The position numbers and the translations under genes were made by a program. Source: an uncultured archaeon (GTDB taxonomy: Archaea > Aenigmatarchaeota > Aenigmatarchaeia > QMZP01). From it: 59,609 nt of DNA. Below are positions 1 to 59,609 of this stretch, one piece after another. The notes under the pieces are model-generated. The model ran no database searches. It saw nothing but the letters and a program-made list of their open reading frames with translations, and was not told where the DNA came from. The number at the start of each line of letters is the position of its first letter. Within the stretch, counting starts at the first letter, position 1. The DNA lies in assembly GCA_964555875.1 (NCBI GenBank), contig CAZKUD010000002.1, positions 1 to 59,609 on the forward strand, read 5' to 3'.

Positions 1-720
1 GTATGCCTGAGCCAGGGTCTGCAGGAGCGTCCCAGGACACGTTGAATGAGCCGTCAGCATCGTATTCTTCGCTCCCGTCGGCTATGTTGGTGGGGGCCGC
101 TGGGGTGGTGGTATCCACGTATATTCCGTCTGAGCTTGAGGAGTTGGAACCCCATGTGCCTGCGTTTGATATTGCACGGACCTTGAAGGTGTAGTTGTTG
201 TTGTCCAGGCAGCCTGAAACGCTGTGGTCAGTGGTTGATATGGTCTGGCTGACCAGCTCCCAGGTGGAGCCGTCATCTGTGCTGTTGTAGAGGGCATAGT
301 ACTGTATGCCTGAGCCAGGGTCTGCAGGAGCGTCCCAGGACACGTTGAATGAGCCGTCCGTATCATATACTGCAGAGCCGTCTGCTATGTTGGAAGGTGC
401 GGCTGGGGTGGAGGTGTCAACGTAGATGCCGTCGGATGAGGATGAGTTTAAGCCCCATACACCGGAGCCTGAGATGGCACGGACCTTGAAGGTGTAGTTG
501 TTGTTGTCCAGGCAGCCTGAAACGCTGTGGTCAGTGGTTGATATGGTCTGGCTGACCAGCTCCCAGGTGGAGCCGTCATCTGTGCTGTTGTAGAGGGCAT
601 AGTACTGTATGCCTGAGCCAGGGTCTGCAGGAGCGTCCCAGGACACGTTGAATGAGCCGTCAGCATCGTATTCTTCGCTCCCGTCGGCTATGTTGGTGGG
701 GGCCGCTGGGGTGGTGGTGT
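1..720. repeat. 303-bp (101-aa) intragenic tandem repeat encoding FN3 domains, at least 2.4 copies
   Basis: gtatgcctgagccagggtct recurs at 1, 304 and 607; the core at 176-358 reads identical to 479-661. Confidence 0.95.
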
Positions 721-2011
721 CTATGAGGAAATACCAGTGCACCTGGGTCATGGAGTTGCCGGCATTGTCGTCCGCGTCCACTGTCACATTGATGGTGTCC
801 CCGTCATTCGTGGCGAAGGGGTATGTGTATTCCACCTCTATCCCGTTGGTTATCTCATTGAGCGTTTCAGTGACGTCAGAGAACGCCCCGTTGTTCCTGG
901 AGACCTTCATGGTTATGGTGGAATTGTCTATGCCTGAGCCAAGGTCCGTCAGGTTGGTCTTTATTGTAGGGGTTGTATCGCTGGTGAAAGCGGCCGGGGT
1001 CTCGCTTGCATTGGAAGGGGACGTGCTGTCTGCGCCTGCAGCGAATGCGCTGAAGTGGTGTATGTTCGCCCAGACGTAGCCGTCATACTCTGTCCCGCCG
1101 ATGGTGACGTTGGTTGTGGCCACCCCGGTGTCGTTCACGAGCTCCCATTTCTGGGACGTGGTGTTATAGTACCATACACCATACACATTGCCCTCCACCA
1201 GGCCGGAGTCATCAAGGTTGGCCTCTGTGTAGTATATGTCAATCCTGACAGGCCAGGTTATGGCGCTCTCATTGGTGGCGTTCAGCTCTATGAAGGTGCC
1301 GGATATTCCGGATTCTCCTGTGTAGGCAGACGAGTTCAGTTCGCTCCCATAGCTCATGATTGAGAATATGGTTTCTGTGGTGGTGGTGACTTTGAGGTGG
1401 GCATTGGCCTCTGCGGTGGCGTTTATCTCGTATTCAGTCCCGTTGGCAGACGTCCTGTTCATGCCGTCCAGGTCAGCAAGCAGGTATGGGGAATACGTTA
1501 CGTTCTCGCCCACCTGGTCCCCTGAGCCCGAGGCTTCTCCTCCCGGGCCGGTCTCGTTTCCCCAGTAGTTGTATGCCGCCATCAGGGTGTTGGAGTTGCT
1601 GACGTTGAATCCGTAGGTGTTCCCGTATATATTATTATAGACTATGATGTTTTCCGAAGCCGAGCCGTTGGCCCAGATGCCGTATGTGGCTCCGGTTATA
1701 TTGAAGCCGCTTATGTTGGCCCCGTCTGCCGTGATGTTGAAACCTATCCCGTCGGTCCCGGCGTTGACGACAGGGTACCCGTCGCCCCTTATGTCAGCCG
1801 CTACTGTGACGGTCACGTTCTCGCTGTATGTGCTTGAGGTGACGTTTATTATGTCGCCGTCTGACGCCGCATCCACCGCAGCCTGTATGGTGGTCTGGTC
1901 GCAGCCGGAAGCGCACACCGTCACTGTGGCGGCAGAGGCGCAGGCAGACATGGATAAGGTTGCCAGAGCTATGATTGATAGCAAGATTGCTACTTCCCCT
2001 CGCTTCATCAT
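2..2011 (-). CDS. Large secreted surface protein (5' part; runs off the window): signal peptide, NosD/CASH-like beta-helix start, PGF-pre-PGF-like domain, tandem fibronectin type III repeats
   Basis: Missing from the ORF track because no stop lies inside the window. Hand translation from ATG 2011 gives MMKRGEVAILLSIIALATLSMSACASAATVTVCASGCDQTTIQAAVDAASDGDIINV; the frame was also open where spot-checked at 720-1080 (YVWANIHHFSAFAAG) and through the FN3 units (FNVSWDAPAD...YTFKVRA). Confidence 0.9.
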   Translation of the reverse strand, partial: MMKRGEVAILLSIIALATLSMSACASAATVTVCASGCDQTTIQAAVDAASDGDIINVTSSTYSENVTVTVAADIRGDGYPVVNAGTDGIGFNITADGANISGFNITGATYGIWANGSASENIIVYNNIYGNTYGFNVSNSNTLMAAYNYWGNETGPGGEASGSGDQVGENVTYSPYLLADLDGMNRTSANGTEYEINATAEANAHLKVTTTTETIFSIMSYGSELNSSAYTGESGISGTFIELNATNESAITWPVRIDIYYTEANLDDSGLVEGNVYGVWYYNTTSQKWELVNDTGVATTNVTIGGTEYDGYVWANIHHFSAFAAGADSTSPSNASETPAAFTSDTTPTIKTNLTDLGSGIDNSTITMKVSRNNGAFSDVTETLNEITNGIEVEYTYPFATNDGDTINVTVDADDNAGNSMTQVHWYFLIDTTTPAAPTNIADGSEEYDADGSFNVSWDAPADPGSGIQYYALYNSTDDGSTWELVSQTISTTDHSVSGCLDNNNYTFKVRAISGSGVWGLNSSSSDGIYVDTSTPAAPSNIADGSAVYDTDGSFNVSWDAPADPGSGIQYYALYNSTDDGSTWELVSQTISTTDHSVSGCLDNNNYTFKVRAISNAGTWGSNSSSSDGIYVDTTTPAAPTNIADGSEEYDADGSFNVSWDAPADPGSGI

Positions 2012-2208
2012 AACTAGAGGTGTCTGAAATGCCCGTTATATATCTATGGTTAATTTGGTCAAGGCTGTTCCTTCAGCAGGTTTACAGTTTCACTCACATT
2101 GTCCGCTTGGTATCGTAAAATATAGCGGAATAGCGGAACGGTCCTAACCCCAGCTTTAATACCCCCCTCCACCAAACCCTTTAAAAAACCTTTTGGCCAT
2201 TATATACC

Positions 2209-2385
2209 ATGGCTGAGGGGATAGGAAAGGAACATGAGAGGGAGAACATCACCTTCGGTGGAAGGATCGGGGATTATGTCTTTGGAGCGCTTCTTCACTT
2301 TGGCGAAGCCATCAGCTACCTCGTGCCGGTATCCGAAGAGGAGATGAACGAGTACAGGAAAAAATTACGAGAGGATGAGATATGA
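2209..2385 (+). CDS. Small hypothetical protein (58 aa) translationally coupled to radA
   Basis: [58 protein letters not shown]; stop overlaps the radA start as ATGA; TATA-like tttaaaaaa/ttatata upstream. Confidence 0.7.
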
Positions 2386-3500
2386 GCAAGGAAATTGAGA
2401 ACCTGCCTGGCGTTGGCGCCAAGACAGCAGAGAAGCTTATAGAGGCCGGATATGAGGACCTGATGTCGATAGCCGCCACCTCTGCAGGAGACCTGATGGA
2501 CGCCGCAGGGGTTGGTGAGGAGACCGCAGCAAAGATAATAGCAGCTGCAAGGGACGGCATGGAGATGGGGTTCGAGCCCGCCACAAAGGTGCTGGAAAAG
2601 AGGGCCACTGTCGGGAAGATAACCACAGGCTCCAAGGACCTGGACGAGCTCCTGGGAGGAGGGATCGAGACCCAGTGCATAATAGAGGCACACGGGGCCT
2701 TCGGCTCAGGGAAGTCCCAGCTTGCGCACCAGCTGGCTGTTAACGTCCAGCTGCCCAAGGAGAGGGGCGGACTGGGAGGAAAGGCGATATTCATTGACAC
2801 TGAGCAGACCTTCAGGCCCGAGAGGATAATGCAGATGGCTGAGGCGGCTGGCCTGGACCCGAAGCAGGCGCTGGAGAACGTGCTGATGGCAAGGGCATAC
2901 AACTCTGACCACCAGATGGTGCTGGCAGAGAAGGCTGAGGAGTTCGTGAAGGACAACAACGTCAAGATAATAATAATAGACTCCCTGACCAGCGCGTTCC
3001 GTTCAGACTACACGGGAAGGGGAACATTGGCGAACAGGCAGCAGAAGCTGAACAGGCACCTGCACAAGCTGCAGAAGCTTGCTGACGTGCACAACCTTTC
3101 TATCTACGTGACCAACCAGGTGATGTCCAACCCGGGCGTCCTGTTCGGAGACCCCACAAGGCCCATTGGCGGGCATGTGCTGGGGCACCAGGCCACCTTC
3201 CGCCTTTACCTGAGGAAGTCCAAGGGGGAGAAGAGGATAGCCAAGCTGATAGACTCGCCCTGCCTGCCAGAAGGGGAGACCGTCTTCCAGGTCAAGCCTG
3301 AGGGGCTCACGAACGACGACGGCTCCAGGAGCTTCGACATCGTGCCCGAAGAGGAGCCCAGGAAGGCCAGGAAGAAGAAAGCGGAACCCAAGGAAGAGGC
3401 GCCTGAAGGGGAGCCTAAGCCTGAAAAGAATAAGAAAGAGGAATCCTCTGACGCGCACCAAGAAGAGGCCCAAAAGGAATCACCAGAAGAAGCTGCATAA
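2382..3500 (+). CDS. radA: DNA repair and recombination protein RadA with a C-terminal low-complexity extension
   Basis: N-terminal HhH ([12 protein letters not shown]), Walker A GAFGSGKS, Walker [43 protein letters not shown]. Confidence 0.97.
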
Positions 3501-3527
3501 TTTAAGTAAGGCACACCAAAACAAATT

Positions 3528-3812
3528 ATGAGAGTCAAACTGAACTATATAATAGACGTGGCGATGGCATTGGCCTTCATGATTGTGTTCGTGACAGGCA
3601 TAATCAAGCTGCCGGCCCTGTACGGCTTCTGGGGCGTGAACCACAGGTACATGCTGACTGCCGCCACAACAATCATACACGACCAGGCAGGGCTGGTATT
3701 GGGGTGCCTGATAATACTGCACATAACCCTTCACATAAAGTGGTACTGGAACGTGACAAAGTCATTCTTGAGAAAGGGAGGTAAGAAAGATGCTGGCAAA
3801 AAGTCCGATTGA
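3528..3812 (+). CDS. Small membrane protein, DUF4405/cytochrome b-like
   Basis: Two hydrophobic helices with His pattern IIHD...ILHITLHIKW. Confidence 0.65.
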   Translation: MRVKLNYIIDVAMALAFMIVFVTGIIKLPALYGFWGVNHRYMLTAATTIIHDQAGLVLGCLIILHITLHIKWYWNVTKSFLRKGGKKDAGKKSD

Positions 3813-4074
3813 CCTGAGCAAGGTGGACAAGAGCAACATAGACAGGGAAGTCCTCAGGCTGGCCATGATAGCCGAGCTGGACGCGGTCAACCTGTACGAG
3901 CAGCTGGCCGCCAAGGCGGAGAGCGCTGACATAAAGAAGATTCTCCTGGACGTGGCGAAGGAAGAGAAGACCCACATGGGGGAGTTCCAGGCGCTTCTCC
4001 TGAAGTTCGACGGTGAGCAGGTCAAGGAGCTGGAAGCGGGAAAGAAGGAAGTAGAGGAAGAGCTCGCGAAGTGA
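3790..4074 (+). CDS. Ferritin-like protein of the encapsulated-ferritin (EncFtn/Flp) type
   Basis: LRLAMIAELDAVNLYEQLA...KILLDVAKEEKTHMGEF; matches from memory the Pyrococcus furiosus EncFtn pattern (AELDAINLYEQ...EEKAHVGEF). Confidence 0.85.
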   Translation: MLAKSPIDLSKVDKSNIDREVLRLAMIAELDAVNLYEQLAAKAESADIKKILLDVAKEEKTHMGEFQALLLKFDGEQVKELEAGKKEVEEELAK

Positions 4075-4075
4075 A

Positions 4076-4366
4076 TCAGGCGAGTTCGAACTTCCTGAAC
4101 CTGATAGGGACATTCATCACGCTACCCAGGTGGGAGTGGACCACCCTGTGGAGCACAATCATGTCCTCCCTGTCCTCTTCCTGGGGCACATGGAGCATGA
4201 AATCCTTCTGGTCGTCGTCCCTCCTCATCCAGAACTGGAAGACGCTGACATAGTCCTTTCCAGCCGCCACTGCATCACCTGTCACTCCGGTAACTGTGTA
4301 GGCGTGCCCGTCTATCATGAGCCTGTCGCCCTTCCTGAGCGACCTCAACTTCTCCAAATCCACCAT
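4076..4366 (-). CDS. Hypothetical protein (96 aa)
   Basis: Probable start MVDLEKLRSL at 4366, preceded by a GGAGG-like RBS; the ORF-track extension to 4468 is probably not real. Confidence 0.65.
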   Translation of the reverse strand: MVDLEKLRSLRKGDRLMIDGHAYTVTGVTGDAVAAGKDYVSVFQFWMRRDDDQKDFMLHVPQEEDREDMIVLHRVVHSHLGSVMNVPIRFRKFELA

Positions 4367-4464
4367 GGGGCGCCTCCAAGCGCACAAGATGCCATATTGA
4401 GTATTGTCTGGCATCCCTTTAATATTGTCACATGCACCGAGACGGCAGCCTGATGGTCCCGGTT

Positions 4465-7400
4465 TCACCGCTTTGTCAAGAAATAGGCGGCTGCCAGTAT
4501 CACCAGAATAGCGACCACGGCAACCACGCCGTAAAGCAGGTAATCCGCCAGGGGTTCAGGTTGGGCCACAGGGGCAGCAGTCGACGGCGCCTCCTCTTGC
4601 TGGACCGGGGCCTCGGCCGGGGTGTAGCAGAAGCCGTCATTCCCGCAACTGCCTGCGCAGTCCGCATCAGTGACGCACCTCATGCCGTCAGCGCACGGTA
4701 GGCAGGAACCTCCGCAGTCAACATCGCTTTCGTCCCCGTTCAGGATGCCGTCAGAGCATGTAGCAGGAGGCACATACTCGCATGCCCGCTCCTCTGTCTT
4801 GTCCTTGGTGGAGCACGTGCCCGTGTTTTCGCAGAACCTGTGCTGGGTGCCGTTCGGCAGGCAGGCTGACCAGTCCTCACATTCCCAGACAATCGAACAC
4901 GGGGACGGGGGAGTTGTAGTGCTTTCCTCAGCGGCTGCTGCGGCTGCTGCGGCTGTGCTGCCGCCGATTCCCCACAGGCTGAAGTGGGTCGTGTTGGCCC
5001 AGACATAGTTGTTGGCTGTGTCCACCCCGCCGTCCGGCGGGTCGTAAGCGCTCCAGCTGTCGCTGGTGGCGTTGTAGTAGTGTATCCTCAGGCTGCTCTC
5101 GTCGAGGTTTTGGGCCGAAACTTCGGCATCGGTGTAGTATATCTTGATGATGGCATAGCTTAGGCTTGTCATACCGGTAGATATGCTGACATACCTTCCA
5201 AGCTCCTGCACGCCGAATGCTGACGTGGTCGGGTTGCTGTTGAACTCGTTCATGGTGACTGGAACGCTCTCGTTCTGATCTGTGACTATGTCCAGCGCAG
5301 AATTCATGCCTGTGGTGGACTGGTTGATCGAGTATTCATTGCCTGCGGTGGTGCTGGCCGTGGTGTTGTAGGTGTCGCTGTAGTTGGTGGCCAGCAGGGA
5401 CCAGGTGTCGGACAGGCCCACATTCGAGTTGGAATCGTTGCACCTGACATACCACCTGTGGAACGCAAGGGTCGTGTAGACGTTCGCGAAGGTGCTGTTG
5501 GCGTTGTCTGTCACGGCCGAGTAAGCCTTGCTCTCGTTCGCCAAATTGTCAATGTAGAGGGTGCAGTTGTTGCTGGCTGAATTGTTGACCAGGTTGGTGG
5601 GATAGAATATGAAGTTGACGTTCCCGGACGCCGTGAGTATATGGTCATTGACGGGGGACTTCAGTTTTACGCAGAAACTGTTGCCCGTGGCTGTCACGCT
5701 GCCCCCGCTGGCAGTGACTATTCCCTGGCTGTTGTCGCATATGGTGTTTCCCGTGGCAGTTGCGCTGCTGCTTCCGCTGGCGTGGATGGCCGGACCGCTG
5801 TCAGTGTAACGGATGATGTTGTCAGATATCGTGTTGCCCGTGGAGCCGATGGCCAGCCTGATGCCGTAATCAGTGTTGTTGAGTATGGTGTTCTGGTCTA
5901 TGGTGTTGTCCTTGCTGTTCGTCTGGAGGTAGATGCCTGTCTTCGGGGTACGGGTGTTGAAGCTCACTGTGTTGTTGTAGACTGTGTTGCTGTTGGAATT
6001 GACTATATGTATCCCTGTATCGCAGTGCGAGGCGTTGTTGTGGCTTATGGTTGAGCCGTTGACGTTTTCGATGTATATGCCGCTGACCGCCAATGCATAG
6101 TTGTTGTACAGCGTGTTTCCCGTGATAGTGTGGCCGACAGAGTTGACCAGGTATATGCCTGAAGAGAACCCGTCCACAATGCAGTCAGTGATTGTAAGGC
6201 TGTCTATCCCGTTTGCCTGTATGCCGTAATCCTGGCCTCCGGTGAAATGGTCCCAGCTGGTATGGGATATCTTATGGCCCGCGCAGTCCAGGGTTATGCC
6301 GGAGCTGCCGAGCGCCAGGGCATTGTCATCACACAGCAGGTCCTGGGACATCGTGAAACCGGACGTCAGGGTGTGGCCGCAGAGCTCTGTGAACACTGTC
6401 GTTGTAAGGCCAAGGTTGGTATAGCTGTCATTGGCATAGACCGTTATGTTAGAGACTCCCCCGTAGCTGGAGAGGTCTATGCTGCTCACGTTGGCGCAGC
6501 TGTCCAGGGACGTATTGGGGCCTTCGTTTATGCTGTACCAGCAGCTGTCCAGATTGATGTCGCTTGCGCTGTAGTTCAGGCCGTTCAGGTAGCTGTACAG
6601 CGTGCTGCCGCTTGACGGGTTGTATATCGTGATGTCCGGCGGTATGACGTCCACGTATATAGATGTGGCGGCTGTTGCATTATGGCCGCTCATGCCTCCG
6701 TAGTCCTCGGCATAGGCTGTCATCGCGTTCCATCCTGAGCCGAGAGTCGGGGAAGTGAAGTTGCAGACGTAGTATTCATAGTCATCGTACATGTTGCAGG
6801 TCATGTTGTCTATGGTGTACCCCTGCCCCTGGACCTGGACAAGTATGGTCGCATTGTTTATAGCAGTCCCTGTACCGTTGAAGCTAACGTTGACCGGAGG
6901 CATGTCATTGTTCGTGGAGCTGCCGTTCTGCGGAGTGATAAAGGTCACCACAGGGTTCTGGGTGTCAGACGCGGAATACCCGGAGAATCCGTATACCTGG
7001 AACGTGAGGTTCTCGCCATCATAGCTTATGGTGGAGCTGTTGACGCCTGCGGCGCCTGCATCGGCCAGGACTGCAGGCGTGCTTTTGAAAGGCAGGTAGT
7101 AAAGTGTTATCGTAGTCGTGGTGTTCAGGGCCGCGAAGGCTGTGGTATTGACATATATGTAGCTGTCCCCGTACGAGAAGGGCGGATAAACGGTCACGCT
7201 TATGGCGTCCCCCAGGTTATCCAGTGCCTGACCGGTTGCCGGGTCTGACATGTTGATGGAACTCATGTTCAGCAGGGCTGAGCGCAGATATCCCTGTTCT
7301 GTCTGGAATCCGCAGGACTGAGTCCTGTTCAGGAAGATGTCTATGATGAAATTGATTGAATCAAAGTCAAGCTCTGTGCTCAGGTTCGTCGTGAGCGCAC

Positions 7401-10400
7401 CGAACGCCTCGCATCCGGACTGTTCGCTCGGGGGCACCGTGAAGTTGTAAAGTATCACGGGATTGGAAGACATGCCAATCATGGGCAATGGGTTGTTGGC
7501 ATTGTCATAAGCCATTATGGTTGTGTTGAACCCCTCGAAGTCATAGTCAGCGCCTGTCACAGTGTAGCTCGCGTTGTAATACCCGCCGCCCATCGGCGTC
7601 ATGTTGACGGATGCGTCATCGAAGGTGAAGTTTGCTGTTACATTGGCCACCCCTGATTCCCCGTCGGTAACGTTGGCGACAAGGTGAACGACATTGTTGC
7701 CGGACGCTGTGCTGTAGAAGTAATCAGTATCGTTCAGCCAGGCATGGACGAAAGTCGGGGGGATGTTGTCAACCGTAACCGTTATGTTGGCATTGTTGAA
7801 GTTGCCCGCAGAGTCATTGGCCAGAATCTGCAGCACGCAGGAGCCCTGGCCTGCCGTGCTGGTGTCCCACCAGCCTGTCTCGTAATCTGCCGTCGCATTG
7901 ATGATGGTGCTGGTGAACATGGCCTGCATGTCCCCTCCGCAGTAGGAATTGAACGTCGCATAATCCCAGCCGGATGTGGAGTCGTCAACAGTGTAATTCA
8001 CCGTCACGTTGCCCGTCAGGACATCGCTGTCTGACGGGCTGTTCCAGGAAAGCCCGGGAGCGGTGTCGTCAATGCCAAGTTCCACCATTTCGGTATTGTT
8101 GACATTGTTCGCGCTGTCGTTTGCGAAAATCGTGATGTTGTATGCACCATCAGGAACCCCTGTGATGTCAAAGGTGGCGTTCCAGAAGTTGCCGTCCTGG
8201 CTCATGGCCGTCCAGGGGCCGTTGTGCGTGGAGTTCTCCCACCTGTATGCGACAGTATGCGTGCCAGACCCTGTATCAATAACGCTTGCGTTAATCACGA
8301 AATTGTGGTTGTACCACATGTTCATGGGCAGGATCATCATTACAACCGGATTTGTCTCGTCTACGATTACCTCCCTCTCTTCGCTGGCATTGAAGTTGTA
8401 GACGTATCCGCTGCCTCCCCACTTCATGGCGGAGTCATTGGCATAGACGACGAAAGAGGTGCTCCCCTCGAACATGTAAGTCATGTTGTGCCAGCAGCTC
8501 ACGCTCTTGCCTGATCCCACCCTGGTCATCGTTATGTTGTACATTTTGCTCACTTCCAGGATGCAGCCCGTTATTGGGGTCAGGGCATCTGTCACTGTGA
8601 CATTGACATATGTCCAGTTAACAGCCCTGCACGTGAGGTTGTCAGGCGTCGGGTAGACGAAGTTCACTGAAGACGGAGGGGTCATGTCGACTGTCAGGGT
8701 CCTGTTGGCGTCAGACCAGTCTTCATTGCCTGCGCTGTCATTGCAGTAGGCTCCCCATACATGCTGGCCCTCGGGCAGGCCGTCCACTTCTGCGGTCCAC
8801 ATCGCGCTGTCCACAGGACTGGTGTTGGTCTGGTTGGCGTGCCAGGTCCCTGTCCAGTTGCCCCAGAGCTGGAGGGTGTTTGGCATCATGTTGTCGCTGC
8901 AGTTCAGGTCGAACCAGTAGGACGGGTTGGAGCTGTTCCAGTCATCGCTCGGCATCCAGTCAAGCGTTGCAGTCGGGGGAGTTTCGTCTGTAGTGAACTG
9001 CCTGGTCTCGCTGACGTTGAAGTTGCCATTTGTGCCAACGGAGTCATTCGCGTATACCCTGTAATCATAAAGCGCCTGGTTCAGATTAGTGATGTTGATC
9101 CAGCAGTTCACGCTGTTGCCTGAGCCCACCCTTGCCATGGTATAATTGTTGTTGTACATCTCCAGGATGCAGCCCGTTACGGCTGTGGCCGCGTCCGTAA
9201 CGGTCACGTTGACGTATGTCCAGTTCACGTTCCTGTAAGTGTTGTTGTCGGGCGTCGGGTAGACGAAGCTGACGGACGAAGGCGGAGAAGTGTCGAGCGT
9301 GACGTTCCTGACTGATTCATTGCCGAAGTTGTTGAGGGTGTCATTGGCATAGACCTTGTAGGTATGGGTTCCGTCGCTGTCCGTCTTGTTGTACCAGCAG
9401 ATTGCCCCGCCAGACACTGTGTCAGCCTTACCCATGGTGTAGTTCGTGCCATCCCATTCCAGGAGGCAGTCCGAGACGGATACGCCGTCTGACACGCTCA
9501 CGTTGACGAAGGCCCATTCCTGGGACAGGTTAGCATCGTCTATCGGAGGTATGCTCGATACAAGGTAGGAGACAGAAGGCCCTGTCTGGTCAACCGTAAA
9601 GGTGCCGTTAATATCCGACCAGTCGCTGTTGCCTGCGCTGTCATTGCAATAGACACCCCATATCCAGGTTCCCTCCTGTATTCCGTCAACGGTCACGTTC
9701 CAGATGACATCATTATGCGGGGATGAGTTGGTCTGGTTCAGGTGCCATGTACCTGTCCAGTTGCCCCAGAGCTGGAGGGTATTAGGATTGGAGTCAGAGC
9801 AGTTCAGGCCGAAAGTGACGCTCGAGCTGGAGGTGTTATGCCCCTCGACAGGCTGGACAGGTTCACCTACCGTGGCTATTGGATTTGTCTCGTCTACGAT
9901 TACCTCCCTCTCTTCGCTGGCATTGAAGTTGTAGACGTATCCGCTGCCTCCCCACTTCATGGCGGAGTCATTGGCATAGACGACGAAAGAGGTGCTCCCC
10001 TCGAACATGTAAGTCATGTTGTGCCAGCAGCTCACGCTCTTGCCTGATCCCACCCTGGTCATCGTTATGTTGTACATTTTGCTCACTTCCAGGATGCAGC
10101 CCGTTATTGGGGTCAGGGCATCTGTCACTGTGACATTGACATATGTCCAGTTAACAGCCCTGCACGTGAGGTTGTCAGGCGTCGGGTAGACGAAGTTCAC
10201 TGAAGACGGAGGGGTCATGTCGACTGTCAGGGTCCTGTTGGCGTCAGACCAGTCTTCATTGCCTGCGCTGTCATTGCAGTAGGCTCCCCATACATGCTGG
10301 CCCTCGGGCAGGCCGTCCACTTCTGCGGTCCACATCGCGCTGTCCACAGGACTGGTGTTGGTCTGGTTGGCGTGCCAGGTCCCTGTCCAGTTGCCCCAGA

Positions 10401-10908
10401 GCTGGAGGGTGTTTGGCATCATGTTGTCGCTGCAGTTCAGGTCGAACCAGTAGGACGGGTTGGAGCTGTTCCAGTCATCGCTCGGCATCCAGCCAACCGT
10501 TGCAGTCGGGGGGACGGCATCCACAGTTATCACGTTTACTGAGGAGGTCTGCATGTCCGTGCCGTTGACGCATGTCACGTTCCAGAAGTGGGACATGTTG
10601 GATATGCTCACATTGGACTGGAGTATGGTGTTGACGCCTACCAGGGTCGTGGAATTGGTCGCCACCTCGGAATCGTCTATGAAAAGCAAACAGACTGCCG
10701 TCGCATTGTCGCCCGCATAGTTGAACTCGAACTGTATGGTGTCATTGTTGCCTGTTGTCCAGCTGGTGTCCGCGGGGGACACGAGGTTCACGGCGTCCAG
10801 GCCCGCAGCAAAGACTGGGAGAACGTAAAAAATGAAAGCCGTGCATAATAGAGCAAACGCGCCTATACCTACCCCGAATTTAGCTAGCCCCACCAAGCCC
10901 TTTCTCAT
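4465..10908 (-). CDS. Giant (2147 aa) membrane-anchored surface glycoprotein: Ig-like repeats, parallel beta-helix (NosD-like), PGF-pre-PGF-like domain, TSP1-like and Cys-rich modules, C-terminal TM
   Basis: N-terminal signal/TM, dozens of N-x-S/T sequons, repeated YANDSAGN motifs, NN/GI-rich beta-helix segment, WECEDWSACL...RFC, CSDGILNGDESDVDCGGSC, terminal LLYGVVAVVAILVILAAAYFLTKR. Confidence 0.93.
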   Translation of the reverse strand: MRKGLVGLAKFGVGIGAFALLCTAFIFYVLPVFAAGLDAVNLVSPADTSWTTGNNDTIQFEFNYAGDNATAVCLLFIDDSEVATNSTTLVGVNTILQSNVSISNMSHFWNVTCVNGTDMQTSSVNVITVDAVPPTATVGWMPSDDWNSSNPSYWFDLNCSDNMMPNTLQLWGNWTGTWHANQTNTSPVDSAMWTAEVDGLPEGQHVWGAYCNDSAGNEDWSDANRTLTVDMTPPSSVNFVYPTPDNLTCRAVNWTYVNVTVTDALTPITGCILEVSKMYNITMTRVGSGKSVSCWHNMTYMFEGSTSFVVYANDSAMKWGGSGYVYNFNASEEREVIVDETNPIATVGEPVQPVEGHNTSSSSVTFGLNCSDSNPNTLQLWGNWTGTWHLNQTNSSPHNDVIWNVTVDGIQEGTWIWGVYCNDSAGNSDWSDINGTFTVDQTGPSVSYLVSSIPPIDDANLSQEWAFVNVSVSDGVSVSDCLLEWDGTNYTMGKADTVSGGAICWYNKTDSDGTHTYKVYANDTLNNFGNESVRNVTLDTSPPSSVSFVYPTPDNNTYRNVNWTYVNVTVTDAATAVTGCILEMYNNNYTMARVGSGNSVNCWINITNLNQALYDYRVYANDSVGTNGNFNVSETRQFTTDETPPTATLDWMPSDDWNSSNPSYWFDLNCSDNMMPNTLQLWGNWTGTWHANQTNTSPVDSAMWTAEVDGLPEGQHVWGAYCNDSAGNEDWSDANRTLTVDMTPPSSVNFVYPTPDNLTCRAVNWTYVNVTVTDALTPITGCILEVSKMYNITMTRVGSGKSVSCWHNMTYMFEGSTSFVVYANDSAMKWGGSGYVYNFNASEEREVIVDETNPVVMMILPMNMWYNHNFVINASVIDTGSGTHTVAYRWENSTHNGPWTAMSQDGNFWNATFDITGVPDGAYNITIFANDSANNVNNTEMVELGIDDTAPGLSWNSPSDSDVLTGNVTVNYTVDDSTSGWDYATFNSYCGGDMQAMFTSTIINATADYETGWWDTSTAGQGSCVLQILANDSAGNFNNANITVTVDNIPPTFVHAWLNDTDYFYSTASGNNVVHLVANVTDGESGVANVTANFTFDDASVNMTPMGGGYYNASYTVTGADYDFEGFNTTIMAYDNANNPLPMIGMSSNPVILYNFTVPPSEQSGCEAFGALTTNLSTELDFDSINFIIDIFLNRTQSCGFQTEQGYLRSALLNMSSINMSDPATGQALDNLGDAISVTVYPPFSYGDSYIYVNTTAFAALNTTTTITLYYLPFKSTPAVLADAGAAGVNSSTISYDGENLTFQVYGFSGYSASDTQNPVVTFITPQNGSSTNNDMPPVNVSFNGTGTAINNATILVQVQGQGYTIDNMTCNMYDDYEYYVCNFTSPTLGSGWNAMTAYAEDYGGMSGHNATAATSIYVDVIPPDITIYNPSSGSTLYSYLNGLNYSASDINLDSCWYSINEGPNTSLDSCANVSSIDLSSYGGVSNITVYANDSYTNLGLTTTVFTELCGHTLTSGFTMSQDLLCDDNALALGSSGITLDCAGHKISHTSWDHFTGGQDYGIQANGIDSLTITDCIVDGFSSGIYLVNSVGHTITGNTLYNNYALAVSGIYIENVNGSTISHNNASHCDTGIHIVNSNSNTVYNNTVSFNTRTPKTGIYLQTNSKDNTIDQNTILNNTDYGIRLAIGSTGNTISDNIIRYTDSGPAIHASGSSSATATGNTICDNSQGIVTASGGSVTATGNSFCVKLKSPVNDHILTASGNVNFIFYPTNLVNNSASNNCTLYIDNLANESKAYSAVTDNANSTFANVYTTLAFHRWYVRCNDSNSNVGLSDTWSLLATNYSDTYNTTASTTAGNEYSINQSTTGMNSALDIVTDQNESVPVTMNEFNSNPTTSAFGVQELGRYVSISTGMTSLSYAIIKIYYTDAEVSAQNLDESSLRIHYYNATSDSWSAYDPPDGGVDTANNYVWANTTHFSLWGIGGSTAAAAAAAAEESTTTPPSPCSIVWECEDWSACLPNGTQHRFCENTGTCSTKDKTEERACEYVPPATCSDGILNGDESDVDCGGSCLPCADGMRCVTDADCAGSCGNDGFCYTPAEAPVQQEEAPSTAAPVAQPEPLADYLLYGVVAVVAILVILAAAYFLTKR
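8348..8980. repeat. Copy A of a 633-bp intragenic direct repeat
   Basis: Matches 9881-10513 (offset 1533 bp = 511 codons); reads identical over 8348-8959, with 2 mismatches in the last 21 bp. Confidence 0.95.
9881..10513. repeat. Copy B of the 633-bp intragenic direct repeat
   Basis: Same 200+ aa block (DWMPSDDWNSSNPSYW...EEREVIVDETNP) appears twice in the translation. Confidence 0.95.
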
Positions 10909-11110
10909 TCTCCCTCCTGAGCAGTCTGGTTATAACAACTAATTTTTGGTTTAAGGGTTAATAAATAAACTCACAGAAAGGTTTGGATTTTCTTTGTTAA
11001 TCATTTCATAAGTAATATAATAACTGACAAAACCCTGCCTGTTTAACAGGCGGTTTGCCGGAATCTTTTTAAGCCCGGAGGGACAATTAAGGGATATTGG
11101 GTGACGCAAT

Positions 11111-11170
11111 ATGACTATAATAAGTGACGGACTGGATATGGCGCTTGCTTACCCAAAGGTCGGCTTCTGA
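11111..11170 (+). CDS. Putative 19-aa leader/uORF peptide MTIISDGLDMALAYPKVGF
   Basis: GGTGA SD-like motif 6 nt before the ATG; ends 47 nt before the probable ABC ATPase start at 11218. Confidence 0.35.
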   Translation: MTIISDGLDMALAYPKVGF

Positions 11171-11217
11171 GCTTCCGTCCCTGACGGGCTCCATATATCG
11201 TTCTTCAGGTGTGTGAC

Positions 11218-12174
11218 ATGGCTCTCGCGATTGAGGTTTCCGGGTTGAAAAAGAATTTCAGGGAAAAGGGAAGGGACAGCTGGGCTGTCAGGGGCATAGG
11301 CCTGAAGGTGAAGAAGGGTGAGATATACGGCTTCCTGGGCCCGAACGGGGCGGGAAAGTCCACCACCATCTTCATGCTGTCCACCCTGGTGGCCCCCACC
11401 TCAGGGAGGGCCAGGGTTCTCGGCCATGACATAGTGGAGGAGGCGAATGACATCAGGAAGAAGATGGGCATATGCGTTTCAGGGACCCAGTTCTACTATG
11501 AGTTCTATCCCAGGGAGATACTGCACTATTACGGCATGCTGTTCGGCATGGGCAGGAAGGAGAGGAATGCGAAAGCAGACGAGCTGATGGCAGCCCTGGA
11601 CATAAACCCCTTCAAGGACAAGTATTTCGGTGACCTGTCCACGGGCATGAAGCAGAAAGTGGCGATAGCCAAGTCCCTCATGAACAGCCCTGAGGTGCTC
11701 TTCCTGGACGAGCCGACTGCAGGCCTGGATGTGGAGGTGGCGAGGGACATAAGGCAGTACATAGCTGACCTGGCGAAGGACACGGGCATGACCGTCCTGC
11801 TCACGTCCCACCAGCTGTACGAGGTGGAGGAGATGTGCAGGGACATATCCGTCATCAACAGGGGCAGGATAATAGCAGAGGGCGGAATCAAGAGGATAAG
11901 GGAGAGGATGGGCTTCCCGGATGTTGTCAGGCTCTACCTGGACAAATATACTGGCCTGAAGTTCCTGGGCGGCATGAAGGGCGTGCTGGACTGGGAGGTG
12001 AACGACGGGCTCAGGATAGAGGCTGTGTCAAGCCCGAGCGCAGTGCCCGAGATAATCAGGACCCTGCAGAAGAGAAGGTACAGGATAATGGACATGGAGG
12101 TCACGAAGGCGAGCCTGGAGGACATGTTCATGAAGATAGTGAAGGAGAAAGGGAGGCGGAAGTATGTGGAATGA
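11218..12174 (+). CDS. ABC-2 type exporter ATP-binding protein (DrrA/CcmA-like)
   Basis: Walker A GPNGAGKST, signature LSTGMKQK, Walker B FLDEP, H-loop TSH; start at 11218 or GTG 11209. Confidence 0.95.
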   Translation: MALAIEVSGLKKNFREKGRDSWAVRGIGLKVKKGEIYGFLGPNGAGKSTTIFMLSTLVAPTSGRARVLGHDIVEEANDIRKKMGICVSGTQFYYEFYPREILHYYGMLFGMGRKERNAKADELMAALDINPFKDKYFGDLSTGMKQKVAIAKSLMNSPEVLFLDEPTAGLDVEVARDIRQYIADLAKDTGMTVLLTSHQLYEVEEMCRDISVINRGRIIAEGGIKRIRERMGFPDVVRLYLDKYTGLKFLGGMKGVLDWEVNDGLRIEAVSSPSAVPEIIRTLQKRRYRIMDMEVTKASLEDMFMKIVKEKGRRKYVE

Positions 12175-12949
12175 GGCCAAGGCATACATATACAAGCACT
12201 GGCAGCTGAACAAGAGGTGGCCTGGGGAGACAGCCAACCTGCTGGTGTACCCCTTCATAGGCCTGCTCTCCATAGGGCTTTTCGCCATGTTCCTGCAGAA
12301 CCAGGGAGGAGCAGCCTCGGCCCTCCTGTTCGTGATGATAGGGGTCGTGTCCTGGAACTTCTATGAGCACTCCCAGAGGTCTGTCACATATGCGATGACG
12401 TTCGACATATGGGGCACGTGCCTCAAGCACGGGTACACCACAAGCGCCAGGACCAGGCACTTCATAATGGGGAATGCCATATGGGGCTTCGTGACATCGT
12501 GCTTCTCCCTGGTGACAGTGGGCCTGGTGGGCTGGGCAGCCTTCGGCATCAACATATTCGCAGGCGGGGCCTTCCTGATGGCGAACATGTTCTCCATCTT
12601 CCTGTTCGCCCTCGGGATAGGCATGATAGTGGACTTCCTTATGCTGCACAAGGGCATCAAGTGGATGTCCCTGATATGGATGATGACGGGGATACTCATG
12701 ATATTCTCTGGCGTGTACTACCCGATAGACATACTGCCGCTGCCTGCCAAGATGGTTTCCCTGGCGCTGCCCCCGACACATTCCATAATATCGCTGAGGG
12801 CTGCCATGGGGCTGGGCGAGGCCAGCGTGGTCGTGCCTGAGCTGCTGTGGGGGCTGGGCCTCTCGGTCCTGTTCCTGGCGATGGGCATGTTCCTGTACAA
12901 GGCTGGGATCGAGAAGGGGAAAAAGAACGGTATAATAACCAAGTTCTAA
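12164..12949 (+). CDS. ABC-2 type exporter permease
   Basis: Six hydrophobic segments, FSGVYYPIDILP motif, overlaps the ATPase gene. Confidence 0.9.
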   Translation: MWNEAKAYIYKHWQLNKRWPGETANLLVYPFIGLLSIGLFAMFLQNQGGAASALLFVMIGVVSWNFYEHSQRSVTYAMTFDIWGTCLKHGYTTSARTRHFIMGNAIWGFVTSCFSLVTVGLVGWAAFGINIFAGGAFLMANMFSIFLFALGIGMIVDFLMLHKGIKWMSLIWMMTGILMIFSGVYYPIDILPLPAKMVSLALPPTHSIISLRAAMGLGEASVVVPELLWGLGLSVLFLAMGMFLYKAGIEKGKKNGIITKF

Positions 12950-12971
12950 TTATTATAGAGGAAGCCATCCT

Positions 12972-13499
12972 ATGGGCTACTACATAATAATAAGGGGGCA
13001 TGCAGGGGCCGGCAAGACCACCATAGCGAAGGCAGTGGCCAAAAGGCTGGGAGCCCTGTACATATCGGTGGACAAGATACTGAAAGACCACGGGCTGGAC
13101 GTGATAGAGTACGACTGCATCAGCGAGAGGAACTTCGAGAGGGCGAACGAGATAGCGCTGAAGGAGGCTGTACCGGCCCTGGAGAAGGGCGGGACGGTGG
13201 TGTTCGACGGCAACTTCTACCACCTTTCCCAGCTGAAGCACCTCAAGAGGAGCCTTCCCCACAGGCACATGGTCTTCATGCTGAAGGCCAGCCTGGAAGA
13301 ATGCGTGAAGAGGGACAGGGAGCGGGCCCAAGGGAAGATAGGCGAGGACGCCATCAGGGCTGTCTACGGCCTGGTCGAGAGCGTGCAGGAAGGCGAGCAC
13401 ATAGAGACCGGCGGGAAGACTGAACAGCAAGTGGAAGAGAAGATAGTCTCACTGATCCCTGGCGATGCCCGGAAGCAGTCAGGATTAAGTAAACCCTGA
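12972..13499 (+). CDS. P-loop small-molecule/nucleotide kinase (AAA_33/gluconate-shikimate kinase-like)
   Basis: IIRGHAGAGKTT, VVFDGNF, lid motif ECVKRDRER. Confidence 0.8.
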   Translation: MGYYIIIRGHAGAGKTTIAKAVAKRLGALYISVDKILKDHGLDVIEYDCISERNFERANEIALKEAVPALEKGGTVVFDGNFYHLSQLKHLKRSLPHRHMVFMLKASLEECVKRDRERAQGKIGEDAIRAVYGLVESVQEGEHIETGGKTEQQVEEKIVSLIPGDARKQSGLSKP

Positions 13500-13583
13500 C
13501 GGCTGTTCAGGTTTACTGTATAAACACATAAAACGATATCCTTTGACCGATATTTATCAGTCAGCTGGGGGAATTATAATGAG

Positions 13584-13736
13584 ATGGACGGGTATGTTCT
13601 TCTGGGCGTCGGCGTCATCCTGGCAGCCATCGGCGGAAGCACGGTGGCATACCTCAAGCTCCTCAAGAAGAGGGTCAGGAAGTATGTCCTGAGGTACGAG
13701 AGGATAGAGAAATACTACAAAAAGGAGAAGGAATGA
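13584..13736 (+). CDS. 50-aa single-TM protein coupled to the rhomboid gene
   Basis: MDGYVLLGVGVILAAIGGSTVAYLKLLKKRVRKYVLRYERIEKYYKKEKE; ATGA overlap with 13733. Confidence 0.75.
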   Translation: MDGYVLLGVGVILAAIGGSTVAYLKLLKKRVRKYVLRYERIEKYYKKEKE

Positions 13737-14323
13737 AACAGGCATTGGCAGTGTCTTCAGTCTCCGGTGGGATAGCCCTCATGTGCGCTGCTGTGTTCTT
13801 CCTCGTGCCCGACTCCCTCGCCATGCTCGCGTTCTCCGGGTCGGCCTTCCTGCAGGGGGAGGCCTGGAGGCTTCTCACCTTCCCGTTCGCACACGTCAGC
13901 CTGCAGCACCTGCTGGAGAACATGATGGCGCTCGGGATAGCAGCCATGCTATCGTATGAGGTCGGGCTGAGGGGCAGGCATTTCATAGGCACTTTCCTCC
14001 TATCGGGCCTGTGCGTGGCGCTGGTGCAGACGCCCATAGTGCCCCTTGTGCCTGTCGCAGGCGCCTCACTCGGCATATACTCTGTCTTTGGCTCCCTCTC
14101 CATCAGGAGCTCCAACTTCATACCCAAGTACCTTTCGGTCCCCCTGCTGGGCACCCCTGTGTTCCTGATGTACACCATCAACATGCTCATGTCCCCTGCC
14201 GCAGCTGACGGGAGGGTGCTGCTCCAGCTCATCTTCCACCTGGCAGGGTTCGTTTCTGGCATACTCCTGTTCTACGGGTTCAGCTGGGTGGACAGGAAAA
14301 GGAAGAAGAGGTTACTCTCATGA
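13733..14323 (+). CDS. Rhomboid-family intramembrane serine protease
   Basis: WRLLTFPFAHVSLQHLLENM, GAS catalytic-Ser motif (GASLG), C-terminal His (FHLAGF). Confidence 0.88.
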   Translation: MKQALAVSSVSGGIALMCAAVFFLVPDSLAMLAFSGSAFLQGEAWRLLTFPFAHVSLQHLLENMMALGIAAMLSYEVGLRGRHFIGTFLLSGLCVALVQTPIVPLVPVAGASLGIYSVFGSLSIRSSNFIPKYLSVPLLGTPVFLMYTINMLMSPAAADGRVLLQLIFHLAGFVSGILLFYGFSWVDRKRKKRLLS

Positions 14324-14442
14324 TTCTGGTTTCAGGAGAGGATGCATGTGGTGCCATTCTTGTTTAAACAGATAGCAAGAAACGCTAAACTTTTGGAAAA
14401 GGCTTATATTGGTAAAGGCACATATTTTACATGTGACTTGAC

Positions 14443-14802
14443 ATGGCCAGGATCCTTGTGGTTGATGACGAAGAGGACGTCTTGGAGATGATACACCACA
14501 TACTGAAGAGGAGCGGCCACCATGTCACAACTGCCCGGAACGGGGCTGAATGTCTCACCAAGCTCAGGAAGGGGAAACCTGACCTGGTGCTTCTTGACAT
14601 AGTCATGCCGGGTATGTCAGGGTTTGACGTGCACAGGAAGATAAGGAAATACTACAGCGGCATGAAGGTCGCGTTCGTCAGCGTGCTGGACGTGACCCCC
14701 AGGAAGAGGAAGGAGCTCATGAAGGATGGCATACTGGACTACATAACCAAGCCCTTCGCACCGGACGAGCTTGTCTCCAGGGTCAACTCAATAATAGAAT
14801 GA
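14443..14802 (+). CDS. Stand-alone response regulator receiver
   Basis: VVDDEE, LDIVMP phosphoacceptor, YITKPF. Confidence 0.95.
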   Translation: MARILVVDDEEDVLEMIHHILKRSGHHVTTARNGAECLTKLRKGKPDLVLLDIVMPGMSGFDVHRKIRKYYSGMKVAFVSVLDVTPRKRKELMKDGILDYITKPFAPDELVSRVNSIIE

Positions 14803-14968
14803 GCCTACCTTTCTGTCAGCAGTATGAACAGCAGCACAGCAGACACGGCCATCCAGCCCGCGCTGAGCGGGACGGTTATGTGCGGCCCAGAGCCTCCGAA
14901 CTTGGCGGCCATCAGGATGAGGACTGAGAACAGAAGGAACAGCAGGCCCGCCTTGCTGAGGACGTCTT

Positions 14969-15706
14969 TCATTGCGCCTTCTTGCCAGACGCCTTGTGGA
15001 AGGGCTCCAGGTCAGGGTAGACCGTTATGCCGTCGTCCCTTATCTTGAGGGCCCTTATGCTTTCCGAATGGCCTATCCCCCTCATCTTGACTATGGACAC
15101 CGCCCGCTCGTACATGTTCTCGAACGGTATCCTGTGGAGGACTATCACGCCGTCCACCACGAACTCCTCGAAACCGTACCAGCTTATGCCCTTAGAGCCC
15201 TCGGGCACCTCGCACGTCAGGACTGTGGTGCAGTCCAGGGCGTCCAGGGTGGAGGTCAGTTCCGCGAGGGCCTTGCGCCTGTCCGAGTCTGTCTCAAAAA
15301 GCATGGTAAAGAGATTGACCGAGTCGAGGACAACCCTTTTCGCGCCGCTCTCCTCTATTATCTCCCTTATCTCCTTGGAGATGTCGAACATGTTCGCCCT
15401 GGTCCTGTCCTTGAAGAACTTGACGTGCCCGACAGGGCCTCCGACGAGGGTCAGCTTGCCTGATTTTTCTGCTTCCCCGAAATCTATCCCTATCTCCTTA
15501 AGGTCCTGCATGAGCCTCTTCTTGCCCTGCTCGAAGGTGACGTACAGGCAGGGCTCGCCTGACTTTATGCCCTCCCTTATGAACTGGGAAGCGAATATGG
15601 TCTTGCCGCATCCCGAGGAGCCTGACACCAGGAAGGTCCTGCCCCTCGGCAGGCCGCCCTTCAGCATCCTGTCCATTCCCTTTACCCCGGCCTTCACCCT
15701 GTCCAT
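14969..15706 (-). CDS. Single-domain KaiC-like (RAD55/ArlH clade) ATPase
   Basis: LKGGLPRG, SGSSGCGKT, YVTFEQ, RVVLDS, FVVDGVIVLH, IVKMRG. Confidence 0.92.
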   Translation of the reverse strand: MDRVKAGVKGMDRMLKGGLPRGRTFLVSGSSGCGKTIFASQFIREGIKSGEPCLYVTFEQGKKRLMQDLKEIGIDFGEAEKSGKLTLVGGPVGHVKFFKDRTRANMFDISKEIREIIEESGAKRVVLDSVNLFTMLFETDSDRRKALAELTSTLDALDCTTVLTCEVPEGSKGISWYGFEEFVVDGVIVLHRIPFENMYERAVSIVKMRGIGHSESIRALKIRDDGITVYPDLEPFHKASGKKAQ

Positions 15707-15909
15707 CCAAACATGGTTTCAGCAATGGAGTTATTTAACCTTCCGTTGACTTGGATAATATTTTTCCCAGAGACCATTTACAAAGTGAAAACCGGTTTAC
15801 CGTCAGGTTCACATTTTTCAGCCTATATTTACTTTGTTATCCGTGTGAGCACCCTGGTTGACAGGGTAAACGGAACTATTATATGCGAAGCTGACGCTGT
15901 TTCTAACAC

Positions 15910-17634
15910 ATGGCAAAGAAAGGACGGGCAGCCCCGGGAAGGATTAGCACTGCAAGGAAGGCCCTGAAAGACAGCAGGAGGCTTTCCGGAGGCATCCTGA
16001 GGGACGCGAAGAGGCTGAAGGACACGGAGAAGAAGCTCCTCGAGTCCGAGAGAGAGAAGAAAGCCATACTGGACTCCCTGTCAGAGCTCGTCATCTACCT
16101 TGACATGGACTTCAGGACCATGTGGGCGAACAGGTCCGCCAAGAAGGCTGCCAGACCGCTGTCCAGGAAGCTGGTGGGCAGGAAGTGCTACGAGGTCTGG
16201 GGGAGGCGGAAGTCGCCCTGCCCGGGATGCCCCGTCAGGAAGGCGTTCAGGACAGGGAAGCCGGAGCAGGCCGAGATTGGGACGCCTGACGGAAGGGTCT
16301 GGTCCATCCGGGGGAACCCGGTGAGGGGCAAAGGAAAGATCATCGGCGCGGTGGAGATAATAGATGAAATCACCAAGAAGAAGGAGGCAGACAAGGCCCT
16401 GAAGGAGAGCGAGGAGAAGCTGTCGACCATGATAAAGAAGAGCCCGATCCCGACTGCAATCGGCGGCTCGGACGGCTCGATAATATCTTTCAATGAGGCC
16501 CTGGAACGGCTTATAGGATACAGGCAGTCCGAGATAAAGAACGTCAGGGAATGGTCAAGGAAGCTGTATCCCGACAGGAAATACCGGGAATCCGTGGAAA
16601 GGAACATAAAACAGGCCCTGGCAGGAAAGAGGCAGGAATGCTCTGTGTTCAATGTCACGTGCAAGGACGGCTCCACAAAGACAATAGAATTCCACACGTC
16701 ATTCTTCAGTGAAGGCCTCATAATACAGATGGTCGACGTGACAGAGAAGAAGGGGGCAGAAAAAAGGCTGAAGGAAAGCGAGGAGAAATGGAGGTCGCTC
16801 ACAGAGAACGTGCCGTCAATACTGTTCGCCACTGACAGGAAAGGCAGGATAACGTTCATAAACAGGACCGTCTCAGGCTTCTCTGTAGACAAGGTGATAG
16901 GGAAGAGCATATACGATTACATAAACCCTGAATACCATGGGAAGGTGAAGAAAGCCATGAAGAGTGTGCTGGAGACAGGGAAGCCCGAAAGTTATGAGAA
17001 CCTCGCCTCGGGTCCCCACGGGGAGGACAGGTGGTATTCCACCACCATCAGCCCCCTCATGAGGGGGGGAAAGAGGGTGGGCATAGTTCAGATTGCCACT
17101 GACATAACCGGGAGGAAGAAGGCAGAGAAGATTATCAGGGAGAGCGAGGAGAGGCACAAGTCGATACTGGACGGGGCCAACGACGGGGTACTGGTGGCGG
17201 ACGTCAGGACCAGGAAGTTCGTGTTCGCCAACCCGAGAATATGCGAGATGACAGGGTATCCCATCAAGGAACTAATGAGCATGAACGTCGGCATGATACA
17301 CCCGAAGAAGGATGTGGCCAGGATAGGCAGGATATTCAGGAAACAGATAAAAGGCGAGATTGGGATGGCGAGGGACCTGCCTGTGCTGAGGAAGGACGGA
17401 AAGATAATATACTGCGACATAAACTCCAAGCTCGTGGAGATAAACGACAGGGACTGCCTGGTGGGCTTCTTCAGGGACATAACGGACAAGAAGAAGTCGG
17501 ACGAGGAGCTCAGGAAAAGGACAGAAGAGCTCGAGAGGTTCAACAGGCTGGCTGTCGGAAGGGAGCTCAAGATGATGGAGCTGAAGAAGAAGGTGAAGGA
17601 GCTGGAGTCCAGGCTTGACGGAAAAGGGAAGTGA
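15910..17634 (+). CDS. Cytoplasmic multi-PAS (4 PAS/PAC) sensor ending in a coiled coil, with no kinase domain
   Basis: Four PAS-PAC units (WAN, SFN, FIN, FANP...DIT); first PAS carries CYEVW...CPGCP; C-terminus GRELKMMELKKKVKELE. Confidence 0.92.
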   Translation: MAKKGRAAPGRISTARKALKDSRRLSGGILRDAKRLKDTEKKLLESEREKKAILDSLSELVIYLDMDFRTMWANRSAKKAARPLSRKLVGRKCYEVWGRRKSPCPGCPVRKAFRTGKPEQAEIGTPDGRVWSIRGNPVRGKGKIIGAVEIIDEITKKKEADKALKESEEKLSTMIKKSPIPTAIGGSDGSIISFNEALERLIGYRQSEIKNVREWSRKLYPDRKYRESVERNIKQALAGKRQECSVFNVTCKDGSTKTIEFHTSFFSEGLIIQMVDVTEKKGAEKRLKESEEKWRSLTENVPSILFATDRKGRITFINRTVSGFSVDKVIGKSIYDYINPEYHGKVKKAMKSVLETGKPESYENLASGPHGEDRWYSTTISPLMRGGKRVGIVQIATDITGRKKAEKIIRESEERHKSILDGANDGVLVADVRTRKFVFANPRICEMTGYPIKELMSMNVGMIHPKKDVARIGRIFRKQIKGEIGMARDLPVLRKDGKIIYCDINSKLVEINDRDCLVGFFRDITDKKKSDEELRKRTEELERFNRLAVGRELKMMELKKKVKELESRLDGKGK

Positions 17635-20081
17635 AAATGCATATCGTACTTCCCATGCTGGCTGCAGCCGTCAATTTCCTGCTCGGCATCTACATAATAT
17701 ACAGGGACCCTTCGGGCAGGATGAACAGGCTCTTTGCGATGGTGGCATTCTCCCTGGTAATATGGTCCCTGGGGGATTTTCTGACCCATGTCCCGCACGG
17801 CTCTCCTGAACTGCTGTCAGGAATCATGTCCTCAGCCGGCTCGTATTTCACAGTGGCGTTCATGCTGCATTTTTTCCTGATGTTCACGAAGAACAGCTTC
17901 ATTTCCGGAAAGCTGCGGATTGCCATGCTGTACCTGCCCGCAGTCGGCTTTCTGTCCCTGGACATGGCTTTGGCTGCCCTCCCACTGGCATGGGATTCTT
18001 TCTTCCCTTCGGCAACATACATTCTGGCGTACACCATTGCCGGCCTTGTGCTCTGCTACAGGCATTACATTAACTTGGCTCCAGGAAGGGAGCGCACCCA
18101 ATCCAAGCTCCTGATATTCGCCGTCATGTTTCCCCTGGTGGGAGGCACCGCGACAGAGGTCCTGCCAAGGGTTTTGCAGCTCCAGTCATTCCCCCTCACA
18201 TCAAGCCTGACTGCCCTGACATCAGTCATAATAGCATATGCTATCATAAAGCACGGCCTGATGACCGTCCCAGGCATGAGATTCGGTCTGGTGCTGAAGA
18301 TACTGATGATATTCGTAATCCTGTCCACCGTGCCCCTGCTGGTGACGGCGTATTTCTCCATGAGCTTCATAGGAGAGATGAGCGGCACGATATCCGGCTC
18401 AGCGTCAGGTATAAGGGATGAAATAAGCCTGGAAGTGGGTTCCGCCCTCAAGGAAATGGGGGAGTCCATGATAAGGAACAAGGCAGAGTCTGTCGCATGG
18501 AACCTCAACCACCAGCTGGAGCACCATATGCCGGGACTGCTTATGGAGGAGCTCAGGGAGAGGGGTGACCTCAAGGATGCGGCTGTCCAGAAGGTGGGCA
18601 GGACAGGATACACGGCTGTCCATGACACAGAAGGCATAAACCATTTCCATGTGAACGAAAACCTTGTCGGGACAGACCTGCATGACCTGGCCGGGAAGCT
18701 GCCGGAATTCTGGGCAATATTGGAGAGTAGCCTGGAAGGCGAGGCATGGGGACATTACGCATGGGAGGACGAGGACGGCAGCATAAGGGACAAGTACATG
18801 CACTGCACCCATACGGAAAGGGGCGGCCTGGTGGTCTGCGCCACAACCTACATTGACGAGTTCTCTGAGCCGCTAAAGGACATAGACAGGAAGATGAACG
18901 CATCTGTCACCGCAACGGTGTCAAGGCTTGAGATGTCAAACTCCCTCTTCACCGGGATGATATGGATAATATCGGGGTCAATGAGCATAGTGATACTGAT
19001 TTTCGGGCTCATGATATCCAGGGCCGTCACCAACCCGCTAGTCAGCCTGGCAAAGGTGGCAGGGAAGATAGGGAAGGGGGAGCGAATAAACAGGCTTGAC
19101 GACAAGCACAACGACGAGATAGGCCAGCTGGCCAAGGCCTTCAACATGATGGACAGGAACTTGAGGAAATCCAAGAGAAAGCTGGAAGAATACAACAGGA
19201 GTCTTGAAACAGAGGTCAAGAGGAGGACCAAAGAGCTGGAGAGGAAGGTGGGGGAGCTTAAGAAGACGAAAATGGCGACCCTCAACATGATGGAGGACCT
19301 GAACGAGACTAACGAGGAGCTGGAAAGAAAGAAAAGGGAGATAGGAAAGGCCAACATGGAGCTGAAGAGGTTCAACAGGGAACTGAAGAAGATGGACATG
19401 CTGAAGAGCGAGTTCATGAACATAGGCGCGCACGAACTCAAGACGCCGCTCATACCGATAGTGGGCTACCTGGACATGATGTCAAAGGAGAAGAACCTGA
19501 CAAGCGAGCAGAGGAACGAGATAGCCATATGCCTGAGGAACGCCAAGAGGCTGCAGGCCCTTGTGCAGGACATACTGGACATATCCAAGCTGGAGTCCAG
19601 GGCCATGAAGTTCGACATGCAGGAGATGGACCTGAGGAAGATACTCATGAACACCTTCACTGACATGAAGTCTGCCGCAAAGGACAAGGGCCTGCAGCTG
19701 AAGGTCAGCCTGCCACAGAAGCCCCTCAAGGTGATGGGGGACCCCTACAGGCTCACCCAGGTGACAGAGAACCTGGTCAACAATGCCATAAAGTTCACGG
19801 ACAGCGGTCACATAGCTATAGAGGCATCGAGGGGCAACGGGAACGTGCTGGTGGAAGTGAAGGACACCGGAGTGGGGGTGTCCAGGAAGGACCTCTCCAA
19901 GCTGTTCACCAAGTTCTTCCAGGCAGACACGTCAGCCAAGAGGAAATACGGGGGCTCAGGGCTGGGGCTGGCCATATGCAAGAGCATAGTGGAGGAGCAC
20001 AAGGGAAGGATATGGGCAAAGAGTAAACCGGGAAAGGGAAGCACGTTCGCTTTCAGTTTACCGGGTAAAGGTGGGGTTTAA
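17631..20081 (+). CDS. Membrane sensor histidine kinase: N-terminal multi-TM domain, Cache-like extracellular domain, HAMP, coiled coil, HisKA, HATPase_c
   Basis: H-box AHELKTPL, N-box NNAIKFT, G1 DTGVG, G2 GSGLGL; HAMP PLVSL...DEIGQLAKAFN. Confidence 0.95.
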   Translation: MKMHIVLPMLAAAVNFLLGIYIIYRDPSGRMNRLFAMVAFSLVIWSLGDFLTHVPHGSPELLSGIMSSAGSYFTVAFMLHFFLMFTKNSFISGKLRIAMLYLPAVGFLSLDMALAALPLAWDSFFPSATYILAYTIAGLVLCYRHYINLAPGRERTQSKLLIFAVMFPLVGGTATEVLPRVLQLQSFPLTSSLTALTSVIIAYAIIKHGLMTVPGMRFGLVLKILMIFVILSTVPLLVTAYFSMSFIGEMSGTISGSASGIRDEISLEVGSALKEMGESMIRNKAESVAWNLNHQLEHHMPGLLMEELRERGDLKDAAVQKVGRTGYTAVHDTEGINHFHVNENLVGTDLHDLAGKLPEFWAILESSLEGEAWGHYAWEDEDGSIRDKYMHCTHTERGGLVVCATTYIDEFSEPLKDIDRKMNASVTATVSRLEMSNSLFTGMIWIISGSMSIVILIFGLMISRAVTNPLVSLAKVAGKIGKGERINRLDDKHNDEIGQLAKAFNMMDRNLRKSKRKLEEYNRSLETEVKRRTKELERKVGELKKTKMATLNMMEDLNETNEELERKKREIGKANMELKRFNRELKKMDMLKSEFMNIGAHELKTPLIPIVGYLDMMSKEKNLTSEQRNEIAICLRNAKRLQALVQDILDISKLESRAMKFDMQEMDLRKILMNTFTDMKSAAKDKGLQLKVSLPQKPLKVMGDPYRLTQVTENLVNNAIKFTDSGHIAIEASRGNGNVLVEVKDTGVGVSRKDLSKLFTKFFQADTSAKRKYGGSGLGLAICKSIVEEHKGRIWAKSKPGKGSTFAFSLPGKGGV

Positions 20082-20118
20082 AAGCATATGTTACACTATA
20101 TAAAAGGAGGGACTGGAA

Positions 20119-20475
20119 ATGCCCAAAATACTTATCGTTGACGACGAGCCTGACACGGTTGAACTGATAAGCATTATCCTGGGGAAGAAGGGGTATGAAG
20201 TTGCCAAGGCCTACAGTGGAAAGGAATGCCTGGAGGCTTTCAGGAAAGAGAAGCCTGACCTGATACTCCTGGACATAATGATGCCCGGGATGTCAGGCTG
20301 GGACGTGTACGGCAGGATAAGGAAGCTGGACAAGAAGGTGAAGGTCGCCTTCGTCAGCGTGATAGAGATATCCCCCGAGAGGCTCCAGGTCCTGAAGAAG
20401 GACGGAGTGTCGGACTACATAACCAAGCCTTTCACAGCTGACAACCTACTCAAGAGGGTAGGTTCCATAATCTGA
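20119..20475 (+). CDS. Stand-alone response regulator receiver (paralog of 14443)
   Basis: IVDDE, LDIMMP, KVAFVSV and DYITKPF shared with the first receiver. Confidence 0.95.
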   Translation: MPKILIVDDEPDTVELISIILGKKGYEVAKAYSGKECLEAFRKEKPDLILLDIMMPGMSGWDVYGRIRKLDKKVKVAFVSVIEISPERLQVLKKDGVSDYITKPFTADNLLKRVGSII

Positions 20476-20477
20476 GG

Positions 20478-21014
20478 TCACACCCGCAAGACCTTGTCGA
20501 AGTAGAGGGATATCCTGTTGACCAGGTCGCCTCCCCTGGCCTCAGGGGTGAGCATGACCGTCTTGAGGCCGTACCTGGAAGTCTCCTCCACCATCGACTT
20601 CACGAACTTTATCACGAGCGCCTCTGTGTTGTAGATGAGCAGCGTTGCCAGGGCGTCTATCAGGAGGAACTTCTCGCCCGGGACCTTCTCCAGGAACTCG
20701 TTTATGGCTATGCTCAGGCTGGTCAGGTCAGAGGGGCTCTGTATGTGTATGACGTTCTTCTCGTTCTCTGCCTCCCCGAGGGATGCTGTTATGCAGTCTA
20801 TGAAGAATACCTTGGAGGTGTCGACCCCCCGCTTCTCCAGGAGCTCCTTCACCGCCTTCTGGGGCTTGTTGAAGCAGACGTAAACCCCTGCTATGCCTGC
20901 CTTGGTGTACTCCCCTATCATCCCGTCAGCGGCCTCCTGCAGCCTGTCCGGCGGGGACACCGCCAGCACGGAATAGCTCTTCCCGTCAAGTCCATCCAAT
21001 TCCATTATTTTCAT
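20478..21014 (-). CDS. Degenerate KaiC/RecA-fold protein (DUF835/DUF7504-like)
   Basis: GVYVCFNKP, FFIDCI, LLIDALATLLIYN; no Walker A. Confidence 0.65.
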   Translation of the reverse strand: MKIMELDGLDGKSYSVLAVSPPDRLQEAADGMIGEYTKAGIAGVYVCFNKPQKAVKELLEKRGVDTSKVFFIDCITASLGEAENEKNVIHIQSPSDLTSLSIAINEFLEKVPGEKFLLIDALATLLIYNTEALVIKFVKSMVEETSRYGLKTVMLTPEARGGDLVNRISLYFDKVLRV

Positions 21015-21053
21015 AGTATGTCACCTGAAAGATATATTTGTTTAAACATGGTT

Positions 21054-21638
21054 TCACTCCAGCTTCTTGAAAAGGCTCTCCCTGAATTTGTCTATCTCGC
21101 CCAGTGAAAGGGGCCTGTCAGGCCTCTCCCTCCCCATCTCGTCTATTATCTTGTGGAACAGCTGCACAGGGCTGTTCTTTATCAGGCTGTGCTGGGAGAA
21201 GATGAATATGTCCTTTATCTCCATGTACTGGTTGTACTGGGGGACTGTCTTGAGGGTGTGGAAGTAGCCGTCAAGCTCTTGGAGGTCCCTGAAGCCGCAC
21301 AGGGCTATATGCGTTGCCGAGCCCTGGGGTATCCTGTAGACGTCTATCACGTGGGGAAGCTCGGCCACTTTCTGCTCTATCCCGAACTCCCCCAGCTCCT
21401 CCCAGCTCTTGAGGGTGAACTTGAAGACTGTGACAGCGAACGTGTTTACGCCCAGCTTGCCGTAGTCCAGGACAGTGGAGTAGCCCTTTATTATCCCGGA
21501 ATTCTCCAGCTTCTTCCTTATCTTTCCCACCGCCTGCTTGGTTATCCTTAGCTGCTTGGCGATTTTGGTGTCGCTGGCCCTCCCGTTCTCTATGAGAATT
21601 TTGAGCGATTTCTTTTCATTGTGGGTTAGTTTTACCAT
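21054..21638 (-). CDS. Lrp/AsnC family transcriptional regulator
   Basis: HTH GRASDTKIAKQL...KLENSGIIKGY followed by a RAM-like domain. Confidence 0.88.
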   Translation of the reverse strand: MVKLTHNEKKSLKILIENGRASDTKIAKQLRITKQAVGKIRKKLENSGIIKGYSTVLDYGKLGVNTFAVTVFKFTLKSWEELGEFGIEQKVAELPHVIDVYRIPQGSATHIALCGFRDLQELDGYFHTLKTVPQYNQYMEIKDIFIFSQHSLIKNSPVQLFHKIIDEMGRERPDRPLSLGEIDKFRESLFKKLE

Positions 21639-21714
21639 GTTAATGGATATTTGAATTACTGGTTAATAAAATTAACGTCAGGTTTTTATCGGAAGTTGAT
21701 GAACCATTTATCAG

Positions 21715-22206
21715 ATGGAAAGGGAATGGTTTGCTGCCTTGCTCATATGCCTTCTCCTTATGCCTTTCTGCGCACACGCGCAGGCAGGGGAGCTGGCGGC
21801 GCTGGAAAAGGACAGGGATACAGCGGCAGTGGGCGAGGCTGTCACGGTATCAGCCACGTTCGTGAACCTGGGCAGCGGGGCTGTCGAGGCCAAACTGAAT
21901 GGGGAGGCTTACCTGGAAGGGGAACTCGTTTCCGTGATAGAGGGCGGAACCAGCCAGGTGCCCCCCGGGGCGGCCGGGGTGCTGGAAGCTGTTTTTGTTC
22001 CCGGGAAGATAGGCCTGTACACCATCAAGGGCACCGTTATATACTCGGGCGAATCCACAAGCCAGAAGGAAGTGACCATTCCTGTCATATCCAAGTCCAC
22101 CGGGATGGAGCTGGCAGAGGACATGACCGTCCCCCTGATGGTCGACGGGCTGCTGGCCCTGGTGATAGTGGCAGGCGTGCTCATGCTCAAGAGGAGGAGG
22201 AGATGA
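21715..22206 (+). CDS. Secreted single Ig-like (CARDB-like) protein with C-terminal TM
   Basis: Signal peptide, VGEAVTVSATFVNLG, TVPL-TM-KRRRR. Confidence 0.8.
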   Translation: MEREWFAALLICLLLMPFCAHAQAGELAALEKDRDTAAVGEAVTVSATFVNLGSGAVEAKLNGEAYLEGELVSVIEGGTSQVPPGAAGVLEAVFVPGKIGLYTIKGTVIYSGESTSQKEVTIPVISKSTGMELAEDMTVPLMVDGLLALVIVAGVLMLKRRRR

Positions 22207-22736
22207 AGCACATTGCACTCTCCCTCGCTTTCAGCCTTCTCCTTCTCCTCCCTCTTTCTTCAGCCTACACCATATCCTCGCTGTCGGCTGATTCCCCGGT
22301 GTCGGTCGGGGAGGTCATGAAGGTAACGGCAGTGTTCGAGAACACCGGGCCCCAGACATATGCGGTGCTGGAAGTCGACGTCTACAGCAACGGGGAGAAG
22401 GTGACCGAACTGAAGGGCGACAGGATGAACGTCCCAGTGAACGGGAACAGGGAGCTTTTCGCTTATTTCATGCCGCAGCGCCCGGGGACCTATATCCTGA
22501 GTCCAAGGGTGGAGCACGGAGGCGGCACCACCACGTCCCAGGGCATCACTGTGACTGTCACAGACGAATACGGGGCAGCAGGCTGGACCAACCATGAGAC
22601 GGTCCCCCTGGGCCTGGGCATGACGGTGATAGCAGTGGTCTTCGTGTCCATGTTCGTCATGTACATGGTGAAGTCCAAGAGCATCATAGCGAAGAAAGGT
22701 TTACAGGATAAACGAAGGCGCTCTGGAAAGGGTTGA
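22203..22736 (+). CDS. Secreted single Ig-like protein, paralog of 21715
   Basis: True start MKHIALS at 22203 (ATGA overlap); VGEVMKVTAVFENTG, TVPL-TM-basic tail. Confidence 0.8.
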   Translation: MKHIALSLAFSLLLLLPLSSAYTISSLSADSPVSVGEVMKVTAVFENTGPQTYAVLEVDVYSNGEKVTELKGDRMNVPVNGNRELFAYFMPQRPGTYILSPRVEHGGGTTTSQGITVTVTDEYGAAGWTNHETVPLGLGMTVIAVVFVSMFVMYMVKSKSIIAKKGLQDKRRRSGKG

Positions 22737-22739
22737 TTT

Positions 22740-22850
22740 ATGAACACCCAGGACATCGTCCCTCTGGCAGTCACAATCACCACGGTCGGGATAGGCATGC
22801 TGATGATCACATACATAGGCTGGAGGACCAGGAGGATAAGCAGGCTCTAA
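22740..22850 (+). CDS. 36-aa single-TM peptide
   Basis: MNTQDIVPLAVTITTVGIGMLMITYIGWRTRRISRL; starts 3 nt after the upstream stop. Confidence 0.6.
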   Translation: MNTQDIVPLAVTITTVGIGMLMITYIGWRTRRISRL

Positions 22851-24562
22851 TCGAGCACCTTCAGCACTTCGTACACCATTATGGGCCTGGCCTTTCCCTT
22901 GAACTCCATCTTGCCCAGCTTCTTCACCTTGACCCTGTCCTTCACCATCCTGTATGTGCCCTCTGCTATCAGGACCTTGTCCCCCTCTGCCTTGGAGCAG
23001 AGCCTGGAGGCCAGGTTGACCGCGTCCCCTATTATGGTGTAGTCCAGCCTGCGCTCTGAGCCCATGTTGCCCACGACTGCAGGCCCTGTGTTCACGCCTA
23101 TCCCGTACTTGACTGCAGGCATGCCCTCCTTCCTGGCCAGCTCCTTCGCCGAAGCCTGCATCTCCAGGGCGGCCCTTATGGCGTTCAGGATGTGGTCCTC
23201 CTGCTTGAGGGGCGCGTTGAAGAAGGCCATCAGGCAGTCTCCCATGTATTTGTCCAATGTGCCGCCGTACTTGAAGACCTTGTCTGTCATGTCCCCGAAA
23301 TAATGGTTGAGCATGTCTATCACCTCTTCAGGCGTGAGCTTCTCTGAGAGGGCAGTGAAGCCCCTTATGTCAGCGAAGAGTGCCGTTATCTCCCTCTTGG
23401 TGCCTCCCAGCCTGACCTGGTCCTTGGTCGTGGTCTCCAGTATCTCGTCCACCACTGCAGGAGAGACGTACTTGCCGAATATGTTCTGCACCCACTGCCT
23501 GTTCCTCTTCTCTATCCCGTAGTAGAGGATGATTATTATCATGTACACAGAGATGACCGACATGACAGGGTACAGGACATTCATCACTATCCCCTGCTCT
23601 ATCATGGCTATTGACAGGAGGGCATACCCCAGTATAATGGCCGCTGCGACAGCAGTGGAGAGCAGCACCCTGAGCCTGGACAGGGCGAAGCCGGTCAGGA
23701 GGGAGAGCATCAGCATCACGAGTATGGTGCTGGCAGCGTCCTGCCTGAATATGTAGTCCCTCAGGACCAGGGTCTGCACCAGGTTGGCGTTTATCTCCAC
23801 GCCTGCCATCGGCCTGCCCCATGAGACTGGCACGTACTGTTCGTCATGAAGGTCCCTGGAAGTGGCGCCTATCAGCACCATCTTGCCCTCCAGGTAGGAG
23901 GGGTCCACTCCCCCGCTGAGCAGGTCGGTGAAGGAAACGCTCTCATAGCTTCCTGGCGTCCCGTAGAAGTTTATCAGGACCGTTTCAGACGGCGGCTTGA
24001 CGGTGTCGCCTATGTACTTCTCGGCCACCACCATTGCGAAGCCCTCGGCAGCCTCTGTCCCGTCCAGGTAGAGCGGGGCCCTCCTGGTTATGCCGTCTGA
24101 TTCAGTGAACATGTTCACGTAGCCGTAGTCCGCGTCCAGGACGGGCCTGAGGAATTCCTCGCCGTACAGCTTCCCCTCCCTGACGGAGAATGACGTGTAT
24201 TCCGAGGCCAGCACCACGTTACCTGCAGAGTCAATAGCCTGCTGGAGCAGCTGGTCGTCGCCTGAAGGCTCGAAGAAGGAGACGTCTATCCCCACCGCCT
24301 TGGCGCCTTCCAGAAGGCCCAGGGCCTCTGCAAAGACCTTCCTGTCCCAGGGCCACCTGCCTATTTCCTGGAGCGACCTGTCGTCAATGGCTACTATCAC
24401 TATCTCGCCGAGGGGCCTCCCGACAGAATAGAGGGCGTCGCTGGTCCTCAGGCTGGTCGTGCCCATGAAGCCGGAAACGAGCAGGATGGAAAGTACAGCA
24501 AAGACTGCAAGTGACACTGTCATGTCTGCCAGAAGCTTCCGCTTCAGGAAGTTGTGGAGCAT
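22847..24562 (-). CDS. CHASE2-domain class III adenylate cyclase
   Basis: CHASE2 IVIVAIDDRSLQEIGRWPWDR, 3 TMs, LFADIRGFT, KYMGD, DYTIIGDAVNLASRL (Lys/Asp ATP-specifying residues). Confidence 0.93.
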   Translation of the reverse strand: MLHNFLKRKLLADMTVSLAVFAVLSILLVSGFMGTTSLRTSDALYSVGRPLGEIVIVAIDDRSLQEIGRWPWDRKVFAEALGLLEGAKAVGIDVSFFEPSGDDQLLQQAIDSAGNVVLASEYTSFSVREGKLYGEEFLRPVLDADYGYVNMFTESDGITRRAPLYLDGTEAAEGFAMVVAEKYIGDTVKPPSETVLINFYGTPGSYESVSFTDLLSGGVDPSYLEGKMVLIGATSRDLHDEQYVPVSWGRPMAGVEINANLVQTLVLRDYIFRQDAASTILVMLMLSLLTGFALSRLRVLLSTAVAAAIILGYALLSIAMIEQGIVMNVLYPVMSVISVYMIIIILYYGIEKRNRQWVQNIFGKYVSPAVVDEILETTTKDQVRLGGTKREITALFADIRGFTALSEKLTPEEVIDMLNHYFGDMTDKVFKYGGTLDKYMGDCLMAFFNAPLKQEDHILNAIRAALEMQASAKELARKEGMPAVKYGIGVNTGPAVVGNMGSERRLDYTIIGDAVNLASRLCSKAEGDKVLIAEGTYRMVKDRVKVKKLGKMEFKGKARPIMVYEVLKVLD

Positions 24563-24563
24563 A

Positions 24564-25400
24564 TCAGTTCCTTATCGCCATGTCGATTACCCACTGGGGC
24601 ATCTCTGGGGGTATGTCGCACTCGCCCCTCAGCCAGCACCTGACGCTGTCCTCTATCTGCTCGTCAGTCACGCCGTACTGGGACTTGCCCATCGCTATGA
24701 CGTCAGACATCCTGGACAGCAGGTCCTGGAGCTGCTCCTCTATGAAGGCGTCGTCCTTTTCCTGGTTCTCAGTCACCCAGTCGTCGGTCACGAGGTCCCC
24801 TGCTATGACGGTCAGGTCCAGGTCGACCGTTATCATCTGGCCTTCGTCTATCTGCGCCTCGTCTATCCTGACCAGCTCGCCCGTCTCCATGGAATAGGTG
24901 TAGGCGTCCAGGGTGCCTTCCAGGAGCTTGACGTATATCTTGCCGTCATCCCCCAGGTAGAAGCCGAAGCCCGTCCCCCTGACAGATGCGACCGTCGTGG
25001 GCGTCTGCACATTGTATTCCTCTATGCCGCTGAGCTTGAGTACCTTGCTCCATGTCCTTCCCGATGCCTGCTCTACGGTTACCTTCGTGCCGGCCTTGTC
25101 GGCTATCAGGTCCTTCAGGGTGACCTCAGTGTTCTCGTCGAGCCTGATTATGCTGGACTCGAACAGTATGATGGAGGCCCTTGCGCCCGGGGCTGTCCTG
25201 ACTGTGTCGGACTGGGCCAGAATCTGCCCGGTGGCAACCGTCTTCCAGGTGTCACCTGACTTCATCTCGACCAGGCCCGCGTCGACCACCAGCTGGGCCG
25301 ATACGGCAGGCGGCCCGGCAATCTTGAAGTAGAAATAGCCGCCAATGCCAAGAAGGACCACTATTATGATAACAGGCACGAGTACCTTCTTGCTCACCAT
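24564..25400 (-). CDS. Membrane-anchored FecR-domain protein
   Basis: N-terminal TM, DTVRT...SIIRLDENT, TPTTVASVRGTGF; 1 nt upstream of the cyclase. Confidence 0.88.
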   Translation of the reverse strand: MVSKKVLVPVIIIVVLLGIGGYFYFKIAGPPAVSAQLVVDAGLVEMKSGDTWKTVATGQILAQSDTVRTAPGARASIILFESSIIRLDENTEVTLKDLIADKAGTKVTVEQASGRTWSKVLKLSGIEEYNVQTPTTVASVRGTGFGFYLGDDGKIYVKLLEGTLDAYTYSMETGELVRIDEAQIDEGQMITVDLDLTVIAGDLVTDDWVTENQEKDDAFIEEQLQDLLSRMSDVIAMGKSQYGVTDEQIEDSVRCWLRGECDIPPEMPQWVIDMAIRN

Positions 25401-25434
25401 AAGTAGTTTTGTTGATATTCTATATAAGCTTTGG

Positions 25435-26928
25435 TCAGACCCTGTCCTTCAGAAGGTCAAGCCTGTGCCTGTACTCCCCTGCCATCTCCCTGACGTCCTC
25501 AGACGCTGTCCCTGTGTACTTCTCCGGGTCGAGTATCTGCTCCCTTGTCCAGGGGTCTGCCGAATCAAGAGCCTCCCTCATGAGGGGGTCCTCCATCGCC
25601 AGCTCAGGGAGGGGCCTGCCTGTTTCCCTGGCCCTGTCTGAAAGCAGCCTGACCTCCTCATGGGCGTCCCTGAATTCGCCCTCGAAGGCGTCCTGGTTGT
25701 CGCCCATCCACTTCTGCAGGTAGAGCTGGAGGGGCTCTGCCGCAGTCAGGCCTCTCATCATACCCACGTTCTCAAGCATCTTGTTCGGCCTGATGGTCAG
25801 GTTCCTGGCTATCTTGGTGGCCTTCCTGGCAGCCCCCAGGGCTATGTTGGGCATCTCGAATATGTAGTACCTCTTGTTGCCCGAGTCCCTCAGGTCCCTC
25901 TGGAAGTCTGTCATGAAGTCCTGGTTCACCGCCACCATCTGGCCCATCATCTGCCTGAACTTGGCGCCCGCCACGTTCTCTGAGTTTATCGGGTTTATCT
26001 TGTGCGCGCCTGTTGACGAGCCTACCTGCTCGCCTACCCGCTTCTCCATCATCTCGCCCACCTCTGTCTGCTGGTAGCCCCTCATGTCATTGCAGAACTT
26101 GGCCTGGCCTGCCACTGACATGAACAGCTGGCCCATGTAGTCGGCGTAATAGTACTGGTTGACAGTCTGTCCGGTTATCCTCTCCGGGGTGACGCCGATT
26201 ATCCCGAACAGCCTCCTGTCTATCTCCCTCGGGTCTGTCCTGAACAGGACCTTCCTGGCCGCGTTGGTCCCCACGAATCCCGTGGCCTTGCCCCTGAGGT
26301 CATATACTGCCCTGTTGTAGTTCTCCAGGGCGGGCAGGACGCCCCCCACTATCTCCAGGAAGTAGTGGCCCACCGTGGTAGGTGCAGCATGCTGCCTGTG
26401 GGTCCTTCCCATCATGATGGTGTCAGGGTGCTCCTCTGCCCTTGTTACCAGCTCAGTGCAGAAGCCCGACAGCTCGGGCACCATCACCTCTGTGCCGAAG
26501 TCCAGGAGGGCCATCGACTGGGCCGTGTTCAGGACGTCATAGCTCGTGAAGCCCAGGTACAGGTAGTTCCTGGCCCTGGGGCTCAGGACGTCCCAGCACG
26601 CCTTGACTATCCCCCTCACGTCATGGTGTATTATGTTCTCCCAGTGCTCTGCCCTCTTGAAGGGCACGTTCTCCAGGGTTATCTTCCCCTCTATCTCGTC
26701 TGCCACGTCCTTCGGTATCTCGCCCAGCTCCCCCAATACCCTGGCATTGGTCCTGAGGAACTTGAGGGAATAGCCGTGTATGGCCCCAGGGGAGACGTAG
26801 GCGACAGACTCCTTCTCTATGTACCTGGCTGAACCGGGGGGCAGGAACTCTGAAAGGCCCTTTATCTCAAGGAATGCGGAATCCAGCCTTTGTGTCGTGG
26901 TTTCAGACTCCATGTAAGGCGAAGGCAT
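25435..26928 (-). CDS. purB: Adenylosuccinate lyase
   Basis: HHDV, MMGRTHRQHAAPTT, GSSTGAHKINP (variant of SSxMPxKxNP); purine context. Confidence 0.9.
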   Translation of the reverse strand: MPSPYMESETTTQRLDSAFLEIKGLSEFLPPGSARYIEKESVAYVSPGAIHGYSLKFLRTNARVLGELGEIPKDVADEIEGKITLENVPFKRAEHWENIIHHDVRGIVKACWDVLSPRARNYLYLGFTSYDVLNTAQSMALLDFGTEVMVPELSGFCTELVTRAEEHPDTIMMGRTHRQHAAPTTVGHYFLEIVGGVLPALENYNRAVYDLRGKATGFVGTNAARKVLFRTDPREIDRRLFGIIGVTPERITGQTVNQYYYADYMGQLFMSVAGQAKFCNDMRGYQQTEVGEMMEKRVGEQVGSSTGAHKINPINSENVAGAKFRQMMGQMVAVNQDFMTDFQRDLRDSGNKRYYIFEMPNIALGAARKATKIARNLTIRPNKMLENVGMMRGLTAAEPLQLYLQKWMGDNQDAFEGEFRDAHEEVRLLSDRARETGRPLPELAMEDPLMREALDSADPWTREQILDPEKYTGTASEDVREMAGEYRHRLDLLKDRV

Positions 26929-27023
26929 GTATAACTAATGGGAGCGAAACTTTTTATTGGGAATGCCGCATGATGGAACCCTGGACAGGCGCCCTTAAAT
27001 AATTTCGCGCCAAATATAATGCA

Positions 27024-27959
27024 ATGACGATAGACGCCAACTACCCCACGATGAGGGAAACCAGGCTCCCCCTCGGGCCTGTCAGGAGGGGGAAGGTCAG
27101 GGACATATACGAGCTGGACGACAAGCACCTTCTGATAGTCACCACTGACAGGATATCGGTCTATGACAGGGTCCTTCCCGACTGCGTGCCCCACAAGGGC
27201 TTCGGCCTGAACCGGACAGCAGATTACGTCTTCGTGGAGACCAAAGGCATAGTGCCGAACCACATGGTGGACGTGCCTGACGAGAACTCGATGGTGGTCA
27301 GGAGGGCCGACACGGTTTACCCTGTCGAGGTGATAGTCAGGGGGATAATAACAGGCTCTGCCTGGAAGACGTACCAGAAGGGCCTTCCCATATGCGGCAT
27401 AACCCTGCCTCCAGGGCTGGTCAAGAACCAGATGCTTGACGAGCCGATAGTCACGCCCACCACCAAGGCAGAGGTGGGGCATGACGAGCCGATAACGCAC
27501 GGGCAGGCCAGGGAGCTGGTGGGGCCCCACTGGGACGGGATAGTGGAAGCCTCCCTGGAGCTTTTCAGGGAAGGCAACAGGATGGCAGGGGAGAGGAACG
27601 CCATGCTGGCTGACACCAAGTTCGAGTACGGGGCGATAGACGGCAGGCTCACGCTGCTGGACGAGGCACTCACGCATGATTCATCCAGGTGGCTGGAGAC
27701 AGCCGAATGGGAGGCTGCCCTGAGGGAGGGCAGGGACCCTGACTGGATAGACAAGCAGTTCGTCAGGAACTACACAGTATCGGTCGGGTTTGAAGGGGAA
27801 GGCGAGCCGCCCAGCCTGCCTGACAACATCAGGAGGGGGGCTGCAGAGAGGATAATGAAGGTCCTCTACTTCCTGTCAGGGAATTACCCCACTGAGCCTG
27901 AGGCCCCGCCGTCTGACGAAAGGATAATGGGCAATCTCAAGGGGAGCCTGTGGATATGA
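27024..27959 (+). CDS. purC: SAICAR synthetase (long, ADE1-like type)
   Basis: RGKVRDIY, TDRISVYD, EVIVRGIITGS, TPTTKAEVGHD, ADTKFEYG, DSSR, DKQFVR. Confidence 0.96.
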   Translation: MTIDANYPTMRETRLPLGPVRRGKVRDIYELDDKHLLIVTTDRISVYDRVLPDCVPHKGFGLNRTADYVFVETKGIVPNHMVDVPDENSMVVRRADTVYPVEVIVRGIITGSAWKTYQKGLPICGITLPPGLVKNQMLDEPIVTPTTKAEVGHDEPITHGQARELVGPHWDGIVEASLELFREGNRMAGERNAMLADTKFEYGAIDGRLTLLDEALTHDSSRWLETAEWEAALREGRDPDWIDKQFVRNYTVSVGFEGEGEPPSLPDNIRRGAAERIMKVLYFLSGNYPTEPEAPPSDERIMGNLKGSLWI

Positions 27960-28477
27960 GCAGCGGAAGGATAGTGCCGATAATAATGGGCTCTCACAGG
28001 GACTACGGCTTTGCCAAGGGCATAGGCGACAAGCTGGACGAGTTCGATGTTCCGAATGCCTACAGGGTGGCTTCAGGAGAGAAGCACACAGGACTGTTGC
28101 TGAAAATCATGGGGGAGTACGAAAACGAGAAGGCACTGATATTCAACGACCAGATAGTTTACGTCACTGTCGCGGGCAGGTCGAACAAACTGTCAGGCAT
28201 CGTGGCGGGCAACACCACTTACCCTGTGATAGCTGCACCGCCTGACGGGGACAAGACGGCCCTCCAGATGGACATCTGGTCATCAGTCAGGTCCCCGAGC
28301 GAAAGCCCTGTGGTGACGGTTTTGGGAGCCGGAAACGCAGCACTGGCTGCTGTCAGGGTGTTCTCGCTCACTGACGGAAAACTGAGGAAGAGGCTTGAGA
28401 GGTACTGCGAGGAAGTCAGGAAGGGCATAGAAGAGCAGGACGAGAAATTCAGGAACGGCGAATTCCCTGACGTCTGA
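27956..28477 (+). CDS. purE: AIR carboxylase, class II-like PurE
   Basis: IMGS..D, VAGRSNKLSGIVAGNTTYPVIAAPP, DIWSSVRSPS; ATGA overlap with purC. Confidence 0.88.
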   Translation: MSSGRIVPIIMGSHRDYGFAKGIGDKLDEFDVPNAYRVASGEKHTGLLLKIMGEYENEKALIFNDQIVYVTVAGRSNKLSGIVAGNTTYPVIAAPPDGDKTALQMDIWSSVRSPSESPVVTVLGAGNAALAAVRVFSLTDGKLRKRLERYCEEVRKGIEEQDEKFRNGEFPDV

Positions 28478-28513
28478 TTTTCCAGAAAAATTTCACTGGG
28501 CCGTTTCCTGCAT

Positions 28514-29371
28514 TCAGATGTTGCCCGCGTATTCCACCGCGTTCTCGAATATGAGCCTGCCCTCACCCCTGTCAGGCATCTTCTCCCCATTCCGCTCGTA
28601 GACCGCCCTCATCCTGGTCCACCTGGGGTGCTGGGTGAAATCCAGCCAGGCCTCTGGGTGCGGCATCAGGCCGAACACCCTGCCTGTCCTGTCGCATATG
28701 CCAGCTATGTTGTCCCTGGAGCCGTTCGGGTTGAATGGATAGCCCGCGTCCTCCCTGCCTTCCGCATCGGTGTACTTGAAGACCACCTGGCCGTTCCTGT
28801 ACATCTCCCCCATCACGCCCTCGTCATTCGGTATGAACTTGCCCTCACCGTGCCTGATGGGCATCTCTATATTCTTGATGCCCCTTGTCCAGATGCACGT
28901 GTCGCTGTGCCAGTCAGCTGTCTCGTCTGCCTGGCCTCTCATGTACACCCAGGCGTCCCTGAACTGGCCCGAATCGTTCCTGGCCAGCGTGGCCCTCTTC
29001 TCGAACGAGCCGTCCTCTGTGCCTGGGAGCATTCCGAGCTCCACCAGGGACTGGAAGCCGTTGCATATCCCGCCTATGAGCTTGCCGTCGTCGACGAACT
29101 TCCTGAGGCTGTCCCCCATCCTGTATCCTGCCTCGTTCCTCTTGTACCTGACCTTGACCGCATATATGACGCCTGCCCTTATGTTGTCGGCGAATGAGAA
29201 GCCCCCCGGGAGCATGAGCATCTGGTAGTCATCAAGCTTCACGCCACCCTGTATGACGTCCTCTATCATCACCTTCTTGACTATGGCGCCTGCCTCGCTC
29301 AGGGCCCGGACTGTCTCGGCCTCGCAGTTTATCCCGTCGCCGTGCAGGACCAGGGCCCTCGGTATGGTCAT
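28514..29371 (-). CDS. purQ: FGAM synthase glutaminase subunit
   Basis: GINCEAE, PGGFSFAD, GICNGFQ, HGEG, GLMPHPE. Confidence 0.96.
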   Translation of the reverse strand: MTIPRALVLHGDGINCEAETVRALSEAGAIVKKVMIEDVIQGGVKLDDYQMLMLPGGFSFADNIRAGVIYAVKVRYKRNEAGYRMGDSLRKFVDDGKLIGGICNGFQSLVELGMLPGTEDGSFEKRATLARNDSGQFRDAWVYMRGQADETADWHSDTCIWTRGIKNIEMPIRHGEGKFIPNDEGVMGEMYRNGQVVFKYTDAEGREDAGYPFNPNGSRDNIAGICDRTGRVFGLMPHPEAWLDFTQHPRWTRMRAVYERNGEKMPDRGEGRLIFENAVEYAGNI

Positions 29372-32300
29372 GCTGCAGCCTCCTCAGGATGGTAGTTGAA
29401 CCTGTCGAACGTGCCCTGCCATGCCCTCTTGAGCTCGTATACGCTGTCGTCTATTATCGTGTTGCCTCCAAGGCCCCTCACCAGGAACCTGTCGTCTTCC
29501 CTCACTGTCCCGACGAGGCTGCACGCATTGCCTGCCATCGCTGCCTCGAACTCATCCCTCTTCCTCGGGTCGACCGAAACCACCAGCCTGCCCGATGATT
29601 CCGAGTAGAGGACAGCGTCGTCAGTACCAGCGCCTTCCCTCGCGATTCCTGAGAGGTCTACGTCCAGCCCATAGCCTCCTGCGAAGGATGTCCTGGCAAG
29701 CGACACGCCAAGGCCCGCCTTGTACACGCCGTGGCATGACTCCACCAGCCTCCTGTCCATCGCATCGAAGAGTGACCAGTAGAGCCTCATGTTCCTGTCC
29801 CTGTCGACCTGCGGCACGTTCAGGCCCACTTCGTCGTGCATCTCGTAGAACTCTGAACCTCCCCTCTCGTCCTTGGTCAGCCCCAGGACATAGACCAGGT
29901 CTCCCGGCATCTTGACGTCCATCGTGACGCACTTCCTGACGTCGTCCACCTTGGTGCAGGCGGTGAACAGGAGCGTCGGGGGCGCTGACACCCTGTGCAT
30001 CACGCCGTCCTTGTCGGGTATGTCCCCGTCCATCGACATGCTGTCCTTGCCTGAGACAGGGGGGGCCTTAAATCCTGTCGTGTAATCATACAATGCCTGG
30101 TTGGCCCTGACCAGCTGGGCGAGCTTGTACTTGGCGTCAGGGTTGTCGTCATCCGGTATGGGGTTGGGCCAGCAGAAGTTGTCGTTGAAGCCTATCCTGT
30201 CGGGCCTTCCCCCCACAGAGACCACCCTCCTGATGGCCTCGTCTATCACCCAGGCAGCCATATGGTAGGCGTCTATCTCGCTGAGCTTGGGGTTGATGGC
30301 GGCCGATGTCGCCATGCCCTCCCAGCTGTCCTCCAGGGGCTTTATGACCGCAGCGTCAGAGTTCACGTCGCTGTCCTTCCCGACCAGCGGCTTTATGACG
30401 CTCATGCCCTGCACCTCATGGTCGTACTGCCTGGAGATGTACTCCTTGCCGCTGATGTTGAGCCTTCCCAGCGTCTGCCTGAGTAAGGATGTGTGGTCCC
30501 CGACGGGCTCCAGCTCCGGCTCCTTCAGGCCCCTGTCCTCCGGGCCTGTCCATTCAGCCTCCATGTGCTTCTTGGGAACCCCGTTGTGCAGGAAGTCCAG
30601 GTCAAGGTAGCCCACCGTGTCCTTCCCGTACTTCAGGTGCAGCTTGCCTGTGTCATTGAACTGGCCTATCACAGTGCTCTCCACCCCGTACTTCCTGGAG
30701 AGCTCCATGAACTCCTCCCTGTTCTCCTCAGGGACTGAGACTATCACCCTCTCCTGGCTCTCTGATATCCATATCTCCCAGGGGTCCAGGCCTTCATATT
30801 TCAGGGGCGCCCTCTCCAGCCAGACCTCGCAGCCGAATGCGCCTCCTATCTCATTGTGCCTGCCGAAGTTCTGCGCCATCTCTCCCACGGATGAGCTCCA
30901 GCCCCCGCCTCCTGTGTCCGTCTTGCAGGTGTACAGGCCCATGTCCCTGGCCTCCCTGAGGAACGCGAACGTCTTCCTCTGGGTGAAGGGGTCCCCTGTC
31001 TGCACATGGCCTGCCGTTATCCTCTCGTCAGACTCCATGCTGGCCTGGGTCACGCCGTGTATGCCGTCTTTCCCGACCCTTCCCCCGCAGTTGACTATCA
31101 GGTCCCCTACCTCTGCCCTCTTCTCATGGGAGGGCTTGCCGTTTATCTCTGCAGGCGCGAAGCCGTATGCCCAGACGTATATGGCAGGCTTGCCCATGAA
31201 GCCGTTGTCATGGAACGTGAATCCTATCGGGGTGGCGACCCCGTGCTGGTTGGCTCCGTCCTCCACTCCCCACCTGGTGCCCTCCAGTATCTGGGCGTTG
31301 GTCAGCTCAGGAACGAGCTCTCCGTCATAAAATGGGTCACCAGTGCAGAACCCGTAGCCTCCGAGTATCACCCAGTGCCCTATGCCTGTTCCGTCCGGGT
31401 CCCTGAATACGCCCACGTTACCTGTTTCCGCGCCCCCGTACGGGTATTTCTTGGTCGGGCTGTTGTGGGTCTCGCACTTGAAGTTGTAGTTCCACCTGTC
31501 GTTGAACTTCATGACGCCCGCATTGTCCCACAGCGTGGATACAACCCAGTCCAGCTCCTCCTGGAGCTCCCTTGTGGCCCTCTTGATGTAGGTGTTGAAC
31601 AGGCTGTCTATCCTCTCCTCGCTCACCACAGCGCCCTCTGCGTCGAGCGTCCTGAAGTCTATGTCAGCGTTGAATATCTTGTGCTTGCAGTGCTCTGACC
31701 AGGTCTGCCCGAGGGTCTCCATCTCCACGTCAGTCGGCATGGGGTCCAGGCCATGGGCCTTCCTCTCTGCAATCACATCGGGCCTCGAGAAGTACTCCCT
31801 GATGACCTCCATCTCCACCCTGTCGAGGGACAGGCTCATGTTGTCGCTTATCATGTCGAGCTGGCCGTCTGCATCGCCGCTCTCCCTGAACCTCCCTATC
31901 ATCCCGCTGTATCTCTCGAACTTCTTCCTGTCCCTTCCCGGGTCGAACTGCGAAAGGAAGCCGTCAAAGGGGATGTCCAGGTCTATGTACCTGAACCCGG
32001 GGGTGTGCTTGATGCTTGCCCTTGGGACAGGCGGGGTGTACCCTTCCTTCCTGAACCTGTCGGCGCTCACTATCTCCCAGCGCTCCACGTTCTTGTTGCC
32101 GAAGACCTGCATCTCCCCTGCCCTCAGCATCTCCTCTTTGGGAATATCGCCCTCTATCAGGTAGAACTTTGAGACGTATACTCTCTCGCCCTTTGCGAAC
32201 CTCTCGCCCTCCATCAGCTCTATCGCCTCCCTGGAGGTGTCTCCCACATTGTCCTTCACCCCGGGCTGGAGGCCCACGTCGACCATCCAGTTCCAGGGGC

Positions 32301-32550
32301 GCACCCTGAGCAGCTCGTCAGGGCTGCCGTACACCTGGGTTATCTGCTCTGAAAAAAGCTCCCCAGCCAACCTGGTTACCTGCTCCTGGGTCATCTCCCT
32401 GTCTATCGTGTAGACGTGTATGGTCCTCACAGAATCAGCCTCTATGCCTGCGTCAGCGAGCTCCCTCTTCTTGCGCTCGCCTGCGCCGTCCTTGTGGCCT
32501 TCCCTGAAGGTCACCCCTATCCTGTGCGTGTCTGGAACCATGTCACTCAT
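29368..32550 (-). CDS. purL: FGAM synthase synthetase subunit with fused N-terminal PurS-like region
   Basis: QTWSEHCKH, KCETHNSP, DTGGGG, ISESQER, DNFCW, SGKDSM; about 190-aa N-extension with LQPGVKDNVG. Confidence 0.96.
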   Translation of the reverse strand: MSDMVPDTHRIGVTFREGHKDGAGERKKRELADAGIEADSVRTIHVYTIDREMTQEQVTRLAGELFSEQITQVYGSPDELLRVRPWNWMVDVGLQPGVKDNVGDTSREAIELMEGERFAKGERVYVSKFYLIEGDIPKEEMLRAGEMQVFGNKNVERWEIVSADRFRKEGYTPPVPRASIKHTPGFRYIDLDIPFDGFLSQFDPGRDRKKFERYSGMIGRFRESGDADGQLDMISDNMSLSLDRVEMEVIREYFSRPDVIAERKAHGLDPMPTDVEMETLGQTWSEHCKHKIFNADIDFRTLDAEGAVVSEERIDSLFNTYIKRATRELQEELDWVVSTLWDNAGVMKFNDRWNYNFKCETHNSPTKKYPYGGAETGNVGVFRDPDGTGIGHWVILGGYGFCTGDPFYDGELVPELTNAQILEGTRWGVEDGANQHGVATPIGFTFHDNGFMGKPAIYVWAYGFAPAEINGKPSHEKRAEVGDLIVNCGGRVGKDGIHGVTQASMESDERITAGHVQTGDPFTQRKTFAFLREARDMGLYTCKTDTGGGGWSSSVGEMAQNFGRHNEIGGAFGCEVWLERAPLKYEGLDPWEIWISESQERVIVSVPEENREEFMELSRKYGVESTVIGQFNDTGKLHLKYGKDTVGYLDLDFLHNGVPKKHMEAEWTGPEDRGLKEPELEPVGDHTSLLRQTLGRLNISGKEYISRQYDHEVQGMSVIKPLVGKDSDVNSDAAVIKPLEDSWEGMATSAAINPKLSEIDAYHMAAWVIDEAIRRVVSVGGRPDRIGFNDNFCWPNPIPDDDNPDAKYKLAQLVRANQALYDYTTGFKAPPVSGKDSMSMDGDIPDKDGVMHRVSAPPTLLFTACTKVDDVRKCVTMDVKMPGDLVYVLGLTKDERGGSEFYEMHDEVGLNVPQVDRDRNMRLYWSLFDAMDRRLVESCHGVYKAGLGVSLARTSFAGGYGLDVDLSGIAREGAGTDDAVLYSESSGRLVVSVDPRKRDEFEAAMAGNACSLVGTVREDDRFLVRGLGGNTIIDDSVYELKRAWQGTFDRFNYHPEEAAA

Positions 32551-33439
32551 CTGCCTTCATCTTGTAGCCGCCGTATGGGGTGAGCTCTCCATCCACCCAT
32601 ACATCACGGCCTTCTATCATCAGCCTGCCTGCCGCCCCCAGCTCAAGGGCCTTGCAGAATGCGCGGCCGTCACATCTGCCCTTCATCACACCCTGCGTCC
32701 CGTCAGCGTCGTCCCTCATCCTGTCGTAGGCGTGCCTCCATATCCACTTGTTTGCCATCCCATGGCTTATGGGGGCATCGGCAGAGCTTACGACTATCGG
32801 ACCAGTGTCAAGTTTCTCTTCGACGACGTGTATTATTGAGCATGTGCTGGCCTCCCCAAAGAGCTCGGCTGCAAAGACTGCATCGTCACCCCAGTACATC
32901 ATCTCCCAGCCGTCATCTATCATCCTGTATGCCTCTCCCCTCGGAACCGCCTCGCAGTTTCTCTTCCTTATCTGGTCTGTCCCTATCTCGAGAGGGTGCC
33001 TGTTCTTCAGGTTGCGCGCCTCAGCAAGCATTGGCTGAGGGTCCCTGTATAGTATGGAGCCCTTTGCAGGGTGGACGTTCCATATCCTGCCTTCGAATGG
33101 GTTTATCAATACAGGGTGGACTATGGAGTATTTCTTGAGCCAGCCTGAGAGGCCTATCACATCCGGGCCTATGCTCTCCGCGGCCTTTGCCACTTCAGTG
33201 TAGAAGGCCTCGCTTGAGGGGAATGAGAACGGGTCGATGTAGTGAAGCGTTATGCCGTGCTCATGCGCCAGCTCATAACCCTTCTGTGCCTTGCCTATGG
33301 GCCTGTTGGTGATGGCCGCCTTGACCCTGTAAAGGCTGCCGTGGTTGCCGCTCTCGAGCACAGCCTTCATGCTGCTTGCTCCGCCTGAGAACATGAAAAG
33401 AACGTCCATCGGATTTTGGGGGCTGTGCTGGAAAGGCAT
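32543..33439 (-). CDS. purN: Phosphoribosylglycinamide formyltransferase-like (divergent PurN)
   Basis: FSGGASS, LSGW, NVHP, HVVEEKLDTGPIV; probable start 33439 (TGATG overlap with purD). Confidence 0.8.
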   Translation of the reverse strand: MPFQHSPQNPMDVLFMFSGGASSMKAVLESGNHGSLYRVKAAITNRPIGKAQKGYELAHEHGITLHYIDPFSFPSSEAFYTEVAKAAESIGPDVIGLSGWLKKYSIVHPVLINPFEGRIWNVHPAKGSILYRDPQPMLAEARNLKNRHPLEIGTDQIRKRNCEAVPRGEAYRMIDDGWEMMYWGDDAVFAAELFGEASTCSIIHVVEEKLDTGPIVVSSADAPISHGMANKWIWRHAYDRMRDDADGTQGVMKGRCDGRAFCKALELGAAGRLMIEGRDVWVDGELTPYGGYKMKADE

Positions 33440-34842
33440 CAGGCTCCACCCCTGAGACTTTCCATGTGCCCAATGCACTGCTGGATGTATTCCTCAGAGG
33501 CTATGTCAGTCCTGTGCCAGAGGTTGCCGTCTATCTGGGCTATGCCCAGGAGGGAGGTCTCCCTCGCTTCCTGGATGCTCTCCCCTATGCCCACAGAGGC
33601 TATCGTCCTGGACTTGAGGGTATGCATGCTTGAATCGTCCATGAGCTCCATCGAGCCTGGGAACAGCCTGAGCTTGCCTTTCTTGAGCCCTTCCATCAGG
33701 AACGCGTACCCGAGGTTCAGCCTGGTGTTCCCTATCTCTGCGCCTTTCCCGCCGTACGTCTGCGGGACAGCATACGTGAGGACTGTGGCCAGTCCCTCGT
33801 TGAAGTTCACGGGCCTTAGCTCGTCGTTCGCCATGCCCAGGAAGGTGTCCACCGGGTCGTCCTCCATCGTGACCACCGTGTTCATCCACTCCGGGTCACC
33901 GGGCCTGCTGTTTATCTCGAGTATCTTGGCCCCGTCGCCTGTCAGGGTGTAGGCTATGTACAGGCTGACGCCCCTCAGCTCATTCCCGTAGACCTGGTTC
34001 AGGCCTTCGAACAGCCTGGCGGTCGTGTCCTGGATGCTGCCCCAGTCACTCCCGTCCATGAAGGGCAGCATGTATCCCGGGCCAGAGAAGGTGCCCATCC
34101 CCCCTGTGTTAGGGCCCCTGTCCCCGTTGAATGCCCTCTTGAAATCCCTCACGCAGGGAGTAAGCGAATAGTTTCCGCCTGCAGTGAATACCTGCTGGCT
34201 GACCTCCTGGCCTTCCACATATTCCTCGAGTATCACCTTGCCGCCGTCCTGGGCAGCAGGCCAGAAGAACTTGTCCCACATCTCATCGAAGGTGGTGAAA
34301 TGGTCTCCCGAGACACCGACCCCCTTGCCGAACCCGGGCAGTTCGGGCTTGACAGCCAGCCTGCCGTCAAGCTTATGGTACCATTCACTGACGCTGGCCC
34401 TCAGGTCGTCTATGTGTGCGCCGTCTGCAGGGTCCCTCTGGAAGACCTTGTACCTGGGGTTGGCCTCAGGGCAGAACCTCTCTATCAGTTCCCTCTGCTC
34501 GACCTTGCTCACCTCCAGGGCAGCGTTACTCGTTGGGCAGACCACAGGGATGTTGAAGTCGCCCTCCAGCCTGTCCCTCAGTCCGTCTATCACAGGGCCC
34601 TCTGAGCCGGGGACTGCGAATGCCAGCTTGCTCCTGTGCCTCTTGGCGAAATCGTAAAGCCCGTCTATGTCGAGGCCAGGGACCACCTCATGCGCCTTGG
34701 CAATGGCGACACCGAACGGGTTCCTCTGCTTGTCAGCTATGTAGAGGTCCACGTCGTACTTCCCGCTCCTCCTGAACGCATCAGCCAGGGCCATTCCCCT
34801 TGAGCCGTAAGAAGTCACCATTATCCCTATTCTTTCAGGCAT
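33439..34842 (-). CDS. purD: Phosphoribosylamine-glycine ligase
   Basis: GKGV, ILEEYVEGQEVS, DFKRAFNGDRGPNTGGMG, LEINSRPGDPE. Confidence 0.94.
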   Translation of the reverse strand: MPERIGIMVTSYGSRGMALADAFRRSGKYDVDLYIADKQRNPFGVAIAKAHEVVPGLDIDGLYDFAKRHRSKLAFAVPGSEGPVIDGLRDRLEGDFNIPVVCPTSNAALEVSKVEQRELIERFCPEANPRYKVFQRDPADGAHIDDLRASVSEWYHKLDGRLAVKPELPGFGKGVGVSGDHFTTFDEMWDKFFWPAAQDGGKVILEEYVEGQEVSQQVFTAGGNYSLTPCVRDFKRAFNGDRGPNTGGMGTFSGPGYMLPFMDGSDWGSIQDTTARLFEGLNQVYGNELRGVSLYIAYTLTGDGAKILEINSRPGDPEWMNTVVTMEDDPVDTFLGMANDELRPVNFNEGLATVLTYAVPQTYGGKGAEIGNTRLNLGYAFLMEGLKKGKLRLFPGSMELMDDSSMHTLKSRTIASVGIGESIQEARETSLLGIAQIDGNLWHRTDIASEEYIQQCIGHMESLRGGA

Positions 34843-34987
34843 CTGATTATCTATATTGTCCCGAACTTTCTTATAGGGATACTTAAAATTATTTTCGTAA
34901 GAAATCTGGAACTATCCAACGGTGACGAAACTGGCAGATAAGGGCAATTGAAACCTATTTATCGGGGACGGCACCAATTATTAACCA

Positions 34988-36607
34988 ATGATATCGCCTG
35001 TTTTCGACATAGGGCTGGTAATAATCATAGCCACCATATTCGCCTACTTCGCCCGTGGCTTGAGGCAGCCCATCATAGTGGGCTACGTGCTGGCAGGAGT
35101 ACTGGTGGGGCCACTGTGCCTGGGCTGGATAACCAGCCCGGAGGAGATAGCCATGATGTCAGAGCTGGGCATCGCCTTCCTGCTCTTCACCGTGGGCCTG
35201 GAGATAGACGTGCAGAAGCTCAGGTCTGTCGGAGGGGCGGCAGTCGTCGGCGGCCTGATACAGGTGGCGCTCACCTTCATGGCAGGATTCTGGTTCGCAG
35301 GCTTCTTCGGGTTCGGCAACCTGATAGGCATATACATGGGCCTGCTCTTCGCCTTCAGCTCGACGATGATAGTGGCCAAGATACTGGCAGACTCCCATGA
35401 GGTGGGGACCCTCCACGGAAGGATAATGCTGGGCATACTGATACTCCAGGACATAATAGTAGTCCTGGCCATACCGTTCCTGGAGAACATAAGCTCCATA
35501 TTCTCAGCGGAGATAGTCGGCATGATAGTCCTGAAGGGCCTCGGCCTGTTCTGCATAGGGATAGTGCTGAACAGGTTCGTCTTCACCAGGGTGCTCAATT
35601 ACGCGGCCAGGACCAAGGAGGTGCTGTTCCTGACGTCCGTGTCCACCTGCTTCATATTCATAGGCTTCGCCTACGCCCTCGGCTTCTCGATAGCGATAGG
35701 CGCCTTCATAGGCGGCCTGGCGATGGCCCAGTTCCCCTATAACGTGGAGGTGTTCGGAGAGATGAGGTCGCTCAGGGACTTCTTCGCCGTGGTGTTCTTC
35801 ACCTCCCTCGGGATGCAGCTCAACCTGTTCGTGATGTACAGCATGTTCGTGCCCTTCATAATCCTCCTGCTTGCGATAATGCTGCTGAAGCCTCTCGTAC
35901 TCTCACTGATATACATGGCCATGGGGTACGGCGGCAGGACCGCCAGCGCCATAGGGCTCGGCCTGGGGCAGGCGAGCGAGTTCACCTTCATAATAGCCGC
36001 CCAGGGCCTGCTGCTGGGGCACTTCTCACAGGACTTCTATTCGCTCCTGCTCAGCCTGATGGTGGTGTCCATCATAATAACGCCGTATTTCATGAAGTAC
36101 CACTACCAGATAGACGACTTCTTCGGCAGGTTCGGGATAGCCCGGAGGTTCACGCCCCACCACGTCAAGAAGCTTCAGAGGAAGCCCGAGAAGAGGCTGG
36201 GGAACCATATAGTGGTGTTCGGCCACGGGGTGATGGGGGAAAGGGTGGTCAACGGCCTGAAGGAGATGAGGAAGAAGTTCGTGGTGGTGGACCATGACCC
36301 GGATGTCGTCAGGAAGCTGAACTCCGAAGGCATATACTGCCTGTACGGGGAGGCTGACAACGAGGAGCTGCTCTCGGAGTCCGGCATATTCAGGGCCAGG
36401 ACCGCCATATTCACCATACCCGACATAGAGGAGGCCTCCCTGGCCATAAGGAAGGCCAGGAGGAAGAACAAGAAGATAAAGATATTCGCCAGGGCCATCA
36501 GCCAGAGGGAGAAGGAGCTGCTGCTGGAGTCCGGCGCCGACACAATTATAATACCCAAGCAGCTGGGGGCAACGGAAGTTATACGCAGGCTTAAGAAGTG
36601 CAAGTGA
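34988..36607 (+). CDS. CPA2/KefC-family cation:proton antiporter with C-terminal TrkA_N (KTN) domain
   Basis: LLFTVGLE, FSSTMIV, ILQD, LGQASEF, VFGHGVMG. Confidence 0.93.
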   Translation: MISPVFDIGLVIIIATIFAYFARGLRQPIIVGYVLAGVLVGPLCLGWITSPEEIAMMSELGIAFLLFTVGLEIDVQKLRSVGGAAVVGGLIQVALTFMAGFWFAGFFGFGNLIGIYMGLLFAFSSTMIVAKILADSHEVGTLHGRIMLGILILQDIIVVLAIPFLENISSIFSAEIVGMIVLKGLGLFCIGIVLNRFVFTRVLNYAARTKEVLFLTSVSTCFIFIGFAYALGFSIAIGAFIGGLAMAQFPYNVEVFGEMRSLRDFFAVVFFTSLGMQLNLFVMYSMFVPFIILLLAIMLLKPLVLSLIYMAMGYGGRTASAIGLGLGQASEFTFIIAAQGLLLGHFSQDFYSLLLSLMVVSIIITPYFMKYHYQIDDFFGRFGIARRFTPHHVKKLQRKPEKRLGNHIVVFGHGVMGERVVNGLKEMRKKFVVVDHDPDVVRKLNSEGIYCLYGEADNEELLSESGIFRARTAIFTIPDIEEASLAIRKARRKNKKIKIFARAISQREKELLLESGADTIIIPKQLGATEVIRRLKKCK

Positions 36608-36657
36608 TTTTCACAGAAAAATACTCACGTGAGCCCCAACAAGCAACGGGCCCACAT

Positions 36658-36918
36658 TTAAACGATGTCTTTCTCGGAAACTATGACGAAGTCTCCCACA
36701 GACTTCACCGCAGAGAACGGCACGAGCATCCTCTTCCTGTCGTCAGAAGGCAGGCTGAGTGTTGCGGTGTGCGGGGTCGTCTCCGAAAGGACCAGGTTTA
36801 TCAGCTCGCCAGACTCTGACACGTAGTCTATGTCCCCTATCATGCCGAACTTCTTGCCCGTCTCCTCAGAAACAAGGACCTTTCCTATGAGCTCTTTGCT
36901 CCTTATCCTCTCCTCCAT
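36658..36918 (-). CDS. PRC-barrel domain protein (CdpB-like)
   Basis: ELIGKVLVSEETGKKFGMIGDI...VPFSAVKSVGDFVIV. Confidence 0.8.
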   Translation of the reverse strand: MEERIRSKELIGKVLVSEETGKKFGMIGDIDYVSESGELINLVLSETTPHTATLSLPSDDRKRMLVPFSAVKSVGDFVIVSEKDIV

Positions 36919-37040
36919 GTAATCCTCCTAAGCATCAAACCGATGATATGATATTAGAGATAGGTTTTAAATACTTTTGCGCGTGCCGGAAAATCAGGCA
37001 GTCACCAGGATTGGGTTGAACCTGGCGCAGAGAACACACA

Positions 37041-37418
37041 TCAATTGTGGGATATCCTGTGTTTTATCATGGATGGGCTCTTTGCTGTTATTCTTGGGAT
37101 CATGACAGGGAATTCCAGCTGCTCTTTGCTTATTTTCGTTAAAATGAACATCCTTATGAAAAGGAAATTATTCTGCACAGATGTCTGGACTTTGCACGAT
37201 ATTATATTGGCAAGGGCATTCTTGTCCATCTTAAACTTTCTGACAAGCGGTTTCAGGAATTCTGTCGCATCCATAATCTCTATGGCGGCCAGCTTCTTGT
37301 TACTGTCAAAGTCTAGGACCAGTTTTCCGAATTCCACGCTTCCTTTTGATTTTTTCTTTCCGTTGTAAACGAAAAGGTCGTCATTTTCCATGTCGTAGTC
37401 GAATTTAAACTCTTGCAT
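37041..37418 (-). CDS. DUF2283-family protein (putative antitoxin)
   Basis: FDYDMENDDLFVY...LVLDFDSNKKLAAIEIMDA; overlaps the upstream DUF4258-like gene. Confidence 0.8.
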   Translation of the reverse strand: MQEFKFDYDMENDDLFVYNGKKKSKGSVEFGKLVLDFDSNKKLAAIEIMDATEFLKPLVRKFKMDKNALANIISCKVQTSVQNNFLFIRMFILTKISKEQLEFPVMIPRITAKSPSMIKHRISHN

Positions 37419-37734
37419 ATTTCTCAACCATGTTCTGCCATCTTCTGTTGATTTTGATTGCTGTACATATTATAATTTTCCTGTTGATTATTAAAACGTA
37501 CCTGTGGCACATCGTGTTACTGTAAACGAAGTAACAGTCATATTTTTCTTCTCCTGGTTTTCTGGATTTTTGCCTGGCTGCGAAGGCCAGCCTTTTCGGA
37601 TTCACTATGTTTTCTTTCACCTCTTCCAGATTCAGGCCTCTCTGGACTGCCCTTATCTTTGCATGGCTGGTGAATATCACATCCTTCTTTGAGTATGTTT
37701 TCAGCCGCTCTACAAGGCTTCTCTTCTCGTTCAT
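37405..37734 (-). CDS. DUF4258-family protein (RelE/BrnT-like putative toxin)
   Basis: IFTSHAKIRAVQRGL motif; basic protein. Confidence 0.75.
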   Translation of the reverse strand: MNEKRSLVERLKTYSKKDVIFTSHAKIRAVQRGLNLEEVKENIVNPKRLAFAARQKSRKPGEEKYDCYFVYSNTMCHRYVLIINRKIIICTAIKINRRWQNMVEKYARV

Positions 37735-37809
37735 GATGGCCTAGGAATGAGTTGGCAACAAGAAGCTTAAAGATGGGGTTAGGAGCATTCCACTATTCCG
37801 CTAGAATTA

Positions 37810-38856
37810 TCAGGCAGTCACCAGAACGGAGTTGAAGCGGCTTGAGACCCTGTACTTGTAGGTCTTGCCTACCTTCTTCCTGTCCACCAGGCCGTCTGCC
37901 ATCAGGCGCCTGAGGAGGTTGTTGACGGAACGGACTGCATTGTCCTTGTTCTTGTACTCGTCCCCCTTAATGCCCTTGGCTATCTCGGAGGGGGTCATCT
38001 CTCCCCCCTCTGAAAGGGTGTCCATTATGAGCTTCTGCCTTTCCGGGAGCTCCTGGACAGTGTCCATAGAAAGCTTCCTCTCTGGCTCCTCCGCGCCCTT
38101 CATTATGTCAGGCTCGACAGTTGAGACGCCCTTCTCCATCGCCCTCTGCACCATCTCGTCGCAGGTCTTGAGCACCTCCCTGGGGAAGCCCCCTGTCCTG
38201 TCATAGATGTAGTCCACAGCGTTGGTCGTGAAGGGCTTGATGTCGTCCCCTCCTATCCCCTCTATCCTCCTCTTTATGAGCTCCCTTGTCTCTGCCTTGG
38301 AGAGGTTTGTCAGGTTCACGTGTATGTTCACGCGCCTCATGAAGGTTTCCAGCCTGTCCATCATGGTCTTCTCAAAGACAGGAAGGCCAGCCAGGATTAT
38401 GAACAGGTTGTCAGTCTGGTCAGTTATGGTCCTTATCCATTCCAGGCTGTCCAGGCTGGCCTCATGGCACTCGTCGATGAAGAGTAGGCACTTCCTGCCG
38501 TTGAGCTTCTTGTTGAGATGTTCGTAGAGGTTGTATATGTTCACGTCCTTCCTTAGGAAGGAAAATTTGGAGGGTTTCAAGACCGGGTTGAATACCGTGA
38601 CCCAGTCGTCAGCGCTCTTTGGGGGCTTTGGAAGATATATGACATCAGAGCCGGGGAACCTCCTCACGAGGTATCTCATGAAGGTCGTCTTGCCTGAGCC
38701 CGTCGGGCCCAGGAGTATGGAGAACTTGCTGCCGTTGTTGAGGCCCTCTGTGAAGGTCTCGGTCTCCTTCTCATAGCCCACGAAATATTCAGGGAGGATC
38801 CTGAAGCTAAAAGGATTCTCGTCCCACCTGAACAGCTCCCTCGCCCTTTCGTTCAT
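37810..38856 (-). CDS. AAA+ ATPase (ExeA/GspA-like, initiator clade) with C-terminal winged helix
   Basis: ENPFS, GPTGSGKTT, FIDECHE, ILAGLP, TGGFPRE; C-terminal TPSEIAKGI...LRRLMADGLVDRKKVGKTYKY. Confidence 0.88.
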   Translation of the reverse strand: MNERARELFRWDENPFSFRILPEYFVGYEKETETFTEGLNNGSKFSILLGPTGSGKTTFMRYLVRRFPGSDVIYLPKPPKSADDWVTVFNPVLKPSKFSFLRKDVNIYNLYEHLNKKLNGRKCLLFIDECHEASLDSLEWIRTITDQTDNLFIILAGLPVFEKTMMDRLETFMRRVNIHVNLTNLSKAETRELIKRRIEGIGGDDIKPFTTNAVDYIYDRTGGFPREVLKTCDEMVQRAMEKGVSTVEPDIMKGAEEPERKLSMDTVQELPERQKLIMDTLSEGGEMTPSEIAKGIKGDEYKNKDNAVRSVNNLLRRLMADGLVDRKKVGKTYKYRVSSRFNSVLVTA

Positions 38857-38860
38857 CTAT

Positions 38861-39106
38861 CTTCACGCCTTGCTTGTGAATGTGTCGTGAAGCCGGGGAA
38901 TGTGCCCCAAAATCTTCACGTAATTTCATATGAAGTCCAGATATATAAAGTTAACGTGATGAAGTTGGTGTGAAGGTTGTGTGAAGGTTCTTCACGCCCA
39001 GTCACATGATGCCGGTTCTTGTTGTGAAGTTGGCCCCAACTTCATGGAACAATCTTCACATCTGTTTCACAATACCTTCACGTATGCTGTTTCCTGTCGT
39101 GTGAAG
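38861..39106. promoter_or_regulatory. Array of about 16 GTGAAG/CTTCAC-type motifs in both orientations, partly phased at 11 bp, in a divergent intergenic region
   Basis: Exact copies at 38861, 38887, 38914, 38970, 38981, 38990, 39024, 39054, 39076, 39101; one-mismatch copies at 38876, 38930, 38959, 39040, 39065 and a two-mismatch copy at 38924. Confidence 0.85.
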
Positions 39107-39146
39107 TTGGAAGACTTTATTTAAAGTTTCCCTACAACCATCAGTC

Positions 39147-39608
39147 ATGGATGAGATACTGAGGGCAGGAGAGGATGTCGCCAGGGCCATGGAGAAGCAC
39201 CTCAACATACTGGACACGTACCAGGGGAGTGACACAGGCTACGCATGCGTCATGGTCAGGGGAACCGAAGAGACCCGGGAGGCCATCAGGCTGCTGGAGG
39301 ACAAGGGAATAGACCATGAGCAGCTGATGGGAAACGTCATCTATGTTTCCCGTGAAGGCATGGACGTGCTGGAAGAGGCAGGCTACAGGACCAAGAACAT
39401 CAGGGGATACATAAAGGGCCTTGGCCTGAGGAACCGGATGGCAAGCGCCCTTCTCCTTGTTGACGCCTCATGCGAGCTGCAGAGCAGGGAATTCAGGAAG
39501 GCCTGGGAAGGGATTCCCATAGCGCACCTGACCGGAATGGTTGAGGGCGATGTCCCTGAGGAATACCTCGGCCTCAGCCTGGTCGATTTAAACCCTGAGA
39601 CTGTATAG
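39147..39608 (+). CDS. Hypothetical protein
   Basis: Host-like codon usage; first gene of a co-directional run; TATA-like ctttatttaaa upstream. Confidence 0.75.
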   Translation: MDEILRAGEDVARAMEKHLNILDTYQGSDTGYACVMVRGTEETREAIRLLEDKGIDHEQLMGNVIYVSREGMDVLEEAGYRTKNIRGYIKGLGLRNRMASALLLVDASCELQSREFRKAWEGIPIAHLTGMVEGDVPEEYLGLSLVDLNPETV

Positions 39609-39614
39609 ATTCTT

Positions 39615-40169
39615 ATGAGGCTTTTTGTTGCTCTTGAGCTGGAGCCTTCCCTGAGGGAGAAGATAGGCGAGATAGAGGCTGATTTGAGGAGATGTGAAGG
39701 CGACGTGAAGTTCGTGGAGCCTGAGAACCTGCACCTGACCCTCAAGTTCCTTGGGGAGATAAGGAAAGAGTTCCTCCCAAAGGTGGAGGAGGGAATCAGG
39801 AAGGCCCTGGAGGGAATGAAGCAGTTCAGGATATCCCTGGAAGGGGTGGGCTATTTCGGCTCCCCAACCTACCTCAGGACCATCTGGGTCGGCGTGAAGG
39901 AGGGCCAGGAGCAACTGCACGGCATCATGCTGAAGCTCAACAGGGAGCTGGACAAGTTCAAGAAGGACACCCGGAAGCCCAATGCGCACCTGACAGTGGG
40001 AAGGGTGAAGTCATCAAGGGGAAGGGATTGCCTGCTGGAGAAGATGGCTGACCTGGCCGGCGTGAAGGTCGGGGAGATGGCCGTGAAGGAGATATCCCTG
40101 AAGCAGAGCGCGCTTTCAAGGGAAGGGCCTGCTTACACTGACGTGAAGGCGTTTCCCCTGCTCCCCTGA
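39615..40169 (+). CDS. thpR: RNA 2',3'-cyclic phosphodiesterase (2H family)
   Basis: MRLFVAL, two HxT motifs (LHLTL, AHLTV). Confidence 0.93.
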   Translation: MRLFVALELEPSLREKIGEIEADLRRCEGDVKFVEPENLHLTLKFLGEIRKEFLPKVEEGIRKALEGMKQFRISLEGVGYFGSPTYLRTIWVGVKEGQEQLHGIMLKLNRELDKFKKDTRKPNAHLTVGRVKSSRGRDCLLEKMADLAGVKVGEMAVKEISLKQSALSREGPAYTDVKAFPLLP

Positions 40170-40200
40170 ACTAATATAAAATCCGGCACCTATAATATAG

Positions 40201-41625
40201 ATGGAAAAGGGCACAATGGACAGGGACCTGGCTGATTCTGTGGTCAAGAAGGCACAGGAACTGGGGGCGAGCTATGCCGAGGTCAGGCTGGAGAGCTTCG
40301 ACGCCTCGGCATTCCTTCTCAAGAACGACACGCCAGAGATATCGGACTTCCAGAAGTCCAACGGGCTGGGCGCCAGGTTCCTGGTCAACGGGGCCATGGG
40401 CTTCATGTCCATCAATGACCTGAAGAAGGCCCTGGTCATGAAGAGGGTGGAGGAGACCATAAGGACCATAAGGGCCTCTGCCAGGATGCTTAAGTCTCCC
40501 CTCAAGTTCGCGTCAGAGCCGCCTGCCAAGCACGAGTGGGTGGTCAGGCAGAAGGAGAAGCTCCAGGACGTGGACCCGAAGGACAAGATGGAGTACCTGT
40601 TCGACGTCAGGAAGGCCATAAGGGAGGTGGACGGGACGCAGAGCTTCCTGCAGCTCTTCGAGACGATGAGCAGGAAATACTACACCAATTCAGAGGGCTC
40701 CATGCTGTTCTCTGAGACCCCCAGAATCGGGCTGTTCTACCTGCTGACCGTCTCGGCCGGGGGCGACTCGGAGCAGAGGATGCTGGAGCACGGGGCGTCA
40801 GGCGGATGGGAGAGCGTCAAGAAGTGGAACACCATCCACAATGTCGGCCAGGAAGTAAGGGCCCTTAAGGCCGTCCTGGAGAAGGGAAAGGCCGCCCCGA
40901 AGGGCGACGTCAAGCTCGTCCTGAGCCCGGAGCTTGTGGGCATACTGGTACACGAGTGCTGCGGCCATCCCACCGAGGCTGACAGGATAATGGGAAGGGA
41001 GGCCGCCCAGGCTGGCGAGAGCTTCCTGGACAGGGGCTGGCTCGGCAAGAGGATAGGGAACGAGGCAGTGACAGTGGTGGAGGACCCGACTGTCGAGGGG
41101 AGCTACGGCTTCTACCATTACGATGACGAGGGCGTGAAGGCCAGGAGGAGGTTCCTGATAAAGGACGGCAAAGTGAACGACTTCCTGCACAACAGGCAGA
41201 CTGCAGCCATGATGGGCATAAGGAGCAACGGGGCTGCCAGGGCGGTCAACTACTCGTTCGAGCCTATAGTCAGGATGGCTAACACCTTCATGCTTCCGGG
41301 GAAGCACAGTTTCGAGGAGCTCATGGAGGGCGTCAAGAAGGGCGTCTACATGAAATCGTTCACCGAATGGAACATAGACGACAGGAGATGGAACCAGAGG
41401 TACGTGGGGTGCGAGTCCTACCTGATAGAGAACGGGGAGATAAAGGCCCCCGTCAGGAGGCCCGTGTTCGAGATAACCACACCGGGGTTCTACGAGAGGG
41501 TTGAGGCCTGCGGAAAGGACATCCAGTTCGTGGCCGGCGAATGCGGCAAGGGAGAGCCCATGCAGGGCATACCCGTCTGGATGGGCGGGCCGCACATAAG
41601 GCTTAAGGACGTGAGGCTGGGATAA
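40201..41625 (+). CDS. tldD: TldD metalloprotease
   Basis: HECCGHPTEAD, YDDEG, RMANT, CGKG. Confidence 0.93.
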   Translation: MEKGTMDRDLADSVVKKAQELGASYAEVRLESFDASAFLLKNDTPEISDFQKSNGLGARFLVNGAMGFMSINDLKKALVMKRVEETIRTIRASARMLKSPLKFASEPPAKHEWVVRQKEKLQDVDPKDKMEYLFDVRKAIREVDGTQSFLQLFETMSRKYYTNSEGSMLFSETPRIGLFYLLTVSAGGDSEQRMLEHGASGGWESVKKWNTIHNVGQEVRALKAVLEKGKAAPKGDVKLVLSPELVGILVHECCGHPTEADRIMGREAAQAGESFLDRGWLGKRIGNEAVTVVEDPTVEGSYGFYHYDDEGVKARRRFLIKDGKVNDFLHNRQTAAMMGIRSNGAARAVNYSFEPIVRMANTFMLPGKHSFEELMEGVKKGVYMKSFTEWNIDDRRWNQRYVGCESYLIENGEIKAPVRRPVFEITTPGFYERVEACGKDIQFVAGECGKGEPMQGIPVWMGGPHIRLKDVRLG

Positions 41626-42965
41626 TGGACATCAGCGAGAGTTTCAGGGGAGCGGAATTCGTTGTGGACCAGGCCAAAGAGCTCGGGGCAGACGACTGCG
41701 TGGCTACGGTCACCAAGAGCCTGGCCAGGCAGCTCAAGTTCGTGAACAACGAGATAGCCACATCAAAGGCCTGGGACTTCGTGAACACCAATGTCTTCAT
41801 GTCCGTCGGGAAAAGGATAATATCCAGCACCATCAGGGAGACGGACGAGGCCAGGATAAGGGAGGCTGTCAAGAGCCTGCTGGCAGTGGCCGGGAAGATG
41901 CAGCCCAAGAAAGACTACAACGGGATAGCGAAAGGCCCGTTCCAGTACAGGGAGATACCAGAGACGTTCGACCAGAAAGTGGCCAGCCTGGCCGAAGGGG
42001 GAGTGGACATAGTCTCCTCTGCTGTTGACAAGGCCCTTGAGAAGGGGGTCAAGAGGTGCTCAGGCGTGCTGCTCTGGAACTCCTCGGAGTCCTTCAAGGC
42101 CACGTCAGGCGGGGTCAAGGCCAGTGAGAAGGGAACTGACATGCAGTTCTCCCTGAGGGCCCTGGTTGACAAGGAGATGTCCGGCCACAGGGTCGGCCTG
42201 TCCAGGATGATGGGCAAGCTGGACCACAACAGGATTGCGCTCGAAGCCGCTGACATGGCGGTCAAGGCGAGCAGGCCATCTGACGGTAAGGTGGGGAAGT
42301 ACGACGTGCTGTTCCACCCGATGGCCTTCGCCAACCTGATGAGCTACACCGCCAATTCCTTCTCCGCTTTCTACGTGGATTCAGGGTTCTCATTCCTGGC
42401 CGACAAGATAGGCAAGAAGGTGGCGTCCGATATGTTCAGCCTGACCGACGACGGGACAGTCCCGAACGGGTACTGGTCCACCAAGTACGACGAGGAGGGG
42501 CACCCTGTCAGGCCGACCCCGCTTGTGAAGGACGGGGTGATGCAGACCTACCTGCACAACACGTCAACCGCCAGGAACCACAAAACGGAAAGCACGGGCA
42601 ATGCCGGGCTCATATCGCCCTCGGCCTGGAACATAGACATAAGGCAGGGGGACATGGAGGTAGAGGACATGATATCGTCCATAAAGGACGGCCTCTACGT
42701 GACCAACCTCTGGTACACCAGGTTCACCAACTACAGGACAGGCGACTTCTCCACCATACCCAGGGACGCGATATTCAGGGTGAAGGACGGGAAGATAACC
42801 GGCAACTGGAAGAGCATCAGGATAAGCGACAACATGCTGAACATAATGAGGAACGTGTCGGCCCTGTCCAGGGCCAAGGAGCAGGTCTACTGGTGGGAAA
42901 CCAGCGTGCCTGTCACGACTCCCCATGTGCTGGTGAAGGGCGTCAACGTGACCAAGCCCCAGTAG
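41625..42965 (+). CDS. pmbA: PmbA/TldE partner subunit
   Basis: YDEEG, STGNA, TGDFS; lacks HExxH; coupled to tldD. Confidence 0.9.
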   Translation: MDISESFRGAEFVVDQAKELGADDCVATVTKSLARQLKFVNNEIATSKAWDFVNTNVFMSVGKRIISSTIRETDEARIREAVKSLLAVAGKMQPKKDYNGIAKGPFQYREIPETFDQKVASLAEGGVDIVSSAVDKALEKGVKRCSGVLLWNSSESFKATSGGVKASEKGTDMQFSLRALVDKEMSGHRVGLSRMMGKLDHNRIALEAADMAVKASRPSDGKVGKYDVLFHPMAFANLMSYTANSFSAFYVDSGFSFLADKIGKKVASDMFSLTDDGTVPNGYWSTKYDEEGHPVRPTPLVKDGVMQTYLHNTSTARNHKTESTGNAGLISPSAWNIDIRQGDMEVEDMISSIKDGLYVTNLWYTRFTNYRTGDFSTIPRDAIFRVKDGKITGNWKSIRISDNMLNIMRNVSALSRAKEQVYWWETSVPVTTPHVLVKGVNVTKPQ

Positions 42966-42998
42966 AACGTTATTAACCTGGCGGACGAATTCTAAAGC

Positions 42999-43829
42999 AT
43001 GAACCTGAAGGAGGCGCTGAAGGATGACCTGAAGCCCGGGGAACTGGAGCTTGTGCCGCGGGCTTTCGACATAATAGGGGACATCGCCCTGGTGGAGATA
43101 CCTGAAGAGCTGGACGGGAAGGAGAAGCTGATAGCTGAAACGATACTGAAGGTGCACAGGAACATCAGGACAGTCTGCAGGAAGATGGGCGTCAGGTCAG
43201 GGGAGCTCAGGCTGAGGGAGCTCAAAGTGCTGGCAGGGGACGGGACAGAGACGGTCCACAAGGAACACGGGGCCATGTACATGCTGGATGTCAGGAAGGC
43301 CTACTTCTCGCCGAGGGAGGCAACGGAGAGGCAGAGGATATCTGAGCAGGTCGGGCCAGGTGAAACGGTCCTGGTCATGTTCTCAGGGATAGCCCCCTTT
43401 GCTGTGATGATAGCGAAGCAGCAGCCAAAAGTGGCCAAGGTGTACTGCATAGAGCTGAACAGGGACGCGTGCAAGTATGCCGAGGACAACATAAGGGTGA
43501 ACAAGCTGGGCCACAAGATAGTGCCCGTCTGCGGTGACGTGAAGGAGGAAGCAAGGAAGCTGTACGGGAAGTGCGACAGGGTCGTCATGCCCCTGCCGAA
43601 GGAGGCGCACAGGTTCCTGCCCGAGGCCATAAGGTGCCTTAAGAAGGAGGGTGTCATACACTTCTACCATGTGGCGCCTGAGGAGGACATGTTCACCGGG
43701 GCAGTGAAGCTGGCAAGGGACCACTGCAGGAAGGCTGGGAAGAAGTGCAAGGTGCTGGCCAAGAAGAAGGTGCTGCTCTACAGCCCCAGGAACTGGAAGG
43801 TCTGCATCGACTTTAAGGCCTCGGGGTGA
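42999..43829 (+). CDS. Trm5/Taw2-family tRNA methyltransferase
   Basis: FDIIGDIALV, KAYFSPRE, MFSGIAPF, IELN, DRVVMPLP. Confidence 0.88.
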   Translation: MNLKEALKDDLKPGELELVPRAFDIIGDIALVEIPEELDGKEKLIAETILKVHRNIRTVCRKMGVRSGELRLRELKVLAGDGTETVHKEHGAMYMLDVRKAYFSPREATERQRISEQVGPGETVLVMFSGIAPFAVMIAKQQPKVAKVYCIELNRDACKYAEDNIRVNKLGHKIVPVCGDVKEEARKLYGKCDRVVMPLPKEAHRFLPEAIRCLKKEGVIHFYHVAPEEDMFTGAVKLARDHCRKAGKKCKVLAKKKVLLYSPRNWKVCIDFKASG

Positions 43830-43927
43830 TCAACATGACCTGCTTAGGAAGGCTGATAGCCCTTCCGGGAATGTGGACCCTTTGCCTGGATAAAAACCCT
43901 TAAAAAACTAATTAACAACATACCTTC

Positions 43928-44698
43928 ATGGCAGTGAGGGAAGTTTCTTGCAAGAGCCTGCTGAACCTGAGCAGGCTGCCCGGCGCCAGGTACGTCATCA
44001 ACCCCTACACGGGGTGCCAGAACTCGTGCGCCTACTGCTATGCCAATTTCATGGCCAGGTACAGCGGCCATGAGGAGCCGTGGGGCGAGTGGGTTGACGT
44101 CAAGATGAACGCCCTGGATGTACTGGAGAGGGAGCTCAAGACAGCCAGGAAGGATTCTGTCCTGCTGTCGAGCGTGTGCGACCCTTACCAGCCCCTGGAG
44201 AGGAAGTACATGATGACCAGGAGGATACTCGAGAAGCTCCTGGAGAGGGACTTCCCGGTTGACATACTCACCAAGTCGATGCTCGTCCTCAGGGACACGG
44301 GCATCATAAAGCGCTTTTCAACCAGGAGGGTCGGGCTGACGATAACGGGCCTGGAGGAAAGGGACAGGATGGTTCTCGAGCCGTTCGCGTCCTCCCATTC
44401 CGACAGGATAATGACACTCAGGACGCTCAAGGAGGAGGGGATTGAAACCTACGCCTTCGTCGGCCCGATACTTCCTGGCGCCACCGACCTGGACAGGGTG
44501 TTCTCTGACATAGCCGGGAAGGTGAAGTTCGCCCTGGTGGACAGGCTGAACATGAAGGCCTCCATGAACCCCATGCTGGACAGGATAGCAGGAAGGGACT
44601 ACCCCCAGCTCATCAACGGGACTGACTGGAACAGCATAAGGGAGAAGGCGAAAGAGGCTGCCTCCAGGCACGGGGTGAAGGCCCAATTCCTGTTCTGA
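43928..44698 (+). CDS. Radical SAM protein, SPL-like family
   Basis: INPYTGCQNSCAYCY (CxxxCxxC), DPYQPLE, LTKS. Confidence 0.88.
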   Translation: MAVREVSCKSLLNLSRLPGARYVINPYTGCQNSCAYCYANFMARYSGHEEPWGEWVDVKMNALDVLERELKTARKDSVLLSSVCDPYQPLERKYMMTRRILEKLLERDFPVDILTKSMLVLRDTGIIKRFSTRRVGLTITGLEERDRMVLEPFASSHSDRIMTLRTLKEEGIETYAFVGPILPGATDLDRVFSDIAGKVKFALVDRLNMKASMNPMLDRIAGRDYPQLINGTDWNSIREKAKEAASRHGVKAQFLF

Positions 44699-44734
44699 AC
44701 AGATTTCAGGCAAGAGCGGGAATCCTTTCTGCAG

Positions 44735-45034
44735 CTAGGCGTAGCAGTCGTTAAGGTCGCACTGGCACTGCCTGTACTCGTCTCCATCTACGAACCTGGA
44801 GTCGAGCAGCCTGCTCGTCTTGACGTTTGCCCTGCTCGCGCATATGGACAGGCAGACGTCCTCGGCGACCTGCTCGGCATTCGGCTCTGTCCCTATCCTG
44901 ACAAGTGAAGTTATGGGAGGCTGGGGCGACACCCAGTCGTGCTCGCACCCTTCCTTCACGACATGGCCCGTGGTGGCGCAGCCAGACACTGCCACCATTG
45001 CCGCCAGGATAAGCACCATTGCAAGCTGCTTCAT
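44735..45034 (-). CDS. Small Cys-rich lipoprotein
   Basis: Lipobox VAVSGC; five further Cys. Confidence 0.75.
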   Translation of the reverse strand: MKQLAMVLILAAMVAVSGCATTGHVVKEGCEHDWVSPQPPITSLVRIGTEPNAEQVAEDVCLSICASRANVKTSRLLDSRFVDGDEYRQCQCDLNDCYA

Positions 45035-45089
45035 GGATAATTCTTGTCAGCCAATCTTTTAAAAGAAATCCGGGATAATAATTATCATT

Positions 45090-45161
45090 GCCTCGGTGGC
45101 TCAACGGCAGAGCAGCGGTTTTGTAAACCGCAGGTTGGGGGTTCGATTCCCTCCCGGGGCT
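45090..45161 (+). tRNA. tRNA-Thr(UGU), CCA not encoded
   Basis: Acceptor GCCTCGG/CCGGGGC, D-stem GCTC/GAGC, anticodon stem GCGGT/ACCGC with loop TTTGTAA, T-loop TTCGATT. Confidence 0.96.
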
Positions 45162-45163
45162 TC

Positions 45164-45754
45164 TCACTTCTCCACCCGGAATGGCTTCCCGTGGCCGGGG
45201 ATGATGTAGTCGGCCAGCTCCAGGACCTTCTTCCTGCTTTCCTTCAGCTTTCCCTCGTCCTTCATGTAGGGGTCCTTGTGGTTCATGAGGCTCTCCTTGT
45301 CCGTTTTTTGCTCCTCGCCGTCAGTCCACCAGAACACGTCGGCTGCTACCGCCACCTTCCCGAACTCCCCGGTCTGGACAAGGACAGTGCAATGGAAGGG
45401 GTCATGTCCGGGGGTCCTGATTATCTCTATGCCTGTGCCGGGGACCTTGCCCCCATGCTCCTCTATCTTGCCGTCCCAAGAATAGAAGAGCTCATTGTCG
45501 AGCACCTTGGCGTTCCCGAACATGCCTGCCAGGAGCGTATGGTCCAGGTGGTAATGCGTCAGGATGACGAAGTTGATGTCTGCCACAGACAGGCCTTCAT
45601 TTTTTAGGGCATCCAGGAGCCTCTTCCTGTCCATCCCGGGGTCCACTATCACATTGACCCCGCTGTCCCTTATCAGGGTGGTGGCGGATGACGCGAACTC
45701 AACGTCACCCTCCTCCCTCGCATAGCCCTGTATCAGGACTTTCACTTCAGCCAT
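45164..45754 (-). CDS. Metallo-beta-lactamase-fold hydrolase
   Basis: Start MAEVKVL at 45754; THYHLDH, TPGH, IIPGHG. Confidence 0.9.
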   Translation of the reverse strand: MAEVKVLIQGYAREEGDVEFASSATTLIRDSGVNVIVDPGMDRKRLLDALKNEGLSVADINFVILTHYHLDHTLLAGMFGNAKVLDNELFYSWDGKIEEHGGKVPGTGIEIIRTPGHDPFHCTVLVQTGEFGKVAVAADVFWWTDGEEQKTDKESLMNHKDPYMKDEGKLKESRKKVLELADYIIPGHGKPFRVEK

Positions 45755-45818
45755 GCTAAATGATTCTCCCAAGGGTTTATATGGCTTCTTTTTTATCGCA
45801 GGATGACGAATTATAAAC

Positions 45819-46781
45819 ATGCCCAAGAGTAATGTGAAGCTTGCGGAAATATTCTTCGAGATGGCGGACATACTGGAGATGCAGGGCGTCAACTGGAAGC
45901 CCAGGGCATACAGGCAGGCCGCCAGGTCCCTTGAGGCCCTGGATGAGGACGTGTCCAGGGTGAACAGGAGGGGCGGCATGAAGGCCCTGGTTGAGATACC
46001 CGGGGTGGGCGAGAACATTGCCAAAAAGATAGTCGAGTTCTTGGAGACAGGGAAGATCCGGTCACACGAGAGGCTCATGAAGACTGTGCCTAGCCACATG
46101 AACATGCTGATGAAGATACAGGGGATGGGCCCCAGGAAGATAAAGAAGCTGCAGGAGAGGCTGAAGATAAGGAGCGTGGAGGACCTGGAGAAGGCGGCCC
46201 TGGAGAACAGGATAGCCGCCATACCGGGGTTCGGCGAGAAGTCAGAGAAGGACATACTGGAGAACATAGCCCTGATGAAGGGGGCAAGGGGCAGGGTGCC
46301 CCTGGCAGAGGCGGAGAAGGGGGCGAAGAGGATAATGGCCCGGCTGAAGAAGCTGGAGGAAGTCAAGCAGATATCTGCCGCAGGCTCCCTCAGGAGGAAG
46401 AGGCCCACAGTCGGGGACATAGACATACTGGTGGCGTCGGACAGGCCCCAGAAGGTGATAGACGCCTTCACGAAGATGAAGGCGGTCAAGAAGGTGCTCG
46501 CAGGAGGGGGAACAAAGGGAAGCGTAATACTGAAATCAGGCGTGCAGTCAGACCTGAGGGTCATCCCCCTGAAATCCTGGGGCGCAGGCATGCTCTACTT
46601 CACGGGAAGCAAGAACTACAACATAGAGCTGAGAAGGGTAGCGATAAGGAAGGGGTACAAGCTGAACGAGTACGGCCTGTTCGACAAGAGGACAGGGAAG
46701 ATGGTGGCAGGCAAGACAGAGAAGGAGATATGCAGGAAGCTCGGAGTGAAGTACCTGGAGCCGGAGGAAAGGGAGAGGTAG
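45819..46781 (+). CDS. polX: Family X DNA polymerase lacking a PHP domain
   Basis: 8-kDa lyase HhH (IPGVGENIAKKI), AGSLRR, GDIDIL, SDLRV, YFTGSK, LNEYGL. Confidence 0.9.
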   Translation: MPKSNVKLAEIFFEMADILEMQGVNWKPRAYRQAARSLEALDEDVSRVNRRGGMKALVEIPGVGENIAKKIVEFLETGKIRSHERLMKTVPSHMNMLMKIQGMGPRKIKKLQERLKIRSVEDLEKAALENRIAAIPGFGEKSEKDILENIALMKGARGRVPLAEAEKGAKRIMARLKKLEEVKQISAAGSLRRKRPTVGDIDILVASDRPQKVIDAFTKMKAVKKVLAGGGTKGSVILKSGVQSDLRVIPLKSWGAGMLYFTGSKNYNIELRRVAIRKGYKLNEYGLFDKRTGKMVAGKTEKEICRKLGVKYLEPEERER

Positions 46782-46811
46782 TTTTTTTAATCACTGGCCC
46801 AAATTAGAGGT

Positions 46812-47390
46812 ATGAAAAGATTCTTGCCTGTGCTTTTTGCGATTGCACTTGTCGTGATGGCGTCAGGCTGCATACAGGAGGGAACAATGGAAAACGAAGT
46901 GACAGGCAACGTTGCGGCGGCCCCGGAAGCCCCGGCAAAGACCAAGGTGCTTCTCGAGACTACCATGGGCAACATAGTGATAGAGCTTGCTGACGACATG
47001 CCCATAACGGCGGGGAACTTCGAGAAGCTGGTGAAGGAAGGCTACTATGACGGGGTCATCTTCCACAGGGTGATAGACAACTTCATGATACAGGGAGGCG
47101 ACCCGACAGGCACAGGGACCGGAGGGCCTGGGTACACCATAGAGGACGAGTTCACGGACCACAACAGGAACGAGAGGGGTACCATCTCAATGGCCAATGC
47201 AGGGCCCAACACCGGAGGGAGCCAGTTCTTCATCAACCTGGTGGACAACAGCTACCTGGACGGGAAGCACCCGGTGTTCGGGAAGGTCATAACGGGAATG
47301 GAAGCCGTGGACGCGATAGCCAAGGTCCAGACAGACCAGAACAACAGGCCTGTGGAGGACGTCACCATCAAGAGGGCTGCGGTCATCTAG
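46812..47390 (+). CDS. Cyclophilin-type peptidyl-prolyl isomerase, lipoprotein
   Basis: Lipobox MASGC; FHRVIDNFMIQGGD, SMANAGPNTGGSQFFI. Confidence 0.96.
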   Translation: MKRFLPVLFAIALVVMASGCIQEGTMENEVTGNVAAAPEAPAKTKVLLETTMGNIVIELADDMPITAGNFEKLVKEGYYDGVIFHRVIDNFMIQGGDPTGTGTGGPGYTIEDEFTDHNRNERGTISMANAGPNTGGSQFFINLVDNSYLDGKHPVFGKVITGMEAVDAIAKVQTDQNNRPVEDVTIKRAAVI

Positions 47391-47419
47391 CTTTTAACCC
47401 GACGGCTGCAAATATAATC

Positions 47420-48079
47420 ATGAGGCGGGCGATTCCAGTCCTGTTTCTGGCACTTGTTGCCGTGGCATCAGGATGCGTGCAGCAGGGCCAGCTTGCCAAC
47501 CCTTCAGCCGTATACTGCGAGAAGCAGGGATACTCCTATGTCATAAGGGACATGGCTGGCGGCCAGGAGGGGTACTGCGTCTTCGGTGACGGGTCAGAGT
47601 GCATGGCCTGGGAGTATTACAGGGGCAGCTGTAGCCCTTCAGGGGGCAGCATCTGCGTTGACATGTGCGGAGACGGGACATGCCAGAAGGTGGTCTGCCT
47701 GGGTGAGGGGTGCCCCTGCGCTGAAACGCCCCAATCATGCCCTGTGGACTGCCCTGCAGCCGGGGGGTATGTGGACGTGACTGCGGAAGAGGCTAACGCG
47801 CTGCTGAACACCCTGCCAGGGCTGGTCATAATAGACGTGTCCCCGCATTATGCGGAAGGGCACCTTCCCGGGGCGGTCAACCACTACGTCGGCGATGGCT
47901 CACTGGATGAGACCATACCCGCCCTGGACAAGGATAAGACATATCTTGTTTACTGCCATGCGGATTCAGCTTCCATCCTGGGCGCCCAGAAGCTGGTGGA
48001 CGCAGGCTTCACGAGAGTGTACAGGCTGGAAGGCAACTATGCTGCCTGGGTTGCGGCAGGGTACGGGATAGAATACTGA
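47420..48079 (+). CDS. Lipoprotein: DUF333 plus Cys-rich linker plus rhodanese domain
   Basis: Lipobox VASGC, ANPSAVYC, IIDV...GHLPGA, VYCH, LEGNYAAW. Confidence 0.82.
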   Translation: MRRAIPVLFLALVAVASGCVQQGQLANPSAVYCEKQGYSYVIRDMAGGQEGYCVFGDGSECMAWEYYRGSCSPSGGSICVDMCGDGTCQKVVCLGEGCPCAETPQSCPVDCPAAGGYVDVTAEEANALLNTLPGLVIIDVSPHYAEGHLPGAVNHYVGDGSLDETIPALDKDKTYLVYCHADSASILGAQKLVDAGFTRVYRLEGNYAAWVAAGYGIEY

Positions 48080-48080
48080 C

Positions 48081-48803
48081 TCAATCTTCCTTCTTCTTTT
48101 CCTCTTTGGGCTTCCCTTCAGAATCGGGTTTATTCTCTTCAGAAGTCTTCCCTTCGGGCTTGGGCTCTTCCTTCGTCTCTTCAGGGGGCTGCTCTACGCC
48201 TGGTGTGCCTTCAGGGAGCTTGGCCTCTTCCTTGGGCTCTTCCTTCTTCCCGCCCTCTTCAGGGGTCGGCCCAGGAGGCGGCGCCCTCGGCCTTTCCTCA
48301 GGGGAGGGCTTTTCGACCATCGACTTCTCGGCCTCCTCTGTCCCGGGCATCGGGAGCTCTGGTGACCCCTCGGCCTTCTTCTCGACAGTGGGCACCTTGT
48401 CCAGAGGCCCTCCGGCAGGCTTTGGCCCGGCAGGCTTCCCTTCCTTTGGGGCTTCTTCATTATCTTCGGACTTGCCTTCTACAGGCTTCTCTTCTGGCTT
48501 GGGCTCTTCCTTCTTTGGGGGTTCAGCCTCCTTCCCGGCAGGCTCCTCCTTTTCGGGAGCTTCAACAGGCTCTTCCCTTGCTTCAGCTGGCTCATCAGGC
48601 CCGGCCTGGGAACCCTTCTGGACATCCAGGGCCTTCAGGCCCCTCTCGCTTTCCTCTGGCGTGAAGGAAACCGCATCGCCTGTCTTCACCATCTTCCCTT
48701 CCTTCAGGTAGGTTATGTGCACGAAGTATTCCTTGTTGTCGTCGCCTGTTATGAAACCGAAGCCCTTCTCCTTGTTGAAGAACTTGACCTTTCCCCTTGC
48801 CAT
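48081..48803 (-). CDS. Cold-shock domain protein with long Glu/Pro/Lys-rich tail
   Basis: GKVKFFNKEKGFGFI (RNP1), YFVH (RNP2), then about 170 low-complexity aa. Confidence 0.92.
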   Translation of the reverse strand: MARGKVKFFNKEKGFGFITGDDNKEYFVHITYLKEGKMVKTGDAVSFTPEESERGLKALDVQKGSQAGPDEPAEAREEPVEAPEKEEPAGKEAEPPKKEEPKPEEKPVEGKSEDNEEAPKEGKPAGPKPAGGPLDKVPTVEKKAEGSPELPMPGTEEAEKSMVEKPSPEERPRAPPPGPTPEEGGKKEEPKEEAKLPEGTPGVEQPPEETKEEPKPEGKTSEENKPDSEGKPKEEKKKED

Positions 48804-48874
48804 AGAATCCCCTGTCTCAGTCTTGGGATAGCATGTTAATAAAGGATTTTAACTTCCAATGACATAATTAAAAC

Positions 48875-49147
48875 ATGGCGCTGGCAGACTTGCTTTTCAG
48901 CAGGAAGAGGCCCAGGTGGGCAACCACTCTTATTATACTGTACGTGATACTCCTCGCTGTGGTGATACTCCTCTCATACTACACCATAATACAGGCCAAG
49001 TGCGACTATTCCTTCTGCATGGGCATGTGCTCGGACAACATTGGGGCCCTGAGGGACACGTACCAGCAGGGAACCCCTGACTGGGAGTGCAGGGACGAGG
49101 TCAAGGGGGAATTCGACAGGATTTTCTCTGCCGGAAGGGCCACTTGA
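48875..49147 (+). CDS. Hypothetical single-TM protein
   Basis: One TM followed by a Cys-containing domain. Confidence 0.7.
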   Translation: MALADLLFSRKRPRWATTLIILYVILLAVVILLSYYTIIQAKCDYSFCMGMCSDNIGALRDTYQQGTPDWECRDEVKGEFDRIFSAGRAT

Positions 49148-49201
49148 CAGCCTGAAGGCAACCGAAACGGGTTTTAATCCTTCTGTGGAAGTATTAAGCG
49201 T

Positions 49202-49579
49202 ATGCTTGACACGATATTCTCCCTGTTCGGGCATCTCAGCACGATGAACATGGCAGTGCTGCTGGTACTGCTTGTGGTGGGCATAGTCATAGCCATGAAG
49301 GTGTTCGGCTACCTGCTCAGGGCAGTCCTGACAGGGATAGCCTTCGGGATATTCCCGATAGTGGCCAGCTACCTGGGGCTTCCAGTGGCGGTCACCATAA
49401 ACACGATAGTCAGCTCCGCCATATTCGGCATAATACTCTACATGGCGTTCTCGGCAATCAAGATGGCCTACGGGGTCCTGAAGGTCGCTCTCTGGCCCGT
49501 CAGGAAGCTCCTGGGCATGGGAAAGGGCGGCGAGAAGCCCCAGGTAATAATAAGGGAAGTCGAGAAGAAGGAAGACTGA
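49202..49579 (+). CDS. Hypothetical membrane protein (3 TM)
   Basis: Hydrophobic segments, host-like codons. Confidence 0.75.
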   Translation: MLDTIFSLFGHLSTMNMAVLLVLLVVGIVIAMKVFGYLLRAVLTGIAFGIFPIVASYLGLPVAVTINTIVSSAIFGIILYMAFSAIKMAYGVLKVALWPVRKLLGMGKGGEKPQVIIREVEKKED

Positions 49580-49656
49580 TTCTTGGATGAAACCTTATGC
49601 GGAGATAGCCCGAAGGGGCAAGGTTCCGGAAGTCGAGAGGAAGGAAGACTGATTCT
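49555..49656. repeat. 29-bp direct repeat (1 mismatch) duplicating a gene 3' end around a 44-bp structured spacer
   Basis: ggaagtcgagaRgaaggaagactgattct at 49555-49583 and 49628-49656. Confidence 0.9.
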
Positions 49657-49667
49657 GCGGGAAAGGC

Positions 49668-50237
49668 CTAGGCATCTATGTGTTCATTCGAGCTGTCCTC
49701 ACCCTTCTCCAGGCTTATGTAGGCATAGAGGCTTGTCTTTGCCCTCTGCCATTCGTACGTCATGCTCGTGCTTCCGTAGCTTATGGTTATGTTGTATAAA
49801 GGCGGGACCGAGGAGTACCCTGTCGTGTTGGAGGAGTTGTCAGCCACATGGAGCTGCTTCTGCACCCCGTCAAGAGTGATGGAGACCAGACGGCTGCCCC
49901 ACATGAAATTGCCGACAGTGACGTTCACGTCAGAGGTGCTTTCATTTCCCTCGGCCACCAGCCAGAGCGAGGAGTAGTTTATGCTCCTGCTGCTCATCTC
50001 CTCCTGCACGAACCTGCTGAAGTTGAGCATCACTGCTTCAGGGTCGCTCTGGTTCAGGCCCAAGTTCAGGGCCCTGGGAAGCTCCCCCTGCATGTTGTCC
50101 GAGAAGTACCTGATGTAGCTGTCCGGCCCGCTCACTATGGGCTGCACCATGGTGAGGTTGGCTGAGAACAGGATGACCAGGGCCAGGGCTCCCAGGATGA
50201 AAAACTGCCCCTTCCTTCTCTTGCCTGTCATTCCCAT
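49668..50237 (-). CDS. Pilin-like protein with class III signal peptide
   Basis: KRRKG|QFFILGALALVILF. Confidence 0.7.
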   Translation of the reverse strand: MGMTGKRRKGQFFILGALALVILFSANLTMVQPIVSGPDSYIRYFSDNMQGELPRALNLGLNQSDPEAVMLNFSRFVQEEMSSRSINYSSLWLVAEGNESTSDVNVTVGNFMWGSRLVSITLDGVQKQLHVADNSSNTTGYSSVPPLYNITISYGSTSMTYEWQRAKTSLYAYISLEKGEDSSNEHIDA

Positions 50238-50599
50238 AGGTACAACCTCACCACCATCGGCTGGTACACGCTGTCACCAGAGAGCACCCGGGTGGCCACC
50301 CAGACGTTCCTCTCTGACGGCCTGGAACCATAACAGCTTCCCCCGAAATCGCATATCTGGACAGAATGGTTGTGGCTGTAGAACCTTATCCTGGAGTCCA
50401 GGCCGCTGTAGTCATGCGCCGCTGAATACGGCCTCAGGTACCCCTGGTCGTCCAGGCCCTTTAGGAGCTCGTACGCCACTTCGTTCATGTTCTCGGGCTC
50501 TGGCACTGATATGGACGGGTTGGCTATGACTGCCATGAACCCGACAAGAATGAGGGAAGCCAGGACGGCGTCCACCAGGTGCCAGTAGCCTTTCATCAC
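50228..50599 (-). CDS. Pilin-like protein with class III signal peptide
   Basis: MMKG|YWHLVDAVLASLILVGF; overlaps the next pilin-like gene. Confidence 0.65.
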   Translation of the reverse strand: MMKGYWHLVDAVLASLILVGFMAVIANPSISVPEPENMNEVAYELLKGLDDQGYLRPYSAAHDYSGLDSRIRFYSHNHSVQICDFGGSCYGSRPSERNVWVATRVLSGDSVYQPMVVRLYLWE

Positions 50600-50632
50600 T
50601 TAACATTTATTTTTGGCCTCTAATAAACTCTA

Positions 50633-51274
50633 ATGGAACTGGAAGAGGCCTACTCCAGGCTGCTGGAAAGGTTCGGCCCCCAGGGCTGGTGGCCCTCTGA
50701 CGGGGGCTTCAGGCCAAGGGAGCTTGAGGTGTGCATAGGCGCCATGCTGACCCAGAACACCTCCTGGAAGAACGTGGAGAAGGCGCTGGAAGGCCTCAGG
50801 AAGGAGTGCAGGACAGTGGAAGAGCTGGCCTCCATCAGGAAAGGGAGGCTGGAGAAGCTGATAAGGCCCAGCGGATACTACAGGCAGAAGGCGGAGAGGC
50901 TGAAGGGCTTCGCCAGGTTCATCATAGGGTACGGGGGGATGGGGAAGTTCCTCAGGAAGGTGACCAGGGACGAGCTCCTCTCAGTCAGGGGGATAGGCCC
51001 TGAGACAGCGGACTCCATCCTGCTCTATGCCTGCGGAAAGCCCTGGTTCGTGGTGGACCTGTACACGAAGAGGGTGTTCTCCAGGGCAGGCCTGTTGGGG
51101 GAGAAGGACAGCTATGGCCAGGTGCAGGAGCTCTTCATGTCAGGCCTGGAGAGGGACGTGGGAAAGTACAGGGAATTCCATGCCCTGATAGTCGAGCTGT
51201 CCAAGAGGCACTGCAGGAAGAGGCCCTCCTGCAGGGACTGCCCGCTTGCTTCCGGCTGCAGGAAGATGCTATAA
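50633..51274 (+). CDS. HhH-GPD DNA glycosylase, endonuclease III-like with 4Fe-4S motif
   Basis: LTQNTSWKNV, GIGPETADSILLYA, VVD, CRKRPSCRDCPLASGC. Confidence 0.9.
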   Translation: MELEEAYSRLLERFGPQGWWPSDGGFRPRELEVCIGAMLTQNTSWKNVEKALEGLRKECRTVEELASIRKGRLEKLIRPSGYYRQKAERLKGFARFIIGYGGMGKFLRKVTRDELLSVRGIGPETADSILLYACGKPWFVVDLYTKRVFSRAGLLGEKDSYGQVQELFMSGLERDVGKYREFHALIVELSKRHCRKRPSCRDCPLASGCRKML

Positions 51275-51306
51275 GATTTCTTGTAGCAAACCATATAAGC
51301 AGTCCC

Positions 51307-51327
51307 AAGAGATGCCCCTCTTTTTTT
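51307..51327 (+). terminator. Hairpin plus T-run downstream of the glycosylase gene
   Basis: aagag-atgccc-ctctt followed by T-run. Confidence 0.5.
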
Positions 51328-51367
51328 GGCCTGTCTTTTAGTAAATGCCTTATATGATGCATGCCAA

Positions 51368-51541
51368 ATGGTTAACATGGACACGAAACAGTACCTGAAG
51401 CCCGAGGAAAGGGAGGCCCTTGGAATGAAGCGCGACAGGGAGAGGGGCGGAGCAATCGGGGAGATAAGCTGGTACGTGACGACAGAGGACGGAAGGGAAG
51501 TGCTGAAGGTGTACAGGGGAAGCAGGGAAATCGGCCTTTAG
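51368..51541 (+). CDS. Small hypothetical protein
   Basis: M(VNM)DTKQYLKPEEREALG...; host-like codons; converges on pelota. Confidence 0.55.
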   Translation: MVNMDTKQYLKPEEREALGMKRDRERGGAIGEISWYVTTEDGREVLKVYRGSREIGL

Positions 51542-52536
51542 GGCCTGTACCTGAGTATGCCCCCGACTCCCCCGAGGGAGAGGAACCTCTCGCCTGCCTC
51601 ATGCGAGGCTGATATCACCATTATTTCTGCCCCTGTCTTCTCTGCAAGGTCCATCATCCCCTCGCATTCCCTGACCATTGCCTCGGACACCAGCAGGGTC
51701 TCTATCGCGCCTGCTGCAGCTGCCGCCTGCGTCTCCTTCTTCCCGTAGACAGCCATCCCCTCCTTTCCCATCTCCTCAAGCAGCCTCTCGACCGCCTTGG
51801 TCTCCCTGGAGACCCTCGTGCCCTCCAGCACCCTGTCAGCAGAGGTCCTTATCACTTCCTGTATGCCTGTCCTGCCTGTCTCGGAGACCTTCTCGAGGGA
51901 TATCCTGCCTGCCAGCTTGGGGTCCTCCTCCTTTATCCTCCTGTACAGGTTCTCTGCCTCGAACCCGGGGCCTGCCAGTATTATCCTCTCGTACTTCTCC
52001 TGCTTCCTGAGGGTGTCCATCACATCCTTGTGGAAGCTGTCCCTCTTCTCCTCTCCCAACACCTTCCTGAACCTGATGGAGCCCAGCATCTCCAGGCCGG
52101 ATGCCTTCAGGCCCCCGAAGTCTGCGCCTTCCCTGTCTATCACGCATATGTACAGGAGGGGCTCCTTTACCCTGGCCCTGTCCAGCCTGTCCAGCTGGTA
52201 CCTCTTCCATTCCTTCGTGACTGTCAGGCCTGTCCCTGGCTCGGCCTCTATGGTGTGGTACCCGGACATGTCCCCAGGGCCTTCCCTTATCCTGCCCGTT
52301 ATCCTGAGCCTGCCTGCCTCATGGAAGCCTATCTTCTCTGCCTCCAGGGTTAGGGTGACGGGCTTCCTCTCGCCCTTCACTATCTCCTCCCCCCTCTTTA
52401 GGGTGGCCTTCCTGAAAGTCCTGGCCCTGACCATGTCCCCTGGCTCCAGCACCTTCTCCAGGTGCCAGAGGTCGTCCAGGTTCTCGGGCACCAGGGAGAT
52501 GACTCCGTGCCTCATGTCCTTCTTGGCTATGCGCAT
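51538..52536 (-). CDS. pelA: Ribosome rescue factor pelota
   Basis: PENLDDLWHL, GYHTI, ILAGPG, AIETLLVSE, SLGGVGGILRY. Confidence 0.94.
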   Translation of the reverse strand: MRIAKKDMRHGVISLVPENLDDLWHLEKVLEPGDMVRARTFRKATLKRGEEIVKGERKPVTLTLEAEKIGFHEAGRLRITGRIREGPGDMSGYHTIEAEPGTGLTVTKEWKRYQLDRLDRARVKEPLLYICVIDREGADFGGLKASGLEMLGSIRFRKVLGEEKRDSFHKDVMDTLRKQEKYERIILAGPGFEAENLYRRIKEEDPKLAGRISLEKVSETGRTGIQEVIRTSADRVLEGTRVSRETKAVERLLEEMGKEGMAVYGKKETQAAAAAGAIETLLVSEAMVRECEGMMDLAEKTGAEIMVISASHEAGERFLSLGGVGGILRYRP

Positions 52537-52574
52537 GCTTTCACGTTTTTATATTTAGCCCCTGAATATTAATT

Positions 52575-53702
52575 ATGGCCAAGTTCCCGAAGGTGGACGA
52601 TTTCATACTTCTCCTCATCATAGCAGGCGTTCTGATGGCGGTATTCTACTTCATGACGCCCCTCTCATCGATGGGCACCCCTACAGGGGTCAAGTCCATA
52701 AAGGAGTTCACCCTGGGCTCTGTGGGCTATGTGGAGGCCATACCAGCCAAGACGCTCTCATTGGGCTCCTTCAAGGTGGGCCAGACCCAGACCAACACCC
52801 TCAGGTCTCTTCCCAGGCTCACCCTGTCCTCTTCGCTCTTCTCCACTGACAGCCAGGAATACGTGATAGACGTGCCGAGCTGGTACCATGACTCGATGGA
52901 GAAGCTGGCCATAACCTTCGACGTGGCGGAGTCGAACATGTACGGGAACCTGGCCGTCAGGTGGAACGGAAGGGACGTCTTCTACGAGGCCGCCAACCCG
53001 AGGGGCTACCTGATAGAGGTGACCCCTGATTACGTGGAGGAGAGGAACACGCTCACCGTGACCGCAGAGGGGCCCGGCATGAGGTTCTGGGCGAACACGA
53101 TATACGACCTGAGGGACCTGGAGGTCACCCTGGAATACGGGCCTGTCAAGCTGTACCCGTTCGAGCTATACCAGAACGAGCTCCAGTCGTTCAGGAGCGG
53201 CCAGGTGGACTTCTACGGCTCAGGGCCGGGCAGGCTGCTGGTGAAGGTGAACGGCAAGCAGATATACTACAAGTCGCCCGTGGGGCAGGAATCGGCAGAG
53301 TTCACCTTCACTGAGGTGCCCCTGTCAGTGGGCGAGAACATACTCTCGTTCGAGACCAGGGACGGGACGGTTGACCTGTTCAACACCGAGCTGAAGGTGT
53401 TCCTGCTCACCAACCAGATAACCAGGTCCAGGACGTTCAACCTGACCAGCCAGGACATCCTTGCCATGTCACAGCAGAGGTTCAAGGGAAGGGTGACATA
53501 CACCATAGGCAGCATAGAGAGGGAGGGCAGCCTTTCGGTCAAGCTGAACGGCAACTCCCTGAGCGTGCCCCAGCCAAGGGCAGGGGAGAACACGGTCTAT
53601 TTCACTGCAGAGGACTCCAACGAGGGCAGGAACACGATAGAGTTCTCAGGCACCGGCTCGTTCGACATCCCTGAAGTGGTGGTGGACCTGGCTGCAGCAT
53701 AG
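52575..53702 (+). CDS. Hypothetical N-terminally anchored beta-rich surface protein
   Basis: N-terminal TM, beta-strand-rich body. Confidence 0.85.
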   Translation: MAKFPKVDDFILLLIIAGVLMAVFYFMTPLSSMGTPTGVKSIKEFTLGSVGYVEAIPAKTLSLGSFKVGQTQTNTLRSLPRLTLSSSLFSTDSQEYVIDVPSWYHDSMEKLAITFDVAESNMYGNLAVRWNGRDVFYEAANPRGYLIEVTPDYVEERNTLTVTAEGPGMRFWANTIYDLRDLEVTLEYGPVKLYPFELYQNELQSFRSGQVDFYGSGPGRLLVKVNGKQIYYKSPVGQESAEFTFTEVPLSVGENILSFETRDGTVDLFNTELKVFLLTNQITRSRTFNLTSQDILAMSQQRFKGRVTYTIGSIEREGSLSVKLNGNSLSVPQPRAGENTVYFTAEDSNEGRNTIEFSGTGSFDIPEVVVDLAAA

Positions 53703-53754
53703 GCACAAATTCGTTTTTTATTCGCTTCCTACCATTAATTAAGTAGGAGACAGT

Positions 53755-55173
53755 ATGCCGTTCAATGCAGAGGACCACAGGACTGACATAGAAAATCTTG
53801 TAGCAGAACTGATTGATGAGGACAATGACATATCCCAGTCCACTGTCAGGGATTCGATAGCAGCCGCAATGAAGGGGAGGGGAGACCTGCTGACCCATGT
53901 GGAAATCAACATTAGGGTGAAACTGGAGAGTTCCCCTCTCTGGGAAGCAGCTAAAGCAGACCCAATAAGGTTCGGGGACCTGGTCGGGCAGCTTGTGGCC
54001 ATAATAGGCCCCGCCTACAGACGGAAGAAGGCTGCCATTGCGCCCGGGAGGCGCGCCGCGGGAGGCGGCAGAAGGGGGAGGGCAGCTGCCCCGGCACCAA
54101 TTCCGGCACCCGCTCCTGTCCCGGCCGCAGGGGCAGGGGGAGTCACGCTGACGGTCGTGGTCAAGGACGAGCGAGGCAACGCAGTAAACGACGCCACAAT
54201 ACACATATACGGGGTGACGGACACAGGAGGCTGGGAACTTGCCGGCGTCAACACCGACACATGGCCGGAACTGCTTCCGGAGGGCACATATACCATAGAG
54301 TGCATCAGGAGCGGATACGAGCTCAGCGAAAAGACCGTAGCCCTGAAGAAGGGCGTACAGACCATAAAGTTCACGCTGAAGAGAATAAAGGTGGAGCAGC
54401 CCTCTGAAGGCATGGCGACAATCCACGGAAAGGTTGTGGACGCCAAGACCAAGGAAAGGCTGGGCTCGGCCACCGAGAACATTGGGGTGACATCAGGGAG
54501 CGGGACTGCCTCGGCAGACCAGGACACTTCAACATACCTCATCGAGGACGCCAAGCCGGGCAGGGTCAAGATAACGGTCACCAGGCCCGGGTACATACCG
54601 CAGAAGAAGACCGTAGACGTTGACGAGGATGATATAAAGGAGGTCAACTTCGAGCTCCAGAAAAGGAAGGAGGGCGAAGAGCCTCTGACTAAATACTCGT
54701 TCGTAGACCATATCAAATCGCCCACAGGCCCCATAATACACATAATCATCGGGGCGGCCGTGCTGTCTGTTCTGGGCAATTTCTGGATATTCTTTGCCTT
54801 CCTTCTCTGGGCGCTTTACACCATGTTCCCTCCCCCATTCAGCCTGGAAACCATAGCAAGGGAGATGAGGAAGCAAGAGAAAGCCCTGATGGAAGAGACA
54901 GATTCAGACGAGATAAAGAAGATAGAGGCCAGGATAAGCGCCCTGAAAGGCGAGGCCGACATCGAGAAGATATGGCAAGAAGAGGAGGGCAGGGCAGGAT
55001 CGGTGATTTTCATGACCATTGCCAGGGAAATAATAAAGGTGGGCGGCATCTTCTTTCTTGGCCTTGGGATACTGCTTTCAGGCCTGCCGCTCTCTGTGCT
55101 GGTGGGCTTCATCGTGCTGATAGCCGCCTACATGATATTGGGCGGGGACAGGAAGGAGAAAAAGAAGAGCTGA
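53755..55173 (+). CDS. Membrane protein with two carboxypeptidase-regulatory-like beta-sandwiches before C-terminal TMs
   Basis: LTVVVKDERGNAVNDATI and IHGKVVDAKT...ITVTRPGY; PA-rich linker; 3-4 TMs. Confidence 0.8.
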   Translation: MPFNAEDHRTDIENLVAELIDEDNDISQSTVRDSIAAAMKGRGDLLTHVEINIRVKLESSPLWEAAKADPIRFGDLVGQLVAIIGPAYRRKKAAIAPGRRAAGGGRRGRAAAPAPIPAPAPVPAAGAGGVTLTVVVKDERGNAVNDATIHIYGVTDTGGWELAGVNTDTWPELLPEGTYTIECIRSGYELSEKTVALKKGVQTIKFTLKRIKVEQPSEGMATIHGKVVDAKTKERLGSATENIGVTSGSGTASADQDTSTYLIEDAKPGRVKITVTRPGYIPQKKTVDVDEDDIKEVNFELQKRKEGEEPLTKYSFVDHIKSPTGPIIHIIIGAAVLSVLGNFWIFFAFLLWALYTMFPPPFSLETIAREMRKQEKALMEETDSDEIKKIEARISALKGEADIEKIWQEEEGRAGSVIFMTIAREIIKVGGIFFLGLGILLSGLPLSVLVGFIVLIAAYMILGGDRKEKKKS

Positions 55174-55177
55174 TACC

Positions 55178-56986
55178 ATGGCAACGACATACACCGGAGT
55201 CGATTATGCAAGGGCCTGGGGAAGGGCCTTGCTGGGGATAATCATATTCATATTGGTCTGGATAAACTTCAGTTTCGACATAGCCCTGGTGGCTGCTGCA
55301 GCCCTGGTCTTCATCCCAATCCCGGCAGAGGGGGGCGACAGGTACGTCAACATGGGCCTAACCGTGGTGCTCATGGGGATGGTCCTTTTCATGACACGCT
55401 CCATGCTTGGCCTGAGTTTCAGTATTGAAACCGGCCTGGGGACAGGGCTTTTCATCACCGCAATAGTTCTTGCCGGCATCAGGATCGGCTGGGGGATAAA
55501 GAAGAGCGCCGATGACGCACCTATCATTGCGGGAGGCGGCACACCGCCCGAGCCCCCCAAAACATGGCTGTTTATCACAGTATCCTCGGTCATATTAATC
55601 ATCGCATCCATACTGTTCCTGCAGCCCTGGACATGGCCCTTCGGGACCATCATATTCATAACAGCCTGGGTGATAGCCATGATAGGCGGGATGGGCGGCT
55701 CTGCCACAGGGAACTGGTCCACCAAGGCGGGGACAGGTCTCGTGCTTTTCCTGGTGGTCTTCGTCATATATGCGGGAGGCGTCGGCACCCAGGAAGTGGG
55801 TTCCGCGTTCTTCGGGCAGCTGTGGCCCCAGGTGTACACAATGGGCAGCCAGTTTCTGGAGCCGATAATGGGCATATCAGGCCAACTGCAGTCCCAGCTG
55901 GGAGGGGGGCTCGAGATGCTCACCAACCCGACAGCCTTCGCGCAGCGCATAATGAACGGCTCTTACCAGAAGGACCCGAATACCGGGCTTGCAGGGGCGT
56001 ACGGGGTGGAGATAGATGAGATGCGTGTGACGCCTATCCATGTCCTCCAGCCGTACCAGGTGATACTCAAGCTCAACAACAAGGGGGCGTACGACGCGAG
56101 CGATATAGTGGTCACCCTGATGCCAGGAGAGAAGGCCCCCAAGGGCATAACAATGGAAAAGATCGGCATGGGTGAGGATCCCTCCAGGATTGTAAATGAC
56201 ATGATGAAGGGCTCCATAGAGCAGGTTATAATGGCCTCTGGCCTGGACGGGGTCGACTGCGGCGCCTACAAGACATACAATCTCTACGAGAAGTCACTCC
56301 CGATAGACGCCAACATAACCTACAGGTATTCCATAGACTCCTCGCTGGAGCTGGAGTTCATAAGCAGGAACGAGTGGGACAGGCTGGTCTCTGAGGGAGA
56401 GGCAATCACCACCAGGAAGAAGGCGGCCACGCTCAAGAACTCCCCCGCCCAGCTGAACATAGACACCTTGGAACAGCCCATAAGGGAAGGGACACCCCAC
56501 TTCATAGGGCTCACGCTAACGCCTAGCCAGAAGGGAGGGGAAGTGACCGGAGCTTCGATACACCTGGAGATGCCCAAGACCCTGATAGAGGATGCGTTCG
56601 AAAGCGAAAAGGGAGATAGCCCAAGGGAAGAGATAATCACCTGCACGCCACAGAAGGGCGGGGAGGAGCCTGTTTATGACTATAAATCAAAGGCAGACTC
56701 CGTCATAATAAAATGGAATGAACCGCCGGCAGGAAACACCGTATACTGCAGGCTGACAGGATACAGGACCGGGGATCTCCAGATGGAAGTTCCCACCCAG
56801 ACCCTTCTGGTACAGGCCAGAGCCAACTTCACGTTCTCCAACAAGAAGAGCATCCTCACGAAGGCCACGGTCGTCGGTGGCTGCTGCAGGGACGGGGACT
56901 GCGGGGAGGGGAAGGAGTGCACAGGAGAATCCGATGACACGCTTGGCATCTGTGCAACAAAGGCAAGCGCTCCCGCCTCTTCCTAA
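55178..56986 (+). CDS. Multi-TM membrane protein with large C-terminal extracytoplasmic domain
   Basis: About 6 TMs in the first 220 aa, then Ig-like sequence and a terminal Cys-rich motif. Confidence 0.85.
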   Translation: MATTYTGVDYARAWGRALLGIIIFILVWINFSFDIALVAAAALVFIPIPAEGGDRYVNMGLTVVLMGMVLFMTRSMLGLSFSIETGLGTGLFITAIVLAGIRIGWGIKKSADDAPIIAGGGTPPEPPKTWLFITVSSVILIIASILFLQPWTWPFGTIIFITAWVIAMIGGMGGSATGNWSTKAGTGLVLFLVVFVIYAGGVGTQEVGSAFFGQLWPQVYTMGSQFLEPIMGISGQLQSQLGGGLEMLTNPTAFAQRIMNGSYQKDPNTGLAGAYGVEIDEMRVTPIHVLQPYQVILKLNNKGAYDASDIVVTLMPGEKAPKGITMEKIGMGEDPSRIVNDMMKGSIEQVIMASGLDGVDCGAYKTYNLYEKSLPIDANITYRYSIDSSLELEFISRNEWDRLVSEGEAITTRKKAATLKNSPAQLNIDTLEQPIREGTPHFIGLTLTPSQKGGEVTGASIHLEMPKTLIEDAFESEKGDSPREEIITCTPQKGGEEPVYDYKSKADSVIIKWNEPPAGNTVYCRLTGYRTGDLQMEVPTQTLLVQARANFTFSNKKSILTKATVVGGCCRDGDCGEGKECTGESDDTLGICATKASAPASS

Positions 56987-56987
56987 A

Positions 56988-59360
56988 TCAGAACCTTCGC
57001 CTGATGGCATTCCGCCTGTCATGGGACTGCCTGGGCTTCTCCACTGCCTGGCCGTGGTTCTTCCTCGTCCAGGGTCTGCTTTCACCGGCAAATGATGTCA
57101 TTCCTCCAGGAGATGCTGAATCAGATTCATCTGAAGCGCCGCCGGTAATCCAGTCAATTATGTAGCTCAGGGTTTTGACGTGGTATCCAGCCTTGTCCCT
57201 GTGAGGCCGGTACCCTTCCATCCTTGCCCTGTTCCTGCTGAGCTTGAATACGTCTCCGGGTTCCGGTGCACGTGTCAGGCCCCTCATCTCGAACTGCAGC
57301 CTGCCGTTCCATCTCCTTTCATCATCTGGAAGGTCTATGTCCTCATCGTTTATGTCCCGTGACGTGACAAGGAAGACCTCATATTCACCCTCAACCTTCT
57401 TGACGCTCTCCGCGGCAAACAGGTTCTCGTAAATCCCTATGTCCTTTGGGTCCCTTTCCCTGGAGGCCAAGTAGTCGATCAGCATGTAAGCGCCCGTGAC
57501 AAGACCGAAAGCTGCGGCCACTCCCCCGATTCCCAGGCCCACCTTGCCTGCCTTGCTCAGGGAGGACGCAGCCGGAGGAACTGCAGGAGGCATAACACCG
57601 CCTGCCCATTCCTCCACCTTTTCCCTGACAGCACGGTCTTCGTCATCGACTAAAAGCTCCCTGGCATAATCCTTAACATCACCACGCGCCAAATCCCTTC
57701 CGTCTCTGCCGTCACGGCCGTCCCTTCCGTCTGTACCGTCCCTTCCGTCTGTACCGTCTCTGCCATCTGTACCGTCCCTTCCGTCTGTACCGTCCCTTCC
57801 GTCTGTACCGTCTCTGCCATCTGTACCGTCCCTTCCGTCTGTACCGTCCCTTCCGTCGCGGCCAGGTACTCCGGGTACGCCCCTTTCTCCCTTCAGGTTA
57901 GTGTAATCTTCCCAGGAGCCGTCAGGGTTCTGGAACCTCAGGCTTGTCCCGTCCCATTCGTGTGCAGGTGACTGGCCTGGTTCTCCGTCACGGCCGTCTG
58001 CACCGTCGTTGCCGTCCCTTCCGTTTCTGCCGTCACGGCCGTCCCTTCCGTCTGCGCCTGGAGGTCCCCTTTCACCTGGTGCTCCGTCACGGCCCCTCAG
58101 GTTCTTGGTTCTGATTACCCTTTCGACTGCACTATCGAACTCTTCGCCTTCCATGAGCTGCTGGAAGTATCCTGAGAGCAGGTCCAGGGCCTCTTCGCCT
58201 CCCAGAGCACTAAGGAAGTATCCTGAAAGCAGGTCCAGGGCCTCTTCGCCTCCCAGAGCATTGAGGAAGTATCCTGAAAGCAGGTCCAGGGCCTCTTCGC
58301 CTCCCAGAGCATTGAGGAAGTATCCTGAAAGCAGGTCTGAAGCCTCTTCACTTCCGAGACCATCATCACTTATGAGCACATCCTTGAATATCCTTCTGAC
58401 TGCCGCTTCCACATCTTCATCCTCGACTCCGGCACCGTCGCGGCCAGGAGGTCCTGCCGGGCCTGGTTCTCCTTGTTCTCCCTTAAGGTCAGCGTAATCT
58501 CCCCAGGAGCCGTCAGGGTTCTGGAACCTCAGGCCTGTGCCATCCCATTCGTGTGCAGGTGACTGGCCTGGTTCTCCGTCTGCACCAGGAGGTCCTGCCG
58601 GGCCTGGTACACCATCCGCGCCTCTCTCGCCTGGTTCTCCGTCTGCACCAGGAGGTCCTGCCGGGCCTGGTTCTCCCTGTTCTCCCTTCGGGAGTTCCAG
58701 TCCTGAAACCTTCTCGTTAAGGTAATTCTCAAGCTCTGTCCTGGTTGCAGCCATGTCCTCTTCCTTTATGCCTGCTTCACTTATGGCACTAGTCATCTCA
58801 CTTCTAAGGGCACCCTTCAGGCCGCTTATCTCGGTCTCTACAAGGTTCTTTGTCTCGTTGGCTATCGCCTGGAACACCGGAACAAGCTCCTCCTTGGTGA
58901 GATATATCCCGGTCTCGGCCAGCCTCTCCTGGACATAAGCGAGCTCCTCCTGCATGTACTTTGCGCATGTCTTCACCATCCTCTCCATCTTGAAGGCGGT
59001 GTGGACCCTCTCCAGCTCATGGAAAGCTTCCTGGACCATGTAAGAGGAGATGCGGCCCTCGATGGGCCTTCCCGTGTCAGGGTCCTTGCCGTCCAGCAGG
59101 CTGGATATGTAATGGGAGGTCGTTCTGATTTTCTCTGCCTCTTCAGGCCTGGTCTTGCCGTCCTCTATGAGTTGCTTCATCAGCTCATTGAGCCTGTTCC
59201 TGCGCACCGCTATCCTCGGGTTGGTCACCTTCCCTCCATCAGGGAAGTAGCGCCCGAGTATGCCCTCTATCACCGGGTCCAGGTAATTCCCCAGGTTGAC
59301 CGGATTGCCGTGGCTGGTAGGGTTCCCTTCACTTCCAGGATTTTCCGTGTATGAGGCCAT
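56988..59360 (-). CDS. Collagen-like (Gly-X-Y) membrane protein
   Basis: Several Gly-X-Y tracts, duplicated [16 protein letters not shown] module, 17-aa tandem repeat, single TM near the C-terminus; start ATG 59360 or GTG 59369. Confidence 0.9.
57718..57857. repeat. 18-bp VNTR (GTDGRD x7) with higher-order AAB-AAB-A pattern
   Basis: A=ccgtcccttccgtctgta, B=ccgtctctgccatctgta. Confidence 0.92.
58164..58349. repeat. 51-bp tandem repeat (about 3.6 copies, [17 protein letters not shown])
   Basis: gaagtatcctga starts at 58164, 58215, 58266, 58317. Confidence 0.95.
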
Positions 59361-59486
59361 ATTCCACACCGTTTCCTGCCTGGGAATAGCCCAGACTGAT
59401 GCTTATATATAGGCCGAAAGCTTTATAAAGGTATCGGGTTTTGTCACTTATTAATAGTTAATATTGCCCTATTAGCCCTTTAGTCG

Positions 59487-59609
59487 CTACAGCAGTCCGC
59501 GCTCACTCATGTATTTCTCGAAGAAGTCCCTCATCCTTTCCTTCACTGTCTTCCCTGTCCCGGGCCCCTGCTCCGGTGCGGGGGCTGCTTCTGGTGCGGG
59601 CACAGGAGG
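59487..59609 (-). CDS. 3' end of a gene entering from beyond the window
   Basis: PPVPAPEAAPAPEQGPGTGKTVKERMRDFFEKYMSERGLL*. Confidence 0.75.
   Translation of the reverse strand, partial: PPVPAPEAAPAPEQGPGTGKTVKERMRDFFEKYMSERGLL

Follow-up and report, generated by a model that had tools for sequence, protein, structure and literature searches.

A self-contained two-component and KaiC cassette in a DPANN-type archaeon, with a P-loop-less KaiC as the probable partner of its receivers

A signalling cassette beside a cyclase operon

Through which partner could response regulators signal when they consist of a receiver domain only? The question is raised by an 11-kb region (positions 14,443 to 25,400) of the window, by which we mean the whole 59,609-nucleotide stretch of archaeal DNA analysed here, in which two-component, KaiC-like and cyclase genes lie together. 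The region proved to be two independent units, not one. Unit 1 (approx. 13.6–22.8 kb) is a syntenic, self-contained signalling cassette of about 9 kb with the organism's whole two-component system, in the order rhomboid, RR1, KaiC1, 4xPAS protein, histidine kinase (HK), RR2, iKaiC, Lrp/AsnC, sec1 and sec2. Unit 2 is separate, a FecR-CHASE2 adenylate cyclase operon of bacterial-type design. A whole-genome census found just two REC domains, one histidine kinase and one iKaiC, all in the cassette, and one PAS protein and one class III cyclase, likewise in the region; signalling genes are therefore clustered far above chance. Every domain call of our preliminary description was borne out by Pfam, but its gene list had missed sec1 and sec2, tandem paralogues within 21651–22736.

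Intact receivers and kinase, an active-looking KaiC and a dead one

RR1 (14443..14802, + strand, 119 aa; Response_reg 5e-29), which is CheY-like, and RR2 (20119..20475, + strand, 118 aa; 9.4e-30) are stand-alone receivers carrying REC only. They are paralogues (56% identity), and judged by their residues the phospho-acceptor pockets of both are intact, RR1 keeping D8/D9, D52, S80 and K103. RR2 starts 37 bp behind the HK gene and shares 67% identity with the receiver next to the kinase in G039, a genome from another family of the same order. The sensor histidine kinase (17631..20081, + strand, 816 aa) is complete: Pfam matches (HisKA_7TM, Cache, HAMP, HisKA, HATPase_c) and predicted TM segments give the order 7TM, extracytoplasmic Cache, TM, HAMP, HisKA and HATPase_c, with an intact H-box, HELKTP, at residue 601. 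Its start is overlapped by 4 bp by the stop of the 4xPAS gene (15910..17634, + strand), whose cytoplasmic, kinase-less product matches only PAS families in Pfam, has linker repeats with a period of about 122 aa and has no predicted TM segment. In G039, G014, G030, G035 and G019, too, the kinase operon begins with PAS-only proteins.

KaiC1 (14969..15706, − strand, 245 aa) is a single-domain KaiC-like ATPase that matches PF06745 over its full length (3.8e-63). It keeps its Walker motifs (Walker A, GSSGCGKT) and on this basis is active-looking; its matches in the PDB are KaiC CI (1.5e-59), PH0186, PH0284 and SSO2452, and its orthologue in G039 is 73% identical. The second KaiC-fold protein, iKaiC (20478..21014, − strand, 178 aa), belongs to the DUF7504 family (3e-10) and also matches DUF7090 and, weakly, KaiC (4e-6). 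Motif inspection of its translation found no Walker A or P-loop, and an invariant Asn occupies the position of the catalytic Glu. Its AF2 model (pLDDT 91) is closest in Foldseek to PH0284 (TMq 0.76), FlaH and KaiC. The sequence thus marks iKaiC as a KaiC-fold protein in which both P-loop and catalytic Glu have been lost.

Both receiver/KaiC-fold pairs are convergent, as we had described, with gaps of 166 bp (RR1/KaiC1) and 2 bp (RR2/iKaiC). The arrangement of a receiver followed by a KaiC fold does occur twice here, but the placing of RR1 next to KaiC1 is peculiar to this genome and is not a conserved pairing.

Conservation of the cassette

The cassette is syntenic in G039, where it lies on two contigs. 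One, C8, carries 4xPAS, SBP, HK, RR and RR, followed by oppositely oriented iKaiC and Lrp genes and lastly by the two sec orthologues, while on C18 rhomboid and KaiC are followed, where the contig ends, by the first part of a PAS gene. In G039 the two receivers follow the kinase one after the other, and KaiC has no receiver next to it. The rhomboid intramembrane protease gene (13733..14323, + strand; Pfam Rhomboid 3.6e-13), to the left of the region first described, is part of the same conserved block and forms its left end. The orthologue, 48% identical, adjoins the KaiC orthologue on C18, and none was found at E<=1e-10 in five other relatives searched. In the congener G001 the cassette is absent from the site, where the flanking kinase-like gene (61% identical) and the cyclase gene (78%) abut in convergent orientation, although G001 is only 70% complete and its cassette could sit elsewhere in the genome. 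Cassette proteins are 48–73% identical to those of G039, against 53% for a single control protein. The cassette was either laterally acquired or differentially retained.

Receivers adjoin iKaiC genes across the phylum

A stand-alone REC gene directly adjoins a DUF7504-type iKaiC gene, in varying orientations, in 23 genomes from 9 families of the phylum (10 of the host's order and 13 further ones among the 24 REC-bearing genomes examined). If there are assumed to be about 2 copies of each gene per 1000 genes, chance alone would yield fewer than one such genome. One further genome, G107, encodes a REC-iKaiC fusion of 325 aa within an HK/RR cluster. Since the pairing recurs across the phylum, once in fused form, the partner that the receivers lack is probably the dead KaiC. 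REC and iKaiC genes are co-conserved, and our earlier suggestion that the receivers signal through KaiC-fold partners gains support from adjacency and fusion alike.

Full KaiC ATPases recur in these clusters, as in G003 (KaiC, V4R, DUF116, iKaiC, RR) and G017 (KaiC divergent from iKaiC-RR), and iKaiC genes share operons with real KaiC ATPases even in the receiver-less genome G083, where a double-domain KaiC is followed by three iKaiC genes. The phylum also holds CBS-iKaiC and KaiB-like/V4R-iKaiC fusions, whose domain composition shows iKaiC to be a module accepting varied inputs. No REC at all was found in 21 of the 45 iKaiC-bearing genomes examined, so iKaiC is not a dedicated receiver partner; nor are RR2 and iKaiC co-transcribed in this genome, since they are convergent. 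In many relatives a second iKaiC heads a sensor/kinase operon, a position that would suit an action upstream of the kinase just as well. We had thought the network unusually rich if its host were DPANN-like. The host is indeed of DPANN type (1.09 Mb), but modules of this kind are common across its phylum, where 137 of 371 genomes have iKaiC.

An Lrp-type regulator, a palindrome and two surface proteins

An Lrp/AsnC-type regulator (21054..21638, − strand, 194 aa) is encoded on the strand of iKaiC, 39 bp upstream of that gene, and its orthologue in G039 (67%) has the same position. Pfam gives only the HTH (HTH_24), while phmmer against the PDB aligns both HTH and RAM domain to FL11, LrpA and PH1519 (residues 10–136 with FL11 7–130, 8e-8); about 55 further residues form a C-terminal tail. 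The string of Lrp then iKaiC occurs in only three genomes (G000, G039 and G344, from two or three genera), and the g43 genomes have no Lrp beside a REC-adjacent iKaiC. This distribution only faintly favours our earlier idea that the receivers might act on Lrp.

The Lrp gene is divergent from sec1 (21715..22206, + strand, 163 aa) and sec2 (22203..22736, + strand, 177 aa), the latter forming the right end of the cassette. These tandem paralogues are predicted surface proteins, each with a signal peptide, an Ig-like domain and a C-terminal TM anchor. The domain of sec1 is BatD/CARDB-like and followed by a VPL-TM-basic tail; the BatD match of sec2 is weak and falls on an artefactual 361-aa frame, its anchor coming from TM prediction. 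Their orthologues in G039 are 31% identical (sec1, at the same position) and 32% identical (sec2). The 76-bp spacer between Lrp and sec1 contains a 15-bp perfect palindrome, GTTAATAAAATTAAC (21662..21676), which is a candidate Lrp operator. It occurs once in the window (0.01 expected) and at six sites genome-wide, one of them upstream of the second Lrp paralogue, on contig C6 of the same genome. The start codons of the orthologous Lrp genes are abutted by GTTAAAAATTAAC in G344 and GTTAAAAATTGAC in G039.

A proposed route and its alternatives

We consider it fairly likely that the region comprises two units, with the cassette receivers acting via iKaiC on KaiC1 and/or Lrp and the cyclase operon standing apart. 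HK would sense an extracellular ligand via its Cache domain, with the PAS-only protein possibly adding a cytoplasmic input, and would phosphorylate RR2 and its paralogue RR1. A phosphorylated receiver would then dock on the iKaiC adaptor, so that the pair would work as a two-piece REC-iKaiC response regulator. iKaiC might in turn modulate the ring of KaiC1 ATPase, the Lrp encoded alongside, or both; via the spacer palindrome, Lrp would then determine how far its own gene and those for the two anchored Ig-like surface proteins are expressed.

Information could also flow the other way. In cyanobacteria KaiC drives the kinase SasA and the regulator RpaA, a precedent for placing KaiC1 and iKaiC upstream of the two-component system, where they would set HK activity or scaffold kinase-less sensors (PAS-only, Cache-HAMP) onto HK while the receivers themselves would be the outputs, with some other target. 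iKaiC is the first gene of a sensor/kinase operon in G003, G005, G014, G017, G019, G030, G032 and G035, kinase-less sensors follow it directly in G003 (dCache-HAMP) and in G014, G030 and G035 (PAS proteins), and the KaiB-like/V4R-iKaiC fusion exists. We nevertheless regard this arrangement as unlikely, since REC-iKaiC, REC-DUF835 and iKaiC-REC fusions join the two in one polypeptide, the usual arrangement of input and output domains, and the cassette's single iKaiC adjoins a receiver and Lrp instead of leading the kinase operon. It seems distinctly improbable that the genes are mere neighbours in a signalling island, with the receivers serving as phosphate sinks or binding Lrp or other targets directly and KaiC1 and iKaiC forming a system of their own that has no contact with them. 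Such independence would suit the convergence of both pairs, the iKaiC and KaiC operons that occur without any REC, and the tendency of signalling genes to cluster; it does not suit an adjacency retained in 23 genomes of 9 families despite changed orientation and context, where chance predicts fewer than one, or the REC-iKaiC fusion.

The FecR-CHASE2 unit

The CHASE2 class III adenylate cyclase (22847..24562, − strand, 571 aa; CHASE2 3e-46, Guanylate_cyc 1.3e-30) carries the motifs FADIRGFT, DKYMGD and GDAVNLASR. The gene for a membrane-anchored FecR-domain protein (24564..25400, − strand; FecR 9.7e-14, N-terminal TM segment) lies 1 nt upstream, and the two are probably translationally coupled. 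The FecR-domain protein would probably condition the extracytoplasmic CHASE2 sensor. Such pairing is a known bacterial-type design that is rare in this phylum. In Burkholderia BiofilmReg (PMC5192318), one of the bacterial FecR/CHASE2 sensor operons, an extracytoplasmic FecR-domain protein is likewise encoded directly upstream of a CHASE2 membrane sensor, but the output there is a histidine kinase, whereas here it is a class III adenylate cyclase, the FecR protein is without LysM, and the archaeal host has no recognisable cAMP receptor.

The preliminary description had made this pair a parallel cAMP branch of the same network, which we now hold to be highly improbable. The cyclase gene does end 110 bp from the cassette, and both units sense extracytoplasmic signals. 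Against this, G001 has FecR (75%, upstream of the cyclase) and cyclase at the same site and no cassette, while G039 has the cassette and no cyclase; full-length cyclase orthologues occur in 8 of 371 genomes, against 137 for iKaiC; and a genome search found no encoded cNMP-binding domain.

Relation to known systems

By its gene content the cassette represents a variant, with the genes split, of the REC-iKaiC response regulators already published and of the proposed archaeal KaiC hubs. The hub role of KaiC-like ATPases in archaeal signal transduction is reportedly a purely computational prediction (Makarova, Galperin & Koonin 2017, mBio 8:e01959-17). As that proposal is described, KaiC paralogues, whether active or inactivated, are there too tied by gene context to sensor and receiver domains; compared with this description, what the present locus would add is a conserved cassette, a phylum-wide count of REC/iKaiC adjacency, an in-phylum fusion and a candidate output of Lrp, operator and surface proteins.

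Archaeal response regulators with an inactivated-KaiC output include REC-DUF835, iKaiC-REC and MEDS-REC (Galperin, Makarova, Wolf & Koonin 2018, PMC5847659, Table 2), and that paper cites the proposal of KaiC-like ATPases as archaeal signalling hubs. The cassette similarly combines a CheY-type receiver with a KaiC/RecA-fold domain that has no ATPase motifs, and the pair has no DNA-binding output, signalling presumably passing through protein–protein contacts. Unlike in those regulators, its REC and iKaiC are separate genes, here convergent, its iKaiC comes from the DUF7504/DUF7090 branch, and the pair comes together with an active-looking KaiC, an Lrp regulator and genes for surface proteins; it is found in a DPANN-type archaeon, as against Methanomicrobia, Thermoplasmata and Nitrososphaera.

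Cyanobacterial KaiC with SasA/CikA and RpaA likewise sets a KaiC-family ATPase alongside a histidine kinase/response regulator pair. Unlike that protein, KaiC1 is single-domain (245 aa); the locus encodes neither KaiA nor KaiB; the cassette, known here from its genes alone, gives no sign of oscillation; and information would pass from receiver to iKaiC and not from KaiC to kinase. In Haloferax volcanii, one screen found both the KaiC-like CirA (246 aa) and the QarA two-component system, which affect the same behaviour, motility and shape (PMC13464002). In contrast to the cassette, the CirA and QarA genes are not adjacent, the QarA regulator has an HTH output and no iKaiC adaptor is implicated. 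The pair is the only experimental hint that KaiC-like and two-component systems share pathways in archaea, and CirA is, like KaiC1, a single-domain KaiC-like protein.

Gene content of the locus

Open reading frame listing and Pfam scans recovered the genes named in a preliminary description, which had read positions 14443-25400 as a single signalling island. By Pfam, the two stand-alone receivers, RR1 (14443-14802) and RR2 (20119-20475), both on the plus strand, contain a receiver (REC) domain only. Between them lie the KaiC-like ATPase KaiC1 (245 aa; 14969-15706, minus strand), a PAS-only protein (574 aa; 15910-17634, plus strand) and an 816-aa kinase with 7TM, Cache, HAMP, HisKA and HATPase_c regions (17631-20081, plus strand). 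RR2 is followed by iKaiC, a 178-aa KaiC-fold protein with DUF7504, DUF7090 and weak KaiC matches (20478-21014), and by an Lrp-type winged-helix protein (21054-21638), both on the minus strand, as are the CHASE2 class III cyclase (22847-24562) and the FecR protein (24564-25400). To this list we add a rhomboid gene (13733-14323, plus strand), grouped with the island, and two tandem paralogues on the plus strand, sec1 (21715-22206) and sec2 (22203-22736), whose products each have a signal peptide, an Ig-like domain and a tail composed of VPL, a transmembrane segment and basic residues. The 361-aa frame 'orf361' at 21651-22736 was discarded as a frame artefact over these two real genes. On either side lie housekeeping genes, with an ABC exporter and a small kinase-like gene upstream and purine biosynthesis genes downstream.

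The host genome (1.09 Mb in 15 contigs, 89% complete, 0.06% contamination) belongs to a single-class phylum represented by 371 species genomes of 0.4-1.9 Mb, and the lineage is, on the basis of genome sizes, of DPANN type. In a whole-genome census, the only two REC domains and the only histidine kinase, iKaiC, PAS protein and class III cyclase all fell within the locus; three more KaiC-like genes lie outside it.

Intact kinase and receivers beside active-looking and inactivated KaiC proteins

The kinase has the transmitter of a two-component kinase (HisKA 1.4e-14, HATPase_c 3.5e-31), with the phospho-acceptor H-box HELKTP at residue 601. RR1 and RR2 are 56% identical, and both have the acidic pocket, the acceptor Asp52, Ser80 and Lys103 of receivers; in an alignment with eight relatives, D8, D52 and K103 are invariant and D9 and S/T80 are conserved. 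RR2, whose gene lies 37 bp behind that of the kinase, is by identity (67%) the counterpart of the kinase-adjacent receiver of G039, a genome of the same order but a different family, and RR1 is the more divergent copy. All 10 aligned receivers of the clade also have an invariant Cys37 in a G-x-E-C-L motif, at a position where CheY-type receivers usually have Ala.

Sensor modules have been swapped between the orthologous kinases: 7TM and Cache here versus 4HB_MCP-HAMP in G039 (contig C8), where a family-5 solute-binding protein precedes the kinase. The transmitter halves are 57% identical between the two genomes. The first PAS domain of the PAS-only protein contains a cysteine cluster (window 16150-16230; CYEVWGRRKSPCPGCP, C-x10-C-x2-C), which suggests a metal or Fe-S/redox cofactor.

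KaiC1 covers positions 1-230 of the 231 of PF06745 (3.8e-63), a full-length KaiC/RecA domain. Its Walker A motif is GSSGCGKT; two further motifs recognised by eye, VTFE and VVLDS, together account for Walker B and the catalytic Glu. PDB matches are KaiC CI domains and the single-domain archaeal proteins PH0186, PH0284 and SSO2452. We rejected a circadian KaiC oscillator, which would have a CI + CII double domain with KaiB/KaiA: KaiC1 is a single-domain protein of 245 aa, and Pfam gave no KaiB or KaiA match among the locus proteins.

iKaiC is predicted to adopt the same KaiC/RecA fold (AF2 pLDDT 91), with PH0284 (E 6e-8, TMq 0.76), FlaH and KaiC as best Foldseek matches. A search for GxxxxGK[ST] in iKaiC found none, the P-loop position reading SPPDRLQE, and Asn49, nearly invariant across the family, stands in place of the catalytic Glu. 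Judged by this loss of the ATPase motifs, the 178-aa protein is an inactivated KaiC. At a 50% identity cut-off the family forms ~2,700 clusters, which consist almost entirely of stand-alone proteins of ~155-235 aa.

Receivers adjoin iKaiC across the phylum

Gene-neighbourhood conservation had been proposed as a check on the receiver-KaiC connection, and the adjacency of receiver and iKaiC does recur across the phylum: REC adjoins iKaiC in at least 23 genomes, and one further genome has a fusion. Among 40 relatives, a stand-alone REC lies within 150 bp of iKaiC in at least ten genomes (G000, which is the genome studied here, G039, G030, G017, G003, G025, G036, G038, G016 and G032). The iKaiC profile matches 137 of the 371 phylum genomes and 78 of 170 genera. 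From this phylum-wide search we took a further sample of 45 iKaiC-bearing genomes, three of which (G343-345) are of the same order as the host. Any REC domain was present in 24 of the 45, and REC directly adjoined iKaiC in at least 13 of these 24; one of the 24, G107, encodes a 325-aa REC-iKaiC fusion inside a PAS-kinase/RR/RR cluster. These adjacency counts are lower bounds, as the searches scored no more than seven candidates in each genome. If each kind of gene is present about twice per ~1000 genes, chance would give the adjacency in fewer than one genome. Orientation varies from co-directional to convergent, in keeping with selection on the neighbourhood.

The preliminary description had also seen a receiver beside a KaiC protein as an arrangement occurring twice. 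This did not hold for KaiC1: the RR1-KaiC1 pair is specific to this genome, and in G039 and G344 (both of the other family) both receivers lie behind the kinase and none beside KaiC.

Full KaiC ATPases occur in similar clusters with iKaiC in G025, G036 and G005, and in G017 KaiC is divergent from an iKaiC-RR pair. In G003 the string is KaiC, V4R, DUF116, iKaiC and RR, with V4R between the two KaiC-fold genes. The REC-less genome G083 has a 642-aa double-domain KaiC followed by three iKaiC genes (contig C7), and an HHH-KaiC followed by another iKaiC. Linkage of iKaiC to signalling input domains takes the form of REC adjacency and of fusions: besides the REC fusion, iKaiC is fused to CBS pairs and, in a 456-aa protein (P0083), to a weak KaiB-like domain and V4R. 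Read most simply, these arrangements make iKaiC an adaptor or accessory subunit of KaiC ATPases, one able to take various inputs, REC being the commonest one in trans. Published REC-DUF835, iKaiC-REC and MEDS-REC regulators (PMC5847659) agree with this adaptor reading; they are fused, whereas here the genes are split. KaiC hubs and REC-iKaiC regulators are of a known kind. The form described here is a split-gene one of the DUF7504 branch in a DPANN lineage, packaged into a portable cassette together with Lrp, a rhomboid and surface proteins. Bare receivers make up ~40% of archaeal response regulators and their targets are unknown (PMC5847659). A conserved and at times fused dead-KaiC neighbour offers a specific candidate partner, testable with four or five small soluble proteins.

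The cassette and the cyclase pair are two units

The single island of the preliminary description resolved into two units, since the congener G001 has FecR-cyclase without the cassette and G039 has the cassette without the cyclase. At the G001 junction, the small kinase-like gene and the cyclase have orthologues (61% and 78% identical, respectively) that converge directly on each other, FecR (75%) and the pur genes come next, and the 9.3 kb from rhomboid to sec2 are missing. The whole G001 genome, which is 70% complete, yielded no kinase, REC or iKaiC. On contig C8 of G039, 4xPAS, the solute-binding protein, the 4HB_MCP-HAMP kinase and two RR genes are followed by iKaiC and Lrp on the opposite strand and then by sec1/sec2 orthologues, with identities of 56% for iKaiC, 67% for Lrp and 31-32% for sec1/sec2. 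On G039 contig C18, a PAS gene cut by the contig start is followed by KaiC (73%) and rhomboid (48%). C8 in turn ends within a PAS gene, which makes it probable that C8 and C18 adjoin.

The closest iKaiC orthologues are all in the other family (G039, G343-345) and none in the host's own. The only usable control protein, an antiporter, is 53% identical to its G039 counterpart and 56% identical to those of own-family genomes. These relationships leave two histories for the cassette, transfer or differential retention. A search of its ends for an integrase and for flanking repeats, direct or inverted, found none. The presence of the cassette in one species and its absence from a congener (70% complete) mean that even ~1-Mb genomes of symbiont type gain or lose entire signalling pathways as blocks.

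Lrp, palindromes and surface proteins

The designation Lrp proved justified: the winged helix (HTH_24, 1.4e-6) and the RAM domain both align to FL11, LrpA and PH1519, the phmmer alignments spanning residues 10-136 (8e-8). The Pfam AsnC_trans_reg model gave no match in the protein, which carries an extra tail of ~55 aa. Lrp and iKaiC are on the same strand, 39 bp apart, and the same string is present in G039; on contig C10 of G344 it occurs with no kinase or REC nearby.

Lrp and sec1 are divergent, and the 76 bp that separate them contain a 15-bp perfect palindrome, GTTAATAAAATTAAC, single in the window, where 0.01 would be expected by chance. Sites of this type number six in the genome, and related 13-mers adjoin the Lrp start codons of G344 and G039. 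It is plausible that GTTAATAAAATTAAC is an operator, a candidate for autoregulation that would also control the surface-protein genes. One of the six sites is a GTTAAGTTAATTAAC palindrome upstream of a second Lrp paralogue on contig C6.

A 10-bp palindrome, TGTTTAAACA, has only three copies in the 1.09-Mb genome, two of them in the cassette, at 14361-14370 (73 bp upstream of RR1) and 21039-21048 (25 bp upstream of iKaiC). G039 and G344 do not conserve it in this form. It could serve as a shared promoter element of TATA type or as a site for a regulator.

The (T/I)VPL-TM-basic tail is common to sec1, sec2 and a 36-aa ORF (window 21715-22850), and the G039 orthologues of sec1/sec2 keep it as IIPL and IVPL. 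At the other cassette end the rhomboid is accompanied by an overlapping 50-aa single-TM ORF (window 13584-14323). A rhombosortase-like processing relation between the rhomboid and the VPL-tailed proteins is conceivable.

A candidate relay and its main rival

The genome is a minimal case: with a single kinase, two receivers, a single iKaiC and a single KaiC next to them, plus a candidate regulator, operator and target genes, its wiring is unambiguous. Starting from the observed gene content, motif integrity, conservation, single fusion and census, we envisage that the Cache domain of the kinase would sense a ligand and that the kinase would pass its phosphate to RR2 and RR1, a step argued from gene order. 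A phosphorylated receiver would then dock on iKaiC, which would act on KaiC1, on Lrp or on both, and Lrp in turn may control sec1 and sec2. The main rival places the KaiC-fold proteins upstream of the kinase, like KaiC with SasA. It is favoured by relatives in which iKaiC heads a sensor operon: in G005, G014, G019 and G035, iKaiC is the first gene of a sensor/kinase operon that ends in a receiver.

A wider form of the relay from receiver to iKaiC, which we regard as improbable, would make DUF7504-type dead KaiCs general downstream partners of output-less archaeal receivers, coupling receiver phosphorylation to KaiC rings. The relay of the portable cassette would then end at Lrp, switching the rhomboid-associated, VPL-tailed Ig-like pair, and the cassette would be a plug-in device to sense the surroundings and remodel the surface, exchanged among DPANN, possibly for host recognition or attachment.

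The FecR-cyclase pair

The cyclase belongs to the class III adenylate cyclases (PF00211, 1.3e-30), with the motifs FADIRGFT, DKYMGD and LDYTIIGDAVNLASR, the latter two read from the sequence. By the canonical motifs, we take their residues to be the metal-binding Asp pair, the Lys/Asp substrate pair and the transition-state Asn and Arg. FecR lies directly upstream of the cyclase with 1-nt spacing, and the predicted N-terminal TM segment of FecR and TM-flanked CHASE2 domain of the cyclase complete a FecR/CHASE2 sensor pair, a pairing with precedent in bacteria (PMC5192318). Kept in G001, the pair is rare, with full-length orthologues in 8 of 371 phylum genomes. The cNMP_binding model (PF00027) found no match anywhere in the 89%-complete genome, which encodes no recognisable cAMP receptor; the CHASE2 adenylate cyclase is, on this reading of the genome, an orphan with cAMP as its predicted product. 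A second FecR-like and a second Lrp-like gene lie ~3 kb apart on contig C6 (23693-28657).

To the right of the pair, PurB and PurC (window 25435-27959) are only 30% and 38% identical to their G001 counterparts, against 75-78% for the neighbouring FecR and cyclase and 78-87% for TldD/PmbA. These purine genes may have undergone xenologue replacement in one of the two species, either this one or G001.

What the first reader, a model, noticed from the sequence alone, without database searches (positions are those of the whole stretch)
36993..37824. TA islet integrated into the 3' end of a protein-coding gene, leaving a diverged copy of the gene end
Seen: the ATPase ends RFNSVLVTA*. 816 bp downstream a second copy reads RFNPILVTA* (16 bp identical including the stop, with mostly synonymous or conservative differences beyond). 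Between them lies a 25-40% GC segment carrying only a DUF4258-DUF2283 pair. Inference: an element integrated at an att site in the last codons, restored the gene with its own version of the end, then lost its integrase. The target is a CDS rather than a tRNA, and TA cargo next to a possible origin could stabilise the locus.
Basis: partly seen in the sequence, partly recalled or inferred. Interest (0 to 1): 0.62.

Follow-up and report, generated by a model that had tools for sequence, protein, structure and literature searches.

The report
Toxin-antitoxin cassette inserted at gene end
A small foreign two-gene toxin-antitoxin cassette sits in the last 30 bases of a conserved archaeal ATPase gene, flanked by two copies of the gene end. 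The same cassette family is flanked by unrelated repeats at about ten other places, so it may move as a unit without its own integrase.

Summary
A 28-nt direct repeat (24/28, with an exact 16-mer found nowhere else in the 1.09-Mb genome) brackets an 816-bp unit. The unit holds only a DUF4258 toxin gene and a DUF2283 antitoxin gene, at about 40% GC against 55% in the flanks.

The sister species has the empty site: its ATPase stop is followed directly by the PRC-barrel gene. That adjacency is the norm across the order (Aenigmarchaeota, DPANN).

This is an insertion into the 3' end of a coding gene. However, the gene's own end is host-type, and the diverged copy (RFNPILVTA) is the distal one, which most likely came in with the element. 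"Lost its integrase" is not supported. In 10 of 77 loci of this TA family the pair alone is flanked by direct repeats of 14 to over 100 nt. Each repeat has a different sequence, the junctions hug the ORFs, and only one of these loci has an integrase nearby. "Possible origin" is not supported either: two true Orc1/Cdc6 genes lie elsewhere in the genome.

Best reading (0.45): a circular TA cassette carried a related lineage's gene-end fragment and recombined once with the chromosomal gene end, helped in trans by a recombinase or by host recombination.

Main rival (0.3): insertion with long target duplication, as described for restriction-modification modules.

This is a new variant of a known kind and of moderate interest.

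The parts
37810..38856 (-). Target gene: a conserved 348-aa P-loop ATPase (AAA_22) with a C-terminal winged-helix domain. It is intact and ends RFNSVLVTA*.
   Evidence: ORF. Pfam AAA_22 at 53.7 bits and Penicillinase_R-type wHTH at 26.2 bits. Below the Orc1/Cdc6 cut-offs. Found in 40 of 41 related genomes.
37809..37836 (.). Proximal direct repeat (DR1, attL-like): the last 8 codons, the stop and 1 nt of the ATPase gene.
   Evidence: It is 26/28 identical to the single copy at the empty site of G001.
37735..37808 (-). Left junction of the insert: 74 nt between DR1 and the toxin ATG. A TATA-like TCTTTAAG lies about 31 nt upstream of the ATG.
   Evidence: Read directly from the sequence. It has no counterpart at the G001 empty site. 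The promoter assignment is inferred.
37405..37734 (-). Toxin gene: 109 aa, DUF4258-type, predicted BECR-fold RNase. All family-invariant residues are present (H24, R32, Y68, F69, R78, Y79, T91, N96, Q100).
   Evidence: AF2 model with pLDDT 85.7. Best PDB fold hits are the TA toxin 7vd7_A and BrnT. Literature placement.
37041..37418 (-). Antitoxin gene: 125 aa counted from the conserved ATG (MQEFKFDYD). It has an N-terminal DUF2283 domain and a conserved C-terminal beta-rich half, and it overlaps the toxin stop by 14 nt.
   Evidence: 25.4 bits against a 23-bit cut-off; 43-sequence alignment; pLDDT 91. No solved structural relative was found. The pair is conserved in 84 of 86 loci.
37021..37040 (.). 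Right junction of the insert: about 17-20 nt between the antitoxin stop and the distal repeat.
   Evidence: Read directly from the sequence.
36993..37020 (.). Distal direct repeat (DR2, attR-like). It is a non-functional gene-end copy reading (R)FNPILVTA*, with an exact 16-nt core and a diverged 12-nt arm.
   Evidence: It is 25/28 identical to the G001 target and 24/28 to DR1. It is followed by the native intergenic sequence, which is collinear with G001.
36658..36992 (-). Native downstream unit left undisturbed: an intergenic region with BRE/TATA (AAAAGTATTTAAAA) and GGAGG, followed by the PRC-barrel gene (86 aa).
   Evidence: (PRC at 26 bits; conserved neighbour). The sequence is collinear with G001.

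Best explanation
A horizontally acquired cassette of about 0.79 kb entered the lineage of this Aenigmarchaeote after it split from its sister species. The cassette holds only a type II toxin-antitoxin pair: a DUF4258/BECR-fold RNase toxin followed by a translationally coupled DUF2283 antitoxin.

The most likely mechanism is one reciprocal crossover inside the last ~30 nt of the ATPase gene. One partner was the chromosomal gene end. The other was a copy of the same gene end from a related archaeon, carried on a small circular form of the cassette and acting as an att-like site. The exchange fell in the 16-nt identical core.

The result is that the ATPase keeps a host-type, intact C-terminus. 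The cassette follows it. The foreign gene-end fragment (RFNPILVTA*) sits distal, next to the untouched promoter of the PRC-barrel gene.

The cassette has no recombinase of its own. The crossover would have been made in trans by a tyrosine recombinase or by host homologous recombination. The pair then persists because losing it is toxic (addiction).

Shown: the insertion polymorphism, the repeat, the foreign composition, intact TA genes, and recurrence of repeat-flanked TA-only cassettes in the family. Inferred: the circular intermediate, who catalysed the crossover, and toxicity with rescue.
For: 1. Repeat and empty site. The direct repeat is unique in the genome. G001 has an empty site equal to the left flank, one repeat copy and the right flank. 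Adjacency is ancestral across the order, and no relative has a TA next to the ATPase.

2. Foreign origin. GC is 0.40 against 0.55. Close toxin homologues occur in only 5 of 91 genomes of the order. The cassette is less GC-rich than its flanks in 69 of 74 family loci.

3. Pattern of the repeat.
- All 4 mismatches lie in a 6-nt window on the gene-internal side, and the 16 nt on the terminal side are identical. My count gives a chance of about 0.01 for such clustering.
- At the three third-position sites where DR1 differs from G001, DR2 never shares the G000 state (it matches G001 twice, and is a third base once). DR1-DR2 (24/28) is no closer than either copy is to the G001 target (26/28 and 25/28). 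DR2 therefore behaves like an allele from a third lineage, not a recent in-situ copy.
- RFN...LVTA is genus-specific, and P and I at the changed positions occur in orthologues.

4. Family parallels.
- In L111 the remnant and the functional gene end differ by 5 synonymous changes, one stop-to-stop change and 1 conservative change over 36 codons.
- In L110 the two copies encode KKADWGN* and KKDGWEN*.
- In L036 the same TA is bracketed by tRNA-Gln 3' end copies (14 exact of 22, divergence again on the internal side) with a tyrosine integrase just beyond.
- The L036 and L041 cassettes are 87% identical over 813 bp, including the element-side att copy, while their flanks are unrelated.

5. TA-only units. 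10 of 77 loci have flank-to-flank alignment scores of at least 17, against 0 of 924 cross-locus nulls. Junctions lie 0-8 nt from the antitoxin stop in most. Integrases lie within 4 kb at only 2 distinct loci.
Against: - No circular form, donor allele (an ATPase ending RFNPILVTA) or element with the same core was found.
- The repeats at the other loci are all different in sequence and range from 14 to over 100 nt. A single site-specific recombinase does not explain that. It fits 'long variable target duplication' at least as well.
- The statistical arguments for a foreign DR2 rest on very few sites (4-6 differences) and were framed after seeing the data.
- A 16-nt identity within about 30 nt of homology is short for RadA-type recombination.
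- The only tyrosine recombinases in the assembly are on another contig and have no similar site.
- A second gene-end duplication in the same window is nearly the same length (29 nt). It flanks a 44-nt insert far too small to have been a recombining circle, which hints at a staggered-cut mechanism.
Confidence: 0.45

Rival explanations
1. Insertion with long target duplication. The TA cassette was ligated into a staggered break, or copied in by template switching, and about 28-31 nt of the target was filled in on both sides. Both repeat copies were identical at first. The in-gene copy then evolved under selection and the distal copy drifted. This is the phenomenon described for restriction-modification modules in bacteria.
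For: - Family pattern: addiction-module-only inserts, no mobility genes, repeats of unrelated sequence and variable length (14 to over 100 nt), junctions tight to the ORFs, and targets overlapping gene 3' ends.
- These are exactly the criteria of Furuta et al. 2010 (PMC2853133) and Nobusato et al. 2000, which also report lower GC in the inserts and repeats overlapping gene 3' ends.
- The amount of divergence of DR2 (3/28 from the G001 target) is compatible with neutral drift since a time after the split. Four-fold sites differ by 39% between the two species.
- A second gene-end repeat of 29 nt lies 12 kb away and flanks only 44 nt.
Against: - The mismatches in this locus, in L036 and in L111 cluster on the gene-internal side instead of being spread evenly.
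- The changes in L111 and L110 look like coding-type divergence, including stop-to-stop.
- DR1 and DR2 share no derived site relative to G001.
- At 28 nt the repeat is below the 30-bp criterion used in that literature.
- No Cas1/casposase-type enzyme that makes long duplications is present in the assembly.
- The mechanism itself has never been demonstrated.
Confidence: 0.3
2. First reader's model. A larger integrative element with its own tyrosine integrase integrated at an att site in the last codons of the ATPase gene. Internal deletions then removed everything except the TA pair, which cannot be lost.
For: - The repeat has att-like anatomy, with a core plus a diverged arm.
- Archaeal integrative elements are known to use 3'-distal parts of protein-coding genes as well as tRNA genes (Krupovic et al. 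2019, PMC6563490, found; the statement rests on my knowledge of that paper).
- In L036 a tyrosine integrase, an HTH_17 excisionase-like gene and other element genes lie immediately beyond the distal repeat of the same TA family.
- In L041 and L088 one extra ORF travels with the pair.
Against: - Only 74 nt and about 17 nt separate the TA genes from the repeats, with no integrase fragment there.
- The same TA-only, tight-junction architecture recurs at about 10 loci. No intermediate with TA and an integrase inside one repeat pair was seen among 77 loci. That would require many independent deletions ending at the same places.
- In L036 the integrase is outside the repeat pair, and no third att copy exists in that genome.
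Confidence: 0.15
3. The TA pair is ancestral at this position. The sister species, and other relatives, lost it by recombination between the repeats. Alternatively, the islet is an assembly chimera.
For: - Repeat-mediated deletion would regenerate exactly the G001 sequence.
- The genome is a metagenome assembly that contains scaffold-gap artefacts elsewhere.
Against: - Empty adjacency is seen in at least 25 genomes from several families of the order, and none has a TA at this place.
- The GC is strongly foreign.
- The toxin is patchy, in 5 of 91 genomes.
- A 16-nt repeat is shorter than the assembler word size implied by the 55-nt gap overlaps. A chimera would also not return to the same locus after 816 bp inside a 176-kb contig.
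Confidence: 0.05

Closest known systems
[quoted passage not shown] 2000, Gene 259:99; Furuta, Abe & Kobayashi 2010, PMC2853133)
   Same: - An addiction-type gene pair is the only cargo, with no transposase or integrase.
- It is flanked by direct repeats of unique host sequence that often overlap a gene's 3' end.
- An empty site with one copy exists in a close relative.
- The insert has lower GC than the host.
- Repeat length and sequence differ from locus to locus.
   Different: - The cargo is a type II TA pair with an RNase-fold toxin, not a DNA-cutting RM system. The double-strand-break idea proposed for RM does not carry over.
- The hosts are DPANN archaea, not naturally competent bacteria.
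- The repeat here is 28 nt, below their 30-bp criterion.
- Several repeat pairs look like alleles from different lineages rather than fresh duplications.
Integrase-less, att-flanked islets mobilised in cis or trans (CIMEs next to ICEs in streptococci; satellite or decayed integrative elements)
   Same: - Direct repeats with a core and a diverged arm bracket a unit that lacks recombination genes.
- In relative L036 the TA unit sits in tandem with an integrase-bearing element at a tRNA-Gln gene, like a CIME-ICE accretion.
   Different: - No helper element with the same att exists in this genome.
- The unit is only 0.8 kb.
- The att sequences differ between loci.
Archaeal integrative elements that target tRNA genes or 3'-distal parts of protein-coding genes via tyrosine recombinases (for example those catalogued in Thaumarchaeota, PMC6563490; review PMC8371274)
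   Same: - A CDS 3' end serves as target, and the gene is kept intact by the duplicated end.
- The content is compositionally foreign.
   Different: - There is no integrase, no replication or viral genes, and the size is 10-100 times smaller.
- The papers were located but not read in detail.
DUF4258 (PF14076) toxins of the RelE/ParE-BECR superfamily
   Same: - Sequence family and predicted alpha/beta fold agree, and a small adjacent partner gene is present.
- The literature lists DUF4258 as a TA toxin family of unknown activity.
   Different: - The gene order is toxin then antitoxin, whereas the review tabulates A/T.
- The partner is a two-domain DUF2283 protein of about 120 aa, not an HTH/MqsA-type antitoxin.
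- The window protein scores below Pfam's gathering threshold.

Membership tests
DUF4258 / BECR-fold (RelE-ParE superfamily) TA toxin | A match to Pfam PF14076 above the gathering score. | tested here: not met
   19.0 bits against a 25-bit cut-off, E 0.0017, covering profile positions 1-69 of 71. Several 50-65% identical homologues carry a precomputed PF14076 hit.
DUF4258 / BECR-fold (RelE-ParE superfamily) TA toxin | A compact alpha/beta BECR fold: N-terminal helices followed by a 4-stranded antiparallel sheet. | tested here: inconclusive
   The AF2 model has pLDDT 85.7 and topology H-E-H-H-E-E-E-E-H. The best Foldseek PDB hits are the TA toxin 7vd7_A (probability 0.99, TM 0.50/0.56, E 0.02) and BrnT 3u97 (probability 0.91, TM 0.45/0.59). 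None reaches E<=0.001.
Type II toxin-antitoxin pair | Two small adjacent co-oriented genes that are conserved as a pair. | tested here: met
   The genes overlap by 14 nt. The antitoxin follows the toxin in 84 of 86 loci.
Type II toxin-antitoxin pair | The toxin arrests growth and the antitoxin neutralises it by binding. | not testable with these tools
   This needs expression in a laboratory strain. The only indirect sign is a relative (G006) with a broken toxin and an intact antitoxin.
DUF2283 (PF10049) | A Pfam match above the gathering score. | tested here: met
   25.4 bits against a 23-bit cut-off, residues 8-54.
Site-specific integrative element (tyrosine recombinase type) | Direct repeats (attL/attR) bound the insert, and an empty attB exists in relatives. 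| tested here: met
Site-specific integrative element (tyrosine recombinase type) | An integrase gene, or a recognisable fragment, lies inside the element. | tested here: not met
   Only the two TA ORFs have family matches. The PF00589 hits in the genome lie on contig C6.
Site-specific integrative element (tyrosine recombinase type) | The same att core is reused by related elements or in other genomes. | tested here: not met
   There is no further copy in the genome. The JGI metagenome scan with TTCAACNNNNTNCTGGTGACTGCCTGA found none. Family members have unrelated repeats.
[quoted passage not shown] 2010 criteria) | The insert holds only the addiction module, is under 20 kb and has no mobility genes. 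| tested here: met
   The criteria are quoted.
[quoted passage not shown] 2010 criteria) | The target duplication is longer than 30 bp. | tested here: not met
   The repeat here is 28 nt, or 31 with the synonymous R codon. Other loci of the family reach 39 to over 100 nt.
[quoted passage not shown] 2010 criteria) | Both copies derive from the single local target and are near-identical to it. | tested here: inconclusive
   The copies are 26/28 and 25/28 identical to the G001 target and 24/28 to each other, with no shared derived site.
Orc1/Cdc6 replication initiator (for the target ATPase, 'possible origin') | Curated family scores for TIGR02928 or the Pfam ORC-CDC6-like and Cdc6_C models. | tested here: not met
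   TIGR02928 scores 24.2 bits against a 181.3-bit cut-off. PF24389 scores 23.9 bits against 27. Two genuine matches lie elsewhere in the genome, at 425.7 and 200.5 bits.

The most novel reading that the evidence does not exclude
This DUF4258-DUF2283 pair may be a self-contained mobile cassette of DPANN archaea that spreads without any dedicated recombinase. It would leave a genome as a minicircle by recombination between its flanking repeats. It would then enter related or new genomes at gene 3' ends through host recombination or repair, leaving repeats of 14 to over 100 nt. That would make it the archaeal, TA-borne counterpart of the unexplained 'insertion with long target duplication' of restriction-modification modules.
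Probability: 0.3. Interest if true: 0.7.

Novelty: new variant of a known kind. Interest (0 to 1): 0.5.

Why it matters
How toxin-antitoxin modules move between genomes when they are not riding on a plasmid, phage or transposon is poorly understood. This locus offers a clean filled-versus-empty pair in two sister species. It also belongs to a family of about 80 loci in which one in eight still carries the scars of insertion.

That set is large enough to test whether addiction modules have a mobility route of their own, by reciprocal crossover at borrowed gene ends or by long target duplication. That idea was raised 25 years ago for restriction-modification systems and never resolved.

The locus also shows that very small symbiont-type archaeal genomes keep acquiring selfish cassettes at the few neutral places they have, namely gene ends. 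Finally, it flags an uncharacterised toxin with a structurally novel antitoxin partner.

Tried and rejected
- tRNA-derived att. The distal copy forms a T-arm-like hairpin (CCAGG-11 nt-CCTGG) followed by 7 nt. No tRNA of the genome ends in TGACTGCC, and there is no Rfam or tRNA hit in the region. I treat this as chance.
- Cas1/casposase-type integration as the source of a 28-29 nt duplication. No Cas1 is present in the assembly.
- Helper integrase in the same genome. Two small tyrosine recombinases lie on contig C6, but no similar site is near them.
- Donor allele. None of 120 ATPase homologues ends in NPILVTA, and the metagenome DNA pattern scan found nothing.
- Viral carriage. There is no relative of the toxin in IMG/VR.
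- Free circles. The 0.8-kb public contigs with the toxin are truncated fragments, not closed units.
- Other insertions at the same site. Relatives with larger ATPase-PRC gaps (G019, G002, G018, G014, G004) hold unrelated genes and no gene-end repeats.
- Defence-system libraries. The pair has no PADLOC match.
- Third att copy beyond the integrase in the L036 genome. None was found.
- Read-level test of excision or empty alleles.
Full report
**Observation.** All genes in the region are on the minus strand.
- The 348-aa ATPase ORF (37810-38856) ends RFNSVLVTA*.
- The repeat finder returns one outstanding direct pair, 36993-37020 and 37809-37836: 28 nt, 24/28 identical, 816 bp apart.
- The exact 16-mer occurs twice in the window against zero expected. 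It occurs twice in the whole 1.09-Mb, 15-contig assembly even with one mismatch allowed.
- Read on the gene strand, the distal copy is AGG TTC AAC CCA ATC CTG GTG ACT GCC TGA, that is RFNPILVTA*.
- GC falls to 0.35-0.45 between the copies, against 0.52-0.59 outside.

**What lies between and around the repeats.**
- Inside are two overlapping ORFs. One is a 109-aa protein with a sub-threshold DUF4258 match. The other is a 125/128-aa protein with an above-threshold DUF2283 match.
- Downstream lies an 86-aa PRC-barrel gene with its own BRE/TATA and Shine-Dalgarno-like GGAGG.
- The ATPase is an AAA_22 P-loop protein with a C-terminal winged helix. Public sources name its homologues 'AAA family ATPase' or 'ExeA-like', from Candidatus Aenigmatarchaeota.
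- The ATPase is not an Orc1/Cdc6: it falls far below the curated cut-offs, and two genuine Orc1/Cdc6 genes lie on other contigs.

**Empty site.** The ATPase is present in 40 of 41 related genomes and the PRC-barrel gene in 37 of 41. In at least 25 genomes from several families the two genes are co-oriented neighbours 52-143 bp apart.

The one other genome of the same genus, G001, has an ATPase 93% identical in protein and 88.8% in DNA. It shows ...CGG TTC AAC TCT GTC CTG GTG ACT GCC TGA, followed directly by an intergenic sequence collinear with the one after the distal repeat here, and then the PRC-barrel start. The G001 sequence equals left flank + one repeat copy + right flank. The 816-bp unit is thus an insertion in the lineage of this genome.

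Relatives with larger gaps hold unrelated genes and no gene-end repeats. None has this TA pair beside the ATPase.

**Which copy is whose.** Against the G001 target, the in-gene copy is 26/28 identical (two synonymous third-position changes). The distal copy is 25/28, and the two copies are 24/28 to each other.
- All four mismatches fall in the S/P and V/I codons, within 6 nt, on the gene-internal side. The 16 nt on the terminal side are identical. My count of 4-subsets spanning at most 6 of 28 positions gives about 0.01 for such clustering.
- At the three third positions where this genome differs from G001 (the R, S and V codons), the distal copy never carries this genome's state.
- RFN...LVTA is specific to this genus among 120 homologues. 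P and I do occur at the changed positions in orthologues.

Taken together, the distal copy looks like the end of a related lineage's ATPase gene rather than a fresh copy of the local one. The evidence is only a handful of sites. In an attB x attP scheme the in-gene copy is B-O and the distal copy is P-O. So the gene was not 'restored with the element's version' beyond the identical core.

**The cargo.**
- The toxin has 63 homologues at E<=0.001, almost all exactly 109 aa, mostly from DPANN archaea, with at most 75% identity.
- A 47-sequence alignment shows invariant H24, R32, Y68, F69, R78, Y79, T91, N96 and Q100, all present here.
- The literature places DUF4258 in the RelE/ParE-BECR ribonuclease superfamily and states that nothing is known experimentally (PMC11980606; bioRxiv 2026.08.28.747851).
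- The AF2 model is confident (pLDDT 85.7). Its best but weak PDB matches are a Salmonella TA toxin and BrnT.
- The antitoxin family is about 120 aa with a conserved second half. Its model is very confident (pLDDT 91), but no solved structure resembles it.
- The pair is kept together in 84 of 86 loci.
- One relative has a broken toxin with an intact antitoxin, the usual way such pairs decay.
- Toxicity and rescue remain untested.

**The wider pattern.** I fetched 80 genomic loci encoding the toxin and compared the 300 nt upstream of the toxin with the 300 nt downstream of the antitoxin.
- Ten of 77 analysable loci give a direct local alignment score of at least 17. None of 924 cross-locus comparisons does; the maximum is 16.5.
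- The repeats are all different in sequence and length:
  - the tRNA-Gln 3' end (L036, and L041 with one extra ORF);
  - the last codons of an upstream gene (L110, 42 exact);
  - the last codons of a convergent downstream gene (L111, 74 exact within about 140; L087, 39 exact within 55; L048, 20);
  - a downstream promoter (L113, about 45);
  - others of 16-20 nt.
- In most, the distal repeat begins 0-8 nt after the antitoxin stop. In L110 the proximal repeat ends right at the toxin ATG.
- The cassette is less GC-rich than its flanks in 69 of 74 loci.
- Tyrosine recombinases lie within 4 kb at only two distinct loci.
- Within the order, close homologues occur in 5 of 91 genomes.

The finding is thus one instance of a recurrent, TA-only, repeat-flanked cassette.

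**Clues to mechanism from the relatives.**
- In L036 the TA pair alone sits between the intact tRNA-Gln and a diverged copy of its 3' end. A tyrosine integrase, an HTH_17 gene and other element genes follow immediately. No third att copy exists in that genome.
- The L036 and L041 cassettes are 87% identical over 813 bp, including the element-side tRNA fragment, while their flanks are unrelated. L041 carries at least three att-like copies. This looks like site-specific accretion at a tRNA gene.
- In L111 the non-functional copy differs from the functional gene end by five synonymous changes, one stop-to-stop change and one conservative change over 36 codons. Under in-situ drift I estimate about 0.02 for so synonymous a spectrum.
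- In L110 the two copies encode KKADWGN* and KKDGWEN*.

In these cases both copies look as if they evolved as coding sequence. That is expected if the incoming DNA carried a gene-end fragment from another lineage and recombined once with the resident gene end.

[quoted passage not shown] No mechanism is known for it (PMC2853133 and PMC2875022).

The divergence of the distal copy here is compatible with drift. Four-fold sites differ by 39% between the two species.

A second gene-end repeat lies 12 kb away: 49555-49583 and 49628-49656, 28/29 identical. It encloses only a 44-nt unit related to a 46-nt tandem repeat on contig C4. That insert is too small to have been a recombining circle. No Cas1-type enzyme is present.

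I therefore rate the models as follows:
- borrowed-gene-end crossover: 0.45;
- target duplication: 0.30;
- ancestral presence or artefact: 0.05.

**What could not be done.**
- No donor allele, helper element, viral carrier or free circle was found.

**Verdict.** The 'lost integrase' and 'origin' parts of the interpretation are not supported.

The thing is a small selfish TA cassette. Its closest described analogues are integrase-less att-flanked islets and the long-target-duplication insertions of restriction-modification modules. I score it as a new variant of a known kind, of moderate interest. Its main value is as an entry point to a testable family-wide pattern.

Noticed in passing
window 49555-49656 (and G000 contig C4 ~100660-100900): A second gene-end duplication. 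The last 7 codons, the stop and 5 nt of the 125-aa membrane-protein gene 49202-49579 are repeated 73 bp later, 28/29 identical. The 44-nt insert between them is one diverged unit of a 46-nt tandem repeat (GGATGAAACCTTATGCGGAG...GGCAAGGTT) found on contig C4.
   Followed up: partly
L036 5848-8443 (Aenigmatarchaeota MAG, JAFGSV010000004.1): The order is tRNA-Gln, then the same TA family, then a diverged tRNA 3'-end copy (858 bp spacing), then a 334-aa tyrosine integrase and an HTH_17 gene. This resembles an accretion of a TA mini-unit and an integrase-bearing element. No third att copy exists in that genome.
   Followed up: partly
L041 2112, 3436-3540, 4705-4809 (same place as L124 in G038): At least three copies of an att-like segment of about 100 nt (a tRNA-Gln end fragment plus flank) separate a 124-aa ORF and the TA pair. 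This is a small array of cassettes, and no intact tRNA was found in the locus.
   Followed up: partly
L101 1555-1600 and 4726-4770: The TA pair lies downstream of a 395-aa gene with an RHS/YD-like motif (HTDHLGSSSVVTD). That 45-nt stretch is repeated right after the antitoxin. The arrangement recalls displaced toxin-immunity tips of polymorphic toxin loci.
   Followed up: no
L126 (G006:C12 ~8130-8450): In a family-level relative the toxin gene is broken by a stop/frameshift while the antitoxin ORF is intact.
   Followed up: no
G000 contig C6 37647-38198 and 39895-40512: Two short (183- and 205-aa) tyrosine-recombinase genes lie 2 kb apart, in a region that may be an integrated element. They are the only PF00589 matches in the assembly.
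   Followed up: partly
L024 (G002:C4 51100-57300): In this relative the ATPase and PRC-barrel genes are 5.6 kb apart. Between them lie a RadA gene with a large intein-like insertion, a RelE/ParE-type TA pair, a CBS-domain regulator and a glutaredoxin-like gene.
   Followed up: no
L033 430-444 and L136 1310-1315: In the closest relatives of this cassette the toxin ATG starts 13 nt after the radA stop (L033) and 4 nt after the stop of a pyridine-nucleotide-disulfide oxidoreductase gene (L136). These are tight operon-like insertions with no detectable repeats.
   Followed up: no
G000 genome, e.g. C1 41093/41248, C1 65688/65843, C5 55803/55958: Exact 55-nt duplications lie on either side of runs of N, with a spacing of 155. 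These are scaffold-gap artefacts of the assembly, not biological repeats.
   Followed up: no
window 36995-37025 (minus strand): Only the distal repeat copy can form a 5-bp hairpin, CCAGG-(11 nt)-CCTGG, followed by 7 nt, which is loosely T-arm-like. No tRNA with that acceptor end exists in the genome.
   Followed up: yes

What the first reader, a model, noticed from the sequence alone, without database searches (positions are those of the whole stretch)
56988..59360. Collagen-like protein with phage-tail-like modules and apparently inverted topology
Seen: no N-terminal signal peptide; a helical N-domain, Gly-X-Y tracts interrupted twice by a [23 protein letters not shown] module (57889-57989 vs 58480-58580, offset 591 bp), a 17-aa helical repeat, a GRD/GTD tract, then one TM near residue 620 and a C-terminal domain of about 150 aa. 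The interrupting module recalls, from memory, collagen-like phage fibre proteins. Inference: either a rare cytoplasmic collagen stalk or a fibre exported without a Sec signal, possibly an exapted viral fibre used for attachment. The charge-alternating Pro-free GRD tract implies salt-bridge-stabilised triple helices.
Basis: partly seen in the sequence, partly recalled or inferred. Interest (0 to 1): 0.6.

Follow-up and report, generated by a model that had tools for sequence, protein, structure and literature searches.

The report
Signal-less membrane-anchored archaeal collagen-like fibre
A tiny-genome archaeon carries a one-off gene for a three-stranded collagen-like rod whose core is shared with virus tail fibres, but it has no export signal and its membrane anchor sits at the far end, so which side of the membrane the rod occupies remains open.

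Summary
Window 56991-59360 (-) encodes a 790-aa protein. It has no signal peptide and no room for one upstream. Its parts are an all-helical N-domain, four Gly-X-Y blocks (Pfam Collagen, 87.6 bits), two copies of a 26-aa module, four 17-aa repeats, a Pro-free GRD/GTD tract, one glycine-zipper TM (607-632) and a 158-aa C-part.

The module is a real conserved mini-domain (P.H.W.GT.LRF.NPDG.WG). It matches tail-fibre phrog_17587 (E 9e-14) and occurs in tailed-phage contigs. It also occurs in signal-peptide-bearing proteins of bacteria and of three Thermoplasmata MAGs. I found no Pfam model, no PDB sequence match and no paper for it.

The N- and C-domains have no credible relatives in any search. 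The gene lies in a 6.9-kb block inserted into an order-wide syntenic block, and its GC3 is atypical. A trimer model supports a triple helix over residues 223-311.

Topology is unresolved. The missing signal peptide, the 158-aa post-TM part and the single N-glycosylation sequon favour a cytoplasmic rod (my lean, about 0.4). The acidic composition and the extracellular homologues favour an exposed fibre (about 0.3).

Verdict: a new variant of prokaryotic collagen-like proteins, of moderate interest.

The parts
56988..59360 (-). Whole CDS: 790 aa plus the stop at 56988-56990. An alternative GTG start lies at 59369.
59402..59429 (-). Two TATA-like boxes (TTTATAAA, TATATATAAG) lying 42-69 nt upstream of the ATG. 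GGTG lies 8 nt before the ATG. Probable own archaeal promoter.
   Evidence: Read directly. The archaeal promoter consensus is recalled, not tested.
58695..59360 (-). N-domain, residues 1-222. Polar start, then six predicted helices (24-38, 48-69, 72-89, 106-150, 156-195, 200-219). No credible relatives found.
   Evidence: low-confidence models, pLDDT 38 and 51; no credible homologues
58560..58685 (-). Collagen block 1a, residues 226-267 (14 Gly-X-Y triplets, Pro-rich).
   Evidence: inside the confident trimer interface
58482..58559 (-). Module copy 1, residues 268-293 ([26 protein letters not shown]). Predicted three short strands.
58428..58481 (-). Collagen block 1b, residues 294-311.
58095..58427 (-). 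Helical middle region, residues 312-422, with four 17-aa repeats (DNA array 58140-58337, period 51).
   Evidence: no homologue other than through the module
57969..58094 (-). Collagen block 2a, residues 423-464 (GRD-rich).
57891..57968 (-). Module copy 2, residues 465-490. Its DNA is 87-97% identical to copy 1.
57693..57890 (-). Collagen block 2b, residues 491-556: the GRDGTD array (18-nt period, 7.8 copies), Pro-free after residue 499.
57543..57692 (-). Pre-membrane linker, residues 557-606: an acidic helix (574-588), then the Pro/Ala/Ser stretch [10 protein letters not shown].
57465..57542 (-). Single hydrophobic glycine-zipper helix, residues 607-632 ([26 protein letters not shown]).
   Evidence: KD 1.73; helix 603-631 in the model; a similar Gly-rich helix recurs four times in unrelated protein P0004
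56991..57464 (-). C-part, residues 633-790: a segment of about 100 aa with mixed strand and helix, then a disordered basic tail ending RRNAIRRRF. No credible relatives found.
   Evidence: weak positional counterpart in the same-genus genome

Best explanation
The gene encodes a lineage-restricted, chimeric, homotrimeric rod that is held in the cell membrane by one glycine-zipper helix.

Shown or directly read:
- Four collagen blocks total 168 residues.
- They are broken twice by a 26-residue beta-hairpin module. The collagen-plus-module cassette is shared with tail fibres of tailed phages and with secreted collagen-like proteins.
- The helical N-domain, the 17-aa-repeat middle region and the post-membrane C-part have no detectable relatives.

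Inferred:
- Three chains register through the collagen blocks and the modules. The three membrane helices may help, by holding the chains together at one end.
- The rod would be roughly 60-80 nm long, of which about 48 nm is triple helix at the textbook rise of 0.286 nm per residue.

My committed lean on orientation, which is inferred and weak:
- There is no signal peptide, and the only topogenic element comes after 606 residues. The N-terminal rod therefore stays on the cytoplasmic face.
- Only the 158-residue C-part is translocated, as in single-pass proteins that carry a large cytoplasmic N-domain.
- On this reading the protein is a membrane-tethered intracellular spacer or scaffold, not a classical surface adhesin.
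For: Identity:
- Pfam Collagen, 87.6 bits.
- The module matches phrog_17587 (E 9e-14) and phrog_25191 (E 5e-10).
- In a nine-sequence alignment of module copies, 12 of 34 columns are invariant.
- Trimer model of residues 150-311 in three copies: score 0.58 against a best control of 0.00. The calibration mark was reached by 21 of 30 solved same-chain pairs and 0 of 23 single chains; that calibration used two copies, so it holds only roughly here. The three runs share at least 76% of their contacts and the partner pLDDT is at least 69. The confident interface is 223-311 with a one-residue stagger. Collagen helices are solved structures, so the pass may come from the model's memory.

Chimeric and lineage-restricted:
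- No credible N-domain relative.
- Residues 561-790 gave only two low-complexity hits among 1.84 billion representatives.
- The whole protein was found in none of 40 relatives apart from one collagen-only match.
- The gene sits in a 6.9-kb block between a membrane-protein gene and DUF63. Those two genes lie 0.1-3.8 kb apart in 6 of 6 relatives examined.
- GC3 is 0.60, against 0.65-0.86 for the native neighbours.

N-in lean:
- No signal peptide and no upstream frame for one.
- In this genome, 16 ORFs with an anchored-surface architecture all combine an N-terminal hydrophobic signal with a TM in the last 45 residues. This protein has neither feature.
- It has one N-X-S/T sequon in 790 aa. Signal-bearing ORFs carry 1.83 per 100 aa and ORFs without a TM carry 0.32.
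- Net charge is +2 before the helix and -1 after it (read).
- The co-oriented upstream orphan is just as acidic and has neither a signal nor a TM. Acidity therefore need not mean export.
Against: - Every relative of the collagen-plus-module cassette that I read ends up outside a cell. These are phage fibres and signal-peptide-bearing proteins in bacteria and in 3 of 3 archaeal (Thermoplasmata) loci.
- 4 of 7 other collagen-like ORFs read in this phylum start with a signal or lipobox.
- The N-terminal 600 residues have pI 4.0-5.1. That resembles this organism's signal-bearing ORFs (median 4.65, 80% below 5.5) and not its ORFs without a TM (median 8.5, 20% below 5.5).
- The C-part is neutral, with a strongly basic tail and three K/R within seven residues after the helix. 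That would suit a cytoplasmic location.
- The Pro/Ala/Ser stretch before the helix resembles an extracellular stalk.
- Both monomer models are of low confidence.
- No topology predictor was available. My gene calls for the proteome statistics are crude: longest ORFs weighted by GC3.
Confidence: 0.4

Rival explanations
1. The protein is an exposed surface fibre with the N-part outside and the C-part inside. The collagen rod projects from the cell, the helix anchors it, and the basic C-part stays in the cytoplasm. Export would use an unknown route that needs no signal peptide. The fibre would serve contact with a host or partner cell, as expected for a small-genome symbiotic archaeon.
For: - The relatives of the cassette are extracellular.
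- The N-part is acidic, like 80% of this organism's signal-bearing ORFs.
- The tail is basic and R-E-R follows the helix directly.
- A Pro/Ala/Ser stalk precedes the helix.
- A protein in another genome of the phylum places a (GAD)n collagen-like stalk directly before a C-terminal TM (L095).
- The gene lies next to a conserved cluster of large membrane proteins.
Against: - There is no signal peptide and no room for one.
- I know of no route that moves a 600-residue N-terminal domain capable of folding and trimerising across a membrane without a signal. This rests on recall, not on a search.
- The 16 anchored-surface ORFs of this genome all have a signal and a TM in the last 45 residues.
- The sequon density is like that of cytoplasmic ORFs.
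- The neighbour's acidity weakens the pI argument.
Confidence: 0.3
2. The protein is a fibre of a virus-like or released particle. It is made and trimerised in the cytoplasm as phage fibres are, which explains the missing signal. The helix sits in a particle-associated membrane, and the basic tail faces the particle's interior.
For: - The cassette is shared with phage tail fibres.
- There is no signal peptide.
- GC3 is atypical for three co-oriented genes.
- The chromosomal slot is variable and holds a transposase-like ORF and a RelE-like ORF in relatives (both names come from my reading, not from a family scan).
Against: - No capsid, portal, terminase, integrase or other viral hallmark appears among the 39 neighbouring proteins scanned with Pfam (11, 28), nor in the PHROG scan of the island genes.
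- The acidic neighbour has no relative in IMG/VR.
- The order of the block's genes is kept in the other genome of the genus, so it behaves as a stable chromosomal block.
Confidence: 0.12
3. The ORF is a young, drifting chimera with no settled function. It would have arisen from capture of a collagen cassette followed by repeat expansion.
For: - The end domains have no detectable relatives.
- The internal repeats are near-identical at the DNA level.
- Codon use is atypical.
Against: - The 2.4-kb frame is intact and has its own TATA-like promoter.
- The sequence is essentially unchanged in several metagenome runs.
- The same-genus genome has a convergent ORF at the same position. Its end aligns weakly with the C-part: BLASTP E 0.035, and 15 of 2000 shuffles score as high. 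A genome-scale search with that fragment was negative.
Confidence: 0.1

Closest known systems
Collagen-like tail fibres of tailed phages (PHROG families 17587, 5073, 8745, 6320, 1806)
   Same: - Gly-X-Y blocks broken by the same P.H.W.GT.LRF.NPDG.WG module.
- No signal peptide.
- Predicted trimer.
   Different: - Only about 48 of the 641 profile positions of phrog_17587 match.
- There is no tail-gene neighbourhood.
- It has a membrane helix plus a 158-aa C-part where a phage fibre would have a receptor-binding tip.
Signal-peptide-bearing collagen-like proteins carrying the same module: Thermoplasmata MAG loci L067, L077 and L078, and bacterial protein P0002
   Same: The same collagen-module-collagen cassette, at 58-67% identity over the module.
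   Different: These start with a hydrophobic signal or anchor and place globular domains after the collagen. The window protein has no signal, and its anchor lies after the collagen.
Streptococcal Scl1/Scl2 and Legionella Lcl adhesins (NCBIfam NF038329, NF038330, NF046116)
   Same: A helical N-terminal domain followed by a collagen-like stalk rich in charged residues and lacking hydroxyproline (the Scl/Lcl features are recalled).
   Different: - Scores are 92, 58 and 49 bits against cut-offs of 325, 400 and 500, which reflects collagen composition only.
- There is no signal peptide and no LPXTG motif.
Bacillus exosporium protein BclA (recalled, not searched)
   Same: A collagen-like trimer made without a signal peptide and folded in cytoplasm. 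This is a precedent for triple helices folding inside a cell.
   Different: BclA is attached to a spore layer through its N-terminus and has a C1q-like C-domain. It has no membrane helix. No sequence relation was tested.
Animal membrane collagens (types XIII, XVII, XXIII and XXV; recalled)
   Same: A single-pass membrane protein with an interrupted collagen rod.
   Different: They are type II proteins. The TM comes first and acts as the signal anchor, so the collagen is C-terminal and extracellular. Here the order is the mirror image.

Membership tests
Collagen triple-helix repeat proteins (Pfam PF01391) | Runs of Gly-X-Y that score above the Pfam gathering cut-off. | tested here: met
   87.6 bits against 27.2, in 3 stretches. 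Four blocks of 14, 6, 14 and 22 triplets.
Collagen triple-helix repeat proteins (Pfam PF01391) | Three chains form a staggered triple helix. | tested here: inconclusive
   Model only. Score 0.58 against a best control of 0.00; the mark was reached by 21 of 30 solved same-chain pairs and 0 of 23 single chains; contact agreement at least 76%; pLDDT at least 69. The pass may reflect solved collagen structures. The GRD/GTD block was not modelled.
Phage tail fibre protein (phrog_17587) | A match along the family profile. | tested here: not met
   Only profile positions 169-216 of 641 match the module (E 9e-14). The whole-protein hit spans positions 158-219.
Phage tail fibre protein (phrog_17587) | The gene lies in a tail or virion gene module. 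| tested here: not met
   The neighbours are cellular genes or orphans. By contrast, viral loci L004 and L008 do show tape measure, holin, portal and capsid genes.
Anchored archaeal surface proteins of this genome (signal peptide plus C-terminal TM) | An N-terminal hydrophobic signal. | tested here: not met
   No hydrophobic stretch before residue 600. The frame is closed 11 codons upstream.
Anchored archaeal surface proteins of this genome (signal peptide plus C-terminal TM) | The TM lies within the last 45 or so residues. | tested here: not met
   158 residues follow the helix. All 16 ORFs of this class in the genome have the TM in the last 45 residues, which was also my selection rule.
LPXTG collagen-like adhesins Scl1/Scl2 | A score above the NCBIfam cut-off. 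| tested here: not met
   92.2 against 325 and 58 against 400.
Tail-anchored membrane proteins | A single TM within about 30 residues of the C-terminus and a cytoplasmic N-domain (definition recalled). | tested here: not met
   The TM lies at 607-632 of 790.
Type II membrane collagens | The TM lies N-terminal to the collagen domain. | tested here: not met
   All collagen blocks (226-556) precede the TM.

The most novel reading that the evidence does not exclude
The rod really is cytoplasmic. It would then be a collagen triple helix working inside a cell as a membrane-tethered spacer about 60-80 nm long, in an archaeon whose cells are probably only a few hundred nanometres across. It would be built from a cassette otherwise used only outside cells. 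In the same reading, the 26-residue NPDG hairpin module is an undescribed trimer 'registration knot' that lets phages and cells restart a triple helix after a break.
Probability: 0.35. Interest if true: 0.7.

Novelty: new variant of a known kind. Interest (0 to 1): 0.45.

Why it matters
- Prokaryotic collagen-like proteins are known as surface adhesins, spore fibres and phage fibres. One with no export signal and its membrane helix after the collagen fits none of these layouts. It therefore either marks an intracellular use of the triple helix or points to an unrecognised export route in small-genome archaea.
- The interrupting module is conserved across phages, bacteria and archaea, yet I found no Pfam model, no solved structure and no paper for it. 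How triple helices re-register after interruptions is described as open in PMC11923368 (passages). A small autonomous trimer node would be a useful test object and a protein-engineering part.
- The locus also illustrates how a variable chromosomal slot next to a conserved membrane-protein cluster collects lineage-specific genes in these archaea.

Tried and rejected
- Searches failed because my coordinates were out of frame. I repeated them in frame.
- N-domain relatives: word-index searches at near lengths and for stand-alone lengths found none. A search of 371 genomes of the phylum gave four other matches at E 2.8e-4 to 7.6e-3 per genome, which is chance level for that many genomes. A metagenome contig scan found none. 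The ESM Atlas gave no usable hit.
- C-part relatives: the exhaustive phmmer search gave 2 hits, both low-complexity or repeat matches. The phylum search gave four weak matches; the one I read (L048) lay inside an unrelated 340-aa ORF. The Atlas gave none.
- Pfam at E up to 10 on the four non-collagen pieces gave nothing above cut-off.
- A PDB profile search with the module alignment gave a best E of 0.025 over 15 residues, which is not meaningful.
- The AF2 monomer models (pLDDT 38 and 51) were too poor for a fold search, so I ran none.
- PADLOC found nothing for the collagen protein or the acidic neighbour.
- For the acidic neighbour, PHROGs, IMG/VR and the phylum search all found nothing.
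- No RNA holder was listed among the sequencing runs, so nothing can be said about expression.
- Literature: the motif strings NPDGSW, NPDGTW and FQNPDG found one unrelated peptide-folding paper, seen in the listing only. 'collagen-like' with 'DPANN' found 0 papers. 'collagen-like' with 'archaea' and 'tail fiber' found 9 papers, none on such a protein judging by listing and abstracts.
- A genome-scale search of G000 with the G001 fragment was negative.
- Rejected idea: that the organism is a salt-in halophile, which would explain the acidity. The median pI of its ORFs without a TM is 8.5.
Full report
**1. What is there**

The minus strand of the window carries one long ORF, 56988-59369. I take the ATG at 59360 as the start, which gives 790 residues.
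- The stop-to-stop frame is only 804 codons, so no signal peptide can be hidden upstream.
- Two TATA-like boxes lie 42-69 nt before the ATG, and GGTG lies 8 nt before it (read). The gene therefore probably has its own archaeal promoter; the consensus is recalled.
- The organism is an archaeon with a genome of about 1.1 Mb: 15 contigs, 89% complete. Its neighbours include an eRF1-family protein, TYW2 and DUF63.
- An earlier scan note calls the phylum Aenigmatarchaeota. I did not check this.

**2. Anatomy (numbering from the ATG)**

| Residues | Feature |
|---|---|
| 1-222 | Polar start, then six predicted helices |
| 226-267 | Pro-rich Gly-X-Y block |
| 268-293 | Module copy 1 |
| 294-311 | Gly-X-Y block |
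| 312-422 | Helical region with four 17-aa repeats, [17 protein letters not shown] |
| 423-464 | GRD-rich Gly-X-Y block |
| 465-490 | Module copy 2 |
| 491-556 | GRDGTD array (X = R 12, T 7; Y = D 19) |
| 557-606 | Acidic helix and [10 protein letters not shown] |
| 607-632 | Gly-zipper hydrophobic helix (KD 1.73), the only one in the protein |
| 633-790 | C-part ending in a basic tail |

- Pfam finds only Collagen: E 4.5e-25, 87.6 bits against a cut-off of 27.2.
- TRF finds the 18-nt and 51-nt arrays at 90-95% matches.
- The two module copies are 87-97% identical in DNA over about 100 nt at offset 591. That points to a recent internal duplication or gene conversion.

**3. Is the sequence real?**

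Four metagenome runs from four coded studies were laid on window 56400-59609.
- Three of them each hold a 10,527-nt contig, at least 99% identical, that runs from the neighbouring conserved gene across the convergent junction to position 57747.
- Short unitigs tile the repeats, and a contig of about 965 nt covers the 5' end.
- No insertion or deletion was listed.
- The equal contig lengths mean the runs may not be independent, and one of them may be the source sample.

**4. The module**

A 51-residue piece around copy 1 matches phrog_17587 'tail fiber protein' (E 9e-14, 51.8 bits) and phrog_25191 (E 5e-10). Pfam Collagen gives that same piece only 11 bits.
- *Viral copies.* An IMG/VR scan returned 37 loci. 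Eight of them (L004-L011) match the module itself at 56-76% identity. Most of the rest match only the collagen flank.
- *Viral context.* In L004 the module protein lies after a tape measure and tail proteins and before a holin. In L008 it lies between portal and minor-tail genes, near terminase, protease and major head genes.
- *Conservation.* In nine aligned copies, 12 of 34 columns are invariant: P, W, G, L, F, N-P-D, W, L, G, G.
- *Cellular copies.* The module is not exclusively viral. A scan of one genome per species gave 22 loci in very diverse bacteria and in three Thermoplasmata MAGs. Of these, 18 match the module at 55-73% identity and four match only a short part. I read 16 of the 22. 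All three archaeal proteins, and several bacterial ones, begin with a hydrophobic signal-like segment. Protein P0002 is a signal-bearing collagen-module-collagen-RCC1 protein.
- *Likely shape.* The monomer model puts three short strands on each copy. NPDG is a classic hairpin turn (recalled; the only paper holding a related string is a peptide-folding study, seen in the listing only).
- *State of knowledge.* I found no Pfam model, no PDB sequence match and no paper.

**5. Trimer model**

I folded three copies of residues 150-311.
- The score was 0.58 against a best control of 0.00.
- The calibration mark was reached by 21 of 30 solved same-chain pairs and 0 of 23 single chains. That calibration used two copies, so it holds only roughly here.
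- The three runs share at least 76% of their contacts, and pLDDT is at least 69.
- The confident interface is 223-311, with pairs such as 258/257 that show a one-residue stagger. The helices 150-222 are not part of it.
- Collagen helices are solved structures, so the pass shows likeness and not proof.
- The GRD/GTD block was not modelled. Its Arg(X)/Asp(Y) pattern differs from the Lys-Gly-Glu/Asp motif documented as stabilising (passages of PMC11923368).

**6. The ends have no detectable relatives**

- *N-domain.* Two word-index searches found nothing. A search of 371 genomes of the phylum gave only chance-level matches. A metagenome scan and the Atlas gave nothing.
- *Residues 561-790.* An exhaustive phmmer search of 1.84 billion representatives gave two hits. 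One is a repeat protein. The other, P0004, shares only the Gly-rich helix, AGK[IV]G[VL]G[VI]GG.AA. The phylum search gave only chance-level matches.
- *Whole protein.* It is absent from the 40 relatives searched, apart from one collagen-only match.

**7. Genomic setting**

- The convergent downstream gene (55178-56986) encodes a 602-aa multi-TM protein with a Cys-rich end. It is found in 38 of 41 genomes of the order, G000 included.
- In 6 of 6 relatives whose loci I fetched, that gene lies 0.1-3.8 kb from a DUF63 gene.
- In G000 the two are 6.9 kb apart. Between them lie the collagen gene, an acidic orphan with PE-rich linkers that is broken by two scaffold gaps, a short ORF that spans one of those gaps, and a Ser/Thr kinase with a C-terminal TM.
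- The slot is variable in relatives. By my reading it holds, among others, a transposase-like ORF in G012 and a RelE-like ORF in G027.
- The three co-oriented genes have GC3 of 0.56-0.60, against 0.65-0.86 for 24 neighbours. The collagen blocks use GGA and GGT far more than the genome does.
- The acidic neighbour has no relative in 370 other genomes of the phylum, in IMG/VR or in PHROGs.
- The only other genome of the genus, G001, is 70% complete and its 602-aa orthologue is 51% identical. It keeps the order 179-aa ORF, long acidic ORF, kinase (41% identical), DUF63.
- After G001's 602-aa orthologue, with the two stops again only a few nucleotides apart, a convergent ORF runs off the contig end. 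Its last 120 residues align weakly with the C-part here: BLASTP E 0.035, and 15 of 2000 shuffles reach the score. A genome-scale search with that fragment was negative.
- The block is therefore probably genus-old and fast-evolving rather than a very recent arrival. No viral hallmark gene is nearby.

**8. Which side of the membrane?**

No topology predictor was available, so I used the organism's own proteome, with crude ORF calls.

Points favouring an exposed rod:
- ORFs without a TM have a median pI of 8.5, and 20% are below 5.5. ORFs with an N-terminal signal-like segment have a median of 4.65, and 80% are below 5.5. All N-terminal segments here have pI 4.0-5.1, while the C-part has pI 7.1 and a basic tail.
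- The relatives of the cassette are extracellular.

Points favouring a cytoplasmic rod:
- There is no signal.
- 16 ORFs in this genome have a signal plus a TM in the last 45 residues, the standard anchored layout. This protein has neither feature.
- It carries one N-X-S/T sequon in 790 residues. Signal-bearing ORFs carry 1.83 per 100 aa and ORFs without a TM carry 0.32. A density of 0.13 or less is seen in 23% of long no-TM ORFs and in 11% of long signal-bearing ORFs.
- The helix flanks have net charge +2 before and -1 after.
- The equally acidic neighbour has neither signal nor TM.
- Phage fibres, and BclA (recalled), show that such helices can fold in cytoplasm.

I know of no route that exports a 600-residue N-terminal domain without a signal (recalled). 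I therefore lean towards N-in at about 0.4, against about 0.3 for an exposed fibre, about 0.12 for a particle-associated fibre and about 0.1 for a drifting ORF.

**9. Comparison and verdict**

- The protein belongs to the collagen-repeat superfamily.
- It shares one cassette with phage tail fibres, but it fails the membership tests for phage fibres, for Scl-type adhesins, for this genome's anchored surface proteins, for tail-anchored proteins and for type II membrane collagens.
- Collagen repeats are sporadic in the phylum: 10 of 371 genomes score over the cut-off, G000 included. Of the seven other such ORFs I read, 4 start with a signal or lipobox.
- This is a new variant of a known kind. It has an unresolved and experimentally tractable topology question, and it carries a conserved module for which I found no description.

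Noticed in passing
window 55178-56986 (+); L058-L063: A 602-aa multi-TM protein with a Cys-rich C-terminal domain is found in 38 of 41 genomes of the order. In relatives it is part of much longer ORFs of 700-1500 aa. In one (G009, L060) the ORF continues into what reads like lytic-transglycosylase and M23-peptidase-like sequence (my reading, no family scan). It may be a host-contact or wall-acting apparatus.
   Followed up: partly
between window 56986 and G000:C2:63850; L058-L063: The slot between the 602-aa gene and DUF63 varies from 0.1 to 3.8 kb in six relatives. By my reading it holds a transposase-like ORF (G012), a RelE-like ORF plus membrane-anchored coiled-coil proteins (G027), or nothing (G003, G029).
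   Followed up: partly
window 59503-59609 and G000:C2:59710-62210 (L003:1-2501): A very acidic orphan (pI 4.25) with PE/AP-rich linkers and repeated small domains is broken by two 100-N scaffold gaps. G001 has a protein of more than 965 aa in the same style at the same place, with only faint similarity.
   Followed up: partly
G000:C2:62297-63853 (L003:2588-4144): A Ser/Thr kinase with a C-terminal TM (about residue 481 of 518) lies next to the block. Its kinase domain matches PADLOC PD-T4-6 and mad6 models at E about 1e-27, which may be no more than general kinase similarity. An orthologue is present in G001.
   Followed up: no
whole genome G000: The proteome splits sharply. ORFs without a TM have median pI 8.5 and 0.32 sequons per 100 aa. 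ORFs with a signal-like start have median pI 4.65 and 1.83 sequons per 100 aa. This is a useful home-made location indicator for this organism.
   Followed up: yes
window 53755-55173 (+): A 472-aa protein has two CarboxypepD_reg-like beta-sandwich domains placed before its two TM segments, with no N-terminal signal. This is a second protein at this locus whose 'extracellular-type' domains lack an evident export signal.
   Followed up: no
P0004: A 478-aa acidic protein from the representative library repeats four times a unit whose Gly-rich hydrophobic helix, AGKIGVGVGGAAALGGAGYGLY, resembles the helix of the window protein.
   Followed up: no
L095 (G047:C120): Another genome of the phylum encodes a large protein with a (GAD)n collagen-like stalk placed directly before a C-terminal TM and a three-residue tail. 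This is the standard anchored version of a collagen stalk.
   Followed up: no
window 4465-10908 (-): A 2147-aa protein with a signal, Big_3_3 and beta-helix/NosD domains and a C-terminal TM is probably a major surface protein.
   Followed up: no
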